Positions 1 through 64,000 of a stretch of DNA of 64,000 bases are shown here, in pieces. Position 1 is the first letter of the stretch; each line of letters starts with the position of its first letter. The DNA comes from Anaerolineales bacterium (GTDB lineage Bacteria > Chloroflexota > Anaerolineae > Anaerolineales > UBA4823): NCBI GenBank assembly GCA_025057645.1, contig JANXBJ010000003.1:111023-175022 (forward strand), given 5' to 3'. Under the pieces are notes generated by a model. It had not been told where the DNA came from and searched no databases. It saw nothing but the letters and a program-made list of their open reading frames with translations. The translations under genes were made by a program, and so were the position numbers.

Positions 1-760
1 CCGTGGTCAATCGCTGGGCGCTGAGCACGACTAGGTGAGGCTGAATTCGGGCCACGGTTTCGTCAAACTTTGCCACAGGCACGTTGGCGCCGAGGTCCAC
101 TACACCGAAACCGCGGCGGCGCAGGAAGAGATGCAGCATTAGCAGCGGCAACAAGTGCTGTTCGTGAGGGGGGCTGCCGAGCAGGATCACTTCCGGACGT
201 GTGGGTGGAGGGCAGGCGGCGATCAGCGAATTAAGGCGGCGTTGGATCAGCACCGAGACAAAATGCTCCTGCTGTACCGAAATATTGTTGCGATACCACT
301 GATCCCCCACATAAACCATAGCGTAGTGAAAAATTTCTTTGATCACGATCTCAAGCGGATACAGGGCGAAAGCCTGATTGAGCAACAGCTCTGCCTCGTT
401 CTCGTTGAAGGCCAAGCAGGCGCTCAGCCAGCTCTGCCGAAGGCTCTCCAGAGTGCCTGGAGGCGCAATAGGCTGAGGGGTGGTCTCCTCCACCTCGGCG
501 AGTGGATCGCGCCCTTGGGCGATCTGGGTGCGGAACAGCTCCACTGCTCGGGCGATGGACAATCCCTCGGCTTGGCGCGCCATCAGCCACTTGATCGTTT
601 CGATATCGCGCTGAGAATATAGGCGGTGGCCGCCGGGCGAGCGTTGGGGTTTGGGAATCCCATACCGCCTTTCCCAAGCGCGCAGGGTGTCCGGGCGAAT
701 GCCGGTCTCTTTCAGCACCACTTTTAGGTTAAAAGCAGGGGTGGTATCCGGCCCAGTCAT
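1..760 (-). CDS. carH: CarH/LitR-type B12-dependent photoreceptor (MerR HTH plus cobalamin-binding domain), runs off the left edge
   Basis: Absent from the ORF track because it has no stop in the window. Manual translation from ATG 760 gives MTGPDTTPAFNLKVVLKETGIRPDTLRAWERRYGIPKPQRSPGGHRLYS (MerR HTH), the W-x9-EH motif (WYRNNISVQQEH) and an ExH motif (EQH). ATGA overlap with the crtI stop. Confidence 0.92.
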   Translation of the reverse strand, partial: MTGPDTTPAFNLKVVLKETGIRPDTLRAWERRYGIPKPQRSPGGHRLYSQRDIETIKWLMARQAEGLSIARAVELFRTQIAQGRDPLAEVEETTPQPIAPPGTLESLRQSWLSACLAFNENEAELLLNQAFALYPLEIVIKEIFHYAMVYVGDQWYRNNISVQQEHFVSVLIQRRLNSLIAACPPPTRPEVILLGSPPHEQHLLPLLMLHLFLRRRGFGVVDLGANVPVAKFDETVARIQPHLVVLSAQRLTT

Positions 761-2286
761 GCGGTCAGTGTGCTCGCAAGTGAAGAGGAGGCTTGGGGGA
801 GCAGAGAACCGATCTCGCGCTGGATGCGCTCTGTGGTCAGGCGCGCTGAAAGGAGCACGATGGGTAAACCGGTCCCGGGATGCGTGGAAGCGCCGACAAA
901 ATAGAGATTGCGGTAGCGCTTATGACGGTTGTGGGGGCGGAAATACCCCACTTGCCAGAAGTTATGGCTAAGGCCGAACGCTGCCCCTTTATCCAAGTTG
1001 AAGCGCTGCTTCCAATCCTGAGCTGTGTAGACCACCTCGAATTTGATGTGCTGAGCCAGGTCGGCAGCGTCCATCTCCTTGGCTAGGCGCGAGAGAACAG
1101 CCTCACGGGCGCGCTGTACTAGTTCATCCCAGTTCTGCGGCCGTTCTTCGTCGAGGTGGCCGACCGGGACTAGGATAAAGAGCGTCTCCTGACCCGGGGG
1201 CGCTGCGCTGGGATCCACCCTTACAGGGGCATGGACGTAGAAGGAAGGGGCATCGGGGAGGGTGTGGTCTTTGAAAATGCGCTCGAAGGAGCTCTTGTAA
1301 TCCCCGCTGAGGAAGACATTGTGCAGGGCGATCTGGGGATAGGGCTTGTCCACACCCCAGTAGAACATCAGGGTTGAGCAAGTGTAGAGCATGCGATCGA
1401 ACTTGCGCTTGGCTTGTGCATCGCGCAAAAGCTCTTTATAGACATAGGGCAAGTCTGCGTTGGCGATATAGAGGTCGGCTTGCAACGTGCTGCCGTCTTT
1501 CAACCGGATGCTTTCGACCCGATCGCTCCCTAAGTCGATCTGCGTCACCTCCGAACTGTAGAGAAAGCGCACGCCGAGTTTTTCGGCAATTCTCGTCAGA
1601 GCCTGGATCGCAGCGTACATCCCTCCGATCGGATACCAGACCCCTTCGGCGAGTTCCGTGTATTGCAATAGTGAGTACGTAGCCGGCGCCTCGTAGGGGC
1701 TTAAGCCCAGGTACATGTTCTGGAAAGTAAAAGCCGCCCTGAGGCGTGGGTCCTGAAAATACCTGCCGACGTTATCGTAGTGTTTGACCAAGGCTTTCAG
1801 TTGGAAGAGGAGGGGGAGGTTAGAAGGAGAGAAATACTCCCAAAGGCTGTAAAAATTGCGTCCGACGAATTTCTCTAATGAAATTTTATAGTGGCGGCTG
1901 CCCTCAGCGATAAAGTGAAGAAAACCGCTAAAGGCGGTTTTCTCGATCTTCTCCAGTTGGGCTTGCATCGCCCCTAGGTTTGAGGTGAGGGTGATTTGCA
2001 AACCATCCTCAAAGTGAACCTTATACGTGGGATCGATGCGGCGGAGATCGAGGTGGTCGCTCATGCGCTCCCCAAGGGCGGCGAAGGTTTCCTCCCAAAC
2101 TTCCGGCATCAGGAACAGAGTGGGACCGATATCGAAGCGATGGCCCTCGTGGATAAGCTGTCCGCAGCGTCCGCCGGGCTGTTCATTCTTCTCGACCACT
2201 GTAACTGCGTAGCCGTTTTTGGCCAAGCGAGCCGCTGCTGCAATGCCACCGATGCCTGCACCGATGATCAACACTGATGGCTTCAT
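757..2286 (-). CDS. crtI: Phytoene desaturase family (CrtI)
   Basis: N-terminal GAGIGG FAD motif, FDIGPT, C-terminal YFVGASTHPGTGLP; AAGGAG RBS; divergent from crtB. Confidence 0.92.
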   Translation of the reverse strand: MKPSVLIIGAGIGGIAAAARLAKNGYAVTVVEKNEQPGGRCGQLIHEGHRFDIGPTLFLMPEVWEETFAALGERMSDHLDLRRIDPTYKVHFEDGLQITLTSNLGAMQAQLEKIEKTAFSGFLHFIAEGSRHYKISLEKFVGRNFYSLWEYFSPSNLPLLFQLKALVKHYDNVGRYFQDPRLRAAFTFQNMYLGLSPYEAPATYSLLQYTELAEGVWYPIGGMYAAIQALTRIAEKLGVRFLYSSEVTQIDLGSDRVESIRLKDGSTLQADLYIANADLPYVYKELLRDAQAKRKFDRMLYTCSTLMFYWGVDKPYPQIALHNVFLSGDYKSSFERIFKDHTLPDAPSFYVHAPVRVDPSAAPPGQETLFILVPVGHLDEERPQNWDELVQRAREAVLSRLAKEMDAADLAQHIKFEVVYTAQDWKQRFNLDKGAAFGLSHNFWQVGYFRPHNRHKRYRNLYFVGASTHPGTGLPIVLLSARLTTERIQREIGSLLPQASSSLASTLTA

Positions 2287-2410
2287 GCATGCTCCTTATT
2301 GAGTTAGCGGGCTCTCACAATTCAGTTTTGCAAGGGACGTCCTGGGGGCGGGAACGTTCTGCTGGTAGCGGCTCGAATGCGCAATGCTTCAGGACGTCCC
2401 TGCTATGCAA

Positions 2411-2438
2411 ATTATATCTTAAATCAACGATATGTCAA
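2411..2438 (-). promoter_or_regulatory. Sigma70-type promoter for crtI-carH
   Basis: Minus-strand TTGACA (2438-2433), 16 bp spacer, TATAAT (2416-2411). Confidence 0.8.
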
Positions 2439-2470
2439 GATTTTTTCAAGGTTTTTTCAATTTTTTTCAT
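2417..2470. promoter_or_regulatory. Putative CarH operator (11-bp direct repeats)
   Basis: TCAA at 2424, 2435, 2446 and 2457 (exact 11-bp phase) plus TCAT at 2467; the array overlaps the crtI -35 and abuts the crtB -35. Confidence 0.75.
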
Positions 2471-2497
2471 TGACAAATTGGACAAATCATGTAAAAT
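2470..2497 (+). promoter_or_regulatory. Sigma70-type promoter for crtB
   Basis: TTGACA (2470-2475), 16 bp spacer, TAAAAT (2492-2497). Confidence 0.7.
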
Positions 2498-2532
2498 ACG
2501 GTAGAGAATCGGTTCAGGATAATGGGTGAAGC

Positions 2533-3468
2533 ATGGAAGCCAATTGGGAAGAGAAATTGCTCTCGCTGGCCTTTCAAGCCCAGCCCGCCTCTCCTTCCCT
2601 GCCCTTTTGGGGGGAGAATGAGGAGCGGCTGCGTCAGGCTTATCGCAAAGCCGCTGTAATCACTGCCCACTACAGTAAGTCCTTTTATTTCGCTTCGGCT
2701 TTTCTGCCCAAGGCGAAGCGAGAGGCTGTGCGTGCACTCTACGCTTTCTGCCGTACGGTGGATGACATTGTCGATGTGCGCAAAGACCACTGCGATCCTG
2801 CTCGAGCGCTTCAGTCTTGGCGCCAGACTCTTCAGCATCCTCCGGCCATCCTAGAGGACTGGGTTGCTTTAGCCTGGGTTGACACCCTCCATCGTTACGC
2901 TATCCCGCGCCAATACGCACTCCAACTGATCGATGGGGTAGCGCAGGACCTGGAATGGCGACGCTATCGCACCTTCGAGCAATTGGCCACCTACTGCTAT
3001 TCGGTGGCTTCGACCGTAGGCCTGATGAGCATGCATATCATCGGCTACAAAAGCCAAGAGGCAATCCCCTACGCCATCAGGCTGGGCGTGGCGTTGCAAT
3101 TGACCAATATTCTGCGCGATGTAGGGGAGGACTATTGCAACGGACGAATTTACCTGCCGCTGGAGGAGTTAGAAGCCTTCGGCCTGGATGAAAGCGACCT
3201 TTTTGCGGGTCAAGTTACCGAACGTTGGCGCAACTTTATGCGCTTTCAGATCGAGCGCGCCCGTCGGCTTTATGCCGAGGCCTTCCCCGGCATTCGGTTG
3301 CTCCACCCCGATGGACAGTTTGCCGTGGCAGTGGCCTTGGATGTCTATCGGGCCATTCTGGAGAAGATCGAGGCCAACGACTACGATGTCTTTCACCGTC
3401 GGGCGAGCCTCTCCGCTTTGGAAAAGGTGCAGCGCCTGCCCCGGATTTGGTGGAGAATGTATTCCTAG
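2533..3468 (+). CDS. crtB: Phytoene synthase
   Basis: SKSFYFAS, YAFCRTVDDIVD and LQLTNILRDVGED...GRIYLP motifs. Confidence 0.95.
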   Translation: MEANWEEKLLSLAFQAQPASPSLPFWGENEERLRQAYRKAAVITAHYSKSFYFASAFLPKAKREAVRALYAFCRTVDDIVDVRKDHCDPARALQSWRQTLQHPPAILEDWVALAWVDTLHRYAIPRQYALQLIDGVAQDLEWRRYRTFEQLATYCYSVASTVGLMSMHIIGYKSQEAIPYAIRLGVALQLTNILRDVGEDYCNGRIYLPLEELEAFGLDESDLFAGQVTERWRNFMRFQIERARRLYAEAFPGIRLLHPDGQFAVAVALDVYRAILEKIEANDYDVFHRRASLSALEKVQRLPRIWWRMYS

Positions 3469-3964
3469 CTTCAATCGAACGCAAGGTCAGACGCTGCTAA
3501 CGACACAAAAGCAGGCGAAGGCCAGAATTGGGTATTTGCTGGCACTGACCGCCAAGCATCGGCGATATGGGCGTGCGGCAAACAGCCGCAACCGGTTCAA
3601 GGGTGCACCGGTATGGGTCTCCTTTTCGCACTCATCCCGGTCTAGTGATAACCCTAGGGGCAACCAAGGCTTGCAGCGAGCCTGCCGGTTCTTTCGCCCT
3701 CGGCTACGTGCTTCGTGAAGTATTCCCTATGGTGCATCGCTGCTTGACTCAACCCTGCCGGCGGTCTCTATCATGGAGCTTTCCATTGTCCACCCGAATG
3801 CGAGCTTTCGATTTGCTTTTGAGGCAATTCACCGAGTCCACCGTCTGAACACCTCCCTCCTCCACTTTCCCCCGCTTTCTTTATCTAGTAGCATCGTAAA
3901 GACGCCCTGCAATTTTTCATCCCCGGTTGACATTCCTCGGGCTTTGGGGTATATTGTGGTTTGC

Positions 3965-4069
3965 GCTCGGGTGGGTCCGGCGCGGCAGAAGCCTGCGAAC
4001 CCCGTCAGGTCCGAGAGGAAGCAGCGGTAAGGAGGTCCTTCTGGGTGCCGCCGGGGAGCCTGCCCGAGG
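3965..4069 (+). ncRNA. ffs: Small bacterial SRP RNA (4.5S)
   Basis: Long hairpin containing the helix-8 motif GTCAGGTCCGAGAGGAAGCAGC; upstream TTGACA(3927)-17 bp-TATATT(3950); T-run downstream. Confidence 0.93.
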
Positions 4070-4122
4070 CTTTTTGTAGATTCCGCACAAAGAATCCCCG
4101 CCTTTTTTCGTCAACCCTCCGG

Positions 4123-4151
4123 TTGACGCTTCTGGCTAAACTCGATATAAA
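4123..4151 (+). promoter_or_regulatory. Promoter for the leader-hcs transcript
   Basis: TTGACG, 17 bp spacer, TATAAA; predicted start of transcription close to ATG 4160. Confidence 0.7.
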
Positions 4152-4159
4152 GTTCCTTG

Positions 4160-4246
4160 ATGAACAAATCAACGGTGGTAAAGTCTGGAGCTAAGCGCAG
4201 CCCGAAGACCGACCCTCGGTTTTCGGCTGTCGGGCTGTTTGGATGA
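4160..4246 (+). CDS. Putative leaderless leader peptide (28 aa, 4 Lys)
   Basis: MNKSTVVKSGAKRSPKTDPRFSAVGLFG*; overlaps the alternative hairpins upstream of hcs. Confidence 0.55.
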   Translation: MNKSTVVKSGAKRSPKTDPRFSAVGLFG

Positions 4247-4325
4247 GCACCTAATAAAACGCCGAAAGGAAGGTTTCTGTCCAAACAACGCTCCCTCCGA
4301 AACCGAGGGAGTGTTTTATTTTTCT
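4197..4325 (+). promoter_or_regulatory. Transcription attenuator (protector / antiterminator / terminator)
   Basis: Terminator ACGCTCCCTC-CGAAACC-GAGGGAGTGT plus T-tract (4288-4324). CCCTCGGTTTTCGG (4213-4226) is complementary to CCGAAACCGAGGG (4297-4309). Segment 4197-4212 pairs with 4216-4230. Confidence 0.72.
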
Positions 4326-4340
4326 TGGTGGAGTTGAAGA

Positions 4341-5759
4341 ATGATCGAAATCTTGGATTCAACTTTGCGAGAAGGAGAACAAACTCCATACGTTAACTTC
4401 CTGGTCGAAGAGAAACTCGAAATTGCACGCCTGTTGGATTTAGTTGGCGTAGAGATGATCGAAGCAGGAGATCCCAGCGTCTCACCGAAAGTCGCCGAGG
4501 CAGTCAAGAAGATTGCCGAACTGGGGCTGAGAGCAGAAATCGTTGCCCATTCCCTTGCACGCCGGGAGAACATCCAACGTGCCCGCGATTGCGGCGCACA
4601 GCGCGTGGCCATTTTCTACCCCACCTCCTCTATTCACCTCGATGTCAAGTTACGCAAAACCCCGCAAGAGGTGATCGACATCATCAGCGAGCACGTAGCC
4701 TACGCACGCAGTCTGGGCTTGAAAGTGCGCTATACACCCGAGGATGCCTCCCGCACCGACTTGGAATTTCTTATTCAAGCCTGCAATGCGGCCATCCAAG
4801 CCGGTGCTGATCGCATCAGTTTTGCCGACACCGTAGGGATTCTGAAACCGGACGAAGTCTTTGAGCGCATCTCGACTCTGCGCCAGCATCTTTTGCCTTG
4901 TGCTATTGACTTGCACCTTCATAACGACCACGGTCTAGCCCTTGCCAATGCTATGGCAGGGATTCGCGCTGGGGCAAACTGTATCCACACCACGGTAAAC
5001 GGCATGGGCGAACGTTGTGGAATCCCCGATCTCGCTGAAGTGATTATGGTCTATCATAACCTTGAGGGGGTTCAAAAATATCGCTTACCGCCGCTGATGG
5101 CGTTGGTAGACTACGTGGAGAAGGTGAGCGGTTTTTTCGCCGCTCCGAACAAGCCGGTCACCGGTCAGAACGCCTTCTCGCACAAGAGCGGGGTGCACAC
5201 CAACGGCGTTCTGAAGGATCCGCGCACTTATGAACCCTTCGACCCGGCTTTGCTGGGCCGAGAGCGCAAAATTGTGATCGATAAATATACCGGGAAAAGC
5301 GCCGTCCTCGCTCGCCTGGCAGAATACGGTGTGGAAGTTCGACCGGATGAACTGGAGCAAATTTTGATTGAAATCAAGAATCTCGGCGATCACCGCAAGC
5401 AGATCTTTGACGCAGACATCCTCGACATCGCCGAGCGGGTTACAGGTCGTGCAATCGACATCATCCCGCGGGAGATCGAAGCCATGATCATGCTTGAAGT
5501 GGAATCGCACGTTTATACCACCTCGGTCGTGCGTCGTCTGCGTAGCTTTCGTAACGTCAAGAGTTTGTTTGAGATCAGCGGAGAATTTGATGTCAGTGCT
5601 ATGGTCAGTGTGGAGAACGTAATGGCGTTGAACAACCTGATCGAAGAAATTCGGCGTCTGCCGGGGGTAAAGCGCACCGAGACACGGTTGATTCTTAAGA
5701 AATACCCGAGCAACGGGAAGGTATCTTCTCCATCAGGTCCCGCGCTAGAGAGGAACTAA
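4341..5759 (+). CDS. hcs: Homocitrate synthase (DRE-TIM) with C-terminal Lrp/AsnC-type RAM domain
   Basis: DSTLREGEQ (HCS-type; IPMS typically has DTTLRDGEQ), HLHND and FSHKSGVH; the C-terminus VKSLFEISGEFDV...IRRLPGVKRTETRLIL is a RAM/AsnC ligand-binding fold. Confidence 0.8.
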   Translation: MIEILDSTLREGEQTPYVNFLVEEKLEIARLLDLVGVEMIEAGDPSVSPKVAEAVKKIAELGLRAEIVAHSLARRENIQRARDCGAQRVAIFYPTSSIHLDVKLRKTPQEVIDIISEHVAYARSLGLKVRYTPEDASRTDLEFLIQACNAAIQAGADRISFADTVGILKPDEVFERISTLRQHLLPCAIDLHLHNDHGLALANAMAGIRAGANCIHTTVNGMGERCGIPDLAEVIMVYHNLEGVQKYRLPPLMALVDYVEKVSGFFAAPNKPVTGQNAFSHKSGVHTNGVLKDPRTYEPFDPALLGRERKIVIDKYTGKSAVLARLAEYGVEVRPDELEQILIEIKNLGDHRKQIFDADILDIAERVTGRAIDIIPREIEAMIMLEVESHVYTTSVVRRLRSFRNVKSLFEISGEFDVSAMVSVENVMALNNLIEEIRRLPGVKRTETRLILKKYPSNGKVSSPSGPALERN

Positions 5760-5783
5760 ACTCTACCGCTTTTTGTGCGCTCG

Positions 5784-5934
5784 TGTTATACTAGCAGCCG
5801 CTCTGCAAACGGAGCCAAGATCACACACGCCTTCTGACTTGTCTGTGCGTGCCGCAGTGGGGAGATGGTTTTGCTTATGCGGTTGCAGGCAAGGTGGACG
5901 AAGGCGGTGGAATAACGCAAAAGGAGTGTAGTCA
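5784..5934 (+). promoter_or_regulatory. rpsB extended -10 promoter and probable S2 autoregulatory leader
   Basis: TGtTATACT at 5784-5792; CACACACGC element and structured 5' UTR resembling other rpsB leaders. Confidence 0.55.
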
Positions 5935-6864
5935 ATGTCTGTGGTCTCGATGAAAGCTCTCTTGGAAAGCGGTGTGCATTTCGGCCACCGAACACAGAAG
6001 TGGCACCCTGCCATGAAGCCGTATATCTTCACCGAGCGTAATGGCATCCATATTATTGACCTTCAGAAGACTTCCAAGGCGATCCAGCAGGCCTACAACG
6101 TAGTGCGGGACACTGTCGCCGAGGGTGGGACTGTGCTGTTCGTCGGCACCAAGCGCCAAGCTCAGGAGACCGTGCAAGCCGAGGCGATCCGCTGTGGCAT
6201 GCCCTACGTGACGGTGCGATGGTTAGGAGGAATGCTGACCAACTGGCGCACGATCCGTCAGCGCATCAACGAACTTGAAAAACTGGAGCGGATGCGCGAT
6301 AAAGGCGAATTTGGGCGATTGACCAAAAAGGAAATTTTGGTCCTTAACCGTGAGATCGAAAAACTTCAGGTTTTGCTGGGCGGCGTGCGTCAAATGGTGC
6401 GTTTGCCGGAGCTGGTGTTTATCGTGGATGTCCATCGCGAAAAGACGGCGGTGCACGAAGCCAATCTGCTCAATATCCCTATCGTTGCTATGGTGGACAC
6501 GAACTGCGATCCCACAAATATTGATTACGTTATCCCTTCGAACGATGATGCTATTCGCGCTATCAAACTTGTCGTCTCGAAGATCGCCGACGCGGTCCTT
6601 GAGGGCAAGGCGCTGCGTAAGGAGATGCCCGAAGAAGAATTAGTTTCGCTGCCGATGGCTGAGGAGGAAGAGATCCCCGATGAGGAATTGCTCGGTGAGG
6701 CGACGTTGGCGAAGATCAGCGGACGCATTAAGGCTGCGCTGGATGAAGAGGTGTTCGGCGAGTCCGATGAAGACGTCTATGACATCGACTGGGGTACGGA
6801 TGAGGAAGAGGTCAAACCGCGCTCCAGAGTGAGCCGCGAAGACGAGGAAGAGTTCGAAGACTAA
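5935..6864 (+). CDS. rpsB: 30S ribosomal protein S2 (acidic C-terminal tail)
   Basis: [27 protein letters not shown]. Confidence 0.98.
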
Positions 6865-6884
6865 GCGAAGAACGAGGAAGAGCT

Positions 6885-7490
6885 ATGGCTATCACGACCG
6901 AACAGATCAAGGAATTGCGCGAAGCCACGGGAGCCGGTATCCTAGAGTGCCGCAAGGCCCTCGAACAGGCCAATGGTGATTTCAGAAAAGCAGTGGACAT
7001 TTTGCGTGAGAAGGGGCTCGCTACCGCCGCCAAACGCGCCGATCGCCAAGCCTCGGAGGGGATATTAGAACTGTACTCCCATGGTGGGGGGCGTGTGGGC
7101 GTGATGGTGGAGATCAATTGTGAGACTGACTTTGTTGCCCGCTCGGAGCCTTTTCGCCACTTTGCCCACGAAGTTGCTCTCCAAATCGCTGCTGCGGCCC
7201 CACGGTATATCCGCGAGAGTGAAATTCCCGAGGAAGAGCTGGAACATGAGCGACAAATCGCTCGTGCCCAAGCTCTAGAAGAGGGCAAGCCGGAAGCGGT
7301 GGTCGACAAGATCGTCGCCGGGCGCATTGAAAAATTCAAGGATGAAGTTTGCCTACTGCGCCAACCTTATATTCGTGATGAAAAAACCACGGTCGAACAG
7401 TTGCTCCTACAAACTATTGCTTCCCTAGGCGAAAACATCGTGATTCGTCGCTTTGTGCGGTGGGAAGTTGGTGAAAGCACCAAAGATTGA
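6885..7490 (+). CDS. tsf: Elongation factor Ts (short form)
   Basis: [21 protein letters not shown]; follows rpsB. Confidence 0.97.
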
Positions 7491-7497
7491 GGTCTTG

Positions 7498-7528
7498 AAA
7501 AGAGCCAACCGAAGGGTTGGCTCTTTTT
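7498..7528 (+). terminator. Intrinsic terminator after tsf
   Basis: AAAAGAGCCAACC-GAAG-GGTTGGCTCTTTTT. Confidence 0.8.
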
Positions 7529-7542
7529 CTGATCAGGAGTAA

Positions 7543-8265
<723 letters not shown>

Positions 8266-8522
8266 TCGGATAAAGTGCTTAGCTCGGTAGCAGCAATGCC
8301 CTCGCCCTAATCCGCTCAGCTCACCCTTATTCGGCGCCTAAGCAGACTGTGGCGCAGATGGCGAGAATTTTGCTTGCCGGATGGGACATCATCGCTCCGC
8401 TGCGTTTGATGACCCGATCGGCCGGACCGCAGTTATGGGTTTGCCTTAGAAATATTTGCCGGATTGAAAGGGTCTAAATTTGTCTAACATAAGGCTGATC
8501 ACTTTGGCGTTCGTTAGCTCGT

Positions 8523-11168
8523 ATGAAAGAACCGTTTCTCTTTTCTGAACTCCATTTCATCCACCAACTTTTTCAGGAAGGGGGCTTTGGGGGATCCTTT
8601 CCTGGGGAAGAGCGCGTAGCGAGGGCCTTCGATACCCTTGCAGATCTTGTTCTTGTCGTGGATAGAGAGGCAGTGATCCGTTATGCCAACCAGGCCGCTG
8701 CACGACGCTTTGCCAGAACGCCGGATCAGCTCGTGGGGAGAGAGTTGTTTGAGCTCTTTCCCTTTCCAAAGGCTAAGGCCCGCTGGCAAGTCGTCCTGAA
8801 AGCCGTGCATCGGTATGGGGTTTTCTCCTTCATCGATAGCCACAACAGTCGCTATGCTCTGACCCATGTCCTGCCTATTCACAGGGGTGCGGCAACCGAA
8901 AGTTATTACTTGCTCTATGCCCTCGAAGGGCATCAATCCGCTTCTGTTCCCCTCTTACCCGAATTGGTGACAGGAGTTCAACTCTCTCTCGGCGAAACTC
9001 CCCCAGCACCGCAGGAATTCCCTGGAAACTTTTCGTTAGAGCGCTCCTTGCGCATCTCTCTCGCTTTGGCCCATGCTGCAACTGGTGCCAGCCTTGCCGA
9101 GGACTTACAAGCAGCCTTGAACGTTGTGTGTGCTCAAGCCTGTCAAGCCCTGCAAGCTCCGGTTGCGGTGATCAGGCTATATAACCCCTATCAGGATCAA
9201 CTAGAGCTTGCCGGCTCCCATGGCCTGTCAGAGGAACATATGGCTAAGTATCATGCTCTCCCCTATGCTCCGCTCGCTGACTTAGCCTCGGAGACGGCAC
9301 CGAGAGTTTTCGTTGTTGACCTTGACCAGAGTCCTCCCACGCCTGCCGATGAACTGCCTTACCGCTCCGAACTCAGGGCCGCCGTGGTAGGCAATATCGT
9401 GCGTCGAGACCGCTTTTTAGGGGTCTTGGTTATCCTTGTTCCCAAATCCTGCTCAACTTTTGCGAAGGAGGACCTGCTCTTTGTCCAAGCTCTAGCAGAA
9501 CAAGCCTCGATCTCGATCGAACGCTTTCAGCTTATGGAAGTTCAAGAGAAACGCACTAGGGAACTGGAGAGCCTTGTTCGGATAGCGGTGGCGCTCAGAG
9601 GAGCGCTGAACAAGAAAGAGGCTATGATGGCTCTGGTGGATGCCCTAGATAAAGAGCATATGACTAAGTTGGCCGCAACCTACTTATTAGAGGGGGATCG
9701 TTATAAGTTGCTTTTGAGCCGCGGATGGGGTTGGACTCTGCCGACCCAGCTGACAGTGCCCGATCATCCTCTTTGGCGAGCCGGCAAGCCTCTCTTCTTT
9801 CGGCAGCTTACCGATTCCGAGAATTTGCTCCGAGCGGGGAACTATGAGTTTAGCCCTTTTGAGGAGGTATCCGGAGTCGCTATTCCAATGCATACTCCTT
9901 CGGCAACCGCCGGGTTGCTTCTGCTCGGTTTCTCGAGCCCGCTTCATCTATCCGATGAAGATCGACACCATCTTCACCTTCTTCAGGAAATTAGTGATGC
10001 AGCCCTGCACCGCGCCGATGCCCTTGAGCATCTCGAACAACTGGTCCTCGAGCGCACAAGGGAGCTTGCCATCCTCTATGACGTAACCACCCTCCTCAAT
10101 GCTCCGACAGACTTGAGAGAGGCAGTCGATCAGGTATTGGAGCATATTCTCTCCATAACTCAGGCGGATTTCGTGGCTGTTCATCTTTTTGACCCATCTC
10201 AAAATAGGTTATGCCTGTTTGCAGACAAGGGCTCCTCCCCCAGTGGAGATGGTCTCACTCTGGACGGACGGAGCGGGGAAGCTCCTTGGGACACGGTGTT
10301 TGCACAGAATGCTGCTCTTTTCCTTGTCTCGCTCGAGGATGAAATAACCGGGATAGCTCTCGGCAAGCGTGATAGCTACTATGGCTTGCCGATTCGCAGT
10401 CGCGGGGACGTGCTTGGTGTCCTCAGTCTTTTCTATAATAAAGAGCGGACCTTCTCCCTAAACGAGCAGGTGCTCCTCACGGCGATCGCCGATCAACTGG
10501 GACTGACCATTGAGCGTGCGAGGTTAATCGAACAAGGCGAGGAAATTGCTAAACTAGAGGAGAGACAACGCTTGGCGCGCGAATTGCACGATGCCCTGAC
10601 TCAATCCCTTTACAGCATGACCTTGTTGACCTCCGGTTACAAGCGCTCTCTAAACCATGCCACTCTAGAAGAAATTCACCGGTGGATGGATGAGCTGAAC
10701 GAGGTTGCACAGAACGCCCTTGCTGAATTGCGCCTGCTACTATATGAGCTTAGGCCAACAGCCTTGGAGCAGGATGGATTACATGGGGCGTTGAAGCGTC
10801 GTCTTGAGGCAGTGGAGAAGCGAGCGGGAATCCGCGCCGTGTTAGAAGTCCAAGGTAGTTTTCGCTTGCCCCCAGAAGATGAAGAACATTTCTACCGCAT
10901 TGCCCAAGAAGCGCTCAATAACGCCTTGCACCATGCTCACCATCGCTCGATCTTAGTGCGCATCAAGTCGACCCCGGCTCGTTTCGAGATGTTTATTGAA
11001 GATGATGGGAAGGGGTTTGACCTCAATCAGGTGGTTCAACAAAACCAATCCTCGGGGTTGACCAACATGTTTACGCGCGCCAGGCAGATTCGCGCCCAGC
11101 TTTCCATTAACTCCAGCCCTGGCCGGGGCACAACACTGCTCGTTACTAAGGATTATAGCCATGAGTGA
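8523..11168 (+). CDS. Cytoplasmic PAS / multi-GAF sensor histidine kinase (HisKA_3)
   Basis: EERQRLARELHDALTQ H-box, QEALNNALHH N-box, DDGKGFD; repeated GAF-like segments and no obvious transmembrane helix. Confidence 0.9.
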   Translation: MKEPFLFSELHFIHQLFQEGGFGGSFPGEERVARAFDTLADLVLVVDREAVIRYANQAAARRFARTPDQLVGRELFELFPFPKAKARWQVVLKAVHRYGVFSFIDSHNSRYALTHVLPIHRGAATESYYLLYALEGHQSASVPLLPELVTGVQLSLGETPPAPQEFPGNFSLERSLRISLALAHAATGASLAEDLQAALNVVCAQACQALQAPVAVIRLYNPYQDQLELAGSHGLSEEHMAKYHALPYAPLADLASETAPRVFVVDLDQSPPTPADELPYRSELRAAVVGNIVRRDRFLGVLVILVPKSCSTFAKEDLLFVQALAEQASISIERFQLMEVQEKRTRELESLVRIAVALRGALNKKEAMMALVDALDKEHMTKLAATYLLEGDRYKLLLSRGWGWTLPTQLTVPDHPLWRAGKPLFFRQLTDSENLLRAGNYEFSPFEEVSGVAIPMHTPSATAGLLLLGFSSPLHLSDEDRHHLHLLQEISDAALHRADALEHLEQLVLERTRELAILYDVTTLLNAPTDLREAVDQVLEHILSITQADFVAVHLFDPSQNRLCLFADKGSSPSGDGLTLDGRSGEAPWDTVFAQNAALFLVSLEDEITGIALGKRDSYYGLPIRSRGDVLGVLSLFYNKERTFSLNEQVLLTAIADQLGLTIERARLIEQGEEIAKLEERQRLARELHDALTQSLYSMTLLTSGYKRSLNHATLEEIHRWMDELNEVAQNALAELRLLLYELRPTALEQDGLHGALKRRLEAVEKRAGIRAVLEVQGSFRLPPEDEEHFYRIAQEALNNALHHAHHRSILVRIKSTPARFEMFIEDDGKGFDLNQVVQQNQSSGLTNMFTRARQIRAQLSINSSPGRGTTLLVTKDYSHE

Positions 11169-11835
11169 TCCGATCACCGTTTTGGTTGTCGACGACCATC
11201 CAATCGTCCGCAAAGGGCTGCGTACTCTGTTGCTGAGCGAGGCTGACATTCAGACGGTTTACGAGGCTGAGAATGGCCTTCAGGCCATTCAAATTTTGCA
11301 GCAACATCGGCCAACCGTTATCTTGATGGACTTGGTTATGTCGCCGATGAGTGGGGTGGAGGCGATTGCTCGCATCAAGGCGATTCAGCCCTCGGCGCGG
11401 ATTCTCGTTCTCACCGCCTATGCAGAGGATGATAAAGTCTTCCCGGCGATCAAAGCCGGCGCTTCAGGGTATGTGCTTAAGGATATTCCCCCTGAAGAGC
11501 TTATCCAAGCGATTCGCGATGTTGCAAACGGGCAGTGCTTCCTCCATCCAACCATTGCTGCGCGCTTGATGCGCGAGATCACCCAAGTCAGTATGCCCGT
11601 CGAGGACAGTGAACCGCTAACCGAGCGAGAAGTGGAAGTGCTGCGCTGGATTGCACGTGGATTGAGCAACCAGGAGATCGCTGCTCGACTGCATGTTTCA
11701 GAACGCACAATTACCACCCATATCAGTAATATTTTGGATAAACTTCACCTTGCCAATCGAACCCAAGCTACGCTTTACGCCTTGCGCAAGGGAATTGCCA
11801 GCCTTTACGAGGACGAAGACACCTTTTCTACGTAA
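11161..11835 (+). CDS. NarL/LuxR-family response regulator
   Basis: VVDDHPIVR receiver domain, LTEREVEVL...GLSNQEIA HTH; overlaps the kinase stop. Confidence 0.95.
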   Translation: MSDPITVLVVDDHPIVRKGLRTLLLSEADIQTVYEAENGLQAIQILQQHRPTVILMDLVMSPMSGVEAIARIKAIQPSARILVLTAYAEDDKVFPAIKAGASGYVLKDIPPEELIQAIRDVANGQCFLHPTIAARLMREITQVSMPVEDSEPLTEREVEVLRWIARGLSNQEIAARLHVSERTITTHISNILDKLHLANRTQATLYALRKGIASLYEDEDTFST

Positions 11836-11895
11836 AAATACGTAGCAAAAATCCTACGAACCTCTGATGCACTGTTGAGGTCTCTTCGTTATACT
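11828..11895 (+). promoter_or_regulatory. Palindromic putative response-regulator site plus promoter
   Basis: Perfect inverted repeat CTACGTA-AAAA-TACGTAG (11828-11845), a second CTACGAA half-site at 11854, and TATACT -10 at 11890-11895. Confidence 0.55.
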
Positions 11896-12189
11896 GGTTT
11901 ACGAGTAGGATTTACAACAAAGCGGGGTTTCTAGAGTGCTCATCTAGAATGCTTCGCAGATCGCATTGGGGTGCTGATAGGGGAGCGATCTAGGCCGGTG
12001 GAGCGGCAAGACAGGGTGCCGCTCCATCAGCCTTAAAAGGGCCGCCCTGTTTCTCAGCCGAACTTCGGCACTCCGCCATACCGAGGACGCTTATCCGTTT
12101 CCAGTTCTCCTAGTACAGAGCGGGGAAAGTCGACCCTATACTTTGTTTCATTACTCGTGGTATACTTATAGCAAACCCCTGAGCTTGCT

Positions 12190-12435
12190 GAAAGACTGTG
12201 AAGAGGAAGAGTACCTGCAGCGCTGTCGGTACAGAGAGCGGTTGAAGCTGAGAAAGCCGCCCGAACGGTTGCAGGGAATGGGCCTCTGAGTTGCGCAGCG
12301 AACGATGGTGTAAGTAGCTGTCGCCGGTGGTGTCGCCGTTATCCGGACACGGGCATCCGAAGGCCGGTGGCCTGAAGCGATGCTCCGCGCCGTGAGGCTG
12401 GCTTGTTTCCCCGTCGGATCACCGGCGGGTTTTTG
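12190..12435 (+). promoter_or_regulatory. Trp-specific T-box leader with a non-canonical antiterminator
   Basis: Stem I with GA motif, AGTA, AGAGAG and GCTGAGA loops; specifier GAA-TGG-G (TGG at 12279-12281); stem II AGTA; CCGTTA; terminator CCCGTCGG-ATCA-CCGGCGGG-TTTTT. Promoter TGgTATACT at 12158-12166. No TGGNACC bulge is present. Confidence 0.8.
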
Positions 12436-12469
12436 ATTAAGCTTTGATCGGAATCGAGGAGGTTGAGCC

Positions 12470-12715
12470 ATGATGAGGGTCGAAATTGTTTATTGCGCTG
12501 TCTGACACTACACCGATCGCGCCATTGGTGCAATGGCAGAAATCTTGCGTGAATTCGAATCGGAAATCGAGTCTATTGCTCTGGTTCCTTCTGATGGAGG
12601 ACGGTTTGAGGTAAGCGTCAATGGAAAGCTGATCTATTCCAAGCTCCAGACCGGCCGTCACGTCAATCCTGGGGAGTTGCTCCAGCTCATTCGAACCTAT
12701 CGTAAGGAGGCTTAA
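12470..12715 (+). CDS. Rdx (SelW/SelT-like) selenoprotein, 81 aa, CxxU motif
   Basis: GAGGAGG RBS then MMRVEIVYCAV-U(TGA 12503)-HYTDRA..., in frame with the track ORF at 12533 that carries GGRFEVSVNGKLIYSK; SECIS-like hairpin at 12521-12537. Confidence 0.88.
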
Positions 12716-13704
12716 TGAGTACGAAGAAAGGACGCGTCTTTTCCGGAGCTCGACCGACCGGTCGACAACACTTGGGGAATTACCTAGGGGCTATCAGGAA
12801 TTACGTCGCCTTGCAGGACGAGTACGAGTGCATCTACTGCATTGTCGATCTTCACGCTCTGACCACGCTGGAGACCACCGAGGATCTGCGCCAAAACTGT
12901 TACGAAATGGCTTTAGATTTCCTGGCTGCCGGAATCCGGCCGGAGGAAACGATCGTCTTCATTCAATCCCAAGTGCCCCAAGTGACCGAATTGCACACGA
13001 TCCTTTCGATGGTGACACCCTTAGGGAAGCTAACTGATCTGCCGACCTTTAAGGAGAAGGCTCGTCAGCAGCCCCACAACGTCAATTATGGCCTGGTCGG
13101 TTATCCGGTCTTGATGACTGCGGATATCACCCTGTATAAGGCCAATGTGGTGCCGGTCGGCATCGACCAGGCCCCGCACTTGGAGTTCGCTCGAGAAGTG
13201 GTCCGCTCTTTCAATTACCGCTTCAAGACCAATGTGCTCATCGAGCCGGAAATGAGGAGTACCGAGGTGCCCAAGGTGCTCGGCATTGACGGTGTGCAGA
13301 AGATGAGCAAGAGTCTCAATAACCATATAGAACTGGCTGCTACACCCGAAGAGACTCTGCAAAGGGTGATGCAAATGGTAACCGATCCGCAACGTCAACG
13401 GCGCACCGATCCCGGTCGTCCTGAGGTGTGTAATGTCTTCACCTTTCACAAGGTCTTTTCGCCCCCCGAAATGGTAGCCGAGATTGACATAGAATGCCGC
13501 CGAGCGGGCATCGGCTGCGTGGAGTGCAAACAGCGCATGGCGGCTAATCTAAACCAGCACCTCGAACCCTTCCGGCAACGGCGCAGCGAATACGCACGCG
13601 ACCCCGACTATGTGTGGGACGTATTAAGGGAGGGACGAGAACGGGCAGCTAAGATCGCCCGTCAGACCATGATCGAAGTGCGCCAGGCGGTTGGGTTACC
13701 CTAA
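12715..13704 (+). CDS. trpS: Tryptophan--tRNA ligase
   Basis: SGARPTGRQHLGNY (HIGH), YPVLMTADI, KMSKS. Confidence 0.97.
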   Translation: MSTKKGRVFSGARPTGRQHLGNYLGAIRNYVALQDEYECIYCIVDLHALTTLETTEDLRQNCYEMALDFLAAGIRPEETIVFIQSQVPQVTELHTILSMVTPLGKLTDLPTFKEKARQQPHNVNYGLVGYPVLMTADITLYKANVVPVGIDQAPHLEFAREVVRSFNYRFKTNVLIEPEMRSTEVPKVLGIDGVQKMSKSLNNHIELAATPEETLQRVMQMVTDPQRQRRTDPGRPEVCNVFTFHKVFSPPEMVAEIDIECRRAGIGCVECKQRMAANLNQHLEPFRQRRSEYARDPDYVWDVLREGRERAAKIARQTMIEVRQAVGLP

Positions 13705-13730
13705 ACTTGGCCAAAGGTTAAGCTCTTTCT

Positions 13731-14168
13731 ATGCGCCTTGTCCTTCAGCGCGTTCGAAGAGGCAGCGTTTCCGTAGATGGAGAAAAGATTGCCGAAATTG
13801 GGCCGGGGTTGGTCATCCTTATCGGCGTGGGTCTGAACGATAGGGAGGAAACTGCGCGTGCTCTCGCCGAGAAAACGGCATATTTGCGCATCTTCGAAGA
13901 CCAAAACGGCAAAATGAATCTCTCCCTTTTGGACGTAGCGGGAGAAGCCCTTGTGGTTTCTCAATTCACCTTGTATGCAGATGCTCGGAAGGGGCGACGT
14001 CCTTCCTTTACCGATGCAGCTTTGCCCGAGCAGGCCAAACCGCTCATCGAATGTTTCGTTCGCCATCTTCAAGGATTAGGCGTGCCGACCCAATGTGGTC
14101 AATTCGGAGCCCATATGCTTGTTTCCATTGAAAATGACGGTCCGGTGACCATCCTTCTGGAGCAATGA
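13731..14168 (+). CDS. dtd: D-aminoacyl-tRNA deacylase
   Basis: VVSQFTL, KGRRPSF, NDGPVT. Confidence 0.96.
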   Translation: MRLVLQRVRRGSVSVDGEKIAEIGPGLVILIGVGLNDREETARALAEKTAYLRIFEDQNGKMNLSLLDVAGEALVVSQFTLYADARKGRRPSFTDAALPEQAKPLIECFVRHLQGLGVPTQCGQFGAHMLVSIENDGPVTILLEQ

Positions 14169-14193
14169 CCGGCTGTTAGCTGTTAGAGATAAG

Positions 14194-15423
14194 ATGAGCC
14201 CATTTCTCCAACTTACATTTGCCCTAGCAATGATCATTGCTCTGGCAAAGCTGGGCAGCTATCTCAGCTTTCGCCTCGGTCACCCTGCCGTCCTAGGTGA
14301 GTTGCTTGTAGGGGTTCTGCTTGGTCCCTCTATCCTCGATTTTCTTCACCTCTCTATTTTTACCGACCAGCATCTGCAAGAAGTAATCCAAGAGCTGGCC
14401 GAGCTGGGGGTAATGTTGCTGATGTTTCTTGCCGGACTCGAGCTGCATATTTCAGAGCTGCTCAAGTCCAGCAAGGTGGCGATCTTGGCCGGTGTTCTGG
14501 GGGTGCTTTTCCCGCTTGCTCTGGGCGCCGGAGGAGGGGTCCTTTTTGCACTCACCCCAAAGAATGCTCTTTTTCTCGGCTTAACCTTGGCTGCGACAAG
14601 CGTAAGCATCTCGGCTCAAACTTTGATCGAGCTTAATCGTTTACGTTCGAAGATCGGCTTTGGTTTACTGGGAGCAGCCGTCTTCGATGATATCCTAGTC
14701 GTATTGGGGCTCTCGGTTTTCACCGCGCTTGCGATGCCTGAGCTCGGGGAGCGTTCTGGGTTCACGATGATCCTGATTGTGCTGCTTCGCATGGTGATTT
14801 TCCTCTTCCTCTCTTCGGCGATCGGTTACTTTTTGTTTCCTCCTATGGCTTTGAAAATTTTCTCTCTTGAGATCAGTCAGGGACTGATTTCGTTTGTTTT
14901 TGTCACCATCCTTCTCTTCGGCTGGCTTGCGGATGTGCTCGGCAAGATGGCTGCAATTACGGGAGCTTTTCTAGCCGGGCTATGGTTCGCTCGCACGGCG
15001 TTGAAAGAGCGCATCTTGTCAGGCATCTCTACGATTGCCTATGGGGTTTTCGTCCCGATCTTTTTTGTTGATGTAGGTCTAAACGCTAACGTCAGAAGCC
15101 TTTTTGGAGGCGATTTCTGGTTGTTTCTCGGCTTATTTTTGATCGCCGTGGTGGGCAAAGTGTTGGGTGTCGCTCTCGGAGCACTGCTGAGCGGGGACTA
15201 CAGTCCGCTTGAGGCGCTGGAATTGGGAGTTGGAATGATGTCGCGCGGTGAGGTCGGCCTTATTGTCGCTAGCGTAGGCATTTCAGAAGGATTCTTGACC
15301 GCGGCTTCTTTTTCTGCTATCGTTGGGGTGGTAGTGGCGACCACCCTTTTGACCCCTCCGCTATTACGATATCTCGTGCAGCGTGAACCCGGGCGAGCGA
15401 GAGTGTTTGCAGAAGGTGAATGA
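14194..15423 (+). CDS. CPA2 cation:proton antiporter without a C-terminal RCK domain
   Basis: GELLVGVLLGP, ATSVSI, GAAVFDD, GMMSRGEVGL; many transmembrane segments. Confidence 0.9.
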   Translation: MSPFLQLTFALAMIIALAKLGSYLSFRLGHPAVLGELLVGVLLGPSILDFLHLSIFTDQHLQEVIQELAELGVMLLMFLAGLELHISELLKSSKVAILAGVLGVLFPLALGAGGGVLFALTPKNALFLGLTLAATSVSISAQTLIELNRLRSKIGFGLLGAAVFDDILVVLGLSVFTALAMPELGERSGFTMILIVLLRMVIFLFLSSAIGYFLFPPMALKIFSLEISQGLISFVFVTILLFGWLADVLGKMAAITGAFLAGLWFARTALKERILSGISTIAYGVFVPIFFVDVGLNANVRSLFGGDFWLFLGLFLIAVVGKVLGVALGALLSGDYSPLEALELGVGMMSRGEVGLIVASVGISEGFLTAASFSAIVGVVVATTLLTPPLLRYLVQREPGRARVFAEGE

Positions 15424-15776
15424 GAATGTACTACCTGGTCCTTCTCATTGTCAATAACCCCGAACAGGTTCCTAAAGTCCTTCTTCGGTGGGAAGAGTTA
15501 GGTGTCACAGGTATTACGATTTTGGAGAGCACAGGGCACGGGAAGCTAAGACGGGCGGGGCTTCTAGAGAACTTTCCCTTGTTGGTCTCTATCGAGTCCC
15601 TTGAGGAAATGCAGGAGATTCATCATCGCACCCTTCTTTCAGTGGTTGACAGCGAAGAGCTGGTTGAAAGGATGATCTCAACGGTTCAAGAAGCGATCGG
15701 TGATTTAGAGAGAGAGCACAGCGGCCTTTTGTTTGTCTTGCCGGTTCTGAGAGCTATTGGCATCTGCAAAGACTAG
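15420..15776 (+). CDS. PII-like (GlnB-fold) protein
   Basis: GVTGITILESTGHG and C-terminal SGLLFVLPV resemble PII-superfamily motifs; ATGA overlap with the antiporter. Confidence 0.7.
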   Translation: MRMYYLVLLIVNNPEQVPKVLLRWEELGVTGITILESTGHGKLRRAGLLENFPLLVSIESLEEMQEIHHRTLLSVVDSEELVERMISTVQEAIGDLEREHSGLLFVLPVLRAIGICKD

Positions 15777-15825
15777 AAAATATAGCTAGTAAAACCTTAT
15801 TACAAACTACGGAGGCAAGCAGATC

Positions 15826-16899
15826 ATGAACGTTGCAGTCGTTTTACAAGGGATTGTGGGAATCCTATGGCTGTTGATGGCCGCTCTGATCGTACTAGCG
15901 GTTGTGCGCGCTTCACGCGGTAGGAGGGTCTCTAGCCTGGTTACTGCTATCCTGATCACAGCCATTTCGGCCATCCTATTGACCTCGGTTAGCGCCGGCC
16001 TGGTCTTTATCAAGCCCGAAGAGCGAGGGGTTGTGATTTCCGCTCTTCAACCCAAGGGCTATCGCGAAAAAGCGTTGGAGCCGGGTCTGCGTTGGGTCAT
16101 CCCTTACTTTGAGAGTGTGGTGGTCTATTCAATTGCCCGCCAGACCTATACTATGTCAATTGCTCCTCTCGAAGGCGAGGTGAGAGGCGATGACTCGGTT
16201 GCCGCTCGCACAGCAGACGGTCAAGAGGTGTTTTTAGACGCTTCGGTGATTTTTCAGCCGGATCCTGAACAGATTATTCAACTTCATATCAATTGGCAAC
16301 GACGCTACGCCGACGAACTAGTTCGCCCTCTTGCAAGAGGGATCATCCGCGATGTGGTGGCAAAGTATCGCGTTGAGGAAGTCTACAGTACCCGTCGCTC
16401 TGAAATCACTCAAGAAATTGCCGAAACCATGCGCCGCAAGTTGGCTGAGAATGGCTTGTTGCTTGTGGATTTTGTCCTCAGGAACATCACCTTCTCTCCG
16501 GAGTATGCCAAATCGGTCGAAGAGAAACAAATTGCCGAGCAGCAAGCGCAGCGAGCTCGCTTCGTGGTAGAACAAAAGAGGCAAGAAGCACAGCAAGCTA
16601 TCGAAACCGCACGCGGTCAAGCTGAATCGGCGCGCATTCGTGCCCAAGGCGAAGCCGATGCGCGTCTTATCCAAGCTAGGGCCGAAGCGGAGGCTCTGCG
16701 CTTGATTGCTCAGGCTCTGCAGGAGAATCCGGATTTGCTCACCTATCAATACATTACGAAGTTGGCTCCGAACATTCAGGTGATGTTGGTGCCGAACAAC
16801 ATGCCCTACCTGCTGCCTTTGCCATCCATGGGGTCTTCTCCTGTGATCACCACGACCCTTCCAACGGCCATAGTGCCCACACCGACAGCCACCCCGTAG
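15826..16899 (+). CDS. SPFH / prohibitin-family membrane protein
   Basis: N-terminal transmembrane helices, LEPGLRWVIPY, LRNITFSPEYAKSVEEKQIA, Ala/Glu-rich coiled coil. Confidence 0.9.
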   Translation: MNVAVVLQGIVGILWLLMAALIVLAVVRASRGRRVSSLVTAILITAISAILLTSVSAGLVFIKPEERGVVISALQPKGYREKALEPGLRWVIPYFESVVVYSIARQTYTMSIAPLEGEVRGDDSVAARTADGQEVFLDASVIFQPDPEQIIQLHINWQRRYADELVRPLARGIIRDVVAKYRVEEVYSTRRSEITQEIAETMRRKLAENGLLLVDFVLRNITFSPEYAKSVEEKQIAEQQAQRARFVVEQKRQEAQQAIETARGQAESARIRAQGEADARLIQARAEAEALRLIAQALQENPDLLTYQYITKLAPNIQVMLVPNNMPYLLPLPSMGSSPVITTTLPTAIVPTPTATP

Positions 16900-17003
16900 T
16901 TAGGGTGGTAGGGGGCTGGGAACAAATTTCTTAGCGAATACCGTTGGCAGTGGTTTCTGGTGAGAAAGAGCTATATAGTCGCAGATCGGGAGCGAAGAGC
17001 GCA

Positions 17004-18065
17004 ATGAATGAGCAATATCCTTCCGGGAAGCAGATTCGATTGACAAGCCTATCCAGCTGTGCGGGTTGAGCATCCAAGCTGAGCGCAGAAGCGCTGGCGC
17101 AGGTGCTGCGCCCGATCCGAGCCATTTTTCAGGAGTCGCAGGAGCCGAGGTTGCTTGTGGGGCTGGACGAGCCAGATGATGCTGCCGTATGGCAGTTGGA
17201 CGAGGAGAAAGCCCTTGTCATAACGACAGACTTCTTTACCCCTGTAGTCGATGATCCTTACGATTACGGAGCGATCGCCGCGGCTAATTCTCTCTCCGAT
17301 GTGTATGCCATGGGGGGAAGGCCATTTCTGGCGCTAAATATCGCCGCTCTTCCCCCCGAGCTGCCCACAGAGACTCTCACCGAGATCATTCGAGGGGGAG
17401 CCGAAAAAGCCCGTGAAGCCGGTGTGGTTATCGCCGGAGGCCACACCATCCAAGATAAGGAGCCGAAATATGGCTTAGTAGCTATTGGTTTCGTTCACCC
17501 AAGAAACTTCCTGCGGAAGAGCGGCGCAAGTCCCGGAGATCAGCTTATCCTTACTAAACCCCTTGGCTTTGGTACCACCACCACCGCCCTAAAGCGTGGC
17601 TTGGTGTGCGAAGAACATATCGGCGAAGCCGTAGAATGGATGAAAAAGCTTAACCGCCAGGCGTCGGAGATCGCTCAACAGGTCGGGCTTACCACTGCCA
17701 CCGATATTACCGGTTACAGTCTGCTCGGTCACGCTTGGGAGATCGCCTCGCTCTCTGGGGTCGGCTTACGCCTGAATTTCGAGGCAATCCCGTTTATCCC
17801 AGGGGCCAAAGAGTATGCTGCGCAATTCATTTTCCCGGGCGGCGCCTTCGACAACCGCTCGTATTTTCAAGCCCATGTGCGCTTTGACGCCAAACTGAGC
17901 GAAGCCGAGCAAATGTTGCTCTTTGATCCCCAAACCAGCGGTGGATTGCTTTTTGCGGTCCCGCCTTCACGGCTGCGGGCTTTTGAACAAGCCGCACAAC
18001 AACTCAGTCAGCCCTACTGGATTATTGGGGAGGTAACTTCTAGCGAGATCATCGAAGTGATCTAG
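17004..18065 (+). CDS. selD: Selenide, water dikinase, selenocysteine-containing (353 aa)
   Basis: ATG 17004 gives MNEQYPSGKQIRLTSLSSCAG-U(TGA 17067)-ASKL, in frame with the track ORF at 17103 (DDAAV, TTDFFTPVVDDP, DPQTSGGLL); SECIS-like hairpin at 17082-17095. Confidence 0.93.
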
Positions 18066-18310
18066 CTCGCCGGGGATTCGGACTCAACCTTTTCGATCTG
18101 AGGAAAGAATTGCTTGACTGTCCCTTCCACCCAGCCATGCAAAGTAGTTGGTTGCAGAGGACATCCTAAACAAGCGCCACCCAATCGCACCTTGAGAACC
18201 TTGCCGTCAAAGGACAGAAACTCAACCGAACCTCCGTGATATTGCTCGATGTAAGCACTCAACCGTTCGATTAGATCTCGTAGTTGCTGCTCAACAGATG
18301 CCTCGGTCAT
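18062..18310 (-). CDS. NifU/Nfu C-terminal domain Fe-S carrier
   Basis: HGGSVE...VRLGGACLGCP (CxxC). Confidence 0.88.
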   Translation of the reverse strand: MTEASVEQQLRDLIERLSAYIEQYHGGSVEFLSFDGKVLKVRLGGACLGCPLQPTTLHGWVEGTVKQFFPQIEKVESESPAS

Positions 18311-18319
18311 TCTTTCCTC

Positions 18320-18796
18320 CTATGGCTCACAAACGGTGGCGATCAAGCCCTGCTTGAGGAGCGTCATCACTTCTTTGCGCGTGCTGTGAAGGCGTTCCGC
18401 AATCACGTCAGCCAATCGTTCGAGGACAATAACACCTGTGTCGGGGTGTTGTCTACACAATCGGCGCAAGTCATCCCCGCGCACGCAAAGCAGCTTAGAA
18501 TCGGCGGCGCAGATCGCTCCCGAAGTGTAGTGTCGGCTTCCCAGAGCAGCCGACCACCCCACAATTCCTCCGGGTTTCACCCGAGCCACAACGATTTCCG
18601 GTCCATCCTCGGGCTTGTAGCGCACGATCACTTCCCCATGCACCACCAGATAGAGGAGATCGGCAACATCCCCTTGTTCGAACAAAAGCTCTCCCTCTCT
18701 GCAGCTACAAGGCATGAAGAGGGGCTTGAGTAGGGCGAGCTGTTTGGGAGATAAATCGGCGAAAAAGGGTGAGCGTTCGAAAATATCTTCGTTCAT
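18320..18796 (-). CDS. Stand-alone cyclic-nucleotide-binding domain protein (no HTH)
   Basis: LFEQGDVADLLYLVVHGEV, GIVGWSAAL; 158 aa. Confidence 0.85.
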   Translation of the reverse strand: MNEDIFERSPFFADLSPKQLALLKPLFMPCSCREGELLFEQGDVADLLYLVVHGEVIVRYKPEDGPEIVVARVKPGGIVGWSAALGSRHYTSGAICAADSKLLCVRGDDLRRLCRQHPDTGVIVLERLADVIAERLHSTRKEVMTLLKQGLIATVCEP

Positions 18797-18895
18797 GGTT
18801 GCTTTCTACCTACCTGCCGTAATTACCCCAAATTTACCTGAGAATCTTGCCTCTCACATAGTGGCAAATGTCATATTTGGGAGGATGATTTGCCA

Positions 18896-18938
18896 TAAAT
18901 CAAATCATGCCTCCAAGCGGAGACCTTGGAGGCATGAC
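18896..18938 (-). terminator. Intrinsic terminator after the first clpC
   Basis: TCATGCCTCCAAG / CTTGGAGGCATGA stem, followed by a T-rich run on the minus strand. Confidence 0.75.
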
Positions 18939-18973
18939 ATTCGGCAGGCCTAGGAAGGGGAGAAGCCCAAGTG

Positions 18974-21454
18974 TTACACTGTCAGGGCGCTTTCCTTGGC
19001 GAGAGGGAGAGTAGCTTGTTCTTTGCGTTGAAAGATTAGTTGGTTGGTGTTTGGGTCGACATCCACCCAGAGGTGATCGCCTTCTTTGAACTCACCGGCC
19101 AACAGGCGCAGCGATAGAGGACTCTCGAGGTGTTTTTGGATTGCCCGCTTTAGCGGCCGTGCCCCAAAGGTTGGATCGTAGCCGACTTCGGCGAGCCAGT
19201 TGCGTGCAGCCTCACTTAGCTCAACTGTGATCCCGTGTTCGCTAAGGCGTTCTTGCACTTCTTTCATCTGAAGGTCTACGATCTCACGCATATGCTCGAG
19301 CGAGAGCGGCGAGAACATGATTATCTCGTCGATCCGATTGAGGAACTCGGGACGGAAAGTGCTCTTCAGAGCTTTCTCGATCTTTTCTTGGGCTAGGCGC
19401 TCTTCGCTACTATCTGTGCGTTGCAGGAAGCCTAAGCTGCCCGACTTGCGCACAAATTCAGTGCCGAGATTGCTGGTCATGATTAGAACGGTGTTGCGGA
19501 AGTCGACTACGTTTCCTTGTCCGTCGGTCAAACGTCCGTCGTCCAGAATCTGCAAGAGGGCATTCCAGACTTCAGGGTGAGCTTTCTCAATTTCGTCAAA
19601 TAGAATCACGCGGTAAGGCCGTCGCCGCACCGCTTCGGTGAGTTGTCCGCCTTCCTCGTAGCCGACATATCCCGGCGGGGCGCCAAAGAGGCGCGAGACG
19701 GTATGTTGCTCGCGATATTCGCTCATATCGATCCGCACTAAGGCATCCTCGTTGTCGAACAAGAATTCCGCCAAGGCTTTAGCGAGTTCAGTTTTCCCTA
19801 CCCCGGAAGGGCCAATGAAAATGAACGAACCGATCGGGCGGCGAGGGTCTTTTAGGCCTGAGCGTGCTCTTCGGATAGCATCTGAGACGGCTTTGATCGC
19901 TTCGTCCTGACCTTTGATGCGCTCATGTAAACGCTCTTCCATGTGGAGAAGCTTTTCCGCTTCGGTTTCCATCATTTGCGCAACGGGAATGCCCGTCCAT
20001 TGCGCCACAACCTCGGCAATATCTTGAGCATCGACCACTTCGTCCAATTGGTGTTCGGCTTCCCACTTATCCCGCTTAGCGTTGAACTCGGCTTCAAGGC
20101 GCAATCGCTCGGATTTCTTCTGAGCGGCACGCTCATAATCACGCTCGAGCCCAGCTTGTTCTTCTTCTGCAGCCAGACGTTCGATCTCACTCTTCAGGGC
20201 TTTCAGATCAGGGGGAAGCGAATATAGGGCGATGCGCAGTTTGGCTGCAGCTTCGTCCATTAGGTCGATCGCCTTGTCGGGCAGACGGCGATCAGTCACG
20301 TAACGGGCGGATAGGCGCGCGGCAGCTACCAGAGCTTCGTCAGAAAAATGGACCTTGTGGTGGGCTTCATAGCGATCGCGCAACCCCCGCAACATCTGAA
20401 TGGTCTCTTCTACGCTGGGCTCCTCCACGAAGACCGGTGCAAAGCGGCGTTCAAGAGCGGCGTCTTTCTCGATGTATTTGCGGTATTCGTCAAGGGTGGT
20501 TGCCCCAATACACTGTAGCTCACCCCGTGCTAGGGCCGGCTTGAGCATATTTGAGGCGTCCATCGCTCCCTGAGCTGCGCCTGCACCCACAACTGTGTGC
20601 AGCTCGTCGATAAACATAATGATCTCGCCTTGAGCGCGTTGAATTTCCTCGATCACCGCCTTGAGACGTTCTTCGAATTCGCCGCGGAAGCGAGAACCGG
20701 CGATCATGCTGCCTAGGTCCAGGGCGAGCACACGCTTGCCGCTCAGGATTTCGGGGACGTCGTTGTTGGCGATCTTTTGGGCCAAGCCTTCGACAATGGC
20801 TGTCTTCCCAACCCCTGCTTCCCCGATGAGGACCGGATTGTTTTTGGTTCGCCGAGAGAGGATTTGGATCACACGCAAGATTTCTGCATCGCGGCCGATC
20901 ACGGGGTCAAGTTTGCCTTCGCGAGCTGCTTGGGTTAGATCACGCGAGTACTTCTCTAGGGTGCGGTATCGCGTTTCGGCTTGGGGATCGGTGACCCTTT
21001 GACCGCCGCGGATGTGCTGAATCGCTTCGTAAACGCGTTCGCGGGTTACGCCAGCTCCTTCTAAAAGGCGCGCCGCAGGGGTGCTGCGCTCGCTTAGGAT
21101 GGCTAGGAAAATGTGTTCGGTTGAGATATACTCGTCTCGTAAACGGTTAGCTTCCTCGTTGGCCAGATCGATAATGCGCTTTACTCTTGGAGTGATAAAA
21201 ATCTGCCCAGCTCCTCCCCCGAAAATGTTCGCTTTAGGGCTAGTGCGCAAAATGTAGTCCAAACGCTCCATAAGCGCGGTGGTATCCACCTTAAGCGCCT
21301 CTAGGATTTGTGAAACCACGCCCTGAGGCTGTTCGATCAGTGCAAGTAAAATGTGCTCAGTGTCAATTTGATTGTGCCCATAACGCTGGATAATCTCAGC
21401 GGCGCGCTGGGCTGCTTCTTGGGCTCGTTCGGTAAAGCGGTCAAATCGCATCAT
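18974..21454 (-). CDS. clpC: ClpC-type AAA+ chaperone (paralog 1)
   Basis: Clp-N repeats, GEAGVGKT and GPSGVGKT Walker A motifs, short middle domain, LGF ClpP-docking loop. Confidence 0.9.
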
Positions 21455-21764
21455 AGTGTTCTAGGTCCTTCCTTACAGTAGCCGAACTTTTCCTGACTAG
21501 GAAACTCGAATATTATTACAAATTTCTCTCGGGGGATTATATCCCTTATTCCATTAGCATTTTCTCGGACCGCTGTTAACATTGCATTAGAATGAACCGG
21601 CTTCGCATTTTTGGGCTTGATGCGGTTTGAACTCAGCTCAGAAGGGAAAATCGGCGCAAGCGCTCGAGTGAGGTTGGCAATACCATGGGTGTTCGAACGC
21701 AAGGAAAGAACGAGCCTGCGGAGAGAGTTTTGTGCAGAGAAGTGCATCGCTGGGTTTTTGAACC

Positions 21765-23978
21765 TTATCGCTCTTCTGCTTGAGAGTCTTCTCCCTCGTC
21801 CAGTAAAACCTCTCTCTCGCGACTCCCTGCAAGAAGCGGGCCAACCACACCCATGGCTTCGAGTTCGTCCATCAAGCGCGCTGCTCGAGGGTAGCCAATT
21901 CGGAGACGCCGTTGGAGAAGCGAGGCGCTGGCGCGACGTGTTGTGCGCACGATCTGGATTGCCTGCTCTAGCAGCGCGTCATGGTCTTCTAGAGGCGAGC
22001 TTTCCATGAGGTATTCTTCCCATGGCGGGGGTTCTTCTACGGAAGGAGCATTAGACTGCCAAAATGTGATCAGACGTTCAATTTCTACATCGTTGACCAT
22101 TACGCCTTGACAACGGATCGGCGAGACTGCGTCCGGCGGGAGGAAGAGCATGTCGCCATGTCCCAGTAAGGTTTCTGCACCGGCGTTATCCAGGATCACT
22201 CGCGAGTCAACCGCAGAAGCCACTGCAAAGGCGATCCGGGCAGGGAAATTGGCTTTGATCAGTCCGGTGACTACATCGGTGCTGGGACGTTGGGTAGCCA
22301 CGATAAGGTGGATCCCGGTGGCACGGGCCATTTGCGCTAGGCGGATCAAGGCGTGTTCGGTTTGCTCGGCAGCGATCATCATGAGGTCGGCTAGCTCATC
22401 GATAATCACAACCAAGTAGGGCAGAGGGGAAAGGTCTCTTTGACGACGGGCTTTTTTGTTGTGGGTTTCGATATTCCGCGAGCGGGTAGCTTCGAGCACC
22501 TTATAGCGGCGTTCCATTTCGCTCACCGTCCATCGCAGAACTCCGAGGATGCGCTCGATTTTCGTTTCGACCTTTCCCATCAGGTGAGGAAGGCCGTTAA
22601 AGCGCACCAATTCGACCATCTTGGGATCAATCATGATCAAGCGCAAGTCCTGTGGGGTGTTATTCATGGCTAAGCAGGTGGTAATTGCGGCAATAGAAAC
22701 CGATTTCCCCGAGCCAGTCGTGCCGGCAATCAAGAGATGCGGCATCCGCGCCAAATCCCCGACCACAGGGTTACCGGAGACATCTCTGCCCAGAGCGAGC
22801 GCCAGAGGAGAGCCCACCTTGGCAAAGGCCTCGCTCTCCAAGAGTGGGCGTAAGCGCACTACTGCAGGGCGTGGGTTAGGCACCTCGATGCCGATGTAGG
22901 GGCGGCCCGGCACGGGCGCCTCAATGCGCAAGCGTTCGGCTGCGAGCGCCAATGCCAAATCGCGACTCAGGGCCGAAATTTGAGCCACGCGCACTTTTTG
23001 TCTTGCGACCTCGCCCTCGGCGCCGTTTTTTTCGACAAAGCCCGGCTCAACAGCAAATTGCGTGATGGTTGGTCCGACCTGGACACCGACCACTCTGGCT
23101 GGAATCCCAAATTCACCCAAGGTTTTTTCGATCAGCGCAGCGGTCATGTTCACATTCCGTTCATCCGGGCGGTAGGGTGGCTCGTTCATGAGCAAACTGA
23201 GGGGAGGTAAGCGCTCGTCTCGTGGCAGAGAGGGCGTAGGTTGCTCGGCCCGCTGGTTTTCGAAGACGCGTAACTCCTTGCGCCATTCTTTGGGCAAAGG
23301 TTCCTTCGCTCTCTTCGGTGGCGAAGGGGTTGAATCGGCTTGATGGGAAAGGCCGTCCGTCTCTTCAGAGGAGAGGGGTGAGCCAGGACCTTCTTTACGC
23401 ATTTGACGCAGAACCCAATCCCACCCACCAAGGGCGACAAACAAGCACAGGGATAAGACAGCCACAATAAGCAAACCGTGAAGGATGGCTCCCACCAGAC
23501 CGAGCGGGAGCAACCATCCACCACTCAGCCGAGCCAACCCCCAGCCCACACGTCCCCCATCCAAGCCAGCTTCGGCTCGCCCGAGGTCTATTCCGCCGAA
23601 AACGCCAAGCAAGGCCAGCGAGCAGAACGCCACAGCCTCCCACGCAAGTATCTTCCCCCATTTGGGAGGAAGGGCGAAGCCACTGCGAGAGAGCAGCCTA
23701 AGGCCTAGCCAAGTGAACCCAACCACGATCCACAGGCTTCCCCAGCCAAACCAGAGCCGCAAAAACTGCGTCCATGCAGCTAGGAAGCCTGCCGTTAGGG
23801 GAGGGAAGAGAATGCCCAGCAAGGTCATAGCTGCCAAGGCGAAAGACAGGAGTCCACCGATGTCTTTCCCGAAGCGGCGAAAACGAGCCAATGCCCAGGG
23901 TGGGACAGCGGCTGTTCTCTGCGCTTCAGGAGAGGTTTTCCCCCCAGAGGAGGATTGGTGCAAGTGACTTTTGCCCAT
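21765..23978 (-). CDS. ftsK: DNA translocase FtsK/SpoIIIE
   Basis: N-terminal transmembrane domain, HLLIAGTTGSGKS, DELADLM, gamma domain SLLQRRLRIGYPRAARL; start moved to ATG 23978. Confidence 0.93.
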   Translation of the reverse strand: MGKSHLHQSSSGGKTSPEAQRTAAVPPWALARFRRFGKDIGGLLSFALAAMTLLGILFPPLTAGFLAAWTQFLRLWFGWGSLWIVVGFTWLGLRLLSRSGFALPPKWGKILAWEAVAFCSLALLGVFGGIDLGRAEAGLDGGRVGWGLARLSGGWLLPLGLVGAILHGLLIVAVLSLCLFVALGGWDWVLRQMRKEGPGSPLSSEETDGLSHQADSTPSPPKRAKEPLPKEWRKELRVFENQRAEQPTPSLPRDERLPPLSLLMNEPPYRPDERNVNMTAALIEKTLGEFGIPARVVGVQVGPTITQFAVEPGFVEKNGAEGEVARQKVRVAQISALSRDLALALAAERLRIEAPVPGRPYIGIEVPNPRPAVVRLRPLLESEAFAKVGSPLALALGRDVSGNPVVGDLARMPHLLIAGTTGSGKSVSIAAITTCLAMNNTPQDLRLIMIDPKMVELVRFNGLPHLMGKVETKIERILGVLRWTVSEMERRYKVLEATRSRNIETHNKKARRQRDLSPLPYLVVIIDELADLMMIAAEQTEHALIRLAQMARATGIHLIVATQRPSTDVVTGLIKANFPARIAFAVASAVDSRVILDNAGAETLLGHGDMLFLPPDAVSPIRCQGVMVNDVEIERLITFWQSNAPSVEEPPPWEEYLMESSPLEDHDALLEQAIQIVRTTRRASASLLQRRLRIGYPRAARLMDELEAMGVVGPLLAGSREREVLLDEGEDSQAEER

Positions 23979-24097
23979 CGGCCAGAGGTTAAACCTCCAT
24001 AGGGTCAATCAAGGGAGCTGCTAGAGGAGATTCTACTCGGTCTAAAAGCCGGGCTGGCCTGTCTAAAGCAGGTCCTAAAGTTGATTTCCATCTCTCG

Positions 24098-24961
24098 TTA
24101 CCTAAGCCACAAAGCTCCGACCACAGCAAAAAACAGGGTCAAGCTGATGTAGGAGTTGATATTGAAGAAGGCAAGATCGACCCTGGTCAAGTCGTGGGGT
24201 TTGACTAAGCGATGCTCCCAAACGAACAATGCACCGATGATTGCCAGGCCCACCCAGAACGGCAAGGTGAAGCGTTGCATCAGACCTAAAGCCACTAAGA
24301 GCAAGAAGCACACCAGATGGGAGAGTGAGGAGAGCGAAAGGGCAAAGGAGATGCCGAAGCGAGCAGGGATTGATTTCAGATTTTCTCGGCGGTCGACTTC
24401 CACGTCCTGACAGGCGTAGATGAGATCAAAGCCGCCGATCCAAAAAGTGACGACCAAAAAGAGCAGCCAGGCTGGAGCGTCCTCGGAAGAGAGCAAAGAA
24501 CCCCGCACTGCGACCCACGCTCCCAATGGGGCCAGACCGTCGGTGATGCCTAGGATATAGTGAGAAAGCCAGGTGAAGCGTTTGGTGTACGAGTACCCGA
24601 ATAAGAGCACCAACGCTCCGGGCAGTAATGTTAAGGGCAACGGGCCGAGCTGCCAAGCGGCCACTGCCAGAAGCACCGTAGCCAGTATCGTGCCCGTCCA
24701 AGCTGTGCCTAGCGAGATGCGTCCACTGACCAACGGACGTGCAGCGGTGCGCGGGTTTCGGGCGTCAATCTCGCGGTCGACAATACGGTTAAAGCCCATA
24801 GCTATGGTGCGCGCCGCAGTCATGGCAATGGTGATCCAAAGGAACTGGCGCCAAGTTGGGAAACCGCCGGCAGCCAAGATCATCCCTAAGTAGGCGAAAG
24901 GAAGGGCAAAAACGGTGTGCTCGAATTTGATTAACTCCAGAAAATTGCGCAAAGGTTTCAC
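24098..24961 (-). CDS. UbiA-family aromatic prenyltransferase (MqnP-like)
   Basis: IKFEHTVFALPF, FNRIVDREIDARNPRT, FDLIYACQD. Confidence 0.88.
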   Translation of the reverse strand: MKPLRNFLELIKFEHTVFALPFAYLGMILAAGGFPTWRQFLWITIAMTAARTIAMGFNRIVDREIDARNPRTAARPLVSGRISLGTAWTGTILATVLLAVAAWQLGPLPLTLLPGALVLLFGYSYTKRFTWLSHYILGITDGLAPLGAWVAVRGSLLSSEDAPAWLLFLVVTFWIGGFDLIYACQDVEVDRRENLKSIPARFGISFALSLSSLSHLVCFLLLVALGLMQRFTLPFWVGLAIIGALFVWEHRLVKPHDLTRVDLAFFNINSYISLTLFFAVVGALWLR

Positions 24962-25219
24962 GAGGTGAATTATAACTGCTCGGGAAAGAACTTTCTGCGA
25001 CTCTTTCGATCGTTACTGGAAGTGAGCATCAGCGCTTGTTAGCGGCAAGTACAAGGTGATCGGGCAAGAGCCAGAGCCCAAAACGGCGAAGTGGATGTTG
25101 TGAGAGCCAAGCAGACACTCCAGTTATGGTCGGAGAGGGCTCTTTTAGCGAGTGATAGAAGCCAGACGGACAGGAGCCTCTAACGGTGGGCGAGCAGCGG
25201 CTCGAAGAGAGAACCGGTT

Positions 25220-26347
25220 TCAGGGCAGGCGGATGTTGAGGTAGGTAACTTTTCCGGCAGAAATTTCGAACTCCACTTCTTCCGGCTTGGTGTAGATATA
25301 GCTTAGGCGATAGCGCCCGGCGGGCAGATCGTTCATCCCGAAATTTTCGCCCCACGGGGTCAGGCAGCTAAGCCTTGGGTCTTCGTAGGTGGCAAAGTAG
25401 CGGCGCTTGTGGATCGCATCCGGCAGGTCCAGAGGCTCGAGGACGAGGTTCGGTATCTCTAGGCAATTGCCTTGGAGATCAAGAAACCGTCCGGCCAAGA
25501 TCCCGCTTTCAGGGAGCGCAGGCGGGAACCAAAGTTCCGGGTTGCGCGTTGCCCCGTATTCGTTCTGACCTACTCGGATCTCGAAGTGCAAATGGGTGCC
25601 GGCAGCAACTCCCCCGAGACCTACCTCGCCGATCTTTTGCCCTAGGTTCACGGTTTGCTCGTTCTCTACCTCGACCTTGAGGAGGTGGCCATAGAGTGTA
25701 TAAACCGGATAGGCGTATTCCGAAAACCAGTGTTTCAGAATCACGACCTTCCCGTAGAACCCCCTTTTGGTTGCCAGAGAGACCTGATCGTCTTCGCCGG
25801 CAAACTCTACCCACCCGTCGGCCGCCGCATAGACCGGCTCTCCGGCTCGATTGACGAACTCCACTCCGTGATGCACCTCCCGTTCGCCGTTCTGGGTGCT
25901 GCCGTAGCGATACGTGGAGTCAACAGTGTTTACCCCCGGCGGTCGAATCGGGCGCTGAAGTGGAAACCGAACTTCTAAAACACAAATTGTCTCCCGACAA
26001 GGCTCTCCCTGTCCTCCAGGGAAAAGGGCAGTGCGGTGACCCTTGGTCTCTTGGTAATTAGGTAGAATTGTGGGGGGGAGAGGACGGGTCGGGGCGCTCG
26101 TTCTAGAGGGTAGGGGTGTTCCTTTGCCCCTTCCAGGAGAGGGAGTAAAGTCCCGGTGCTGTAGGGGGTCGAGTGCAGCATCTGACGTAGGAAGGTCGCT
26201 GCTCCCTCTCGGCTTGCTTGACAAATAGTCGGTTGAAAAGCAGCCTCCCAATATACTGCCGATCAAGAGCCATCCGATCCAGTTTCTCAGCCTAATTCCA
26301 TCTCTAGGCCGGCCCTTTGCTTCAGGCTTGCCTTCACTTGTTCCCAT
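25220..26347 (-). CDS. M23-family peptidase, probable lipoprotein (start uncertain)
   Basis: LGGC lipobox, HHGVEF, YGHL, HLHFEIR. Confidence 0.8.
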   Translation of the reverse strand: MGTSEGKPEAKGRPRDGIRLRNWIGWLLIGSILGGCFSTDYLSSKPRGSSDLPTSDAALDPLQHRDFTPSPGRGKGTPLPSRTSAPTRPLPPTILPNYQETKGHRTALFPGGQGEPCRETICVLEVRFPLQRPIRPPGVNTVDSTYRYGSTQNGEREVHHGVEFVNRAGEPVYAAADGWVEFAGEDDQVSLATKRGFYGKVVILKHWFSEYAYPVYTLYGHLLKVEVENEQTVNLGQKIGEVGLGGVAAGTHLHFEIRVGQNEYGATRNPELWFPPALPESGILAGRFLDLQGNCLEIPNLVLEPLDLPDAIHKRRYFATYEDPRLSCLTPWGENFGMNDLPAGRYRLSYIYTKPEEVEFEISAGKVTYLNIRLP

Positions 26348-27834
26348 AGGCCTCTGGCTTCTGCTTCGAGTTCCCTTAACCGACTCAACATCCTTTCTAC
26401 TACCTCGGCATCTTGGAGGTTTTGGAGGTTGATGCGCACGTTTAGAGCTGCCCCACGTAAGGCGGCCTGGGCTTGTGCCGCTGCCGAACCTCCATCACTG
26501 ATGGCATTTAGGTTGCCCTTTGCAATCACCTCTACTGCCAGTCGGAGGGCCTCAACTGCTCCTTGAGCGACTTCTAAGGGCACGGAAGCAGCCCGTAGAG
26601 TGGCAGCTTGCAGCACTGTGTTGCGCGCTTGCTCTTCTTCGGGGCTACCTTTGGGCAGGCGCAAGGCGTCCATAACAGCTTCAAAGGCTTGGGCATCCTG
26701 TATCACTGCAGCCTTCATCTGCTGTGCCAGGGCTTCGGCCTGCCGAAGGATTTCCTGCATCCGTTCTTCGACCTCGGCATATTTTGCCTTACCAATGGTG
26801 AGGCGCGCTACCATTGCCACCAGAGCCGCTGCGGCAGCAGCGCTAAACGCCGCAGCAGAGCCGCCGCCGGGGGTCGGTTTTGGGGCGGCTAGCTCATCTA
26901 AGAAGGCACTCCCTTTTTCCAGGGGGGACTGCTCGGCAAGGGCTGCTTCTAACCTCCGTTCTAGGATTTGATCGGGTTGGAATTGGTCTAGTTGCAAATA
27001 CCAAACGGCGCTGTCGATCAGCGCTTCCTGGGGGATCAGTCCCACCAGCTCGCTGTGATGGATCGCCACACCGTAGCGAGCTGCCTCGCGGCGGATCATC
27101 TCCTGGACGGTATGGATCGCCGTTTGGCGGTAATCGGTGAGGTTCATTGAAACTTGAGCTCTTCCTTCTACCAGCAGGCCGAGCGCCTTGACAAAGCGCA
27201 GACCCCCGGAGGAATGACGGATCACTTTGGCGATCTTTTTAGCCACGGAAACATCACCGGTGGTCAGGTAGACGTTGTAAGCGATTAGAAAAGGGCGAGC
27301 GCCGATCACAGTAGCCCCGGCCGGACCGAGTTTGGCTGGCCCGAAATCGGGTTGGCGGTCAGGGTTGGTTTCAATCTCGGCCTTGAGTCCTTCGTATTCA
27401 CCGCGGCGGATGTTCTCCAAGTTCTTCCGCTCCGGGCGAGTGGCAGCCTCTTCGTACAAATAAACAGGGATGCCCAATTCCTCTCCCACTCGTTTGCCCA
27501 ATCGGCGTGCAAGCTCGACGCACTCTTGCATCGTCACCCCACGAATCGGCACGAACGGAACCACATCGGTGGCACCGATGCGCGGGTGTTCGCCACGATG
27601 TTGGTTGAGGTCGATCAAATCCGCCGCTCTGGCAATAGCCCGGAAAGCGGCTTCGGCAACGGCTTGCGGTTCGCCGACAAAGGTGAGAACAGTGCGATTG
27701 TGATCCAAGTCCGAGTGACGATCGAGCAGAATCACCCCGGGGACACTTTCCACGGCTGCCATAATCTCCGAGATCACTTGCGGGCGGCGGGCTTCGGAAA
27801 AGTTGGGAACACACTCCACCAAAGCGTTCGGCAT
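26287..27834 (-). CDS. ftcD: Bifunctional glutamate formimidoyltransferase / cyclodeaminase
   Basis: VECVPNFSE, DHNRTV, HPRIGATDVVPFVP, PTPGGGSAAA; start at ATG 27834. Confidence 0.93.
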   Translation of the reverse strand: MPNALVECVPNFSEARRPQVISEIMAAVESVPGVILLDRHSDLDHNRTVLTFVGEPQAVAEAAFRAIARAADLIDLNQHRGEHPRIGATDVVPFVPIRGVTMQECVELARRLGKRVGEELGIPVYLYEEAATRPERKNLENIRRGEYEGLKAEIETNPDRQPDFGPAKLGPAGATVIGARPFLIAYNVYLTTGDVSVAKKIAKVIRHSSGGLRFVKALGLLVEGRAQVSMNLTDYRQTAIHTVQEMIRREAARYGVAIHHSELVGLIPQEALIDSAVWYLQLDQFQPDQILERRLEAALAEQSPLEKGSAFLDELAAPKPTPGGGSAAAFSAAAAAALVAMVARLTIGKAKYAEVEERMQEILRQAEALAQQMKAAVIQDAQAFEAVMDALRLPKGSPEEEQARNTVLQAATLRAASVPLEVAQGAVEALRLAVEVIAKGNLNAISDGGSAAAQAQAALRGAALNVRINLQNLQDAEVVERMLSRLRELEAEARGLWEQVKASLKQRAGLEMELG

Positions 27835-27964
27835 AGGGAAGTCCTTTCGAGGAGGAAGTATTGGTGCGAAACCCGTGAAATTATACCCTGGAGGCGAGGG
27901 GTCTTTCGCCCTTGAGGAGCGTTGCAGCGCCGTGACCTCACTTTTCAAGGCCCGAGCCGCTCAT

Positions 27965-28005
27965 TAAAAGAGACATCCGAAGCCTTGCCAGAAGCTTCGG
28001 ATGTC
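27965..28005 (-). terminator. Intrinsic terminator after the second clpC
   Basis: GACATCCGAAGC / GCTTCGGATGTC stem, then TCTTTT on the minus strand. Confidence 0.75.
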
Positions 28006-28012
28006 CGCAATT

Positions 28013-30514
28013 TCAAGCCGTGGCCATTTCCTTGGGTGGATGTGAGGGCTCCTCGTCTGCACGCCTGAGCTTGATCTCACCGTCTACCACATCAACGAGA
28101 ACTGTGTCTCCTTTACTGAACTCGCCGGAGAGCAGTGCGTCAGACAGGGCGTCTTCCACTTTCTGCTGGATCACGCGCCGCAGCGGCCGAGCCCCCATGT
28201 CCGGATCGTAGCCTAGCTCGGCCAATAGGTCACGAGCTGCAGGTGAAGTATGCAGGGCAATCTGGTGCTCCTGCAATCTCTGGGCGACTTTGTTCATCTC
28301 GATGTCCACGATCTTCTTGATGTCTTCCTTGTTCAAGGAGCGGAAAACGATGACTGAGTCGACCCGGTTGATGAACTCCGGTCGGAAAACGCGCCGCAGA
28401 GCTTCCATCAACTTCTTGCGCATCTCCTCATAGGCTTGTTTTTCTTCCAATTTTTCATCGCGCTTCAGATTGAAACCGATGCTGGTCTGGCGTTTGATCA
28501 TGTCTGCGCCAACATTCGAGGTCATGATAATAATCGTATTGCGGAAGTCGACCTTGTGGCCTTTGGCATCGGTCAAGTGTCCCTCTTCCATGATTTGGAG
28601 CAGCATGTTGTGGGCTTCGGGGTGCGCTTTCTCGATTTCGTCAAAGACCACAATGGAGTAAGGGCGACGTCGGATCGCTTCGGTCAGTTGTCCGGCCTCT
28701 TCGTAACCGACATATCCGGGCGGTGCACCGACGAGACGGCTGACCGTATGGCGTTCCATAAACTCCGACATATCTAGCTGCACCAAGGCCTCCTCGCTGC
28801 CGAACATGAAGCGAGCGAGAGCTTTGGTCAGTTCGGTTTTGCCGACCCCTGTTGGGCCTAGGAAGATGAACGAGCCGATGGGCCGACGCGGGTCTTTTAA
28901 GCCCGCTCGAGCACGCCGGACGGCTTTCGAGATGGCGTCAATGGCCTCTTGTTGGCCAATGATATACTTACCCAGCTCTTCCTCCATCCGCAACAGGCGT
29001 TGGGACTCGGTCTCTGCCATCTGCATCACCGGCACTCCCGTCCACATTGACACCACCTCGGCAATATCCTCTGCCGAAACCACCGGACTGTTGGAACGAT
29101 CCCAGGTGCTGCGCAAACGCTCTAGTTGCCGCTCAATGGCCTCTTGACGTTCCAGCAGTTCTTGAGCGTCGTCAAAGCGGTTGTCTTCCAGAGCCAGTTC
29201 GCGATTGTGGCGGATTTGGCGCAACTGCTCCATCAGTTCTTTGGCCATTTTAGCAGCAGGGCTTTTATACATGCGTACCCGCGAGGAAGATTCGTCAATC
29301 AGGTCAATGGCCTTGTCGGGTAAGAAGCGTTCGGTCACATAGCGGGCTGAGAGGCGCACGGCTGCATCCAGCGCTTCATCCGAGATATTCAAGCGGTGGT
29401 GCTCCTCGTAAGCCGGACGAATACCGCGCAGGATTTCCAGCGCCTGCTCGATAGTCGGTTCTTCGACATAAATGGGCTGAAAACGCCGCTCAAGGGCTGC
29501 ATCGCTCTCTATATATTTGCGATATTCGTCTAACGTGGTCGCTCCGATCACTTGCAACTCGCCGCGCGAAAGCGCAGGCTTGAGAATGTTGGCAGCATCC
29601 ACGGAAGAGCCGGCGGCACCCGCTCCGACCAGCATATGTACTTCATCGATGAACAGGATGGCCCCCGAGGATTTCAATTCATCGATTACCCGCTTGAGAC
29701 GCTCCTCAAATTGGCCGCGATACATCGTCCCTGCCACCAGCGAGCCGACATCTAACTGCAAAACGCGTTTGTTTAGTAGGGGGGCTGGGACATCTCCTTC
29801 TACGATGCGCTGGGCTAGCCCTTCGACAATGGCTGTTTTGCCCACGCCCGGTTCGCCGATCAATGCCGGGTTATTTTTCGTGCGCCGGGCTAAGACCTGG
29901 ATCACACGCTCGATTTCCATTTGTCGCCCGATGACCGGGTCAAGTTTACCCTCCTCAGCCAAGGCGGTGAGGTCTGTGGCTAGTTGATCGACCAAAGGAG
30001 TCTTCGATTTCTGCTGTGGGTCCTGCTTCGCCGAGCGTTGCGGCTCGCCTACTGCTGCTGCCCGACGGGTGGTAGTCGACTCTTGGAGGATGCGATGGGT
30101 CTGACGGCGAATCTGTTCGGCGGTAATACCCAACTTGCGTAGCACGTCCATGGCGACGCCTTCGCCATAGCGCACTAGGCCTAGGAGCAAGTGTTCCGTG
30201 CCGATATAATGGTGGCCCATGCGACGAGCTTCTTCAACGGCGTGTTCTAGCACTTGTTGTGTTCCGGGGGAAAGGTCGAGCTTGCCGCCACGATACTGTC
30301 CAAACCCAACCAAGCGCTCGATCATTTCTTGGACGCGTTGAGGTTCTAGCCCTAGTTCGCGAAGCACTCTGCCGGCCACGCCACCATCTTCCTCGATTAA
30401 GCCAAGCAGGAGATGCTCGGTGCCAATATAGTTATGGCGCATGCGTTCAGCTTCTTGATGCGCCAGGCTTAAGACGCGCCGAGCGCGTTGGGTAAAACGC
30501 TCCATCCCAGCCAC
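28013..30514 (-). CDS. clpC: ClpC-type AAA+ chaperone (paralog 2)
   Basis: [44 protein letters not shown] loop. Confidence 0.93.
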
Positions 30515-30694
30515 GGCTCAACCTCCTACTCTAATGAAAACCATACTGTCTCGTCTCCTGATCACCACGCTCGTGATGTTTGATTTCGAGTTAGTTTATC
30601 CGGTATCGATTTTACCAAAGTTTCTTCTCCTTAGGGAGTTTCTTTCCCTGCGAGTTGAAAGTTTAACAAATTTCTTAGACAGATTTCTTGTTCG

Positions 30695-30726
30695 AAAAAC
30701 CCCGTACCCTTCTCGGTATACGGGGG
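30695..30726 (-). terminator. Probable terminator after rpsA
   Basis: CCCCGTA...TACGGGG stem with an A-run on the left (T-run on the minus strand). Confidence 0.55.
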
Positions 30727-30777
30727 CCGTTGATCGGTTGCGTTCAACAGGGGTTGAAATCTGCTGCTGCGCAGTAG

Positions 30778-32169
30778 TTAGCTCAGCCTCTCCTCACTTG
30801 GGTTGGAAGGAGGTTCTTCGTCCATAGAGGGCTTTGGGGAGTCCGCCACCGTTTCTCCTGTTTGGGAGGAATTCTTTTCCTCCGTTGGGGAAACAGCGCC
30901 CTGGATAGCAGAGGGAGATTGTTGCTCTTCGACAATTTCGTAAACCTCCTCGGCGAGGGCCATCTTCCAATCCAGGTCTGCATAAGCAGCCGAGTCGACC
31001 TTGCGCAAGCTCAGTCCAATGCGGCGACGTTCTGGGTCAATTTTGATAATGCGCAAGGTGAGCACCTCCCCTTCTTTGACCACCTCCTTGGGGTGGTTGA
31101 TGCGCTGCTCGCTCAGTTCGGAAAGGTGAATAAGCCCCTCTAAATCTTCACCGATGCGGGCAAAGGCGCCGAATTTGGTCAAGTGTGTGATCTGACCTTC
31201 TACCAACTGCCCCTCTTTGAGGTGAGCAACCTTTTTGAGCCATGGGTCTTCTTGGAGCTGGCGGATGGAGAGCCCGATTCGCTTGCGCTCCCGGTCGATG
31301 CTGATCACCTTGACTTGAACTTCATCTCCAACCTTGAGCACTTCGCTAGGGTGCTTAATGCGTTCCCAAGAGACCTCCGAAAGGTGCACCAGACCGTCCG
31401 CGCCCTCAATGTTCACGAAAACGCCGAAATCTGCCACACTGGTCACTCGCCCGCGGCGGATATCGCCCTCTTTTAGCTCTTCTAAGAGCCGGTCTTTCAC
31501 ACTTTCACGCATTTCCTGGACGGCCAACCTTTCTGAGAGGATCAACCGTCGTCGCTCGCGATCCACCTCGATCACCCGCACTTGGATTGGCTCGCCGATC
31601 ATTTTTCCCCACTGCTGTGCGCTTTCCTCCCCTTCGAGCAGCGCGCGGCGCATTGGGCTGATCTGGGAAGCAGGCACAAAACCGCGCAGCCGCCCGATCG
31701 GCACCAAGAGGCCTCCTTTGTTGTATCCGACCACCTTACTCTGGATGATTTCCCCGGAGGCGAGATATTCTGTAACTCTGCGCCAGTCCTCCTGTTCTGC
31801 AGCCCTAGTGTAAGAGAGAATCACGTTGCCGTTCGGATCCTCGGGTTTGAGGATATAGACCGGAATTTCGACACCCGGTTGAAGCGTTGCGCGCTCCTCT
31901 GGAGGAATACTCTCGAGCTCACGGCCGCTAATAATTCCTTCCGACTTTGTTCCGATACTGACCAGGATTTCGTTTTCTTTGACCGCTGCAATGACCCCGC
32001 GGCGGATTTCCCCCGCTTTTGGAAAGTCCAACCCTAATCCTTCCCTGCCCAGGAGACTTTCCATTGAATTTTGTTCACCTTGATTTCCTTCGCTTGGGGT
32101 AAAGGTTTCCTCCCTGTTCGGGTCGGATGGCTCAACCCCCGGGCCACGGCTAGGATTATATGATTCCAT
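30778..32169 (-). CDS. rpsA: 30S ribosomal protein S1 (4 S1 domains)
   Basis: NKGGL...GFVPASQI, DFGVFVNI..DGLVHLSEVSW, FGAFARI; start taken at ATG 32169. Confidence 0.9.
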   Translation of the reverse strand: MESYNPSRGPGVEPSDPNREETFTPSEGNQGEQNSMESLLGREGLGLDFPKAGEIRRGVIAAVKENEILVSIGTKSEGIISGRELESIPPEERATLQPGVEIPVYILKPEDPNGNVILSYTRAAEQEDWRRVTEYLASGEIIQSKVVGYNKGGLLVPIGRLRGFVPASQISPMRRALLEGEESAQQWGKMIGEPIQVRVIEVDRERRRLILSERLAVQEMRESVKDRLLEELKEGDIRRGRVTSVADFGVFVNIEGADGLVHLSEVSWERIKHPSEVLKVGDEVQVKVISIDRERKRIGLSIRQLQEDPWLKKVAHLKEGQLVEGQITHLTKFGAFARIGEDLEGLIHLSELSEQRINHPKEVVKEGEVLTLRIIKIDPERRRIGLSLRKVDSAAYADLDWKMALAEEVYEIVEEQQSPSAIQGAVSPTEEKNSSQTGETVADSPKPSMDEEPPSNPSEERLS

Positions 32170-32290
32170 AAAAACACATGCTCCAACTCTCGCTAGAAGA
32201 TTATGGTGAATTATAAAGCCGATGAAGTAACTTGACAACCTTTGTGATAAGATTAACCCGTCAAATGGAAAGGTATTGAGGTTTTGATCC

Positions 32291-33397
32291 ATGCCTGCGA
32301 TTTATCCGTTTACTGCGATTGTCGGTCAAGAGCGTATGAAGCGTGCTCTAATCCTCAACGCAGTGGACCCGCGGATCGGGGGTGTGCTGATTCGCGGCGA
32401 GCGGGGTACGGCAAAGTCCACTGCAGCGCGAGCATTGGCAGCCTTGTTGCCTAAAGTAGCTGTCGTCAAGGATTGTCGCTTTGGGTGTGATCCAGATCGC
32501 CCGACAACTTGGTGCACCGAATGCCGCGAGCGGGTCGAGCGGGGCGAATCGCTGCCAGTGGAGTTGCGCGCCACAGCGTTCGTCAATTTGCCTGTTTCGG
32601 CGACCGAAGACCGCGTGGTGGGAACGCTCGATATCGAGCGCGCTATTCAGAAAGGTGAACGGCACTTTGAACCGGGAGTGCTGGCTGCTGCCAACCGCGG
32701 TCTGCTGTATATTGACGAGGTCAATCTGCTCGATGACCATGTGGTGGACGTCCTGCTTGACTCAGCAGCCATGGGGATGAACATCGTTGAACGGGAAGGA
32801 ATTTCCTTTGCTCATCCTGCCCGATTTATCCTAGTGGGCACAATGAACCCCGAAGAGGGCGACCTGCGTCCGCAGTTGCTCGATCGCTTTGCTCTCTCAG
32901 TGGAGATTCGCGGCATTCGCGATCCGCGCCAGCGTGCCCTGATTATGGAGCGCAATTTGGAGTTTGAAGCCGATCCCGAAGCTTTCCGCCAGAAGTGGAT
33001 GCCGAAAGAGCAGGAACTTTCAGAGCGCATCGAACGGGCTCGGATGTTGGTAGATCAGGTCACCTATACCCAGCGCGATTTGCTAGCCATTGCTGCCCTC
33101 TCGGCCTCGCTCAATGTGGATGGGCATCGCGGAGACCTGGTGATCCTTAAGACAGCACGAGCGCATGCCGCTTTTGAAGGGCGCACGCATGTCACCGATC
33201 GCGACATCGCCCTGGCTGCTGAACTTGCTCTGCCCCATCGCATCCGTCGTGGCCCCTTCCATCAGATGGATATTACCATGGAGGAACTACAGGAGCGGAT
33301 TGAGCAGTTACAAAGCGAGGGTCAGATCATCAGCGAACCGCACGGCGAGGAAGCGGAAGAGCAGCCTGTGACGGAAGATGAAAAAAAAAAGCCGTGA
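32291..33397 (+). CDS. ChlI/BchI-like AAA+ chelatase subunit (N-terminal half of a frameshifted chlD)
   Basis: YPFTAIVGQE, GERGTAKST, EPGVLAAANRGLLYIDEVNLL, NPEEGDLRPQLLDRF; ends in an A10 run. Confidence 0.9.
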   Translation: MPAIYPFTAIVGQERMKRALILNAVDPRIGGVLIRGERGTAKSTAARALAALLPKVAVVKDCRFGCDPDRPTTWCTECRERVERGESLPVELRATAFVNLPVSATEDRVVGTLDIERAIQKGERHFEPGVLAAANRGLLYIDEVNLLDDHVVDVLLDSAAMGMNIVEREGISFAHPARFILVGTMNPEEGDLRPQLLDRFALSVEIRGIRDPRQRALIMERNLEFEADPEAFRQKWMPKEQELSERIERARMLVDQVTYTQRDLLAIAALSASLNVDGHRGDLVILKTARAHAAFEGRTHVTDRDIALAAELALPHRIRRGPFHQMDITMEELQERIEQLQSEGQIISEPHGEEAEEQPVTEDEKKKP

Positions 33398-33449
33398 GTG
33401 CAGAGGTGAGTGAGGATGGAAGTGAGCGCCATGCCACTCAGCCCACTCG
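33381..33449 (+). other. -1 programmed frameshift / slippage signal
   Basis: Ten A (33381-33390) containing A-AAA-AAG; the -1 frame is open into the VWA ORF; nested hairpin at 33396-33448. Confidence 0.8.
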
Positions 33450-34344
33450 TCAAAACATCTTTGACACAGGCCGGGCAAACTGGTGGGAGAGCGGGGAACA
33501 GGTCAAAATCGGTGCGACCTTTACTCCACGCAAATTGGATAATCCTCTCGACCGTCTCACCCGTCGATTGGGAGGACGCCGTTCGCGCACCATTACCAAC
33601 CGTAAGCGCGGGCGCTATATCCAAGCTCGTCCTTCCCCAGGCAAAGCGGATGACCTTGCCCTAGACGCTACGCTGCGGGCAGCAGCCCCCTTTCAGAAGC
33701 AGCGCAGTGAGTTGCGTCAAAAAGTCGCCTTTGCCATTCGCGCTAGCGATTATCAGCGCAAAGTGCGGGTAAAGAAAGCCGCCAATCTGATTTTGTTCGT
33801 TGTGGATGCTTCCTGGTCAATGGCAGTTGCTGAACGGATGAGTGCTACCAAGGGGGCAATTCTCTCTCTGCTCACCGATGCCTATCAGCGTCGCGACCGG
33901 GTTGGATTGATTGTCTTTCAAAAGGACCGCGCTACTTTAGTGCTCCCTCCGACCAATTCAGTTCTGCTCGCTCAGCGCGCTCTCGCCGATATCCCGGTGG
34001 GTGGGAAGACCCCTCTCTCAGCGGGGCTGCTGTTGGCCTACGAGGTGATTAAGCGTGAGAAACTCTCTCATCCTGATGTCAATCCGCTGATGATCCTGCT
34101 TACCGATGGCGCCGGGAATGTTTCGATGGGGAATTTGTCGCCTCAGGAGGAGGCTCACCTAATCGCCGATCAGATCGCCGAACAGAAGATCCGCTGCATA
34201 GTCATCAATATGGAGCACGCTGCCTTCGATCAGGGCTTGGCTAAGGCTCTGGCAGATCACCTACGCTGTCCATGCTATACGCTCAGCGAATTACGGGCTG
34301 AGACTCTCTACCAACAGGTGCGACACGAGATCGATAGTGTTTGA
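33394..34344 (+). CDS. ChlD/BchD C-terminal linker plus VWA domain (-1 frame of the upstream gene)
   Basis: DLALDATLRAAAP, VVDASWSM MIDAS-like motif, AYQRRDRVGLI, GGKTPL, LLTDG. Confidence 0.88.
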   Translation: MSAEVSEDGSERHATQPTRQNIFDTGRANWWESGEQVKIGATFTPRKLDNPLDRLTRRLGGRRSRTITNRKRGRYIQARPSPGKADDLALDATLRAAAPFQKQRSELRQKVAFAIRASDYQRKVRVKKAANLILFVVDASWSMAVAERMSATKGAILSLLTDAYQRRDRVGLIVFQKDRATLVLPPTNSVLLAQRALADIPVGGKTPLSAGLLLAYEVIKREKLSHPDVNPLMILLTDGAGNVSMGNLSPQEEAHLIADQIAEQKIRCIVINMEHAAFDQGLAKALADHLRCPCYTLSELRAETLYQQVRHEIDSV

Positions 34345-34422
34345 CAATTGGCTACCTCACACTGACCCCAGAGCGGGGCTCTGTCCTTCTCGTCTTATCC
34401 TTTACCCTGCGAGGAGAAACCG

Positions 34423-35580
34423 ATGAAACACTTGTCCTCTCGTCTCAACAAAATTCCCGCCTCAGTGATTAGCGAAATGAACAATTTCGCCCGGCTGTAT
34501 AAAGCGATCAACCTTGCTTCCGGCTATCCTGATTTCAACCCCCCTGAAGCTCTGGTTGAAGCAGCGGTGAACGCCCTGCGCAAGGGCTACCACCAATACG
34601 CAGACACCGCCGGAAGGAGCAGCTTGCGGCAAGCAATTGCCCGCAAGTTCTCTCGCTTCAGCGGGCTAGAGGTCGATGGCGACGCACATGTCACGGTGAC
34701 TGTAGGAAGCACGGAAGCAATGTTCCTTGTGTTAGCCGTTATTTGCGAGCCGGGCGATCGGGTGTTAATCTTCTCTCCCTTCTACGAGAACTACGCTGCA
34801 GGTCTGCACCTGTTGGATGCCCAGCCGGTCTATGTTCACTTACGTCCGCCTGAGTTTCTGATTGACCGCGAGGCCTTGAGGCGCGAGTTTGAACGGGGGG
34901 CAAAGGCGATTATTATCTGTAATCCCGCTAATCCCAGCGGCAAGGTGTTTACCGAGGAAGAATTGCTTTTTATCGGAAGCTTAGCTCAAGAGTTCGATGC
35001 CTATGTGATCACCGATGAGGTGTATGAGCACATTGTCTTCCCTCCACATCGCCACGTTTATGCCGCCGCTCTGCCGGGCATGTTCGAGCGCACCATCACC
35101 TGTAGTTCGCTCTCCAAGACTTATGCTATTACCGGGTGGCGTTTGGGCACAGTGATCGCTGACGAAGTGATCACCGAGCAAATTCGCCTTCTTCATGACT
35201 ATATTACGCTGGGTGCGCCTGCGCCTCTTCAGCTAGCCGCCCGCACTGCATTGGAGTTCCCTGACGAGTACTATGCGGAGATCGCCCGCCAATATGCCGA
35301 AAGGCGGGACATTTTCTTAGAATATTTGGAGCGAAGTGGTTTTGGGTATATTCCTCCCCAAGGGACTTACTTTGTGCTGGCGGACATCTCGGGCTTTGAC
35401 TTCGATGACGATGTCCATTTTTGCTATTGGATGGTGAGGACGGTAGGAGTGGCAGCAGTGCCCGGCTCTAGCTTCTTCGCTGAGCCGGTCAAACACTTGG
35501 TGCGTTTCAATTTTGCCAAGCGGCCCGAAACCCTGCACGAAGCCGGCGAACGGCTTATGGAGATCAAAAAGCTGCGATAG
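34423..35580 (+). CDS. PLP-dependent class I/II aminotransferase
   Basis: NPANPSG, TDEVYEH, SLSKTYAITGWRLG. Confidence 0.92.
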   Translation: MKHLSSRLNKIPASVISEMNNFARLYKAINLASGYPDFNPPEALVEAAVNALRKGYHQYADTAGRSSLRQAIARKFSRFSGLEVDGDAHVTVTVGSTEAMFLVLAVICEPGDRVLIFSPFYENYAAGLHLLDAQPVYVHLRPPEFLIDREALRREFERGAKAIIICNPANPSGKVFTEEELLFIGSLAQEFDAYVITDEVYEHIVFPPHRHVYAAALPGMFERTITCSSLSKTYAITGWRLGTVIADEVITEQIRLLHDYITLGAPAPLQLAARTALEFPDEYYAEIARQYAERRDIFLEYLERSGFGYIPPQGTYFVLADISGFDFDDDVHFCYWMVRTVGVAAVPGSSFFAEPVKHLVRFNFAKRPETLHEAGERLMEIKKLR

Positions 35581-35630
35581 CTTTGCTCTCGAAGCGCTAC
35601 GGTGTGTCATAGCTGCGTCTTTGTTGCGCA

Positions 35631-37205
35631 ATGTCTGCTGCTCTTCGCACTCTCGGGGTAAGTTTGATCTTATGGGGCGCTGGTCTGGTTGTGAGCACCT
35701 GCTCTCTTTCTCCGACCGCGCCCATTTCGGTCTCGGAAGCAGTCTCTCCTCCGCCGACCGACTCTCCTTCGACGGCCACCTCGACTATGGAATCCACTCT
35801 GTCGGCTCTGCCGACTCCAATGACCCCGACTCCATCGGTGCCGCCGGAAAATATCCCTCGGTATACCCTTCGGGCAGAGTTGGAGTATAGCCGGCATTTC
35901 CTGCGGGTGGAACAGACGATCTCTTTAGTCAACCCAAGCACGCAGCCCCTTGAGGAGATCCTCTTAGTTGTCGAACCGAATCGCTATCCTGCAACCTTTT
36001 CCCTGAAGAACCTCATCGTTGGAGGAGAGGAACTCAGCGAGAGGGCACAATGGGTCGAAGTCAATCAGTTGCGCTTGCCCTTGCCGGCCACGTGGCAGCC
36101 GGACGAAAAACTGGAAGTCAAACTCACATACGAGCTGAACCTGCCCTCTCCTCAGCCAGCTCAAGGGGCCCGGCCTGTGCCTTTCGGTTGGACTGCGCAG
36201 CAGACCAACCTGGTGGACTGGTATCCTTTGATCCCTCCTTACCGCCAAGGGAGTGGTTGGCTGGCTCATCGGCCGGGCTATTTTGGCGAGCATGTGGTTT
36301 CGGAGGTGGCAGATTACGAGGTGAGCATTCGCATTCGAGACCCTCTAACGGTGCGCACCACTGCTTCGGCGAACCCTCTTGGCGAGCCCTCTGCCGGGCA
36401 GTTGACTTTGGCGGCCAGTTCCCCTGCGCAAGAGCGAGATGGTGTCTTCCATTTTTCACTTCCCAAGGGGCGTTCGTTCGTTTGGTCGGTCAGCCACCTC
36501 TATAGTGTGACCTCGGTGCAGGTGGGCGAGGTGACGCTCTATAGCTATGCGTTTCCTGCGCATCGTCTGGCGGGAGAAGCGGCGCTCAACACCGCCGCCC
36601 AAGCGCTAGAGCTATTTCAGCGCCTGTTCGGCGACTACCCTCGTCTGACCTTGAGCGTGGTGGAAGCCGATTTCTTGGATGGCATGGAGTACGATGGCTT
36701 GGTCTTTCTGAGCAAAGGTTTCTATAACTTATATCAGGGTTCGCCGGCCGAATATCTGGTAGCCATTGCTGCTCACGAGGTAGCCCACCAATGGTGGTAT
36801 GCGCTGGTGGGCAACGACCAAGCTCTCGAACCGTGGTTGGACGAGGCCCTCTGCACCTACAGCGAGAGAATCTATTACGAAAACCTCGCCCCAGAGGCTT
36901 TACCATGGTGGTGGACCTACCGCATTGACTTTTATCAACCCAGCGGTTGGATCAACGGCAGTATTTATGATTACACCGCTTTACCCAATGCCTACGAAGC
37001 CTACCGCAATGCAGTGTATCTCAATGGGGCAAAATTTCTTGAGGAAGTCCGTCAAACCGTAGGGGACGATGCCTTCTTCGCCTTTTTGCGTCGCTATGCT
37101 GACACTTACCGCCACCGGATTGCGACCGGGGAGGAGTTCCTTGGGATGCTTCGAGCCGTCAGTTCACAGGATCTCGACCCCGTTTTAAAGAAGTATCTGC
37201 GCTAG
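35631..37205 (+). CDS. Secreted M1-family zinc aminopeptidase
   Basis: Signal peptide plus Pro/Thr linker, GMEY, HEVAHQWW...DEA. Confidence 0.88.
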   Translation: MSAALRTLGVSLILWGAGLVVSTCSLSPTAPISVSEAVSPPPTDSPSTATSTMESTLSALPTPMTPTPSVPPENIPRYTLRAELEYSRHFLRVEQTISLVNPSTQPLEEILLVVEPNRYPATFSLKNLIVGGEELSERAQWVEVNQLRLPLPATWQPDEKLEVKLTYELNLPSPQPAQGARPVPFGWTAQQTNLVDWYPLIPPYRQGSGWLAHRPGYFGEHVVSEVADYEVSIRIRDPLTVRTTASANPLGEPSAGQLTLAASSPAQERDGVFHFSLPKGRSFVWSVSHLYSVTSVQVGEVTLYSYAFPAHRLAGEAALNTAAQALELFQRLFGDYPRLTLSVVEADFLDGMEYDGLVFLSKGFYNLYQGSPAEYLVAIAAHEVAHQWWYALVGNDQALEPWLDEALCTYSERIYYENLAPEALPWWWTYRIDFYQPSGWINGSIYDYTALPNAYEAYRNAVYLNGAKFLEEVRQTVGDDAFFAFLRRYADTYRHRIATGEEFLGMLRAVSSQDLDPVLKKYLR

Positions 37206-37399
37206 GCCATGCAAGATGCTTCTCCCTCTCCGGCTGCGTGGTTATGGAGCAGAGCACACGATCCCCTGCTCGAGGAGACCGGCCATGCGAAATTGGAGCT
37301 AAAAGTCGATCCTTCTCGCCGTACTGCCCAGAACCCGTTGATAATGAGTCGTCCATCGTTGATTGCAGCCCCTTTTAGCTAGGAGGCAAAACTATAGAC

Positions 37400-37798
37400 G
37401 TGACTCGCTTTCATAGCTTCCGCCTTCTACCGGGACAAGACCTGCTTGATGAAATCCAGCAATTCGTTGTTGCCCGGGACATCCGAGCGGGGGTGGTCCT
37501 CAGTGCCGTGGGCAGCCTAACGCATGCCACACTGCGCTTAGCCAACCACTCGAGTTATAGCGAGTTTATCGGGCCGTTTGAGATCGTGGCAATGACCGGC
37601 ACAGTTTCGGTGCACGGCTCGCACTTGCATATCGCCATTTCGGATGGAGAGGGGAAAACCATCGGCGGCCACCTGGTCAGCGGCTGTGCAATTTACACTA
37701 CCGCCGAGATCGTCATTGCCGAATTGATGGATGTCGTGTATTACCGCGAACCGTGTCCGCTTTCCGGCTACAACGAGCTGGTGGTCAAGCCGCGCTGA
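37400..37798 (+). CDS. PPC / DUF296 domain protein
   Basis: RLLPGQDL, SAVGSL, HLHIAISD, GGHL, TTAEI. Confidence 0.88.
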   Translation: MTRFHSFRLLPGQDLLDEIQQFVVARDIRAGVVLSAVGSLTHATLRLANHSSYSEFIGPFEIVAMTGTVSVHGSHLHIAISDGEGKTIGGHLVSGCAIYTTAEIVIAELMDVVYYREPCPLSGYNELVVKPR

Positions 37799-38916
37799 AG
37801 TCGCCCCGAAACCCACCAAAAGAGGAGGAACGCAGCGCCGAAGCTGACGGCTAAGATCGCCATCAAGCTGTATGCGCCGCGTTGCGCCATCTGTTGCCCG
37901 ATGATCCAAGGGTAGAGCATGGCACCGAAGCTCCCGCTCGCCCACAAGATACCCGCTAAGGAACCCGTGATGGCTGCTCGTCTTTCCAAAAAGGCAAAAG
38001 TGGTGGGGAAAAGCGGTGCCAGACAGACGCCAACCCCCAAAGCACCTGCCCAAAGCCACCCGATGGAAAGCGGATTGAGCAGAATGACGCCTAAGCTCAA
38101 CAAGATTCCACTGTAGCAAATTGAGACCATACGGCGCAGTTCTAAGCGCCGCGTGAGCGGGATTGCCATTGCCCGCCCTAAGAGAATCCCAACCCAATAA
38201 AACGAAGTGAGCATCCCTCCGCTTTGTTCCGTGGCGAGGTTGAGCGAAAAGGCATAGGCGGAAAGCCAGCCGCTGAAGGACACCTCGCCGCCCACATAAA
38301 TCAGGACGATGAGACAAAATAACGCAAACCAAATGGGCTTCAATCTACTCTTAGAGTCCGCTCTTTCTTCCGTTTGGGGGTCCGGCGCGGGGATCAACCA
38401 AAAGGCAACAGCCAGCGGCAATTTGAGCAATGCCAAGGCTCGATACCCCCAAGTGCCGCCGAGCAGAGAGAGAAGCAGGGGCGAAACCACTCCGCCTAGG
38501 GCTGCCAACAAGAACATCCCGTTGAGATAGGGGGCAGAGTGTTCGCGATAAGCCCAAACCAATTGCAGGTTGCAACCCACATCCAACCCGCCTTCGCAGG
38601 CGCCGATGACGAACATGGCTGCCATGAGCAGAGAAAAAACGGTAATGGCTGGCAGGGTGCTGAGAGCGACTGCCGCAATCGACAAGGCCGCGCTCAACAG
38701 CACCGAACCGTTCCAGCGTTGGAAAAGCCTTCCCCCGACCAACGAGCCACTCAGATAACCAGCGGAGCGGCTGAGAAACAGCAAGCCCCAAGCTTCGGTG
38801 TGCGTTGCCGTATTTGCGCCAAGGTAAACGAGGCTCGGACCTAAGGATGCAATGGTCGCCCCTAGAATAAAATAGGCTGCATAGTAGGCAACGGTTTGTT
38901 TGGCACGCTGATTCAT
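37768..38916 (-). CDS. MFS transporter
   Basis: About 12 transmembrane segments; ATG 38916 overlaps the ATPase stop (ATGA). Confidence 0.85.
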   Translation of the reverse strand: MNQRAKQTVAYYAAYFILGATIASLGPSLVYLGANTATHTEAWGLLFLSRSAGYLSGSLVGGRLFQRWNGSVLLSAALSIAAVALSTLPAITVFSLLMAAMFVIGACEGGLDVGCNLQLVWAYREHSAPYLNGMFLLAALGGVVSPLLLSLLGGTWGYRALALLKLPLAVAFWLIPAPDPQTEERADSKSRLKPIWFALFCLIVLIYVGGEVSFSGWLSAYAFSLNLATEQSGGMLTSFYWVGILLGRAMAIPLTRRLELRRMVSICYSGILLSLGVILLNPLSIGWLWAGALGVGVCLAPLFPTTFAFLERRAAITGSLAGILWASGSFGAMLYPWIIGQQMAQRGAYSLMAILAVSFGAAFLLFWWVSGRLQRGLTTSSL

Positions 38917-39722
38917 GCCGCGCACTGTTTTTCAAAGGCATCTAGAAATTCTTGCGGGGTGCACACCACCTCTGCCAGCCCTAAGCGCAAGCCCAAACGG
39001 GTGATCTGCGGCGGATCGACATACGTCTGAGCTAAGATTTCCGCTTTCCCCAACACCGTTCGGGCAGGCCCATCTAGGAGCACTTGTCCGCCTCCCATCA
39101 CGATCACCCGCGCAAAGTTCTCGGCGCAAAAGTCGATGTCGTGGGTGATGGTGATCACTGTCTTGCCGCGCCGCTTCAATTCGGCAATAATCATGGCAAG
39201 GCGTGTCACCGAAGCGGCATCTTGCCCGGTGGTGGGTTCGTCAAAGACCAAAATTGGGGTGTCCATCGCCAGGATTGAGGCGATTGCCACCATCTTGCGC
39301 CAAGTGGGGGAGAGATCATACGGGTTGGTATTGCGCATCGCTTGCAGTTGGGTGAGTTGCAGGGCATCTTCAACGAGCTCCTGGATGCGCTCGCCGGGGT
39401 AGCCCAGGTTGCGTGGGCCGAAGGCGATCTCCTCGGCAACCGTTTTGGTGAATAACTGCTCATCGGGATTCTGAAAGACATAGCCCACCCGCCGGGCGAG
39501 CTTGGCAACCGAATAATGACGTGTGTCCCAATCGCCGATGCGCACCCGCCCCTCAGTTGGCAAAAGCAACCCGTTCAGGTGCTTAACCAGCGTCGTCTTG
39601 CCAGCACCGTTCTGACCAATGACCGCTACCTGCTCACCGGGCGCAATCTCCAAAGAAACCCTGCGCAGGGCAAGCACCCCATTGGGGTAACGGAAAGAGA
39701 GGTTTTCAATCTGGATGTTCAT
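38913..39722 (-). CDS. ECF transporter ATPase A'
   Basis: GQNGAGKT, FQNPDEQ, DEPTTGQD, THD; start at ATG 39722. Confidence 0.9.
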   Translation of the reverse strand: MNIQIENLSFRYPNGVLALRRVSLEIAPGEQVAVIGQNGAGKTTLVKHLNGLLLPTEGRVRIGDWDTRHYSVAKLARRVGYVFQNPDEQLFTKTVAEEIAFGPRNLGYPGERIQELVEDALQLTQLQAMRNTNPYDLSPTWRKMVAIASILAMDTPILVFDEPTTGQDAASVTRLAMIIAELKRRGKTVITITHDIDFCAENFARVIVMGGGQVLLDGPARTVLGKAEILAQTYVDPPQITRLGLRLGLAEVVCTPQEFLDAFEKQCAA

Positions 39723-39724
39723 CG

Positions 39725-40594
39725 TTATCCCTGCTTTCTTCGGGCGTTGCGCAGGGCTGAGAAGCCCGCTACGGCTTCTTCCAGAGTGACGGGTAGCGGC
39801 CGCTCTTTTTGCCATAGGCCCCGGGGGAGGGCAAGGCGCGCCGTGGTGGTGTAACGCGAAACACCGAAGCCTTTTTCGACCAAGCGCTCGTCGGTCAACA
39901 CCTCGTGCGGCTTGCCCTCTAGGTAGATTTTCCCTTCCCAAAGGGCAATCACCCGGTCGGCAAACTGGGCAATCCACTCCACCTTGTGTTCCGCCATGAC
40001 CACGGTCATGCCTTGTTCAGCCATTTGGCGGATCACGCCGAACACCTCGCGCGTCCCGATCGGGTCCATTTGCGAGGTTGGCTCGTCTAACACCAGCACT
40101 TTGGGCTGCATAACCAAGATCGAAGCCAAGGCAACGCGCTGCTGTTGCCCGCCGGAAAGCGAATAGGGGGAGCGGTCGGCGAGATCGGCGATGCCGGTCA
40201 TCTGGAGCACTTCCTCAACGCGGCGGATGATCTCTGAGCGGGGCACGCCGCTGTTCTCCAGCCCAAACGCCACTTCCTCGAAGACGGTATATTTTGCCCC
40301 ACTGATCTGGTTGAACGGGTTTTGAAAGACCAAGCCCACTTTTAACACCCAATCCGAGAGATCGGAGTCTTGGACAAGCACGCCATCCACTTCCACAATT
40401 CCCTTTAGCTCGCCCTTGTAAAAGTGCGGGATAAAGCCGGCGAGCGTGTAGCATAGGGTCGATTTTCCGGCGCCATTCGGGCCAATGACAGCCACGAACT
40501 CCCCCTCTTCAACTTCTAAGTTAATGTCTTGGAGGGCGGGTTTCTCGGTGAAGGGATAATGATAGGTGACCTGCTGAAGTTTGACAATGGGCAT
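39725..40594 (-). CDS. ECF transporter ATPase A
   Basis: GPNGAGKS, FQNPFNQ, LSGGQQQR, DEPTSQMD. Confidence 0.92.
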   Translation of the reverse strand: MPIVKLQQVTYHYPFTEKPALQDINLEVEEGEFVAVIGPNGAGKSTLCYTLAGFIPHFYKGELKGIVEVDGVLVQDSDLSDWVLKVGLVFQNPFNQISGAKYTVFEEVAFGLENSGVPRSEIIRRVEEVLQMTGIADLADRSPYSLSGGQQQRVALASILVMQPKVLVLDEPTSQMDPIGTREVFGVIRQMAEQGMTVVMAEHKVEWIAQFADRVIALWEGKIYLEGKPHEVLTDERLVEKGFGVSRYTTTARLALPRGLWQKERPLPVTLEEAVAGFSALRNARRKQG

Positions 40595-40603
40595 GTTGGG
40601 TCT

Positions 40604-41383
40604 CTATGAAAACCAGATGCGACTGACCAGCGAGGCAAGCATGATGAGGATCAGCAACCAGCGCAACCCCTTATCCAGCGGGCGGTCGTAAATCTCCCGT
40701 AAGGAGGTCTTCGGACGGCGGGAGGTGAAGCCACGCGCTTCGATGGCAATGGCGCGCTCCTCCACTTCCACCAGCGAGCCAAAGACCAAGGGCCCGACTA
40801 AGGGCACCAGAGCTTGGACACGACGGGCAAAACTCGATTCGGTATCCAGACCGCGCGAGCGCTGGGCAGCAATAATCGTACTGGCTTTGGCTTGCATTTG
40901 GGGGATGATTTGCAACGTGGCAATGATGACATAGGCAAATTGCCCCGGCAAGCCGCGCTGCGTGAGGTCGGACATCAGCTCGCTGGGATGGGTGGTTAAC
41001 ATAAACAGGGTGAAGGAGGAGACCATGACGAAAATGCGCACTGCGTTGGCAAAGGCGTACATCAAGCTCTCTTGAGTGAGGGTGAGAAACCAGAGCTTAG
41101 CTAAAACCGTCTCCCCGCCGGGGATGAACAAGGCTTGCATGACAAAGAGAAAACCGGCGGCGGGCAAGATCAACTTGGTCACAGCGGTGAAATACTCGCC
41201 TTGCACCTTGCCCAAGAAAGCTAGGGGGAAAACCACCAAAAGCAACAGCAGATGGGGAGTCCAATAGAACGGCACCAGAAAAGCGGGCAAGATCAAGCCA
41301 AAGACCAAGGTCAGCTTGGTGAGGGGGTTGAGTTGGTGCAAAGCGCTTTCACGCTTGACGTAGAACGATAACCTTTCGTGCAT
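40604..41383 (-). CDS. ECF transporter T component
   Basis: LHQLNPLTK, AQRSRG and EARG motifs. Confidence 0.92.
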   Translation of the reverse strand: MHERLSFYVKRESALHQLNPLTKLTLVFGLILPAFLVPFYWTPHLLLLLVVFPLAFLGKVQGEYFTAVTKLILPAAGFLFVMQALFIPGGETVLAKLWFLTLTQESLMYAFANAVRIFVMVSSFTLFMLTTHPSELMSDLTQRGLPGQFAYVIIATLQIIPQMQAKASTIIAAQRSRGLDTESSFARRVQALVPLVGPLVFGSLVEVEERAIAIEARGFTSRRPKTSLREIYDRPLDKGLRWLLILIMLASLVSRIWFS

Positions 41384-41386
41384 TCA

Positions 41387-41434
41387 TCTCCTCCCTCCCC
41401 GCGCCCTGTGGGAGGAGGGGCTGGGGGTGAGGGT
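41387..41434 (-). repeat. REP-like G/C-skewed hairpin element
   Basis: Minus strand ACCCTCACCCCCAGCCCCTCCTCCC...GGGGAGGGAGGAGA; weaker look-alikes near 16900 and 48455. Confidence 0.5.
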
Positions 41435-42136
41435 TCATCCACCCGGCGTCAAAAGGCGCACCAAGACAAAGACCGCAATCAGGATCAACACCACCACCAC
41501 GCCCAAAGCGATCCATAATTGAGTCCTACCCGCACCGGCTTGGATTTCGATGTTCTGCGGGCGCGGGAAGCGGGCGACAAAGCGCAGCGATAAACCTTGG
41601 ATAATGGCAAAGGCCAACAGCGCTGTGGAAATCTTGTCGATAGGCTCGACCAAGAAGTTGGTGCTGAAGACGGCTTCAATAACCCCGCGGCCGGTCTGTA
41701 ATAGGTAAGCGGTGATGAAGGACGATCCGCTGGCAGTGATTCCACCGTACAGATAGACGGCGATGGGGGTGGAGACAATCGCCGCCGTGAGGGCGACCAA
41801 GAAGCCGGTGATGATCACTTTCCAGAGGTTCTTGAACAAGCCAGCGTTGGCGCAGATGCCGGTCACCAAGCCGATGAAGAATGCCACCGGCCACCAAGGG
41901 AAGGCATTTGGGTCGATTGCCAAGCCCCAAATAATGTTGGAGAGGGTGCCGGTCAACGCCCCTGCCCAAGGTCCACACAGCGCCGCCACCAGCATCGTGC
42001 CGATCGAATCAAGGTAAACAGGCAGACGCAGGACAACCACAATTTGCCCCATGACCACATTGATAGCAATTGCCACAGGGATCAAGACCCACGTCATCGT
42101 ATTGAAGTCTTTTTTGAGCGATTCGAAAAATTTCAT
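41435..42136 (-). CDS. ECF transporter S component
   Basis: IPVAIAIN, LPVYLDSIGT, GPWAGALTG; hydrophobic; in an operon with T, A and A'. Confidence 0.9.
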   Translation of the reverse strand: MKFFESLKKDFNTMTWVLIPVAIAINVVMGQIVVVLRLPVYLDSIGTMLVAALCGPWAGALTGTLSNIIWGLAIDPNAFPWWPVAFFIGLVTGICANAGLFKNLWKVIITGFLVALTAAIVSTPIAVYLYGGITASGSSFITAYLLQTGRGVIEAVFSTNFLVEPIDKISTALLAFAIIQGLSLRFVARFPRPQNIEIQAGAGRTQLWIALGVVVVLILIAVFVLVRLLTPGG

Positions 42137-42229
42137 CGGAATATCTCCTTTTCCAAATAAATCGAATCGAATATGGATAAACGCCTAAAAATGCCAGCGC
42201 TTTTCAGAGGAATCACCTGACCGATCGAG

Positions 42230-43213
42230 TTATCCTTCCTGTTCTACCTCCTCGTTCAAAAGTTTCCGGCTCAAGGTAGCGATCCGTTGCACAAAGAAAT
42301 CAAGAAAAGCGTTGACGCACACACCTAATGCCACTCGCATGTTGGCCGGCTTGCCGGTCATGTGGTAGAAGTCGGCAAAGGTCTTTCCCATACAGACTCC
42401 GCCGCTGATGTCAACGTCTACATAGAGTTCTTGATAATCGCATAGATCGGGTCGAAAAGTCAGGGCAAGGGCCAAGGGATCGTTGATCACACAGCCCGCA
42501 ATGGCTTGGTATTGATCGTGAAATTCCATGTAATAGCGGGTGGCTTGGCGCAGGAATGCGGGGATGGGGGAAGGAAGTGGGTCGAGCTTTTGCAAGTGCG
42601 CTTCGGTGAGGATGCACTGATACGTGACATCCAGCGGCACGAGCGTGATAGGAATGCCGCTGTGGAAGACGATGTGGGCGGCGTGCGGGTCGACATACGT
42701 GTTGAATTCTGCCAACGGGGTGGTGTTGCCTTCGTGGCGAATGGCGCCACCCATGATGAACAGCTCTTTCACCGCTTGGGCAAGGCGCGGTTCTTTGCGC
42801 AAGGCAAGGGCAAGGTTGGTGAGGGGACCGATGGCAACAATCGTGATTTCACCCGGCGCGCTGAGCACACGCTCGATTAGGAAATCGCACGCATGTTGAC
42901 TCAACGGCTTGGTGTGTGGTGGAGGAAGTTGAGCATATCCTAATCCCATCTGTCCGTGCGTCTCTGGGGCAAGCAAGGAAGGTTGCACCAGCGGCCGCTC
43001 GCAGCCGCGCACTACGGGAATGTGCGCAGCTTGAGCCAGCTCTAAAATCGAAAGGGCGTTGGTAACCCCTTGATCGACCGAGCAGTTGCCGTGCACGATG
43101 CTCAAGCCCTCAACCCGAAGCTCCGGTGAGGCTAAGGCCAACAAGATGGCAGCGGCATCATCGATGCCGGGGTCGGTGTCGATCAGAATGCGCTTGGGAG
43201 AGAAGGATAGCAT
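42230..43213 (-). CDS. IU-family nucleoside hydrolase
   Basis: DTDPGIDDA Ca-binding motif, GPLTNLA, AEFN, PLDVT; INDP at the usual xHDP position. Confidence 0.92.
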   Translation of the reverse strand: MLSFSPKRILIDTDPGIDDAAAILLALASPELRVEGLSIVHGNCSVDQGVTNALSILELAQAAHIPVVRGCERPLVQPSLLAPETHGQMGLGYAQLPPPHTKPLSQHACDFLIERVLSAPGEITIVAIGPLTNLALALRKEPRLAQAVKELFIMGGAIRHEGNTTPLAEFNTYVDPHAAHIVFHSGIPITLVPLDVTYQCILTEAHLQKLDPLPSPIPAFLRQATRYYMEFHDQYQAIAGCVINDPLALALTFRPDLCDYQELYVDVDISGGVCMGKTFADFYHMTGKPANMRVALGVCVNAFLDFFVQRIATLSRKLLNEEVEQEG

Positions 43214-43301
43214 AAAGCACCTGCTCCCAGGTCTCGCGATGCGGGACCAAGCATGAGGGAGACGTTTTCTCGATCCCTGTTCTTGTGAAGCCTAGCTTAA
43301 T

Positions 43302-43317
43302 TTCATCGTACGATGAA
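43302..43317. promoter_or_regulatory. Perfect 16-bp palindrome, putative operator
   Basis: TTCATCGTACGATGAA, downstream of minus-strand TAAAAT boxes at about 43340-43350. Confidence 0.55.
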
Positions 43318-43604
43318 TGAGCGACTCTCGTGAAAGTTAATTTTATTTTACTTTCTTCGGCGCGAAGGCGCAAATCTCCTCCGCCTGTTGTTCTCAAGAG
43401 AGGTGTCTATGAGAACGGGCAACGGAGGTAAACGTCCCCGTTTGGGGGTGTGCTTGTGGCGGGTCGCAACGTTCCGACCACCGGGCTAGGGTGGACAAAC
43501 CAGTCCACCAAGCCCCCATGAGGGCCTCGGTGGGGAGCGGGTGTCTTCGTCGGCTACATTTGCGAGCAGAGGGGGCCCTCGCAGATTGCGGAGAGAGACG
43601 CTCT

Positions 43605-44453
43605 CTAGGGAATGTTGTAAGTCAGCAGCACGATTTCAATGTTCGCAGCCTGGTCACTGCTGCTCGACTTGACCATCCCCACTCCGGATGCATACCAGAC
43701 CGAGCCGGTCTCACTGACGCTAAACGTCGACATGTCCGAAATCGAAAAGTCTATCTTGGTCGAACAGTCAACGCGCAAAGCCTCGAACTCCCCAGCCGGC
43801 ACTCGCACCCTCTCGAAGTTGGCTGCCACGCAAGAGCGTTCAAGGAAAGTGCGAGTTTTGAAGCTTGTGCCGCCCATCTCGCTCTGACCACGGTAGGCAA
43901 TGGCCTGCGACCATCCTTGTCCGAGTTGGGGGTTGGCAGGAAGAGAAATGCCTTGATTCGACTCGACGGTGAAATTCGTCTGCATCGTCCCGGCGCTTAC
44001 AAAAGCGCCGCCACCGGGCGTGAGAGCGATCAGGTCACCTGCGCGACATGCCCAGCTCCCCTGGCGCACTGTGCCCATGCCGAACACATCTTGATCGTCA
44101 AAGCCATCCTCGCGCACGGCGGTGATCGACCGCACGAACGTGTCGCTGCTCACCCCGCTCATCTGATATTGCCAAGTGGCGCCCTGAACCACCGGGTAGA
44201 ACTCGTTTTGGCACTGACCGGTTGGCAAAGGAAGGGTGGCCTGTGCAGTTGGCGATGCAGTGGGCTCTGCCGTGGTGGGCTGCGGGGAAGGCGTTTCTTG
44301 CTCCTCTTCAGGAGGAAAAGGGGTTGTCTCTAGGGGGCTGGAGGGAACCTCCGCAGTGGGTTGCGTCCCTTCGGTCGGAAGTAATCCACCCAAAGTGCAA
44401 GCCAGCGAGCTTAGGACGAGACTAAGGAGAAAATAGCGCAAGATTTTGGTCAT
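43605..44453 (-). CDS. Lipoprotein of unknown function (beta-rich)
   Basis: AGGAG RBS; [19 protein letters not shown] lipobox; Pro/Thr/Glu linker; VRVPAGEF...[10 protein letters not shown]. Confidence 0.8.
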
Positions 44454-44662
44454 GATTGCTCTCCTTTGTCTAAATTGGCCAGTGCTTGTATTATACACAA
44501 GAAAAGGAGCAGACCATGATAGATTAGAACCGTTTGTTCTCACCACCTTCAAGTTACGGAACGGCGCAGCCGATCCTGGACTGTACCGACTCTTGCTACA
44601 GACTTTGTCAAATTGTTGACCGATCTCCGAAAATATGGCATAATCTACATCAACGAACTCGC

Positions 44663-44962
44663 AAAAGCGATGATGGAAACGAGTACATCCGAGCGGCGCT
44701 GACAGCGAACCTGCGAACGGTGTGAGGCGGGCCAGCACGACGGATGGAACATCCTTCCGGAGCTGCAACCTGAAAGGCCGAGAGCAGAGGAGGCCGAGTA
44801 GGGAAGCCGGTGTCGTCCACCGTTATCGCGGACGAGTGGTTTGGAGTGCCCAAAGGGGCTTCAAAGACCACTGAGGAGTTGCCTGCAACAGCAGGAAACA
44901 GGGTGGTACCGCGGGAGATGTGCCATTTCCTCTCGTCCCTGGAGGGGCGAGAGTTTTTTTAT
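44663..44962 (+). promoter_or_regulatory. Ile-specific T-box riboswitch
   Basis: Specifier GAAC-ATC-C (ATC at 44751), CCGTTA, GGGTGGTACCGCG (44901-44913), terminator CTCTCGTCCCT / AGGGGCGAGAG-T7; promoter TTGACC-17-CATAAT. Confidence 0.93.
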
Positions 44963-45007
44963 CTGGATGTCCGTGCTAGATTTAGTCTGCGAGGTTTTGG
45001 AGGTCGT

Positions 45008-48000
45008 ATGCCGTTTCGAGAAGTGCCAACTAAGATTGATTTCCCTGCCCAAGAGCGAGAGATTTTAGAGTTCTGGAAAAGGACTCAAGCCTTCCAGAAA
45101 ATGCGCGAACTCCATAGAGGGCAACCCCACTGGTCATTTATCGACGGACCGATCACGGCCAATAACCCGATGGGCGTCCACCATGGGTGGGGCAGAACCT
45201 ATAAGGATTTGTTTCAGCGTTTTTGGACGATGCGCGGCCGGGAACTGCGCTACCAGAACGGCTTCGATTGCCAAGGATTGTGGGTGGAGGTCGAAGTCGA
45301 GAAAGAGATGGGCTTTAGAACCAAGCGGGATATTGAGAATTACGGTCTCGAAAAATTCGTGCGCGCTTGTAAGGCGCGCGTCCTAAGGTATGCCGCCGTT
45401 CAGACCGAGCAGTCGATTCGTTTAGGTTACTGGATGGATTGGGACGATCCTGATCAGTTGCGTTGGTTAGCAGAACAACTTTTGGAGGACCCCCAGCGGG
45501 TGATCACCGTCCAAGGTCCAGAGGGCCCTGTGACCGACACGGTCGAACAAATCGTCGGACGTCTGGGGATGCCTGAGCTAGGCGGCAGTTATTTCACGTT
45601 TTCCAACGAAAACAACTATATGATTTGGTACTTCTTGAAAAAGTGCTGGGAGAAGGGCTGGTTATATCACGGAGCAGACGTAATGCCGTGGTGTCCGCGG
45701 TGCGCCACCGGCATTAGCCAGCACGAGATTGTGACGGATGGTTACGCCGAGCTTACCCATCCCTCGGTTACGTTGCGCTTCCCCCTGCGTCAAAGCGCAG
45801 ATTTGAGCAGCCCCCCGCGTCGCGACCCTCAAAGCGGGTTGCCCGAGGCGCTCTTGGTTTGGACAACCACCCCTTGGACGCTGACCAGCAATGTAGCTGC
45901 TGCAGTCGGGCCGGACCTCACTTACGTGAAAGTGCGCCAAGGCGAACAAGTCCTCTACCTCTCTAAGGGCACTATGCATATGCTAAGGGGAGAGTATGAG
46001 GTTCTTGGAGAACTGCCGGGCGCTGCAATGGAGGGTTGGTACTACTTCGGCCCCTTCGACGATCTGCCGGCAGCCCAACAGCGTGGGGGACTCGTTCCCA
46101 TAGAGCATTTGATCAGAGACATTCCCCTTACCGCTGCGGAAGCCCACCGGGTTATCCTTTGGGATGAGGTGGGCGAGACTGAGGGCACGGGGATTGTTCA
46201 CATTGCCCCGGGTTGTGGCGCAGAAGACTTTCAATTGGGCAAACAGCATGGCCTGCCCATTATTGCCCCCTTGGACGATGAAGGCTATTTTATCGAGGGC
46301 TTTGCGTGGTTGAGCGGAATGCATGTCTCCAAAGTTGCTACGCCGATCTTTGAGGATTTGGAGCGCAAGGGATTGCTCTACCACGTGGAGTCTTACACCC
46401 ACCGCTATCCGACCTGCTGGAGGTGCAAGGAAGAGTTGATTTTTCGCCTGGTGGATGAGTGGTTCATCAGCATGGGCGAGGTCTATGACAAGCCCCGCGA
46501 ACAGCTCACCCCAGAAGAAAAGGCGCGTAGTTTGCGCTATCAGATCATGGATATTGTCGATCGAATTCGCTGGATCCCGGAGTTCGGCTATGCCCGGGAG
46601 ATGGACTGGCTGCGCAACATGCACGACTGGATGATCAGTAAAAAGCGCTATTGGGGTTTGGCACTGCCGATCTGGGTATGTGAGCAGTGTGGCAAGTATG
46701 AGGTAATCGGCAGCGAGGTGGAGTTGCAGGAACGAGCGGTCGCCGGTTTGGACGTTTTCGGACGCCACACTCCGCACCGTCCGTATATTGATGCAGTCAA
46801 GTTGGGCTGTCCGGCTTGTGGTGGGCTGATGAACCGCATTCCCGACGTAGGCAATCCATGGTTGGATGCAGGGATTGTGCCCTTCAGTACCTTACGCTAT
46901 CGCTCCGACCCCGACTACTGGCGCAAGTGGTATCCGGCACACTGGATCAGCGAATCGTTCCCGGGTCAGTTCCGCAACTGGTTCTACAGCTTGCTGGCGA
47001 TGGCCACTGTGATCGCCGGAGAGCCGCCCTTCCTCGAGAACTTCGGCTATGCCACGCTCCTTGCTGAAGACGGACGGCCGATGCACAAAAGCTGGGGCAA
47101 TGCGATTGAATTTAATGAGGCCGCAGATAAGATGGGGGTGGACGTAATGCGCTGGTTGTATTGCAACCACAAGCCAGAGAACGATTTGCTTTTTGGCTAT
47201 CATCGGGGCGATGAAGCTCGTCGTCGCTTCCTTATCCCTCTGTGGAATGTCTACGCCTTCCTAGCCACCTATGCTCGTCTCGATGGTTGGGAGCCCACCT
47301 TTGAGTTCGACCCAGCCTATCCGGAAGGAGCAACCCCTCGTAGTGAGAACCTCCTCGATCGCTGGATTCTCACCCGGCTCAACCAAGTAACACCGGTGGT
47401 CACCCACGCTCTCGAAAACTCCGACACCTACACGGCAACGCTGGCCTTGGAGGCCCTGCTGGATGACCTGAGCAATTGGTATGTGCGCCGCTCGCGCCGT
47501 CGATTTTGGAAGTCGGAGCAAGATCAGGATAAGCGGATGGCATATGCAACCCTTTACCACGTAGTGGTAAAGATGATCCGCCTGTTAGCGCCTTTTGTGC
47601 CTTTTATTACAGAGGCGATTTATCAAAATCTGGTGCGCAGTGTGCGTCCGAACGCTTACGAGAGTGTGCATCATACCTCTTGGCCACTGACAGATGAGAG
47701 CGCCGTGGATCAGGCATTAGAACAGCAGATGACACTAGCGCGCCAAATCGCTAGCCTGGGCTTGAGCGCACGTAACTCTGCCGGGCTTAAGGTGCGCCAG
47801 CCTCTGGCAAAGGTCTTTGTCTACGCCGGCAAAACCAAGACCCTTCTGCCCGAACTGATCGAGATCATTAAGGACGAATTGAACGTGAAAGAGTTCGAGT
47901 TTGTGGAAAAGGCCGAGCAACTGGTCACCTATCAAATCTTGCCGGATAGCAAATTGCTCGGTCCGAGATTTGGCGCTCAGTTCCCCAAGGTGCGTGCTGC

Positions 48001-48454
48001 TTTAGCAGAGATGGATGCGGCCAGGGTAGCAGCTTTGGTTCAGGCCGGGATGAAGGTTCCCCTCCAAGTGGATGGCCAAGTGGTGGAGTTGGAAGCCAAC
48101 GAAATCTTGGTGCAGACCAAACCGGCGGAGGGATTGGCCGTTGCTTTCGATAAATTGGCTACGGTAGCGGTCGACACGAACGTCACTCCGGAACTGCGTG
48201 CCGAAGGCCTTGCCCGTGAACTCGTGCGTCGCATTCAAGCCATGCGCAAGGAGGCGGGTTTCAACATTGAAGATCGCATTACCACCTACTATCAAGCCGA
48301 TGAAGCGCTGGCCGAAATCTTTCGCTCTTGGGGCGAGTATATTAAGGCAGAAACCCTCACGCTCGCTCTATGTCACGAAACCCCGCCTGCAGATAGCTAC
48401 CAGGAGACCCATCAAATCGATCAGCACCGGGTCGTCCTCGGGGTTAAGCGTTAG
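45008..48454 (+). CDS. ileS: Isoleucine--tRNA ligase (type 2-like)
   Basis: GGAGG RBS; DGPITANNPMGVHHGW, WTTTPWTL, GTGIVHIAP, divergent KMSKS (PMHKS); Ile T-box upstream. Confidence 0.93.
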   Translation: MPFREVPTKIDFPAQEREILEFWKRTQAFQKMRELHRGQPHWSFIDGPITANNPMGVHHGWGRTYKDLFQRFWTMRGRELRYQNGFDCQGLWVEVEVEKEMGFRTKRDIENYGLEKFVRACKARVLRYAAVQTEQSIRLGYWMDWDDPDQLRWLAEQLLEDPQRVITVQGPEGPVTDTVEQIVGRLGMPELGGSYFTFSNENNYMIWYFLKKCWEKGWLYHGADVMPWCPRCATGISQHEIVTDGYAELTHPSVTLRFPLRQSADLSSPPRRDPQSGLPEALLVWTTTPWTLTSNVAAAVGPDLTYVKVRQGEQVLYLSKGTMHMLRGEYEVLGELPGAAMEGWYYFGPFDDLPAAQQRGGLVPIEHLIRDIPLTAAEAHRVILWDEVGETEGTGIVHIAPGCGAEDFQLGKQHGLPIIAPLDDEGYFIEGFAWLSGMHVSKVATPIFEDLERKGLLYHVESYTHRYPTCWRCKEELIFRLVDEWFISMGEVYDKPREQLTPEEKARSLRYQIMDIVDRIRWIPEFGYAREMDWLRNMHDWMISKKRYWGLALPIWVCEQCGKYEVIGSEVELQERAVAGLDVFGRHTPHRPYIDAVKLGCPACGGLMNRIPDVGNPWLDAGIVPFSTLRYRSDPDYWRKWYPAHWISESFPGQFRNWFYSLLAMATVIAGEPPFLENFGYATLLAEDGRPMHKSWGNAIEFNEAADKMGVDVMRWLYCNHKPENDLLFGYHRGDEARRRFLIPLWNVYAFLATYARLDGWEPTFEFDPAYPEGATPRSENLLDRWILTRLNQVTPVVTHALENSDTYTATLALEALLDDLSNWYVRRSRRRFWKSEQDQDKRMAYATLYHVVVKMIRLLAPFVPFITEAIYQNLVRSVRPNAYESVHHTSWPLTDESAVDQALEQQMTLARQIASLGLSARNSAGLKVRQPLAKVFVYAGKTKTLLPELIEIIKDELNVKEFEFVEKAEQLVTYQILPDSKLLGPRFGAQFPKVRAALAEMDAARVAALVQAGMKVPLQVDGQVVELEANEILVQTKPAEGLAVAFDKLATVAVDTNVTPELRAEGLARELVRRIQAMRKEAGFNIEDRITTYYQADEALAEIFRSWGEYIKAETLTLALCHETPPADSYQETHQIDQHRVVLGVKR

Positions 48455-48615
48455 TCCCTCTCCCCGAGATGCTCGCCGAGAGACGTGGGAGAAAAGGAGC
48501 GACTATGCCAACTGGGGGAAGTCGGGGCGTGGGTCGAGATAACGCTCATGCCCCGATAGACAAGTCGATCGAGTAGTAAAGTTTGAGGCGATAACCTCCT
48601 CAAGCGTAAAAAGGC

Positions 48616-49584
48616 CTATTCGAGGCTTGGGCGTGATGCGGCCCGCATTTCAGAGAGCCTTAGAATGACCACGCTGCTCAAGATCATTGCTCCGCCGATA
48701 AGCTGGGGTGAGCTCAACCGCTCACCGAGCACTAGATAGGCTAGGAGAGCAGTAATCAGAGGTTCCATCATGGCGATCAGGTTCGCACTGCTGGCTTGCA
48801 AGTAATTTAGGCTTAGGGTATAGAAGCCAAAGCCACCGATTGTCGGTCCGATCCCTAGCACAAAAAGGGCTAGCCAACCCAACCAGCGCTCCCCAAGCCA
48901 AAAGAGTGTCTGGGATGGGGTGTACCCGTTCATCCAGCCATCCAGGAGGCTGAGGGGCAAGAAATAGAGAGCAGCAAAGCCAAACGAGTAGAGCAAGGCA
49001 GTCCATGAGTTGATGCCAAGTTGAGCCGTATATTTCCCCGCCAAACTGTAAACTGCGAAAATCAAGCCGGAGCACAATCCTGTTACGATCCCAAAGGGAT
49101 TCAGTGCCCAAGCTGTAACGGCATAGGCTCCAGAGACCAACACACAGCCGGCCAAGCCTAAACCGACAGCGAGCATTTTGATCGGTGTTAGCGGCTCTCG
49201 AAACAATCGCCAAGCAAGCAACACCGTAAAGGCGGCGGAGCTATAGGCCAAAACCGTAGCGACAGCCGCGCCATTCAAGGCCACCGAGAAGGACCAAAAT
49301 CCATTGAAGAGAGCTACCACCAACCCGTATAAGGCAAAATAGCGCAGCCCGGCTCCGCCGGGCCGGAGCAAAGCGCGATTGCCAATAGAAAACAGCACCA
49401 CTAGCCCAAAAACCACAAATACATCACGCCAGAAAGAGAGCGTAAGAGGGGAAAGTTGGTAGTTGAGGGTCAAGTATCGGATGAAGATGCCCGTGAATGC
49501 CCAGGAGAACGTAGCAGCGATGCAAATTAAATACCCCTTTGCAAGGCGAGCAGGGTCAGAGGGGAAGACAAGTGGCTTTTCCAT
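48616..49584 (-). CDS. EamA / DMT family transporter
   Basis: About 10 transmembrane segments in a duplicated arrangement; EPLIT...VLGERL. Confidence 0.88.
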   Translation of the reverse strand: MEKPLVFPSDPARLAKGYLICIAATFSWAFTGIFIRYLTLNYQLSPLTLSFWRDVFVVFGLVVLFSIGNRALLRPGGAGLRYFALYGLVVALFNGFWSFSVALNGAAVATVLAYSSAAFTVLLAWRLFREPLTPIKMLAVGLGLAGCVLVSGAYAVTAWALNPFGIVTGLCSGLIFAVYSLAGKYTAQLGINSWTALLYSFGFAALYFLPLSLLDGWMNGYTPSQTLFWLGERWLGWLALFVLGIGPTIGGFGFYTLSLNYLQASSANLIAMMEPLITALLAYLVLGERLSSPQLIGGAMILSSVVILRLSEMRAASRPSLE

Positions 49585-49654
49585 ATCGAACGATTATACC
49601 CCTGTAGGAGCTTTCGCCGTCCTTCAGGCGAAGGTTGTGTGGTATAAAGAAGGG

Positions 49655-50539
49655 GTGCTTAATGGCATCGATATCCCACCATTTTGGAAGGTCTTGCGGC
49701 CAGACCATTTACGTGGCTTGGTCATGGTAATCGGTGCGCCTGATTCAGGGAAGAGCACCTTTTGTCGTTATCTCTACTCGCAGCTTCTTGTTCATCAGCG
49801 TCCCTGCGCCTACCTAGACGGGGACCCTGGGCAATCGTTTTTGGGTCCACCGACCACACTCAGCCTCGCCATAGGAGACCTGAAACAACCTACGCAAGTC
49901 TGGCGGCGTTTCGTTGCCTCCATTTCCCCGCGCGGTAACATGCTTTCCATGCTCACTGCGGTCTCCCGCCTGATGCGCAAGGGCTTCCGTCAGAACGCTG
50001 AAGTGATCGTCTATGACACCGATGGGTTGGTCGATCCCCTGCAGGGCGGCATTTATTACAAGTTTGCCTTGATCGAATTGCTGGCGCCTCAGGCGATTTG
50101 TTTTCTCTCGCTTGAAAACGAGCTTCAGCCGTTGCTAAACTATTTCCAACGGCAGAATCGCCATACGGTCTATCATTTTTATGCTTCCTCCGCCGTTCAA
50201 CCCCGCTCCCCCGATGTGCGCCGCCAATACCGCACTGCACAATTCGCCGCCTATTTCTCGTCTGCCCGTCAAATCGAGATCGATTGGCGCGAGATGCCCA
50301 TCTGGCCCGCTCCGCGCTTCTTCCCCAACCAACTGCTTGCTCTAACCGACCGGGAGGGCTATTGCTTGAGCCTAGCCATCCTGCTCGACCATCACGTAGA
50401 GGCTAAACGGTTACAGTTGTTGACTCCTCTCTCCGGAATCGAGTCTATCGCCGGTATCCACCTGAGCCGTCTGGCCCTTGACCCCCAAACCTTTCAGACT
50501 CACCTGTTCGCCGCAGACACGGTTAGCAAAGAAGACTAA
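49655..50539 (+). CDS. Clp1/Grc3/Nol9-family polynucleotide 5'-OH kinase (start uncertain)
   Basis: VMVIGAPDSGKST, DGDPGQSFLGPPTTLSL, DTDG, RSPDVRRQYR lid. Confidence 0.8.
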   Translation: MLNGIDIPPFWKVLRPDHLRGLVMVIGAPDSGKSTFCRYLYSQLLVHQRPCAYLDGDPGQSFLGPPTTLSLAIGDLKQPTQVWRRFVASISPRGNMLSMLTAVSRLMRKGFRQNAEVIVYDTDGLVDPLQGGIYYKFALIELLAPQAICFLSLENELQPLLNYFQRQNRHTVYHFYASSAVQPRSPDVRRQYRTAQFAAYFSSARQIEIDWREMPIWPAPRFFPNQLLALTDREGYCLSLAILLDHHVEAKRLQLLTPLSGIESIAGIHLSRLALDPQTFQTHLFAADTVSKED

Positions 50540-50540
50540 A

Positions 50541-51662
50541 ATGCCGCTTCCTTCTCGTTTTCTTTCCCTGCTTCTTGCTTTCGTTCTCCTTCAGATCCTG
50601 TGTAGGCCTTCTCCGGGCGCTTCGCCAGAACAAGTCACAAAGGCTTCTCAGTCTTCTTCTCCCGCAACTCCCGAAAGCACCGCTTATTTGCCTCTCGTTC
50701 AGAGAGGTGATTTGCCCACTGCGCCGATCTATATGGCGAATTACGCTTATCCGCAAGACTTCGCTGAGTTAGCCAAACGCGGGATTAATACGATCTTGAC
50801 CGACTTGTCTTCTGACGGTTCGGATTGGAGTGCCACCTACCAAGCAGCAATCGCTCACAAACTGAAGCTGATCCCGCTGATCTGGGGGGATAATCAGACC
50901 ATTTGGGCTTGGAATGATCGGGCAAAAGAATGGGAGTTGAACGCGAAAAAATATCCTTCCTCCGTTGGTGCTCAGTTCCTCAAATTTCTCAAAGAAAACC
51001 CCAAATTTCTCGCCCAAACTTTTGCGATTTATTCTTTTCATGAGCCTCTCTGGGAACCAGACAAAACCGGCTGCGACCGTCTCAAAAAATTCTACCAACA
51101 AATTACCGAGCAGGAATTTCCAGATGGAAGCCTTTTGGTCTATGGGGAAGATATTACGATGGGGTGGCCCGACTCAGGCGCATGTTTGAGCGGTGTGGTA
51201 GATTACGAATCCCACCACATTTACCCCTTTGCCCAGATCGGTGATTTTCGCTATCGCGCCTTTAACCATCAGAACAACTATTATGACCCTCCAACGAACG
51301 ATCTAGAGTCTGTAATTCAAGCCGAACTAGCCTACATCGATGCTCGTCTTGCCCGTTATGCAGCTTCTCCTCCCGCTGCGACCGGCAGGCGGCCAAAACC
51401 GATCCTCTTGATCCAAACCTTTGCTGCCATCGTAGAGGAACCGGGCCTTTGGAACCGCATGCCCGAGGCTTGGGAAATGGAAACTCTGGCATCCAGAATT
51501 GTGCTTGAGCGTAAAGATAAGATTGTCGGTTTGGCGTGGTATCCATTCCAGAACCCCTCTTCCAACTATACCCATTGGCTGGCGAGAGACCGTTACGACA
51601 CTACGGGTGCAGATCGCTGGGAGGTTATTACAAAGGTCGGCGGTCTCTTGCTCGGGAAATAG
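50541..51662 (+). CDS. Secreted protein with YLPLV motif, possible glycoside-hydrolase-like barrel
   Basis: Signal peptide, Ser/Pro linker, AYLPLV, IYSFHEP; rich in aromatic residues. Confidence 0.65.
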   Translation: MPLPSRFLSLLLAFVLLQILCRPSPGASPEQVTKASQSSSPATPESTAYLPLVQRGDLPTAPIYMANYAYPQDFAELAKRGINTILTDLSSDGSDWSATYQAAIAHKLKLIPLIWGDNQTIWAWNDRAKEWELNAKKYPSSVGAQFLKFLKENPKFLAQTFAIYSFHEPLWEPDKTGCDRLKKFYQQITEQEFPDGSLLVYGEDITMGWPDSGACLSGVVDYESHHIYPFAQIGDFRYRAFNHQNNYYDPPTNDLESVIQAELAYIDARLARYAASPPAATGRRPKPILLIQTFAAIVEEPGLWNRMPEAWEMETLASRIVLERKDKIVGLAWYPFQNPSSNYTHWLARDRYDTTGADRWEVITKVGGLLLGK

Positions 51663-51667
51663 AGTTT

Positions 51668-52420
51668 TTAGTTCCTTGCGACCGGCTTCTCTAGCGTCAC
51701 CAGCTCCACGCCGCAGCGTCTGATCTGGCGGAAATTGCCCCCTTGGCAAACACAGCGCCGCACGGCTTCAATGTTTCGCACCAATGAGCCGGATAAAACG
51801 TGAATGCCCAATTCGAATAAGCGTGGCGAGAGCGGTGTGCTAGGCCCCAACAGCATCACTTTAGCATCCGAGCGGCGCAAGCTAAAAACGCGCTCGAAGG
51901 TGCCGTTGATCAGGGTCGAGGAAGTGATCGCCAAAACATCTGCCTGGGGGATGATTTCCTCTGCCCGATCGGCGGGATAATCGCCGGGGCGTGGTATTAA
52001 CTCTAAAACCCATAACTGGGCAACGCGGTCACGCAGCCAATCCACAAAAGGGAAATGCCCAATCAAAGCCACTTTCGTTTGCTCCCCCTGGCAGGCGATA
52101 TACTCTTCGGCGGCTAAAGTGACCTTTTGTAAAGGTTCAGGGAGCAGGGCGTTGATGGTCGCCAAACCGATCGCCACTTCGGTGGGGCTTTGCGAGCGAA
52201 CCAGTTGGGCTAAATCTTCCGCCTTCCACCGCTGAAGCTCTCCAGCGTGGTTTACCGCAGGTTGCCCGTGCTCATAATCGGAAGGGTGGTGGGTTGCGGC
52301 TAGGCCGCAACGCACTCCTTCTTCACTCTCAACCACTACTGCAGTCCAAAATAACCCAACGTCTACCGAATGCACGACTCCCGAATGTAAATTCTCAAGA
52401 AGCAGCTCGAGGAGTTTCAT
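51668..52420 (-). CDS. DUF4213 / DUF364 Rossmann-like protein
   Basis: GLFWTAV, AIGLATINALL, VALIGHFP, ITSSTLINGT, LLGPSTPL. Confidence 0.82.
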   Translation of the reverse strand: MKLLELLLENLHSGVVHSVDVGLFWTAVVVESEEGVRCGLAATHHPSDYEHGQPAVNHAGELQRWKAEDLAQLVRSQSPTEVAIGLATINALLPEPLQKVTLAAEEYIACQGEQTKVALIGHFPFVDWLRDRVAQLWVLELIPRPGDYPADRAEEIIPQADVLAITSSTLINGTFERVFSLRRSDAKVMLLGPSTPLSPRLFELGIHVLSGSLVRNIEAVRRCVCQGGNFRQIRRCGVELVTLEKPVARN

Positions 52421-52630
52421 CTTTTTTCCCTTATGCAAGGAGAAGCTTTACAGGGCGATTAATCGCCGGAAGAATTCTACCTCATACTATGGGTATATTA
52501 TGGAGAACGAAAAGCGTCCTCAAAAGAGACTAAGGGGCCTTCTGCGATTATACAGTCCAAAAAATAGGTCGCAGCGATGAAACGCAGGGAGTTTTCCGGG
52601 CGACATTTGTGTAGGGTAAACCGTATAAGG

Positions 52631-53707
52631 CTAGGCCCAGCAGACGCAATTTCGCCCTTGTGCTTTGGCGGCATAAAGCGCTGCATCGGCCCGCTTAAGC
52701 ACGGTGGTCAGAGAGTCGCCGGGGTGAGAGAGTGTGCCGCCGATTGAGATCGAAAGGTGGTCTTCCTCAAACTCAATTTTTTCCACTTCGTTGCGCAAAC
52801 GCTCGGCAAGTTGGAGAGCTTGCTCGGCGGTTGTCTCGGTCAATAGCACCAGAAATTCCTCCCCACCCCATCGAGCCACAAAGTCATTAGCGCGCAGGTT
52901 AGTCCTCAGGATAGACCCTACACGAGCGATCAAAATATCGCCAACGTCGTGCCCATATGTATCGTTGAAGCACTTAAAATCGTCGAGGTCTATCAACAAA
53001 ATCACCAAGGGGAGGCGGTTTAGAAGAGCCTGCTCGATCAAAGCGGAGATCATGCGTCGGTTAGGCAGTTGAGTGAGATGATCGATATTGGCTTGTCGTT
53101 CCCAATAGTCCGCTTGTTTTTGGGCAATGAGCAAGTCGTCCTTAACCTTGGCAAGCGTAAACAACAAGATGGCGATGACGATTAAGCGCGTCTCCCAGCG
53201 GATCAAGTCGGGGAGGAAACCATGTTCATCGGGGATGAAACGCCAAAGCCCGAGCACCAGAGTCACACCTGTATAGATGAGAGAGAGACGAAAGGCCAGT
53301 TGACTGGGCAAAATCATGTAGGCGATGATAAACAGAATGATGGTTCCACTAGAGATGATTTCAATCTCTCTCCAAACAATGTTGGGGTTATCGTAGAAGA
53401 GATGGTGAACATATTTGACTAGAAAGAAAAGTGAGATGGTCAGCAACACCCAGCACTCGAGCCAGCGCAGCGGGACCCGACGCCAAAGCAAGGCAAGGGT
53501 CCACAACACTATATCGATCAAGAGGAGGAGGTAAAGACGACTGCTAAAGGGATTCGTTGCTCCGTAGAAATACCAGGCAAGAAGGACTGAAGGCAGGGAG
53601 ATCAGAGAAGCGATCAGGTATAAGAGTCGCTTACGCTCTTCAATCTTTCTTTTCAGCTCCTCCTGAGGGGTAGCTATGAAATTAAAGGGAGGATTGTGGC
53701 TCTTCAT
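52631..53707 (-). CDS. Membrane-bound diguanylate cyclase
   Basis: N-terminal transmembrane helices, DHLTQLPNRR, DLDDFK, RAND I-site, RWGGEEF. Confidence 0.92.
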   Translation of the reverse strand: MKSHNPPFNFIATPQEELKRKIEERKRLLYLIASLISLPSVLLAWYFYGATNPFSSRLYLLLLIDIVLWTLALLWRRVPLRWLECWVLLTISLFFLVKYVHHLFYDNPNIVWREIEIISSGTIILFIIAYMILPSQLAFRLSLIYTGVTLVLGLWRFIPDEHGFLPDLIRWETRLIVIAILLFTLAKVKDDLLIAQKQADYWERQANIDHLTQLPNRRMISALIEQALLNRLPLVILLIDLDDFKCFNDTYGHDVGDILIARVGSILRTNLRANDFVARWGGEEFLVLLTETTAEQALQLAERLRNEVEKIEFEEDHLSISIGGTLSHPGDSLTTVLKRADAALYAAKAQGRNCVCWA

Positions 53708-53816
53708 CTCACGTTTCTGGGTATTTGGATTTTATATGAGAACGTATCTGTTTTCAAGCACCAAAAAATTGCGTTCGGCGTTAAAATTTGGCGAGATCTC
53801 TCTAAGGAGGGGTTCA

Positions 53817-55256
53817 ATGCGCCTTCGGGCTTCGGTATTGAGCGAAGAGGAACAGGCTCTGGTTCACCGACAGAGCTTACGCATTTTGGCCGAGGTTGGC
53901 GTGCGCTTTCACGGCAAGAAAGCCTTGCCGATCTTGAAAGCTAACGGCGCTAAAGTCGATGAGGAACGCAGCATAGCTTATCTGCCGGCGGAGATGGTTG
54001 AGCAGGCCTTGCGAACGGCGCCAAAGTCATTTGTATTAGGCGCGCGCAACCCGGCCTATAACTTTCCCCTGCCCTCTCCGCACTCCCGCTATGCTATGGA
54101 CGGCACCGGCTCGTTTATGATCGACTTCCATACAGGCGAGCGACGCTACGGCGTGACCAAAGATATTGCCGATGCGATGCGCGTTTTTCAGATCGCCGAT
54201 TTGGGTGTGCTGGCTTGGCCGCCGGTTTGTGCTTCCGATGCCCCTGCCCACTCGCGCCCGTTACATGAGTTCTTTACCATGATCCAACACACCTCGAAAC
54301 ATGCCCAACACGAAGTGCACACGGTCAGGCAGGTGCCGTATTTGGTCGAAGGATTAGAAGCCGTGGCTGGCTCAGCGCAGGCTCTACGGGAGCACAATTG
54401 GTTTTCGCTGATCTATTGCCCTGTGGCCCCGCTCACTCACGATGGTGAAATGCTGGATGCCTATTTGGAATTGGGCGAGGTCGGCTTGCCGGTGATGATT
54501 ATGCCCATGCCGGTCAACGGTACGACCGGGCCTGCCAGTTTGTTTTCTAACATTGCCCTAGCCAACGCCGAAACCCTCTCGGCAATTGTTGTCTTTCAGC
54601 TTGCCCACCCCGGGCGGCCGCTAATCTATAGCAGCGCCACTGGCGCAATCGACTTTCGCAGCGGTGCCTACCTCGCTGGAACAGCGGAGGTGGGCTTGCA
54701 ATCGGCAGCTCTAGTGCAAATGGGGCGTTTCTACGGCTTGCCCGCTACTTCGGCGGGGATGGTCTCGGATGCCAAGGAGATCGGCGCCGAAGCGGTAATT
54801 GAAAAGCTCCTCACCACCCTGCCAAGTATACTGGTCGGCGCTGACATCATTGTCGGCTATGGCGAAGTGGAGAGCGATCAGACCCTCTATCTGGAGCAGA
54901 TTTTGCTCGACAATGAGATCGCCCATCTGTGCGAACGCTTGGTGCAGGGAGTAGAAGTCTCTGCAGACCGCGATTTGTTCGCCGAAATCGCCAAAGTCGG
55001 TCCTGGCGGTCACTTTCTCAAGAGCAAAAGCACGCACGCCGCTGCTCGCAGCGGAGAGTTCCACAAACCGAAGTATACTTACCGCTTGTCTTACGAAAGC
55101 TGGTTGGAACTGGGTAAACCCAACTTATACAGCGAAGCGCGCAAGCACGTAGAAGAAATTTTGGCTATGCCACCGGCTGATCCCCTGTCCGATGAGCTCC
55201 TGGGAAAATTGCAAGAAATTCTACGTCGTGCGGATCGAGAGTTACAATCAGCATGA
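53817..55256 (+). CDS. MttB-superfamily corrinoid methyltransferase, non-pyrrolysine
   Basis: AAGGAGG RBS; ILAEVGVRF, GTTGPASL, HPGRPLIY, GRFYGLP...SDAK, VGPGGHFL; no in-frame TAG. Confidence 0.88.
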   Translation: MRLRASVLSEEEQALVHRQSLRILAEVGVRFHGKKALPILKANGAKVDEERSIAYLPAEMVEQALRTAPKSFVLGARNPAYNFPLPSPHSRYAMDGTGSFMIDFHTGERRYGVTKDIADAMRVFQIADLGVLAWPPVCASDAPAHSRPLHEFFTMIQHTSKHAQHEVHTVRQVPYLVEGLEAVAGSAQALREHNWFSLIYCPVAPLTHDGEMLDAYLELGEVGLPVMIMPMPVNGTTGPASLFSNIALANAETLSAIVVFQLAHPGRPLIYSSATGAIDFRSGAYLAGTAEVGLQSAALVQMGRFYGLPATSAGMVSDAKEIGAEAVIEKLLTTLPSILVGADIIVGYGEVESDQTLYLEQILLDNEIAHLCERLVQGVEVSADRDLFAEIAKVGPGGHFLKSKSTHAAARSGEFHKPKYTYRLSYESWLELGKPNLYSEARKHVEEILAMPPADPLSDELLGKLQEILRRADRELQSA

Positions 55257-55655
55257 GACCTTCTACGACAATCACTCAAGAACCGTCATATGTCAAGGGA
55301 CACATTTTAGGCACGAACAGCCTGCCCTCGGATTGGCAGGAGATCGGGGCGTTGAGCCACGGATGCTGCTTTAGAGCCATGAGGCGACATCGACTGAGGA
55401 TCAGTTCCTAGTCCTTGGATAGGGCATATTCATGGCTAGGGATGCAGGTTTGCGTTGGCAAGGCCGAGGAGAGCTCTGCGTTTAATGCGATCATGCCGAA
55501 GGTGGCGTGCCGGTTTTCGTAAAGAGGCCCGCATCGCAGGCTTTCGCCTTAAAATCCAAATGACTTTCCTGCGTTGCTCTGGTTCTCACCTGCTAGCTGT
55601 GATCGGTTAGGATAAGCTGTTCCCTTCATCTCTTCCTTACGTCAAAGGAGGAAAG

Positions 55656-57029
55656 ATGCAATCTCTGCCCGACTCTCCGCTCTCTCTCTGGCTGGACACT
55701 TACGGGGAATACCATCCCCAACCGCCGCTTGAAGGGGAAATCGAGGCGGATATTGCGATTATCGGCGGTGGCTTTACCGGCCTGATGACTGCCTATGAAC
55801 TCAAGCGCGTCGAACCTACCTTGCGCATTGTGGTGCTAGAGGCAAAAACGGTTGGATACGGTGCCAGCGGACGCAATGGCTCTTTTGCTATGACGGTGGT
55901 AGGCCTGGGTTTTGGTGTGATGCCGACCCTGATGGGTGTGGAGCGATTTAAGGCAGCTCACCGCTATATGATGCGCGCCGTGGAGGAACTGGATGCCTTA
56001 ATCGAGCGGGAAAAGATCGAGTGCGAGCGCATTCGACCGGGCTTTTTGCGCGTCGCCACCACCAAGGCCTATGTCAGGCGCCTGCAAGAGGACGTGGAGC
56101 GGATGAACCGCTTCGGCTTTAGCGACATTTTCTGGCTCGACCAGGCGGAGGTGCGCCAGCGGGTTAACTCGCCGCGCTTTCTGGGGGCATTATGGGAACC
56201 GCGTTTGGTTTTGGTCAACCCGGCCAAGCTGGTGCGCGCTGAGCGGGACCTCGCTTTGCGCTACGGTGCGGAAATCTACGAGAACACGCCGGCAGTGGAA
56301 ATCCGTCGTGAACGCCGCTTTCGGATTTTGACGCCGCGCGGCAAAGTGTACAGCGAAAAGCTGGTTTTTGCCACCAATGCCTACACTCACCTCTTCCCTT
56401 TATTGCGGCGCAAACAGATTCCCGCTTTTACCTACATGGTCGCCACCGAACCCTTAAGTGAGAGACACCTAGAATCCATTGGCTGGCAAGGGAGAGAAGG
56501 AATCGAGGACGCCCGCAACCTGATCCACTATTACCGCCTCACCCCTGATCGCCGCCTGGTGATAGGCGGAGGCCCGGTCGGCATCACCTTTGCTGATGAC
56601 CTGAATGCCGACCGGAATGAGAGCGCTTGGCGGCACCTGGAAGAGCATATCCGCTTTCTCTTCCCTAACCTAAGGGACGTGCGCGTGACCCATCGCTGGG
56701 GTGGCCCGTTTTCAGTGACCATAGACTTGACGCCTGCTATGGGCTATCTCGGAGATCGGCGGGCGGTCTACAGTGTGGGTTGCATTGGACACGGTGTTTC
56801 TGCCAGCCATCTGAATGCTCAAACCTTGCGGGATTTACTCCTCGAACGCCGGAGCGAGTTGACCGAGTGCCCCTTCGTGCGTCGCCGGGTGATCCCTTGG
56901 CCGCCTGAACCGCTGCGCAGTTTGATCGCTTTTGCCCTGCGGGGTTATTTGCAGTTAGAGGATTGGTGGTACGAACGTGAACTGCGGGTCGCTCAACCCG
57001 AGCCAACGGGCGCTGCATCGAGATTTTGA
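55656..57029 (+). CDS. FAD-dependent oxidoreductase (DAO / PuuB-OrdL-like)
   Basis: [31 protein letters not shown]. Confidence 0.9.
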
Positions 57030-57054
57030 CAAAATGCCTTCATAATGTTAAAAT
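57026..57054 (+). promoter_or_regulatory. Strong sigma70-type promoter upstream of rnj
   Basis: TTGACA, 17 bp spacer, TAAAAT, with an extended TG. Confidence 0.75.
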
Positions 57055-57243
57055 TTAAGCACAGATGGCAAATTTTGCCGACTGAGGATTGAAACGAAGA
57101 CGCTCGAGGAGAACGTATCTGAGTTGGTTCAAACGCTTTGGTGATTGTATCTCGATTTGCAGCAGCCCGGTCGGTTATGCCGTTCGGGCTGCTGTTGTGA
57201 TCGGGAGCGACACTGCACACTTCAACGAGGAAAGCGCAGAAGT

Positions 57244-58887
57244 ATGAAAGATAAAATCTTACGCATTCTCCCCCTCGGAGGATTGGGGGAAGTTGGGAAA
57301 AATATGATGGTCTATGAATACGCCGACCAGATTTTGGTGGTCGATGCAGGCCTAATGTTCCCCGAAAACGATATGCTGGGGATTGATTACATCATTCCGG
57401 ATTTTCAGTATTTGGTACAAAACCGCCACAAGGTAGTAGGGATTGTTTTCACCCATGGTCACGAAGATCACACCGGGGCCGCGCGCCATGTCCTAGAACA
57501 GGTCCAGGCGCCGATCTATGCCACGGCACTCACCCGCGGGCTATTGGAAGCTAAATTGACGCGAAACGGTCTGTTGAGCAAGCTAACCTTGAACACGGTG
57601 CGCGCTGGCGACCGTATTCGTATCGGCGTCTTCGATGTAGAGTTCTTTCACGTCTGCCATTCGATCCCCGATGGAGTAGGCTTGGGTATCCGCACCCCTG
57701 TCGGTCTGGTAGTTCACACCGGGGATTACAAGTTCGATCATACCCCTGTGGACAACTGGCCGACCGATTTTGCCAAGCTTGCCTCATACTCTCAGCAAGG
57801 GGTCCTGGCCCTGCTCGCCGACTCAACCAACTCTACCCGTCCCGGGTGGACGCCTTCCGAACGAGTCGTTGACGCAGCCCTCGACAGCGTTTTCCGTGAG
57901 GCGCCGGGGCGCATCATCGTGGCGAGCTTTGCCTCGTTGATCTCTCGGATGCAGCAGGTAGCGAACGCGGCCATGCGCTATGGTAGAAAACTGGCCTTTG
58001 TTGGCTCTAGCATGATTGAGAGTGCACGCATCGCCCGCAAATTGGGCTATTTGGATATCCCCGACAGCGCCATTGTATCTATCGAACAGGCCTTACGGAT
58101 GAATCCGCAAGAGGTCGTCCTGATGTCCACCGGGACTCAAGGTGAACCAACCTCAATTTTGGGGCGGCTCTCGACCGGTACGAACCGTCATTTTGAGATC
58201 ATCCCTGGCGATACCGTGGTGCTCTCTTCTCGCCCGATCCCCGGAAATGAGGAAAGCGTTTATCGTACGATCAATCGTCTCTTCCGCAAAGGGGCAAATG
58301 TCATTTACGAAGACATCGCCCCGGTTCACGTCTCCGGACATGCGAGTGCCGAAGAAATCAAGCTGATGCTCAATCTGGTTCGGCCGCGTTTCTTGATCCC
58401 CATTCATGGGGAGCTGCGCCATTTACATCAACACGCCCGGCTTGCCCAAGAGGTGGGCATTCCTGCCGAGCGCATTGCCATCGTAGAGAACGGAATGGTG
58501 ATTGAGCTAACTGAGGATCAAATGCGCATAGCAGAACGCATTCCAGGAGGATACGTTTTTGTTGACGGGGCCTCGGTGGGAGAAGTCAGCCCCAGTTTGG
58601 TGCGCGAGCGCGAAGCCCTTGCCCGCGATGGCTTCGTTTTAGTTAATGTTGTCCTCGATCGCCGCTCCGGCCGCCTGTTAGACGAGCCGGAAGTGATCAC
58701 GCGCGGTTTTGTCCCTGCTGAAGAGCTTGAGGAGCTTCTCGCCGAGACGCGAGACCTTGTGCGCAAAACGGTGGAGGGCGCCAGCAACGGCCGCCTGCAA
58801 AACGACCTGGAGCAGACACTCAAGTCGTTTCTCTACAATAAGACGAAACGCAGGCCCATGGTCTTTGTGACGCTCAGCAGTGCCTAA
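57244..58887 (+). CDS. rnj: Ribonuclease J
   Basis: PLGGLGEVGKNM, THGHEDH, HSIPD, HVSGHA, PIHGE. Confidence 0.96.
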   Translation: MKDKILRILPLGGLGEVGKNMMVYEYADQILVVDAGLMFPENDMLGIDYIIPDFQYLVQNRHKVVGIVFTHGHEDHTGAARHVLEQVQAPIYATALTRGLLEAKLTRNGLLSKLTLNTVRAGDRIRIGVFDVEFFHVCHSIPDGVGLGIRTPVGLVVHTGDYKFDHTPVDNWPTDFAKLASYSQQGVLALLADSTNSTRPGWTPSERVVDAALDSVFREAPGRIIVASFASLISRMQQVANAAMRYGRKLAFVGSSMIESARIARKLGYLDIPDSAIVSIEQALRMNPQEVVLMSTGTQGEPTSILGRLSTGTNRHFEIIPGDTVVLSSRPIPGNEESVYRTINRLFRKGANVIYEDIAPVHVSGHASAEEIKLMLNLVRPRFLIPIHGELRHLHQHARLAQEVGIPAERIAIVENGMVIELTEDQMRIAERIPGGYVFVDGASVGEVSPSLVREREALARDGFVLVNVVLDRRSGRLLDEPEVITRGFVPAEELEELLAETRDLVRKTVEGASNGRLQNDLEQTLKSFLYNKTKRRPMVFVTLSSA

Positions 58888-58892
58888 GTGGC

Positions 58893-59573
58893 TTACTCCT
58901 GCTCCCAATGGTTTTCTTTCCAACCCGCTTCACCGCGCAGGGGGACAAAGGCCACCGGAACAAATTCCTCTTGCTCAAACTGAGAACCGTGCCGCGTCCA
59001 GCGCTCGAGCATTTGTCCCCACTGCCCGCCCACCGGGATTACCAGCCGTCCCCCCTCATCCAACTGTTCCAGAAGGGCGAGTGGCGCTTTGGGAGCTGCC
59101 GCAGTGACGATAATCGCTTGATAAGGGGCGAATTCCGGTAGGCCCAGCGAACCATCCCCGATATGGACGTGGATGTTCTGATAGCCCAGCTCCTGTAAGA
59201 GCCGGTGCGCCCGCTCGGCCAACTCTGCGTGAAGCTCGATCGTGTGCACTACTCGAGCGAGTTCGCCGAGGATCGCCGCTTGGTACCCCGATCCAGTGCC
59301 CACTTCCAGCACTTTTTCGTCCCCCTCCAAAAGCAGCAGCTGAGTCATCAGCGCAACAATGTAAGGTTGAGAGATGGTTTGGCCGGCACCAATAGGAAGC
59401 GGGCCGTCCACATAGGCCAAATGGCGATGCTCCAGAGGCACAAAGCGATGGCGCGGCACTTTGAGCATGGCTTTTAGCAGACGCGGTTCGTGGATGCCGC
59501 GCCGGCGCAGTTGTTCGTCCACCATGCGCTTGCGTTCGCGTTCGAAAAAGGCCTCTTCATCCTGTTGGTTCAT
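58893..59573 (-). CDS. pcm: Protein-L-isoaspartate O-methyltransferase
   Basis: VPRHRFV, QTISQPYIVA, LEVGTGSGYQAA. Confidence 0.95.
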   Translation of the reverse strand: MNQQDEEAFFERERKRMVDEQLRRRGIHEPRLLKAMLKVPRHRFVPLEHRHLAYVDGPLPIGAGQTISQPYIVALMTQLLLLEGDEKVLEVGTGSGYQAAILGELARVVHTIELHAELAERAHRLLQELGYQNIHVHIGDGSLGLPEFAPYQAIIVTAAAPKAPLALLEQLDEGGRLVIPVGGQWGQMLERWTRHGSQFEQEEFVPVAFVPLRGEAGWKENHWEQE

Positions 59574-60574
59574 GCGGTGCGGAGCTCCTCCACCAGTCTA
59601 CGCCAAAAATTGTCGCGCTGGCCGGGAACAAAGGGCAGATATAACGAGAGCCGCTGGACAAGTCCGGCATAGCGCCGACGCAGTTTCTCGGCTAAGCTTT
59701 GCTCCTCGCCGAGCACCGCAAAGGTTTCTAGCATGGTTTCGTCAATTAAAGCAGGCATTTCCTCCCATCGGGCACGGCTGGCCAAGGCCGAGAGCTTTTC
59801 ACCAACCTCTCCCCAGCCGTGATGTTCCAGCACCCGCCGATAAGAGGGTGTTGAGGCGTAAAACGCAATCTGAGCGCGAACGAACTGTGCTTCCTGCTTG
59901 CTTGTGGCCGTGAAAGCCATTACGCAGAGCTGAAATCTTGGGTTCTCTCGCTCTCGCTTTGTAAACCCAAGCCGAATTGCCGGAAGGAGGACTTGAGCAA
60001 GGTAATCAATTGAATGCAAAGGATGGACAAAAAAGCCGTCCGCTTCTTCGCCAGCCAACCGGGCTAACCCCGGGTTGACCCCGGCGATCAAGATTGGGAT
60101 GTCCGGGTGGGGGATCGGCCCGGGATTGAAGAAGGGTGACATCAGGGTTAGGCGGTGGTATCGGCCACGGTAATTCAACTCCGAACCCTCTTGCCAGCAT
60201 CGCCATAGGGATCGAATCGCTTGAATCTGCTCGCGCAGTTTGCCGACCACCGAGTCAGGCCAAGGCATCCCAAAGCGCCGCTCAATATGGGCCTTGACCT
60301 GTGTGCCCAAACCCAGAAGAAAACGTCCCTGTGAGAATTGAGCTAAATCCCAGGCGAGGTAGGCCAAGGTAGTGGGGCTGCGGGCAAACGAGACGGCGAT
60401 TGCCGTGCCAAAGTGCAAGTACCGAGTATGCTCGGCGATCAGAACACCGGGTAAGAAGGGATCGTGGCTGGTTTCCGGACACCACAAAGCATCGAAGCCA
60501 AAGGCCTCGGCTGCGCGGGCGACTTCAGGCACTCCGGAAAGAGTGGATGGAGCTAGAATCGCATCCACATTCAT
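59570..60574 (-). CDS. LLM-class, probably F420-dependent oxidoreductase
   Basis: ETSHDPF, GTAIAVSFARSP, LGLGTQVKAHIERRFG, FYASTPSY. Confidence 0.88.
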   Translation of the reverse strand: MNVDAILAPSTLSGVPEVARAAEAFGFDALWCPETSHDPFLPGVLIAEHTRYLHFGTAIAVSFARSPTTLAYLAWDLAQFSQGRFLLGLGTQVKAHIERRFGMPWPDSVVGKLREQIQAIRSLWRCWQEGSELNYRGRYHRLTLMSPFFNPGPIPHPDIPILIAGVNPGLARLAGEEADGFFVHPLHSIDYLAQVLLPAIRLGFTKRERENPRFQLCVMAFTATSKQEAQFVRAQIAFYASTPSYRRVLEHHGWGEVGEKLSALASRARWEEMPALIDETMLETFAVLGEEQSLAEKLRRRYAGLVQRLSLYLPFVPGQRDNFWRRLVEELRTA

Positions 60575-60652
60575 AAAAATCTACCGCATGTTTACCCTTG
60601 CAAACCGGCGTACCCTACGCCGGGAGGGTACGCCACGCATAAGAAAAAACCC

Positions 60653-61105
60653 TCACAAGTTCAAAGGGGCGTCGGGCACTTGCCTGCCTTCCAGCCCTTC
60701 AAAAACGCTAATAGCAGAACGCCACTCTTCCGGGATCGGAATCGATTTTTGCTGCCGATAGTCGTAAGCCACTTGGACGGTCGAGGCGGTGACAAGCTCA
60801 GCACGGGAAACGGCATCTTCGACTCGATAGGCCATCTCGAAGCTTTTATGGCCCAAGCGGGTGACGCGCACCCCAACCCGAAGAGGTTGGCCAAAATAGA
60901 TCGGAGCCTTGTAACTCACTCGGACCTCGGCCAGAATGATCCCGAGGTCCGAAAAAGAGCCGCCTCGCCAGAGGTTGAGGTATTTAATATACTGAATGCG
61001 GGCTTGCTCAAGATAGGTCACAATCTTGGCGTTGTTGACATGGCCCTGTGGGTCGAGGTCGCCGTAACGCACTTCGATAGGGTGAAAGAACCGAAATTCA
61101 CTCAT
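60653..61105 (-). CDS. 4HBT / YbgC-type acyl-CoA thioesterase
   Basis: VRYGDLDPQGHVNNA. Confidence 0.9.
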   Translation of the reverse strand: MSEFRFFHPIEVRYGDLDPQGHVNNAKIVTYLEQARIQYIKYLNLWRGGSFSDLGIILAEVRVSYKAPIYFGQPLRVGVRVTRLGHKSFEMAYRVEDAVSRAELVTASTVQVAYDYRQQKSIPIPEEWRSAISVFEGLEGRQVPDAPLNL

Positions 61106-61139
61106 TATAGAAATTATACTCTGGAGTATAATCCGCCCT

Positions 61140-62420
61140 ATGCAGAATTCAAAAACCGATCAACCGACACCTGAAGAGATTGACTCTCAGAGGTCTAGCC
61201 AAGTAGAGGGAAGGGACTCCCCCTCCGAGAGCGCTTCTGCTCCCGAAGAGGAGACTCTGGCGGCTACCCGAGAACATTTCACAAGTTCTACCCTTCCGAT
61301 TAGGCCAAGCCCAGCCCAAACTCCGCCCTCGACTGGTGGTCCAGAGGAAACGGTTAGGCTCAGCCTTCCTTCCGAGGTTCATCTGCAGGCGACGCAAGCC
61401 GTGACTCTCGCCGGGCAAGGGAAAGGTCGGCCGCCTTCTGCGTCACCTCAGAGCACGAAGCAGAGAGCTTCTCCGCTGGGATGGGTTATGCTCATCGGCA
61501 TTCTCGGCCTGATCGGCACTGCGTTTCTCAGCGCAATTGCTGGTTATGCCTCCGGAGTCAATGCCCGTAGAGCTGCGGCGGCGACTCAGGCGGGATTAGT
61601 TGCGAAAGAGCAGTATGAACTTGCTCTGCAAGAAATCGCCAACCAGGAGTACGGGCGTGCTCGCCAACGGCTGGAGTATGTGATCCAGATTGCGCCCGAC
61701 TATCCCGGCGCTGCTGAGAAGCTGGCGGAAGTGATTTTCCAAGCCAGCATTACGGCGACTCCAACCATCGCTCCTTCGCCGACTCCTTCACCCACTCCGG
61801 ATCTGCGCAGTGCTACTGAGCGCTTAGAGGCAGCGAGACAGCTCATCAACAACAGCCAATGGGCGGCGGCGATCGACACGCTGCTCCTTCTGCGTAAAGC
61901 CGAGCCCAATTTTCAACCTGCTGTGGTAGATGGCCTGCTTTATCTGGCCTATCGCAACAGCGGTCGCGATAAAATCCTCAAGGAAGCCAACCTTGAAGGG
62001 GGTATTTACGATCTGACCCTCGCCGAAAAGTTCGGCCCTTTGGATACTGAGACTAAGGGCCTGCAAAACTGGGCTCGTCTTTACCTGTTAGGAGCGAGCT
62101 ATTGGGACGTGGACTGGGGCCAGGTTGTGTATTATTTCGCTCAGGTGGCACCGGCGGTTCCTAACCTGCGCGATGCCACTGGGTGGACGGCCACAGATCG
62201 CTATCGCATTGCTCTGGGCAAGTATGCCGAGCAACTCCTAGCTAGAAGGGAGTGGTGTCAGGCGATGGAGATCTACCAGCAAGCCCTGAGCTACGGCGGG
62301 GATGCATCGCTGCAGGAAGGATATAACCGCGCCTATGAGCGATGTGTTGGCGCACAAGAGACGCCAACCCCGAGTGTTCCTCTGCCAACCGAGACTCCTA
62401 CTGAGACACCACAACCCTGA
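61140..62420 (+). CDS. Single-pass membrane protein with TPR-like repeats
   Basis: Disordered N-terminus, one transmembrane helix, helical repeats, PT-rich linkers. Confidence 0.7.
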   Translation: MQNSKTDQPTPEEIDSQRSSQVEGRDSPSESASAPEEETLAATREHFTSSTLPIRPSPAQTPPSTGGPEETVRLSLPSEVHLQATQAVTLAGQGKGRPPSASPQSTKQRASPLGWVMLIGILGLIGTAFLSAIAGYASGVNARRAAAATQAGLVAKEQYELALQEIANQEYGRARQRLEYVIQIAPDYPGAAEKLAEVIFQASITATPTIAPSPTPSPTPDLRSATERLEAARQLINNSQWAAAIDTLLLLRKAEPNFQPAVVDGLLYLAYRNSGRDKILKEANLEGGIYDLTLAEKFGPLDTETKGLQNWARLYLLGASYWDVDWGQVVYYFAQVAPAVPNLRDATGWTATDRYRIALGKYAEQLLARREWCQAMEIYQQALSYGGDASLQEGYNRAYERCVGAQETPTPSVPLPTETPTETPQP

Positions 62421-62479
62421 CTGCAATTTTGGCGCACTTCGGGGCAATCCCCAGAGGTCGTGCTGCGTTTCAAAGGCTT

Positions 62480-64000
62480 TTAGGGGCTGGGAGAGTTTTT
62501 GGGAGGAATTTGAGGGCGTTGCGCGCGGACGTACCAACCGAGAATGTTGGCGAAACGATCGGTGGGGTCAAACATCGGTCCAACACGAATATTTTGAATA
62601 CTTGCGTCTACGGCGTAATTGTAAACTGGGTAAAAGAGCGGCAGAGCAGGTAGCTCGCTTTGAAAGCGCACTTGGAAATTGTGGTATAAGCGGGCACGCT
62701 CTCCCCAGTCTGTAGTGATGCGCGCCCTCTCCAAGTATTCACTGGCCAGGCGGTCATCCCACTGGGCGTAATTCTGCCCTTCGGCGATCTGGGCTTGGTC
62801 CCAGAAAGGGTAAGGGTCTGGATCGGGTGAACGGGCGAAGCTCAGCTCAACCAGCGCTGCGTGGTAGTTCCGTGTCTCTAAGTATTGAGTCATCAAAGTC
62901 TCAAAAGGCACTGCTTTGGGCACGGCAACCACGCCCAGCTTTGCCCAACTTTGGGCAATTTCGGCTGCGAGTTCGGCGTAGCCCGGGACCTCGGGATAGA
63001 CTAACTCAAAGCGCAGCGCCACCCCTTCTTTCGCCCGTGCTTCTCCGCCTTCGGGCGGAAAGGTATAGCCGGCTTTCTTGAGCAGGTCCAAGGCCTCTTC
63101 TGGATCAAAAGGAATGCGTTCGATCCCATCATAGTAAGCCCAAGTGCCGGGCATGATCACCCCATCGGCGATGATCGCTTGGCCGTTACGCAGTTCATCA
63201 ATCAGACGTTGGCGATTCAGCCCCATCAACAAGGCGCGCCGGATTGTCTTGTCTTGGAAGAACGGTAGGTCCGGATGGTTGAGATTTAAGAAAATTAGGG
63301 TCAGGTTTGGCAAGCGAGCGGTATAGAGATTTAACCCCACTTCGGTAAGCACCTCCCTGAGAATGGTCTCATCGACACGGCTGATCCCTAGGACCTCTTG
63401 GGCGCGATAGGCGTTGAGAGCGGTCGCTCCATCGGGATAATAGCGAAACACAACCCCATCTAAATAGGCGCGTCCACGATGATAGCGTTCGAAAGCTTGG
63501 AGCGAAACCCCAACGATGTTTCCTTCTTCGCTGATGAAGCTTTGGAAACGGAATGGCCCGCTACCGATAGGCTGGAAATTGAACGGGGCACTTTGCATTG
63601 CCTCCACACTGGTTCCACCCAAGAGGTGCTTGGGCAAAACCCCGAACGTCAAGTAGTCTAAGAATGGAGCGAAGGCTGCGGGAAGACGGAATTGGATCGT
63701 TTTCTCGTCTAGAGGAACCACCTGGATTTGACGCCACATCTCTTTGATGTCCTGCGGCAGCGGAGAAGCATCGCTGCGCAGGGCATCTACGGTGAAGATG
63801 ATGTCGTCACTGGTCACGGGAGCGCCATCGTGCCAAACTGCTTGGGGGCGGATCGAGAAGTTATAGATTTTCCCATCGGCTGAAACCCCCCACGACTCGG
63901 CTAAATCCGGCTGGGGCAAACCGCGCTCGTCAAATTGGACCAAAGCAGCGTAAAGCAAGCGATTAACGTCGCGGTCGACCGGGTTGGTATAGTCCAACAC
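62480..64000 (-). CDS. Peptide/nickel ABC transporter substrate-binding protein (family 5), 5' end outside the window
   Basis: PDLAESW, WHDGAPVTSDD, PIGSGPF, ELPALPL. Confidence 0.9.
   Translation of the reverse strand: MLDYTNPVDRDVNRLLYAALVQFDERGLPQPDLAESWGVSADGKIYNFSIRPQAVWHDGAPVTSDDIIFTVDALRSDASPLPQDIKEMWRQIQVVPLDEKTIQFRLPAAFAPFLDYLTFGVLPKHLLGGTSVEAMQSAPFNFQPIGSGPFRFQSFISEEGNIVGVSLQAFERYHRGRAYLDGVVFRYYPDGATALNAYRAQEVLGISRVDETILREVLTEVGLNLYTARLPNLTLIFLNLNHPDLPFFQDKTIRRALLMGLNRQRLIDELRNGQAIIADGVIMPGTWAYYDGIERIPFDPEEALDLLKKAGYTFPPEGGEARAKEGVALRFELVYPEVPGYAELAAEIAQSWAKLGVVAVPKAVPFETLMTQYLETRNYHAALVELSFARSPDPDPYPFWDQAQIAEGQNYAQWDDRLASEYLERARITTDWGERARLYHNFQVRFQSELPALPLFYPVYNYAVDASIQNIRVGPMFDPTDRFANILGWYVRAQRPQIPPKNSPSP

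Follow-up and report, generated by a model that had tools for sequence, protein, structure and literature searches.

A predicted Rdx/SelW-like selenoprotein gene as first cistron of a probable T-box-led trpS-dtd operon in an Anaerolineales bacterium

Why would a selenoprotein gene stand between a Trp T-box and the gene for tryptophanyl-tRNA synthetase (TrpRS)? The question is raised by positions 12158-14168 of the window, by which we mean the whole stretch of 64,000 nucleotides that was analysed, where a promoter-like extended -10 element, a Trp T-box leader, a gene of the Rdx family, trpS and dtd follow one another on the + strand (the strand of every feature given below) and form one apparent unit. 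The stretch is contained in four DNA runs labelled as hot-springs metagenome, from two studies, and in no RNA run. An earlier, sequence-only reading of the locus had proposed that the UGA codon of the first cistron might tie trpS to selenium. The explanation that we hold with moderate confidence, from a comparison of related genomes, is a different one: an ordinary selenoprotein gene was probably recruited, on one occasion, to the front of a trpS-dtd operon under T-box control, where it would be co-expressed with trpS and would not gate it.

The first cistron (12470-12715) would encode an 81-residue Rdx/SelW-like selenoprotein with a CAVU motif, its TGA Sec codon lying at 12503-12505 in the context UGAC and its Shine-Dalgarno sequence, GAGGAGG, at 12456-12462, where most relatives have a GGAGG-like sequence at the same place. 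The product, which begins MMRVEIVYCAVU, matches the profiles PF10262 with 78.8 bits (cut-off 22.6) and TIGR02174, CXXU_selWTH, with 63.4 bits (cut-off 34.2); with NF041051, the Campylobacter-type SelT/W/H equivalog, it reaches 75 bits against a cut-off of 88 and is not assigned there. YCAVU forms residues 8-12, of which Y8, C9 and U12 do not vary among 45 sequences. One could also read the TGA as a genuine stop, which would leave an 11-codon leader ORF, a separate 60-aa ORF (12533-12715) and no selenoprotein, and the ORF list obtained with table 11 does show only the 60-aa ORF. We give this reading practically no credence, since all 45 homologues retain, in frame, the part (..YCxV) that precedes the TGA, the Pfam Rdx match covers residues 3-75 and thereby crosses the TGA, the downstream hairpin described below covaries, and the genome holds a complete Sec machinery, with selB at 374.9, selA at 551.7, selD (containing one TGA) at 369.4 and tRNA-Sec at 75.5 bits. 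Because gene callers shorten Rdx to the 60-aa ORF, the first cistron is routinely missed in annotation.

The in-frame TGA is kept in all 45 homologues of the order and in 77 of the 78 genes of the class sample, which answers the Sec-versus-Cys survey suggested earlier, and the UGAC context recurs in 39 of the 45 Rdx genes. Sixteen nucleotides after the UGA lies a putative bacterial SECIS hairpin, GCCAUU-GGUGC-AAUGGC (12521-12537). In the alignment of 45 genes 91.9% of its cells are paired, compared with 14-58% in slid controls, and it contains 49 double-change cells where shuffles give 17.3, a number that none of 500 shuffles reached. A fold of the single sequence 3' of the UGA gave a different hairpin (z -0.05), which is superseded by the covariation-supported one. 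The locus thus combines the features by which a bacterial selenoprotein gene is recognized, namely a conserved in-frame UGA, a SECIS hairpin and the full Sec machinery, and the TGA at codon 12 is predicted to be a selenocysteine codon, which SelB and tRNA-Sec would read guided by the hairpin. The 81-aa CxxU gene with a recoded UGA recognized by the sequence-only reading is well founded on these data.

The Trp T-box with a TGG specifier that had been placed ahead of Rdx is likewise present, as a leader that extends from Stem I to a terminator and T-run (12189-12434) and is recognized from Rfam RF00230, a model of our own, its specifier and its match to tRNA. The RF00230 match covers 12189-12357 (E 6e-16) with 73.9 bits, which is under the Rfam gathering score of 93, and a default Rfam scan therefore missed the leader; genome-wide, two of seven T-box matches reach that score. 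The antiterminator part of RF00230 is skipped in the match, with 67 model positions unaligned, and the leader can be regarded as a T-box variant that the curated models score under threshold. Our own Stem I model, R1, was made in this analysis from 18 related leaders and matches 12194-12299 with 107.2 bits, a score that is high by construction because the window leader is among the 18 seeds. Within these leaders, compensatory changes occur in 17 of the 23 predicted Stem I pairs, the GA/K-turn motif and the distal AGAGA/loop elements are present, and GAAGAGGAAGAGUA and ACAGAGAGC are conserved. The specifier, UGG at 12279-12281 in the context GAA-UGG-G, is shared by all 18 seed leaders and all 29 further R1 matches, the context being GAA-UGG-R/C throughout, and in the window trpS lies downstream of it. 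After Stem I (12194-12299) and a Stem II/III region comes the T-box sequence GUGAGGCUGGCU (12392-12403), whose UGGC (12399-12402) is complementary to the GCCA terminus of the only tRNA-Trp in the genome (discriminator G) and is unchanged in 21 of 21 aligned leaders, followed by a terminator-like hairpin (12410-12429) and the T-run TTTTT (12430-12434). Folded as a single sequence, the whole leader has no significance alone (z -1.37).

The terminator is present, while helix A2 of the canonical antiterminator (A1, a 7-nt bulge, A2) is not seen in the leader. We propose a non-canonical antiterminator (12392-12422) in which GUGAGGC (12392-12398) would pair with GGAUCAC (12416-12422); it would use the loop of the terminator together with the end of the terminator's 5' arm, and would leave UGGC within the enclosed loop. 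This candidate helix of six pairs is paired in 93.7% of cells across 21 leaders and has one covarying pair (GC in 10, AU in 5 and unpaired in 6 of the 21), at which the window's own genus has a G-G mismatch. Two other pairings were rejected: a local GUGAG/CUCAC hairpin enclosing UGGC, which neither the window nor several of the relatives have and which would hide the UGG, and a GGC/GUC pairing, which fails in the 10 leaders with GUGAA. With such a leader, transcription would terminate unless uncharged tRNA-Trp binds, its anticodon to UGG and its GCCA end to UGGC.

The operon transcript would start from the promoter-like extended -10 element TGGTATACT at 12158-12166. A generic sigma-70 scan called no + strand promoter at the operon start; TGNTATACT occurs three times within the window against 0.41 expected, and at most related loci it is found at the corresponding site before the leader or immediately before Rdx. 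Rdx, trpS and dtd are read head to tail after this one promoter-like motif and one T-box terminator, and a scan of the window sequence found no promoter motif and no strong terminator in the Rdx-trpS interval, which points to a shared transcript for all three. Uncharged tRNA-Trp should therefore induce both Rdx and TrpRS here, and of the connection between Trp and selenium drawn by the sequence-only reading, this joint induction is the part that the architecture predicts. The transcript would carry three cistrons, for the SelW-like/Rdx selenoprotein, a [4Fe-4S]-type TrpRS and a D-aminoacyl-tRNA deacylase. The last, dtd (13731-14168, 145 aa), scores 182.4 bits with PF02580 and 167.2 bits with TIGR00256, passing the equivalog cut-off of 101.5. 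Standing first in trpS-dtd, Rdx would thus be expressed together with TrpRS; in species that carry the T-box, a drop in tRNA-Trp charging would induce it.

The second cistron, trpS (12715-13704, 329 aa), scores 295.9 bits with TIGR00233 (cut-off 176.75) and carries a C-x21-C-x6-C-x2-C motif in its anticodon-binding domain. Its product aligns with Thermotoga maritima TrpRS (PDB 2g36) at E 1.5e-75, with four of the four cluster-ligand cysteines matched. According to the accessible part of PMC2954223, the motif of [4Fe-4S] TrpRS is C-x(21-24)-C-x6-C-x2-C, and by motif the enzyme is predicted to be of the [4Fe-4S] type. The same part of that text makes no mention of a neighbouring Rdx gene.

How far this arrangement extends was assessed in a sample of 61 genomes of the order, which going by the named relatives is Anaerolineales. 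An Rdx gene is found in 45 of them, each with TGA, and is followed directly by trpS in 38 cases, by trpS more than 1 kb off in two, and directly by dtd instead in five. A second set of 80 named relatives, found via TrpRS and overlapping with the 61 genomes, so that the two are not independent, has Rdx upstream in 72, the four-cysteine motif in 79 and dtd downstream in 71. In other orders of the class, trpS or dtd lies within about 1.5 kb of Rdx in 0 of 24 loci, four of which are short. No common partner is seen at the sampled loci outside the order, where the neighbours include glycosyltransferases, TrmI (two loci), radical SAM and metallo-beta-lactamase-fold proteins and three proteins without a Pfam family. 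On the Rdx tree the trpS-linked label is clustered, with 7 changes against 23.6 in shuffles, and the linkage may have a single origin: Rdx was probably inserted before trpS-dtd once, early in the order, and inherited there. The relatives share phylogenetic history and are not independent samples, and many of their genomes are incomplete MAGs. An Rdx-trpS adjacency held over about 18 families suggests selection rather than mere inertia. Such an adjacency fits poorly with Rdx as a mere passenger. Loss of the Sec trait was considered as the cause of Rdx absence and rejected, as 11 of the 16 genomes without Rdx still have selA.

The T-box itself seems to go with trpS and not with Rdx. Counted with R1, which replaced earlier regex counts that were too low, matches lie upstream of Rdx at 20 of 44 evaluable loci, directly before trpS in five of eight Rdx-less relatives with orthologous TrpRS, and before a divergent trpS at loci L100, L101, L102, L110 and L113. 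At the Rdx-dtd loci that lost trpS there are R1 matches in 0 of 5. The named set gives 29 matches in 80 loci, four of them Rdx-less; a record labelled Anaerolinea thermophila has leader and Rdx together. Of the conserved T-box-Rdx-trpS order for which a survey had been suggested, the Rdx-trpS part holds in 38 of 45 genomes, and just 20 of 44 evaluable loci have the T-box ahead of Rdx.

These comparisons bear on the proposal of selenium-dependent trpS expression, in which termination at the UGA of the first cistron would lower TrpRS through lost coupling or polarity and link Trp-tRNA charging to selenium status. The single leader, the position of the UGA early in the first cistron and the overlap of the Rdx stop with the trpS start in TAATG (12713-12717), which we confirm, all speak in its favour, as does the UGAC context, considered the leakiest of the stop contexts. 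Moreover, stop and start overlap or abut (at most 2 nt) at 24 of 38 loci, and because of this there may be some translational coupling of Rdx and trpS in this genome. We nevertheless consider selenium gating quite improbable. The caveat raised by the sequence-only reading, that trpS has its own AAGGAGG, carries weight: this Shine-Dalgarno sequence lies within the 3' end of Rdx (12704-12710), no stable structure hides it (z -0.38), and 33 of 38 loci have an SD-like site no more than 20 nt from where trpS is inferred to start. The distance from Rdx stop to trpS start varies between -8 and +211 nt, with eight of the 38 loci at 29 nt or more, and the stretch left untranslated after an abort at the UGA would be only about 210 nt. 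The restriction of the T-box to 20 of 44 loci argues against gating too, and so do close relatives that still have selA and carry T-box-trpS-dtd without Rdx, and seven relatives with the same four-cysteine TrpRS without any Rdx gene. We infer that trpS is translated independently of Rdx, from its own ribosome-binding site, so that its output would not depend on UGA decoding; the comparative data give no support to selenium supply gating TrpRS synthesis, and this part of the proposed link between Trp and selenium falls away.

What, then, could Rdx do in front of trpS? One could speculate that the SelW-like selenoprotein is a dedicated redox partner, which would bind to the [4Fe-4S] TrpRS and hold the cluster, or the four cysteines that ligate it, in a reduced or repaired state, a role that would explain both the position of Rdx immediately upstream of trpS and the joint induction. 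The named relatives, presumably anaerobes judging by their names, would suit such a role. Of 36 full-length TrpRS encoded next to Rdx, 35 carry a four-cysteine motif, C-x(20-22)-C-x6-C-x2-C, as do those at L039 and L043; the window enzyme's four cysteines correspond in alignment to the cluster ligands of T. maritima 2g36 as given in the accessible part of PMC2954223; and the order sample shows a crude positive association, not adjusted for kinship, in which 37 Rdx-positive genomes have the motif and 7 lack it, against 7 and 8 of the Rdx-negative ones. We still regard a dedicated partnership as rather unlikely, since the seven relatives with a four-cysteine TrpRS and no detected Rdx homologue all have selA, five genomes keep Rdx with its TGA beside dtd while the only TrpRS found in them is a divergent one lacking the cysteine motif, the Rdx of L032 sits with a TrpRS that has Asp in place of the fourth cysteine, and outside the order no examined Rdx locus adjoins trpS.

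The five Rdx-dtd genomes could instead be taken to mean that the partner of Rdx is not TrpRS but Dtd, or whatever in the operon serves tRNA quality control: Rdx stays directly upstream of dtd where trpS has left, dtd is in the operon at 71 of 80 named loci, and in one other family Rdx adjoins a gene for a TrmI-type tRNA methyltransferase (two loci). This we find highly improbable, given that trpS-dtd is kept in Rdx-less relatives, that dtd is near Rdx at 0 of 24 loci outside the order, and that we know of no redox step in Dtd catalysis. Our preferred guess is that Rdx gives accessory redox help to an oxygen-sensitive Fe-S TrpRS or to the translation apparatus, helpful but dispensable. The more specific possibility, in which the selenoprotein would be a working partner of the Fe-S TrpRS and/or Dtd, as a selenol-based protector or re-activator of cluster-ligand cysteines near the anticodon-binding site, is a tentative one that we put forward as doubtful. 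If it were true, T-box-bearing Anaerolineales would answer falling tRNA-Trp charging with the synthetase and a redox guardian together, and bacterial SelW-like proteins would gain their first assigned function and T-box regulons their first selenoprotein.

SelW-like/Rdx proteins occur widely in bacteria, almost always contain Sec and have no assigned function. For them, a gene position that one order retains, with the genes for a predicted Fe-S aminoacyl-tRNA synthetase and for a proofreading enzyme of tRNA as neighbours, is a rare contextual clue. The T-box regulon here would take in a selenoprotein gene. The sequence-only reading knew of no such arrangement, and a full-text literature search likewise returned no description of a T-box-controlled selenoprotein gene or of a T-box-Rdx-trpS layout. 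Anaerolinea, Thermanaerothrix and Levilinea offer cultured members for tests.

Set against known systems, the candidate SECIS element resembles what we take to be the E. coli fdhF type in being a coding-region hairpin soon after the UGA with a G/U-containing apical loop (GGUGC, GGUCU) and, presumably, in having CAC right after the UGA; it differs in that support here is limited to a conserved 6-bp upper stem. The C-x21-C-x6-C-x2-C of the TrpRS fits the range published with the T. maritima [4Fe-4S] enzyme in the accessible part of PMC2954223, a likeness here by motif only. With the bacterial SelW-like proteins (PF10262/TIGR02174) as described in the accessible text of PMC1794560, in which Cys homologues are very few or none, Rdx shares a length of about 80 residues, a CxxU after the first strand and a nearly constant Sec; what differs is its fixed place before trpS-dtd in one order. 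That text does not mention the gene context of SelW-like genes, and its supplements may contain such data. Compared with the ileS leader in the same window, whose T-box is canonical, the T-box sequence is GAGGCUGGCU here and AGGGUGGUACCGCG there. With the trpS and tyrS T-box operons of Bacillota (RF00230) the locus shares a Stem I with GA motif, a cognate specifier codon and its following base, a Stem III/F-box CCGUUA, a UGGN fitting the tRNA 3' end, an intrinsic terminator and the cognate aminoacyl-tRNA synthetase gene downstream, whereas the first cistron here is not the synthetase gene but that of a predicted selenoprotein.

In the window, a promoter-like extended −10 element, TGGTATACT (12158-12166), and a leader (12189-12434), both read from the sequence, precede a Shine-Dalgarno GAGGAGG (12456-12462) and the Rdx ORF, all on the plus strand. 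The ORF runs from ATG 12470 to TAA 12713-12715 and contains a single in-frame TGA at 12503-12505; its stop overlaps the ATG of trpS at 12715, as the sequence-only reading had it, and trpS (to 13704, plus strand) is followed after 26 nt by dtd (13731-14168, plus strand). A strong GC-rich inverted repeat (11988-12037) between a LuxR-type response regulator gene (11161-11835) and the promoter motif surfaced solely as chance matches to microRNA models, and may be the terminator of the upstream two-component genes.

ORF calling under table 11 sees nothing of Rdx except a 60-aa remnant (12533-12715), an annotation that is corrected by reading through the TGA. Read as U, this codon gives a product of 81 aa (MMRVEIVYCAVUHYTDRA...), which matches Pfam Rdx over residues 3-75 (78.8 bits, cut-off 22.6) and TIGR02174 CXXU_selWTH (63.4 bits, cut-off 34.2), and falls under the threshold of the Campylobacter-type equivalog NF041051 (75 vs 88). 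The whole Sec machinery is present in the genome, which is 95.75% complete: selB (374.9 bits), selA (551.7 bits), selD, and a tRNA-Sec with an 8-bp acceptor stem. The selenophosphate synthetase gene selD (17005-18065, plus strand) lies in the window and is itself a selenoprotein gene, with an ATG at 17005 and one in-frame TGA at 17068-17070 (..SSCAGU..); ORF calling puts its start at 17103. It is located 2.8 kb downstream of dtd, beyond genes for a Na+/H+ exchanger, a P-II-like protein and an SPFH/Band 7 protein.

An Rdx homologue is found in 45 of the 61 genomes of the order, with TGA at the CxxU position in every one, and in 78 of 201 genomes of a class-wide sample, with TGA in 77; the sole homologue lacking it (G133:C65:14854-15081) may be a Cys form. 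This near-universal TGA agrees with the rarity of Cys forms among SelW-like proteins, which a passage of PMC1794560 describes as having few or no Cys homologues. Starting 16 nt past the TGA, the alignment of the 45 genes places a SECIS hairpin, GCCAUU-GGUGC-AAUGGC (12521-12537, plus strand), in which 91.9% of cells are paired, as against 14-58% in slid controls, and in which two-sided changes occupy 49 cells vs 17.3 in shuffles, a value reached by 0 of 500 shuffles. In 39 of 45 homologues the TGA is followed by C (context UGAC). Taken together, the machinery, the conserved TGA, the covarying hairpin and the stop context argue that Rdx is a genuine selenoprotein gene and carries a bacterial SECIS, and both the recoded CxxU gene proposed earlier and the choice of Sec over Cys at its codon are borne out by the survey.

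The Rdx-trpS gene order is likewise conserved, a point that the proposed survey was meant to test. Within the order, trpS directly follows Rdx in 38 of 45 loci, at a spacing of −8 to +211 nt; in two it is over 1 kb distant, once as a divergent enzyme on the opposite strand, and in five it is missing and dtd directly follows Rdx. Searching named-species genomes with the window's TrpRS gave 80 loci labelled Anaerolineales, Anaerolineaceae, Anaerolinea, Thermanaerothrix, Bellilinea or Levilinea, a set that overlaps the 45 loci and is thus not independent of them; Rdx with its stop codon is upstream of trpS in 72, dtd is present in 71, and the four-cysteine motif of [4Fe-4S]-type TrpRS in 79. In other orders, trpS or dtd accompanies Rdx in 0 of 24 loci (flanks of about 1.5 kb, four loci short), and the neighbours vary by family. 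In one such family only (f64; L088 and L091), the gene after Rdx encodes a TrmI/GCD14-type tRNA methyltransferase, again a tRNA-related neighbour. On the Rdx tree, which is poorly resolved at 81 columns, the trpS-linked genes cluster (7 changes vs 23.6 in shuffles), a pattern compatible with a single origin of the linkage. At one locus (L039, G031) trpS matches in two overlapping pieces, residues 4-116 and 103-329, which suggests a frameshift or an assembly error.

The Rfam T-box model matches the leader at 12189-12357 (73.9 bits, E 6e-16), with its antiterminator part unaligned; the match is absent from a default scan because the gathering score is 93. Leaders of relatives align well with it, and RNAalifold on 18 of them yields a 23-pair Stem I in which compensatory changes occur at 17 of the pairs; its specifier loop has a GA motif 5' and GAA-UGG-purine/C 3'. 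R1, our covariance model of this Stem I, matches the window's leader at 107.2 bits by construction, since that leader is among the 18 seeds; the specifier is UGG in 18/18 seeds and 29/29 further matches. The 3' part holds GUGAGGCUGGCU, whose UGGC, invariant in 21 leaders, is complementary to the GCCA end of the genome's single tRNA-Trp (discriminator G), so that the Trp T-box with a TGG specifier stands. A terminator-like hairpin (12410-12429, plus strand), followed by TTTTT, is 93.5% paired in relatives and nearly invariant, and covariation is therefore uninformative on it. No canonical antiterminator is evident in this leader, whereas a second T-box in the window (44661-44943, plus strand; 86.8 bits, under the gathering score), which precedes an IleRS-like gene (end at 48454) and has the Ile codon AUC as specifier, carries the canonical AGGGUGGUACCGCG. 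In the Trp leader, GUGAGGC (12392-12398) could instead pair with GGAUCAC (12416-12422) as antiterminator, which would use up the loop of the terminator and the last part of its 5' arm; we infer this role from a helix with 93.7% pairing in which a single pair covaries (GC 10, AU 5, unpaired 6), with a G-G mismatch there in the genus of the window. The genome has seven T-box matches, just two above the Rfam threshold, and the window also holds a bacterial small SRP RNA (3969-4068, plus strand; 63.4 bits).

While the Rdx-trpS part of the T-box-Rdx-trpS order is kept, the T-box is less constant: R1 finds a leader upstream of Rdx in just 20 of the 44 loci with enough upstream sequence to judge (L025 falls short) and in 29 of the 80 named loci, four of the 29 without Rdx. 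Leaderless loci mostly carry a TGnTATACT motif 16-78 nt before Rdx. In the window's genus, one genome (L022, G003) has no T-box before Rdx and its promoter motif 201 nt upstream, while the other evaluable genomes have one. Another locus (L028, G011) has before Rdx a degenerate T-box without R1 match, retaining the promoter, the 5' part of Stem I and the terminator, with the specifier region and T-box sequence deleted. The leader stands directly before trpS in five of eight Rdx-less relatives with orthologous TrpRS (L092-L096; L094 is cut by a contig end), before divergent trpS genes (L100, L101, L102), and before relocated divergent trpS genes (L110, L113) in two genomes whose Rdx-dtd loci are leaderless; none of the five Rdx-dtd loci has it. 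This distribution shows the T-box tracking trpS and not Rdx.

One could speculate, as the sequence-only reading did, that UGA decoding in Rdx gates trpS and so couples selenium to tryptophan, since in 24 of 38 loci, the window's included, the two genes overlap or are at most 2 nt apart. However, in 33 of the 38 trpS has an SD-like site no more than 20 nt from its inferred start, and the window's AAGGAGG, correctly noted before, is 4 nt from the ATG. Spacing is at least 29 nt in eight loci, folding at the junction is unremarkable (z −0.38), and seven relatives have the same four-cysteine TrpRS then dtd with no Rdx homologue found; selA persists in 11 of 16 Rdx-less genomes, those seven among them. 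On present evidence, comparative as it is, the operon does not appear to be a selenium-tryptophan coupling device. Among sequencing runs, none of RNA was found to contain the stretch.

The window's TrpRS, known from sequence, carries C-x21-C-x6-C-x2-C, and in an alignment with T. maritima TrpRS (2g36) all four cysteines fall on the [4Fe-4S] ligands of that enzyme; a passage of PMC2954223 places the motif in the anticodon-binding domain and writes it C-x(21-24)-C-x6-C-x2-C. Its presence in 35 of 36 full-length Rdx-adjacent TrpRS invites the idea of Rdx as a dedicated redox partner or guardian of the enzyme. Yet the link is broken in both directions, by seven genomes with a four-cysteine TrpRS and no Rdx and by five that keep Rdx with its TGA where the sole TrpRS found is a Cys-less divergent enzyme; one Rdx-adjacent TrpRS, moreover, has Asp in place of the fourth cysteine, and we therefore consider such a partnership unlikely; Rdx is more likely an operon passenger or accessory. 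In G059 (L104), a divergent TrpRS that is 35% identical and lacks the Cys motif stands directly before dtd, which suggests replacement in place, and G037, G045 and G060 each hold one orthologous and one divergent TrpRS gene (L099/L109, L097/L108 and L098/L107).

Searches of full-text articles turned up no account of a T-box-controlled trpS-dtd operon that opens with a selenoprotein gene, as seen here across Anaerolineales, in keeping with the earlier remark that no such arrangement was known to be described. The Rdx-trpS-dtd layout gives a real clue, from gene context, to an uncharacterised family of selenoproteins, and every part of it is a member of a known family: a T-box leader, with a non-canonical 3' half, a SelW-like selenoprotein, an Fe-S-type TrpRS and Dtd.
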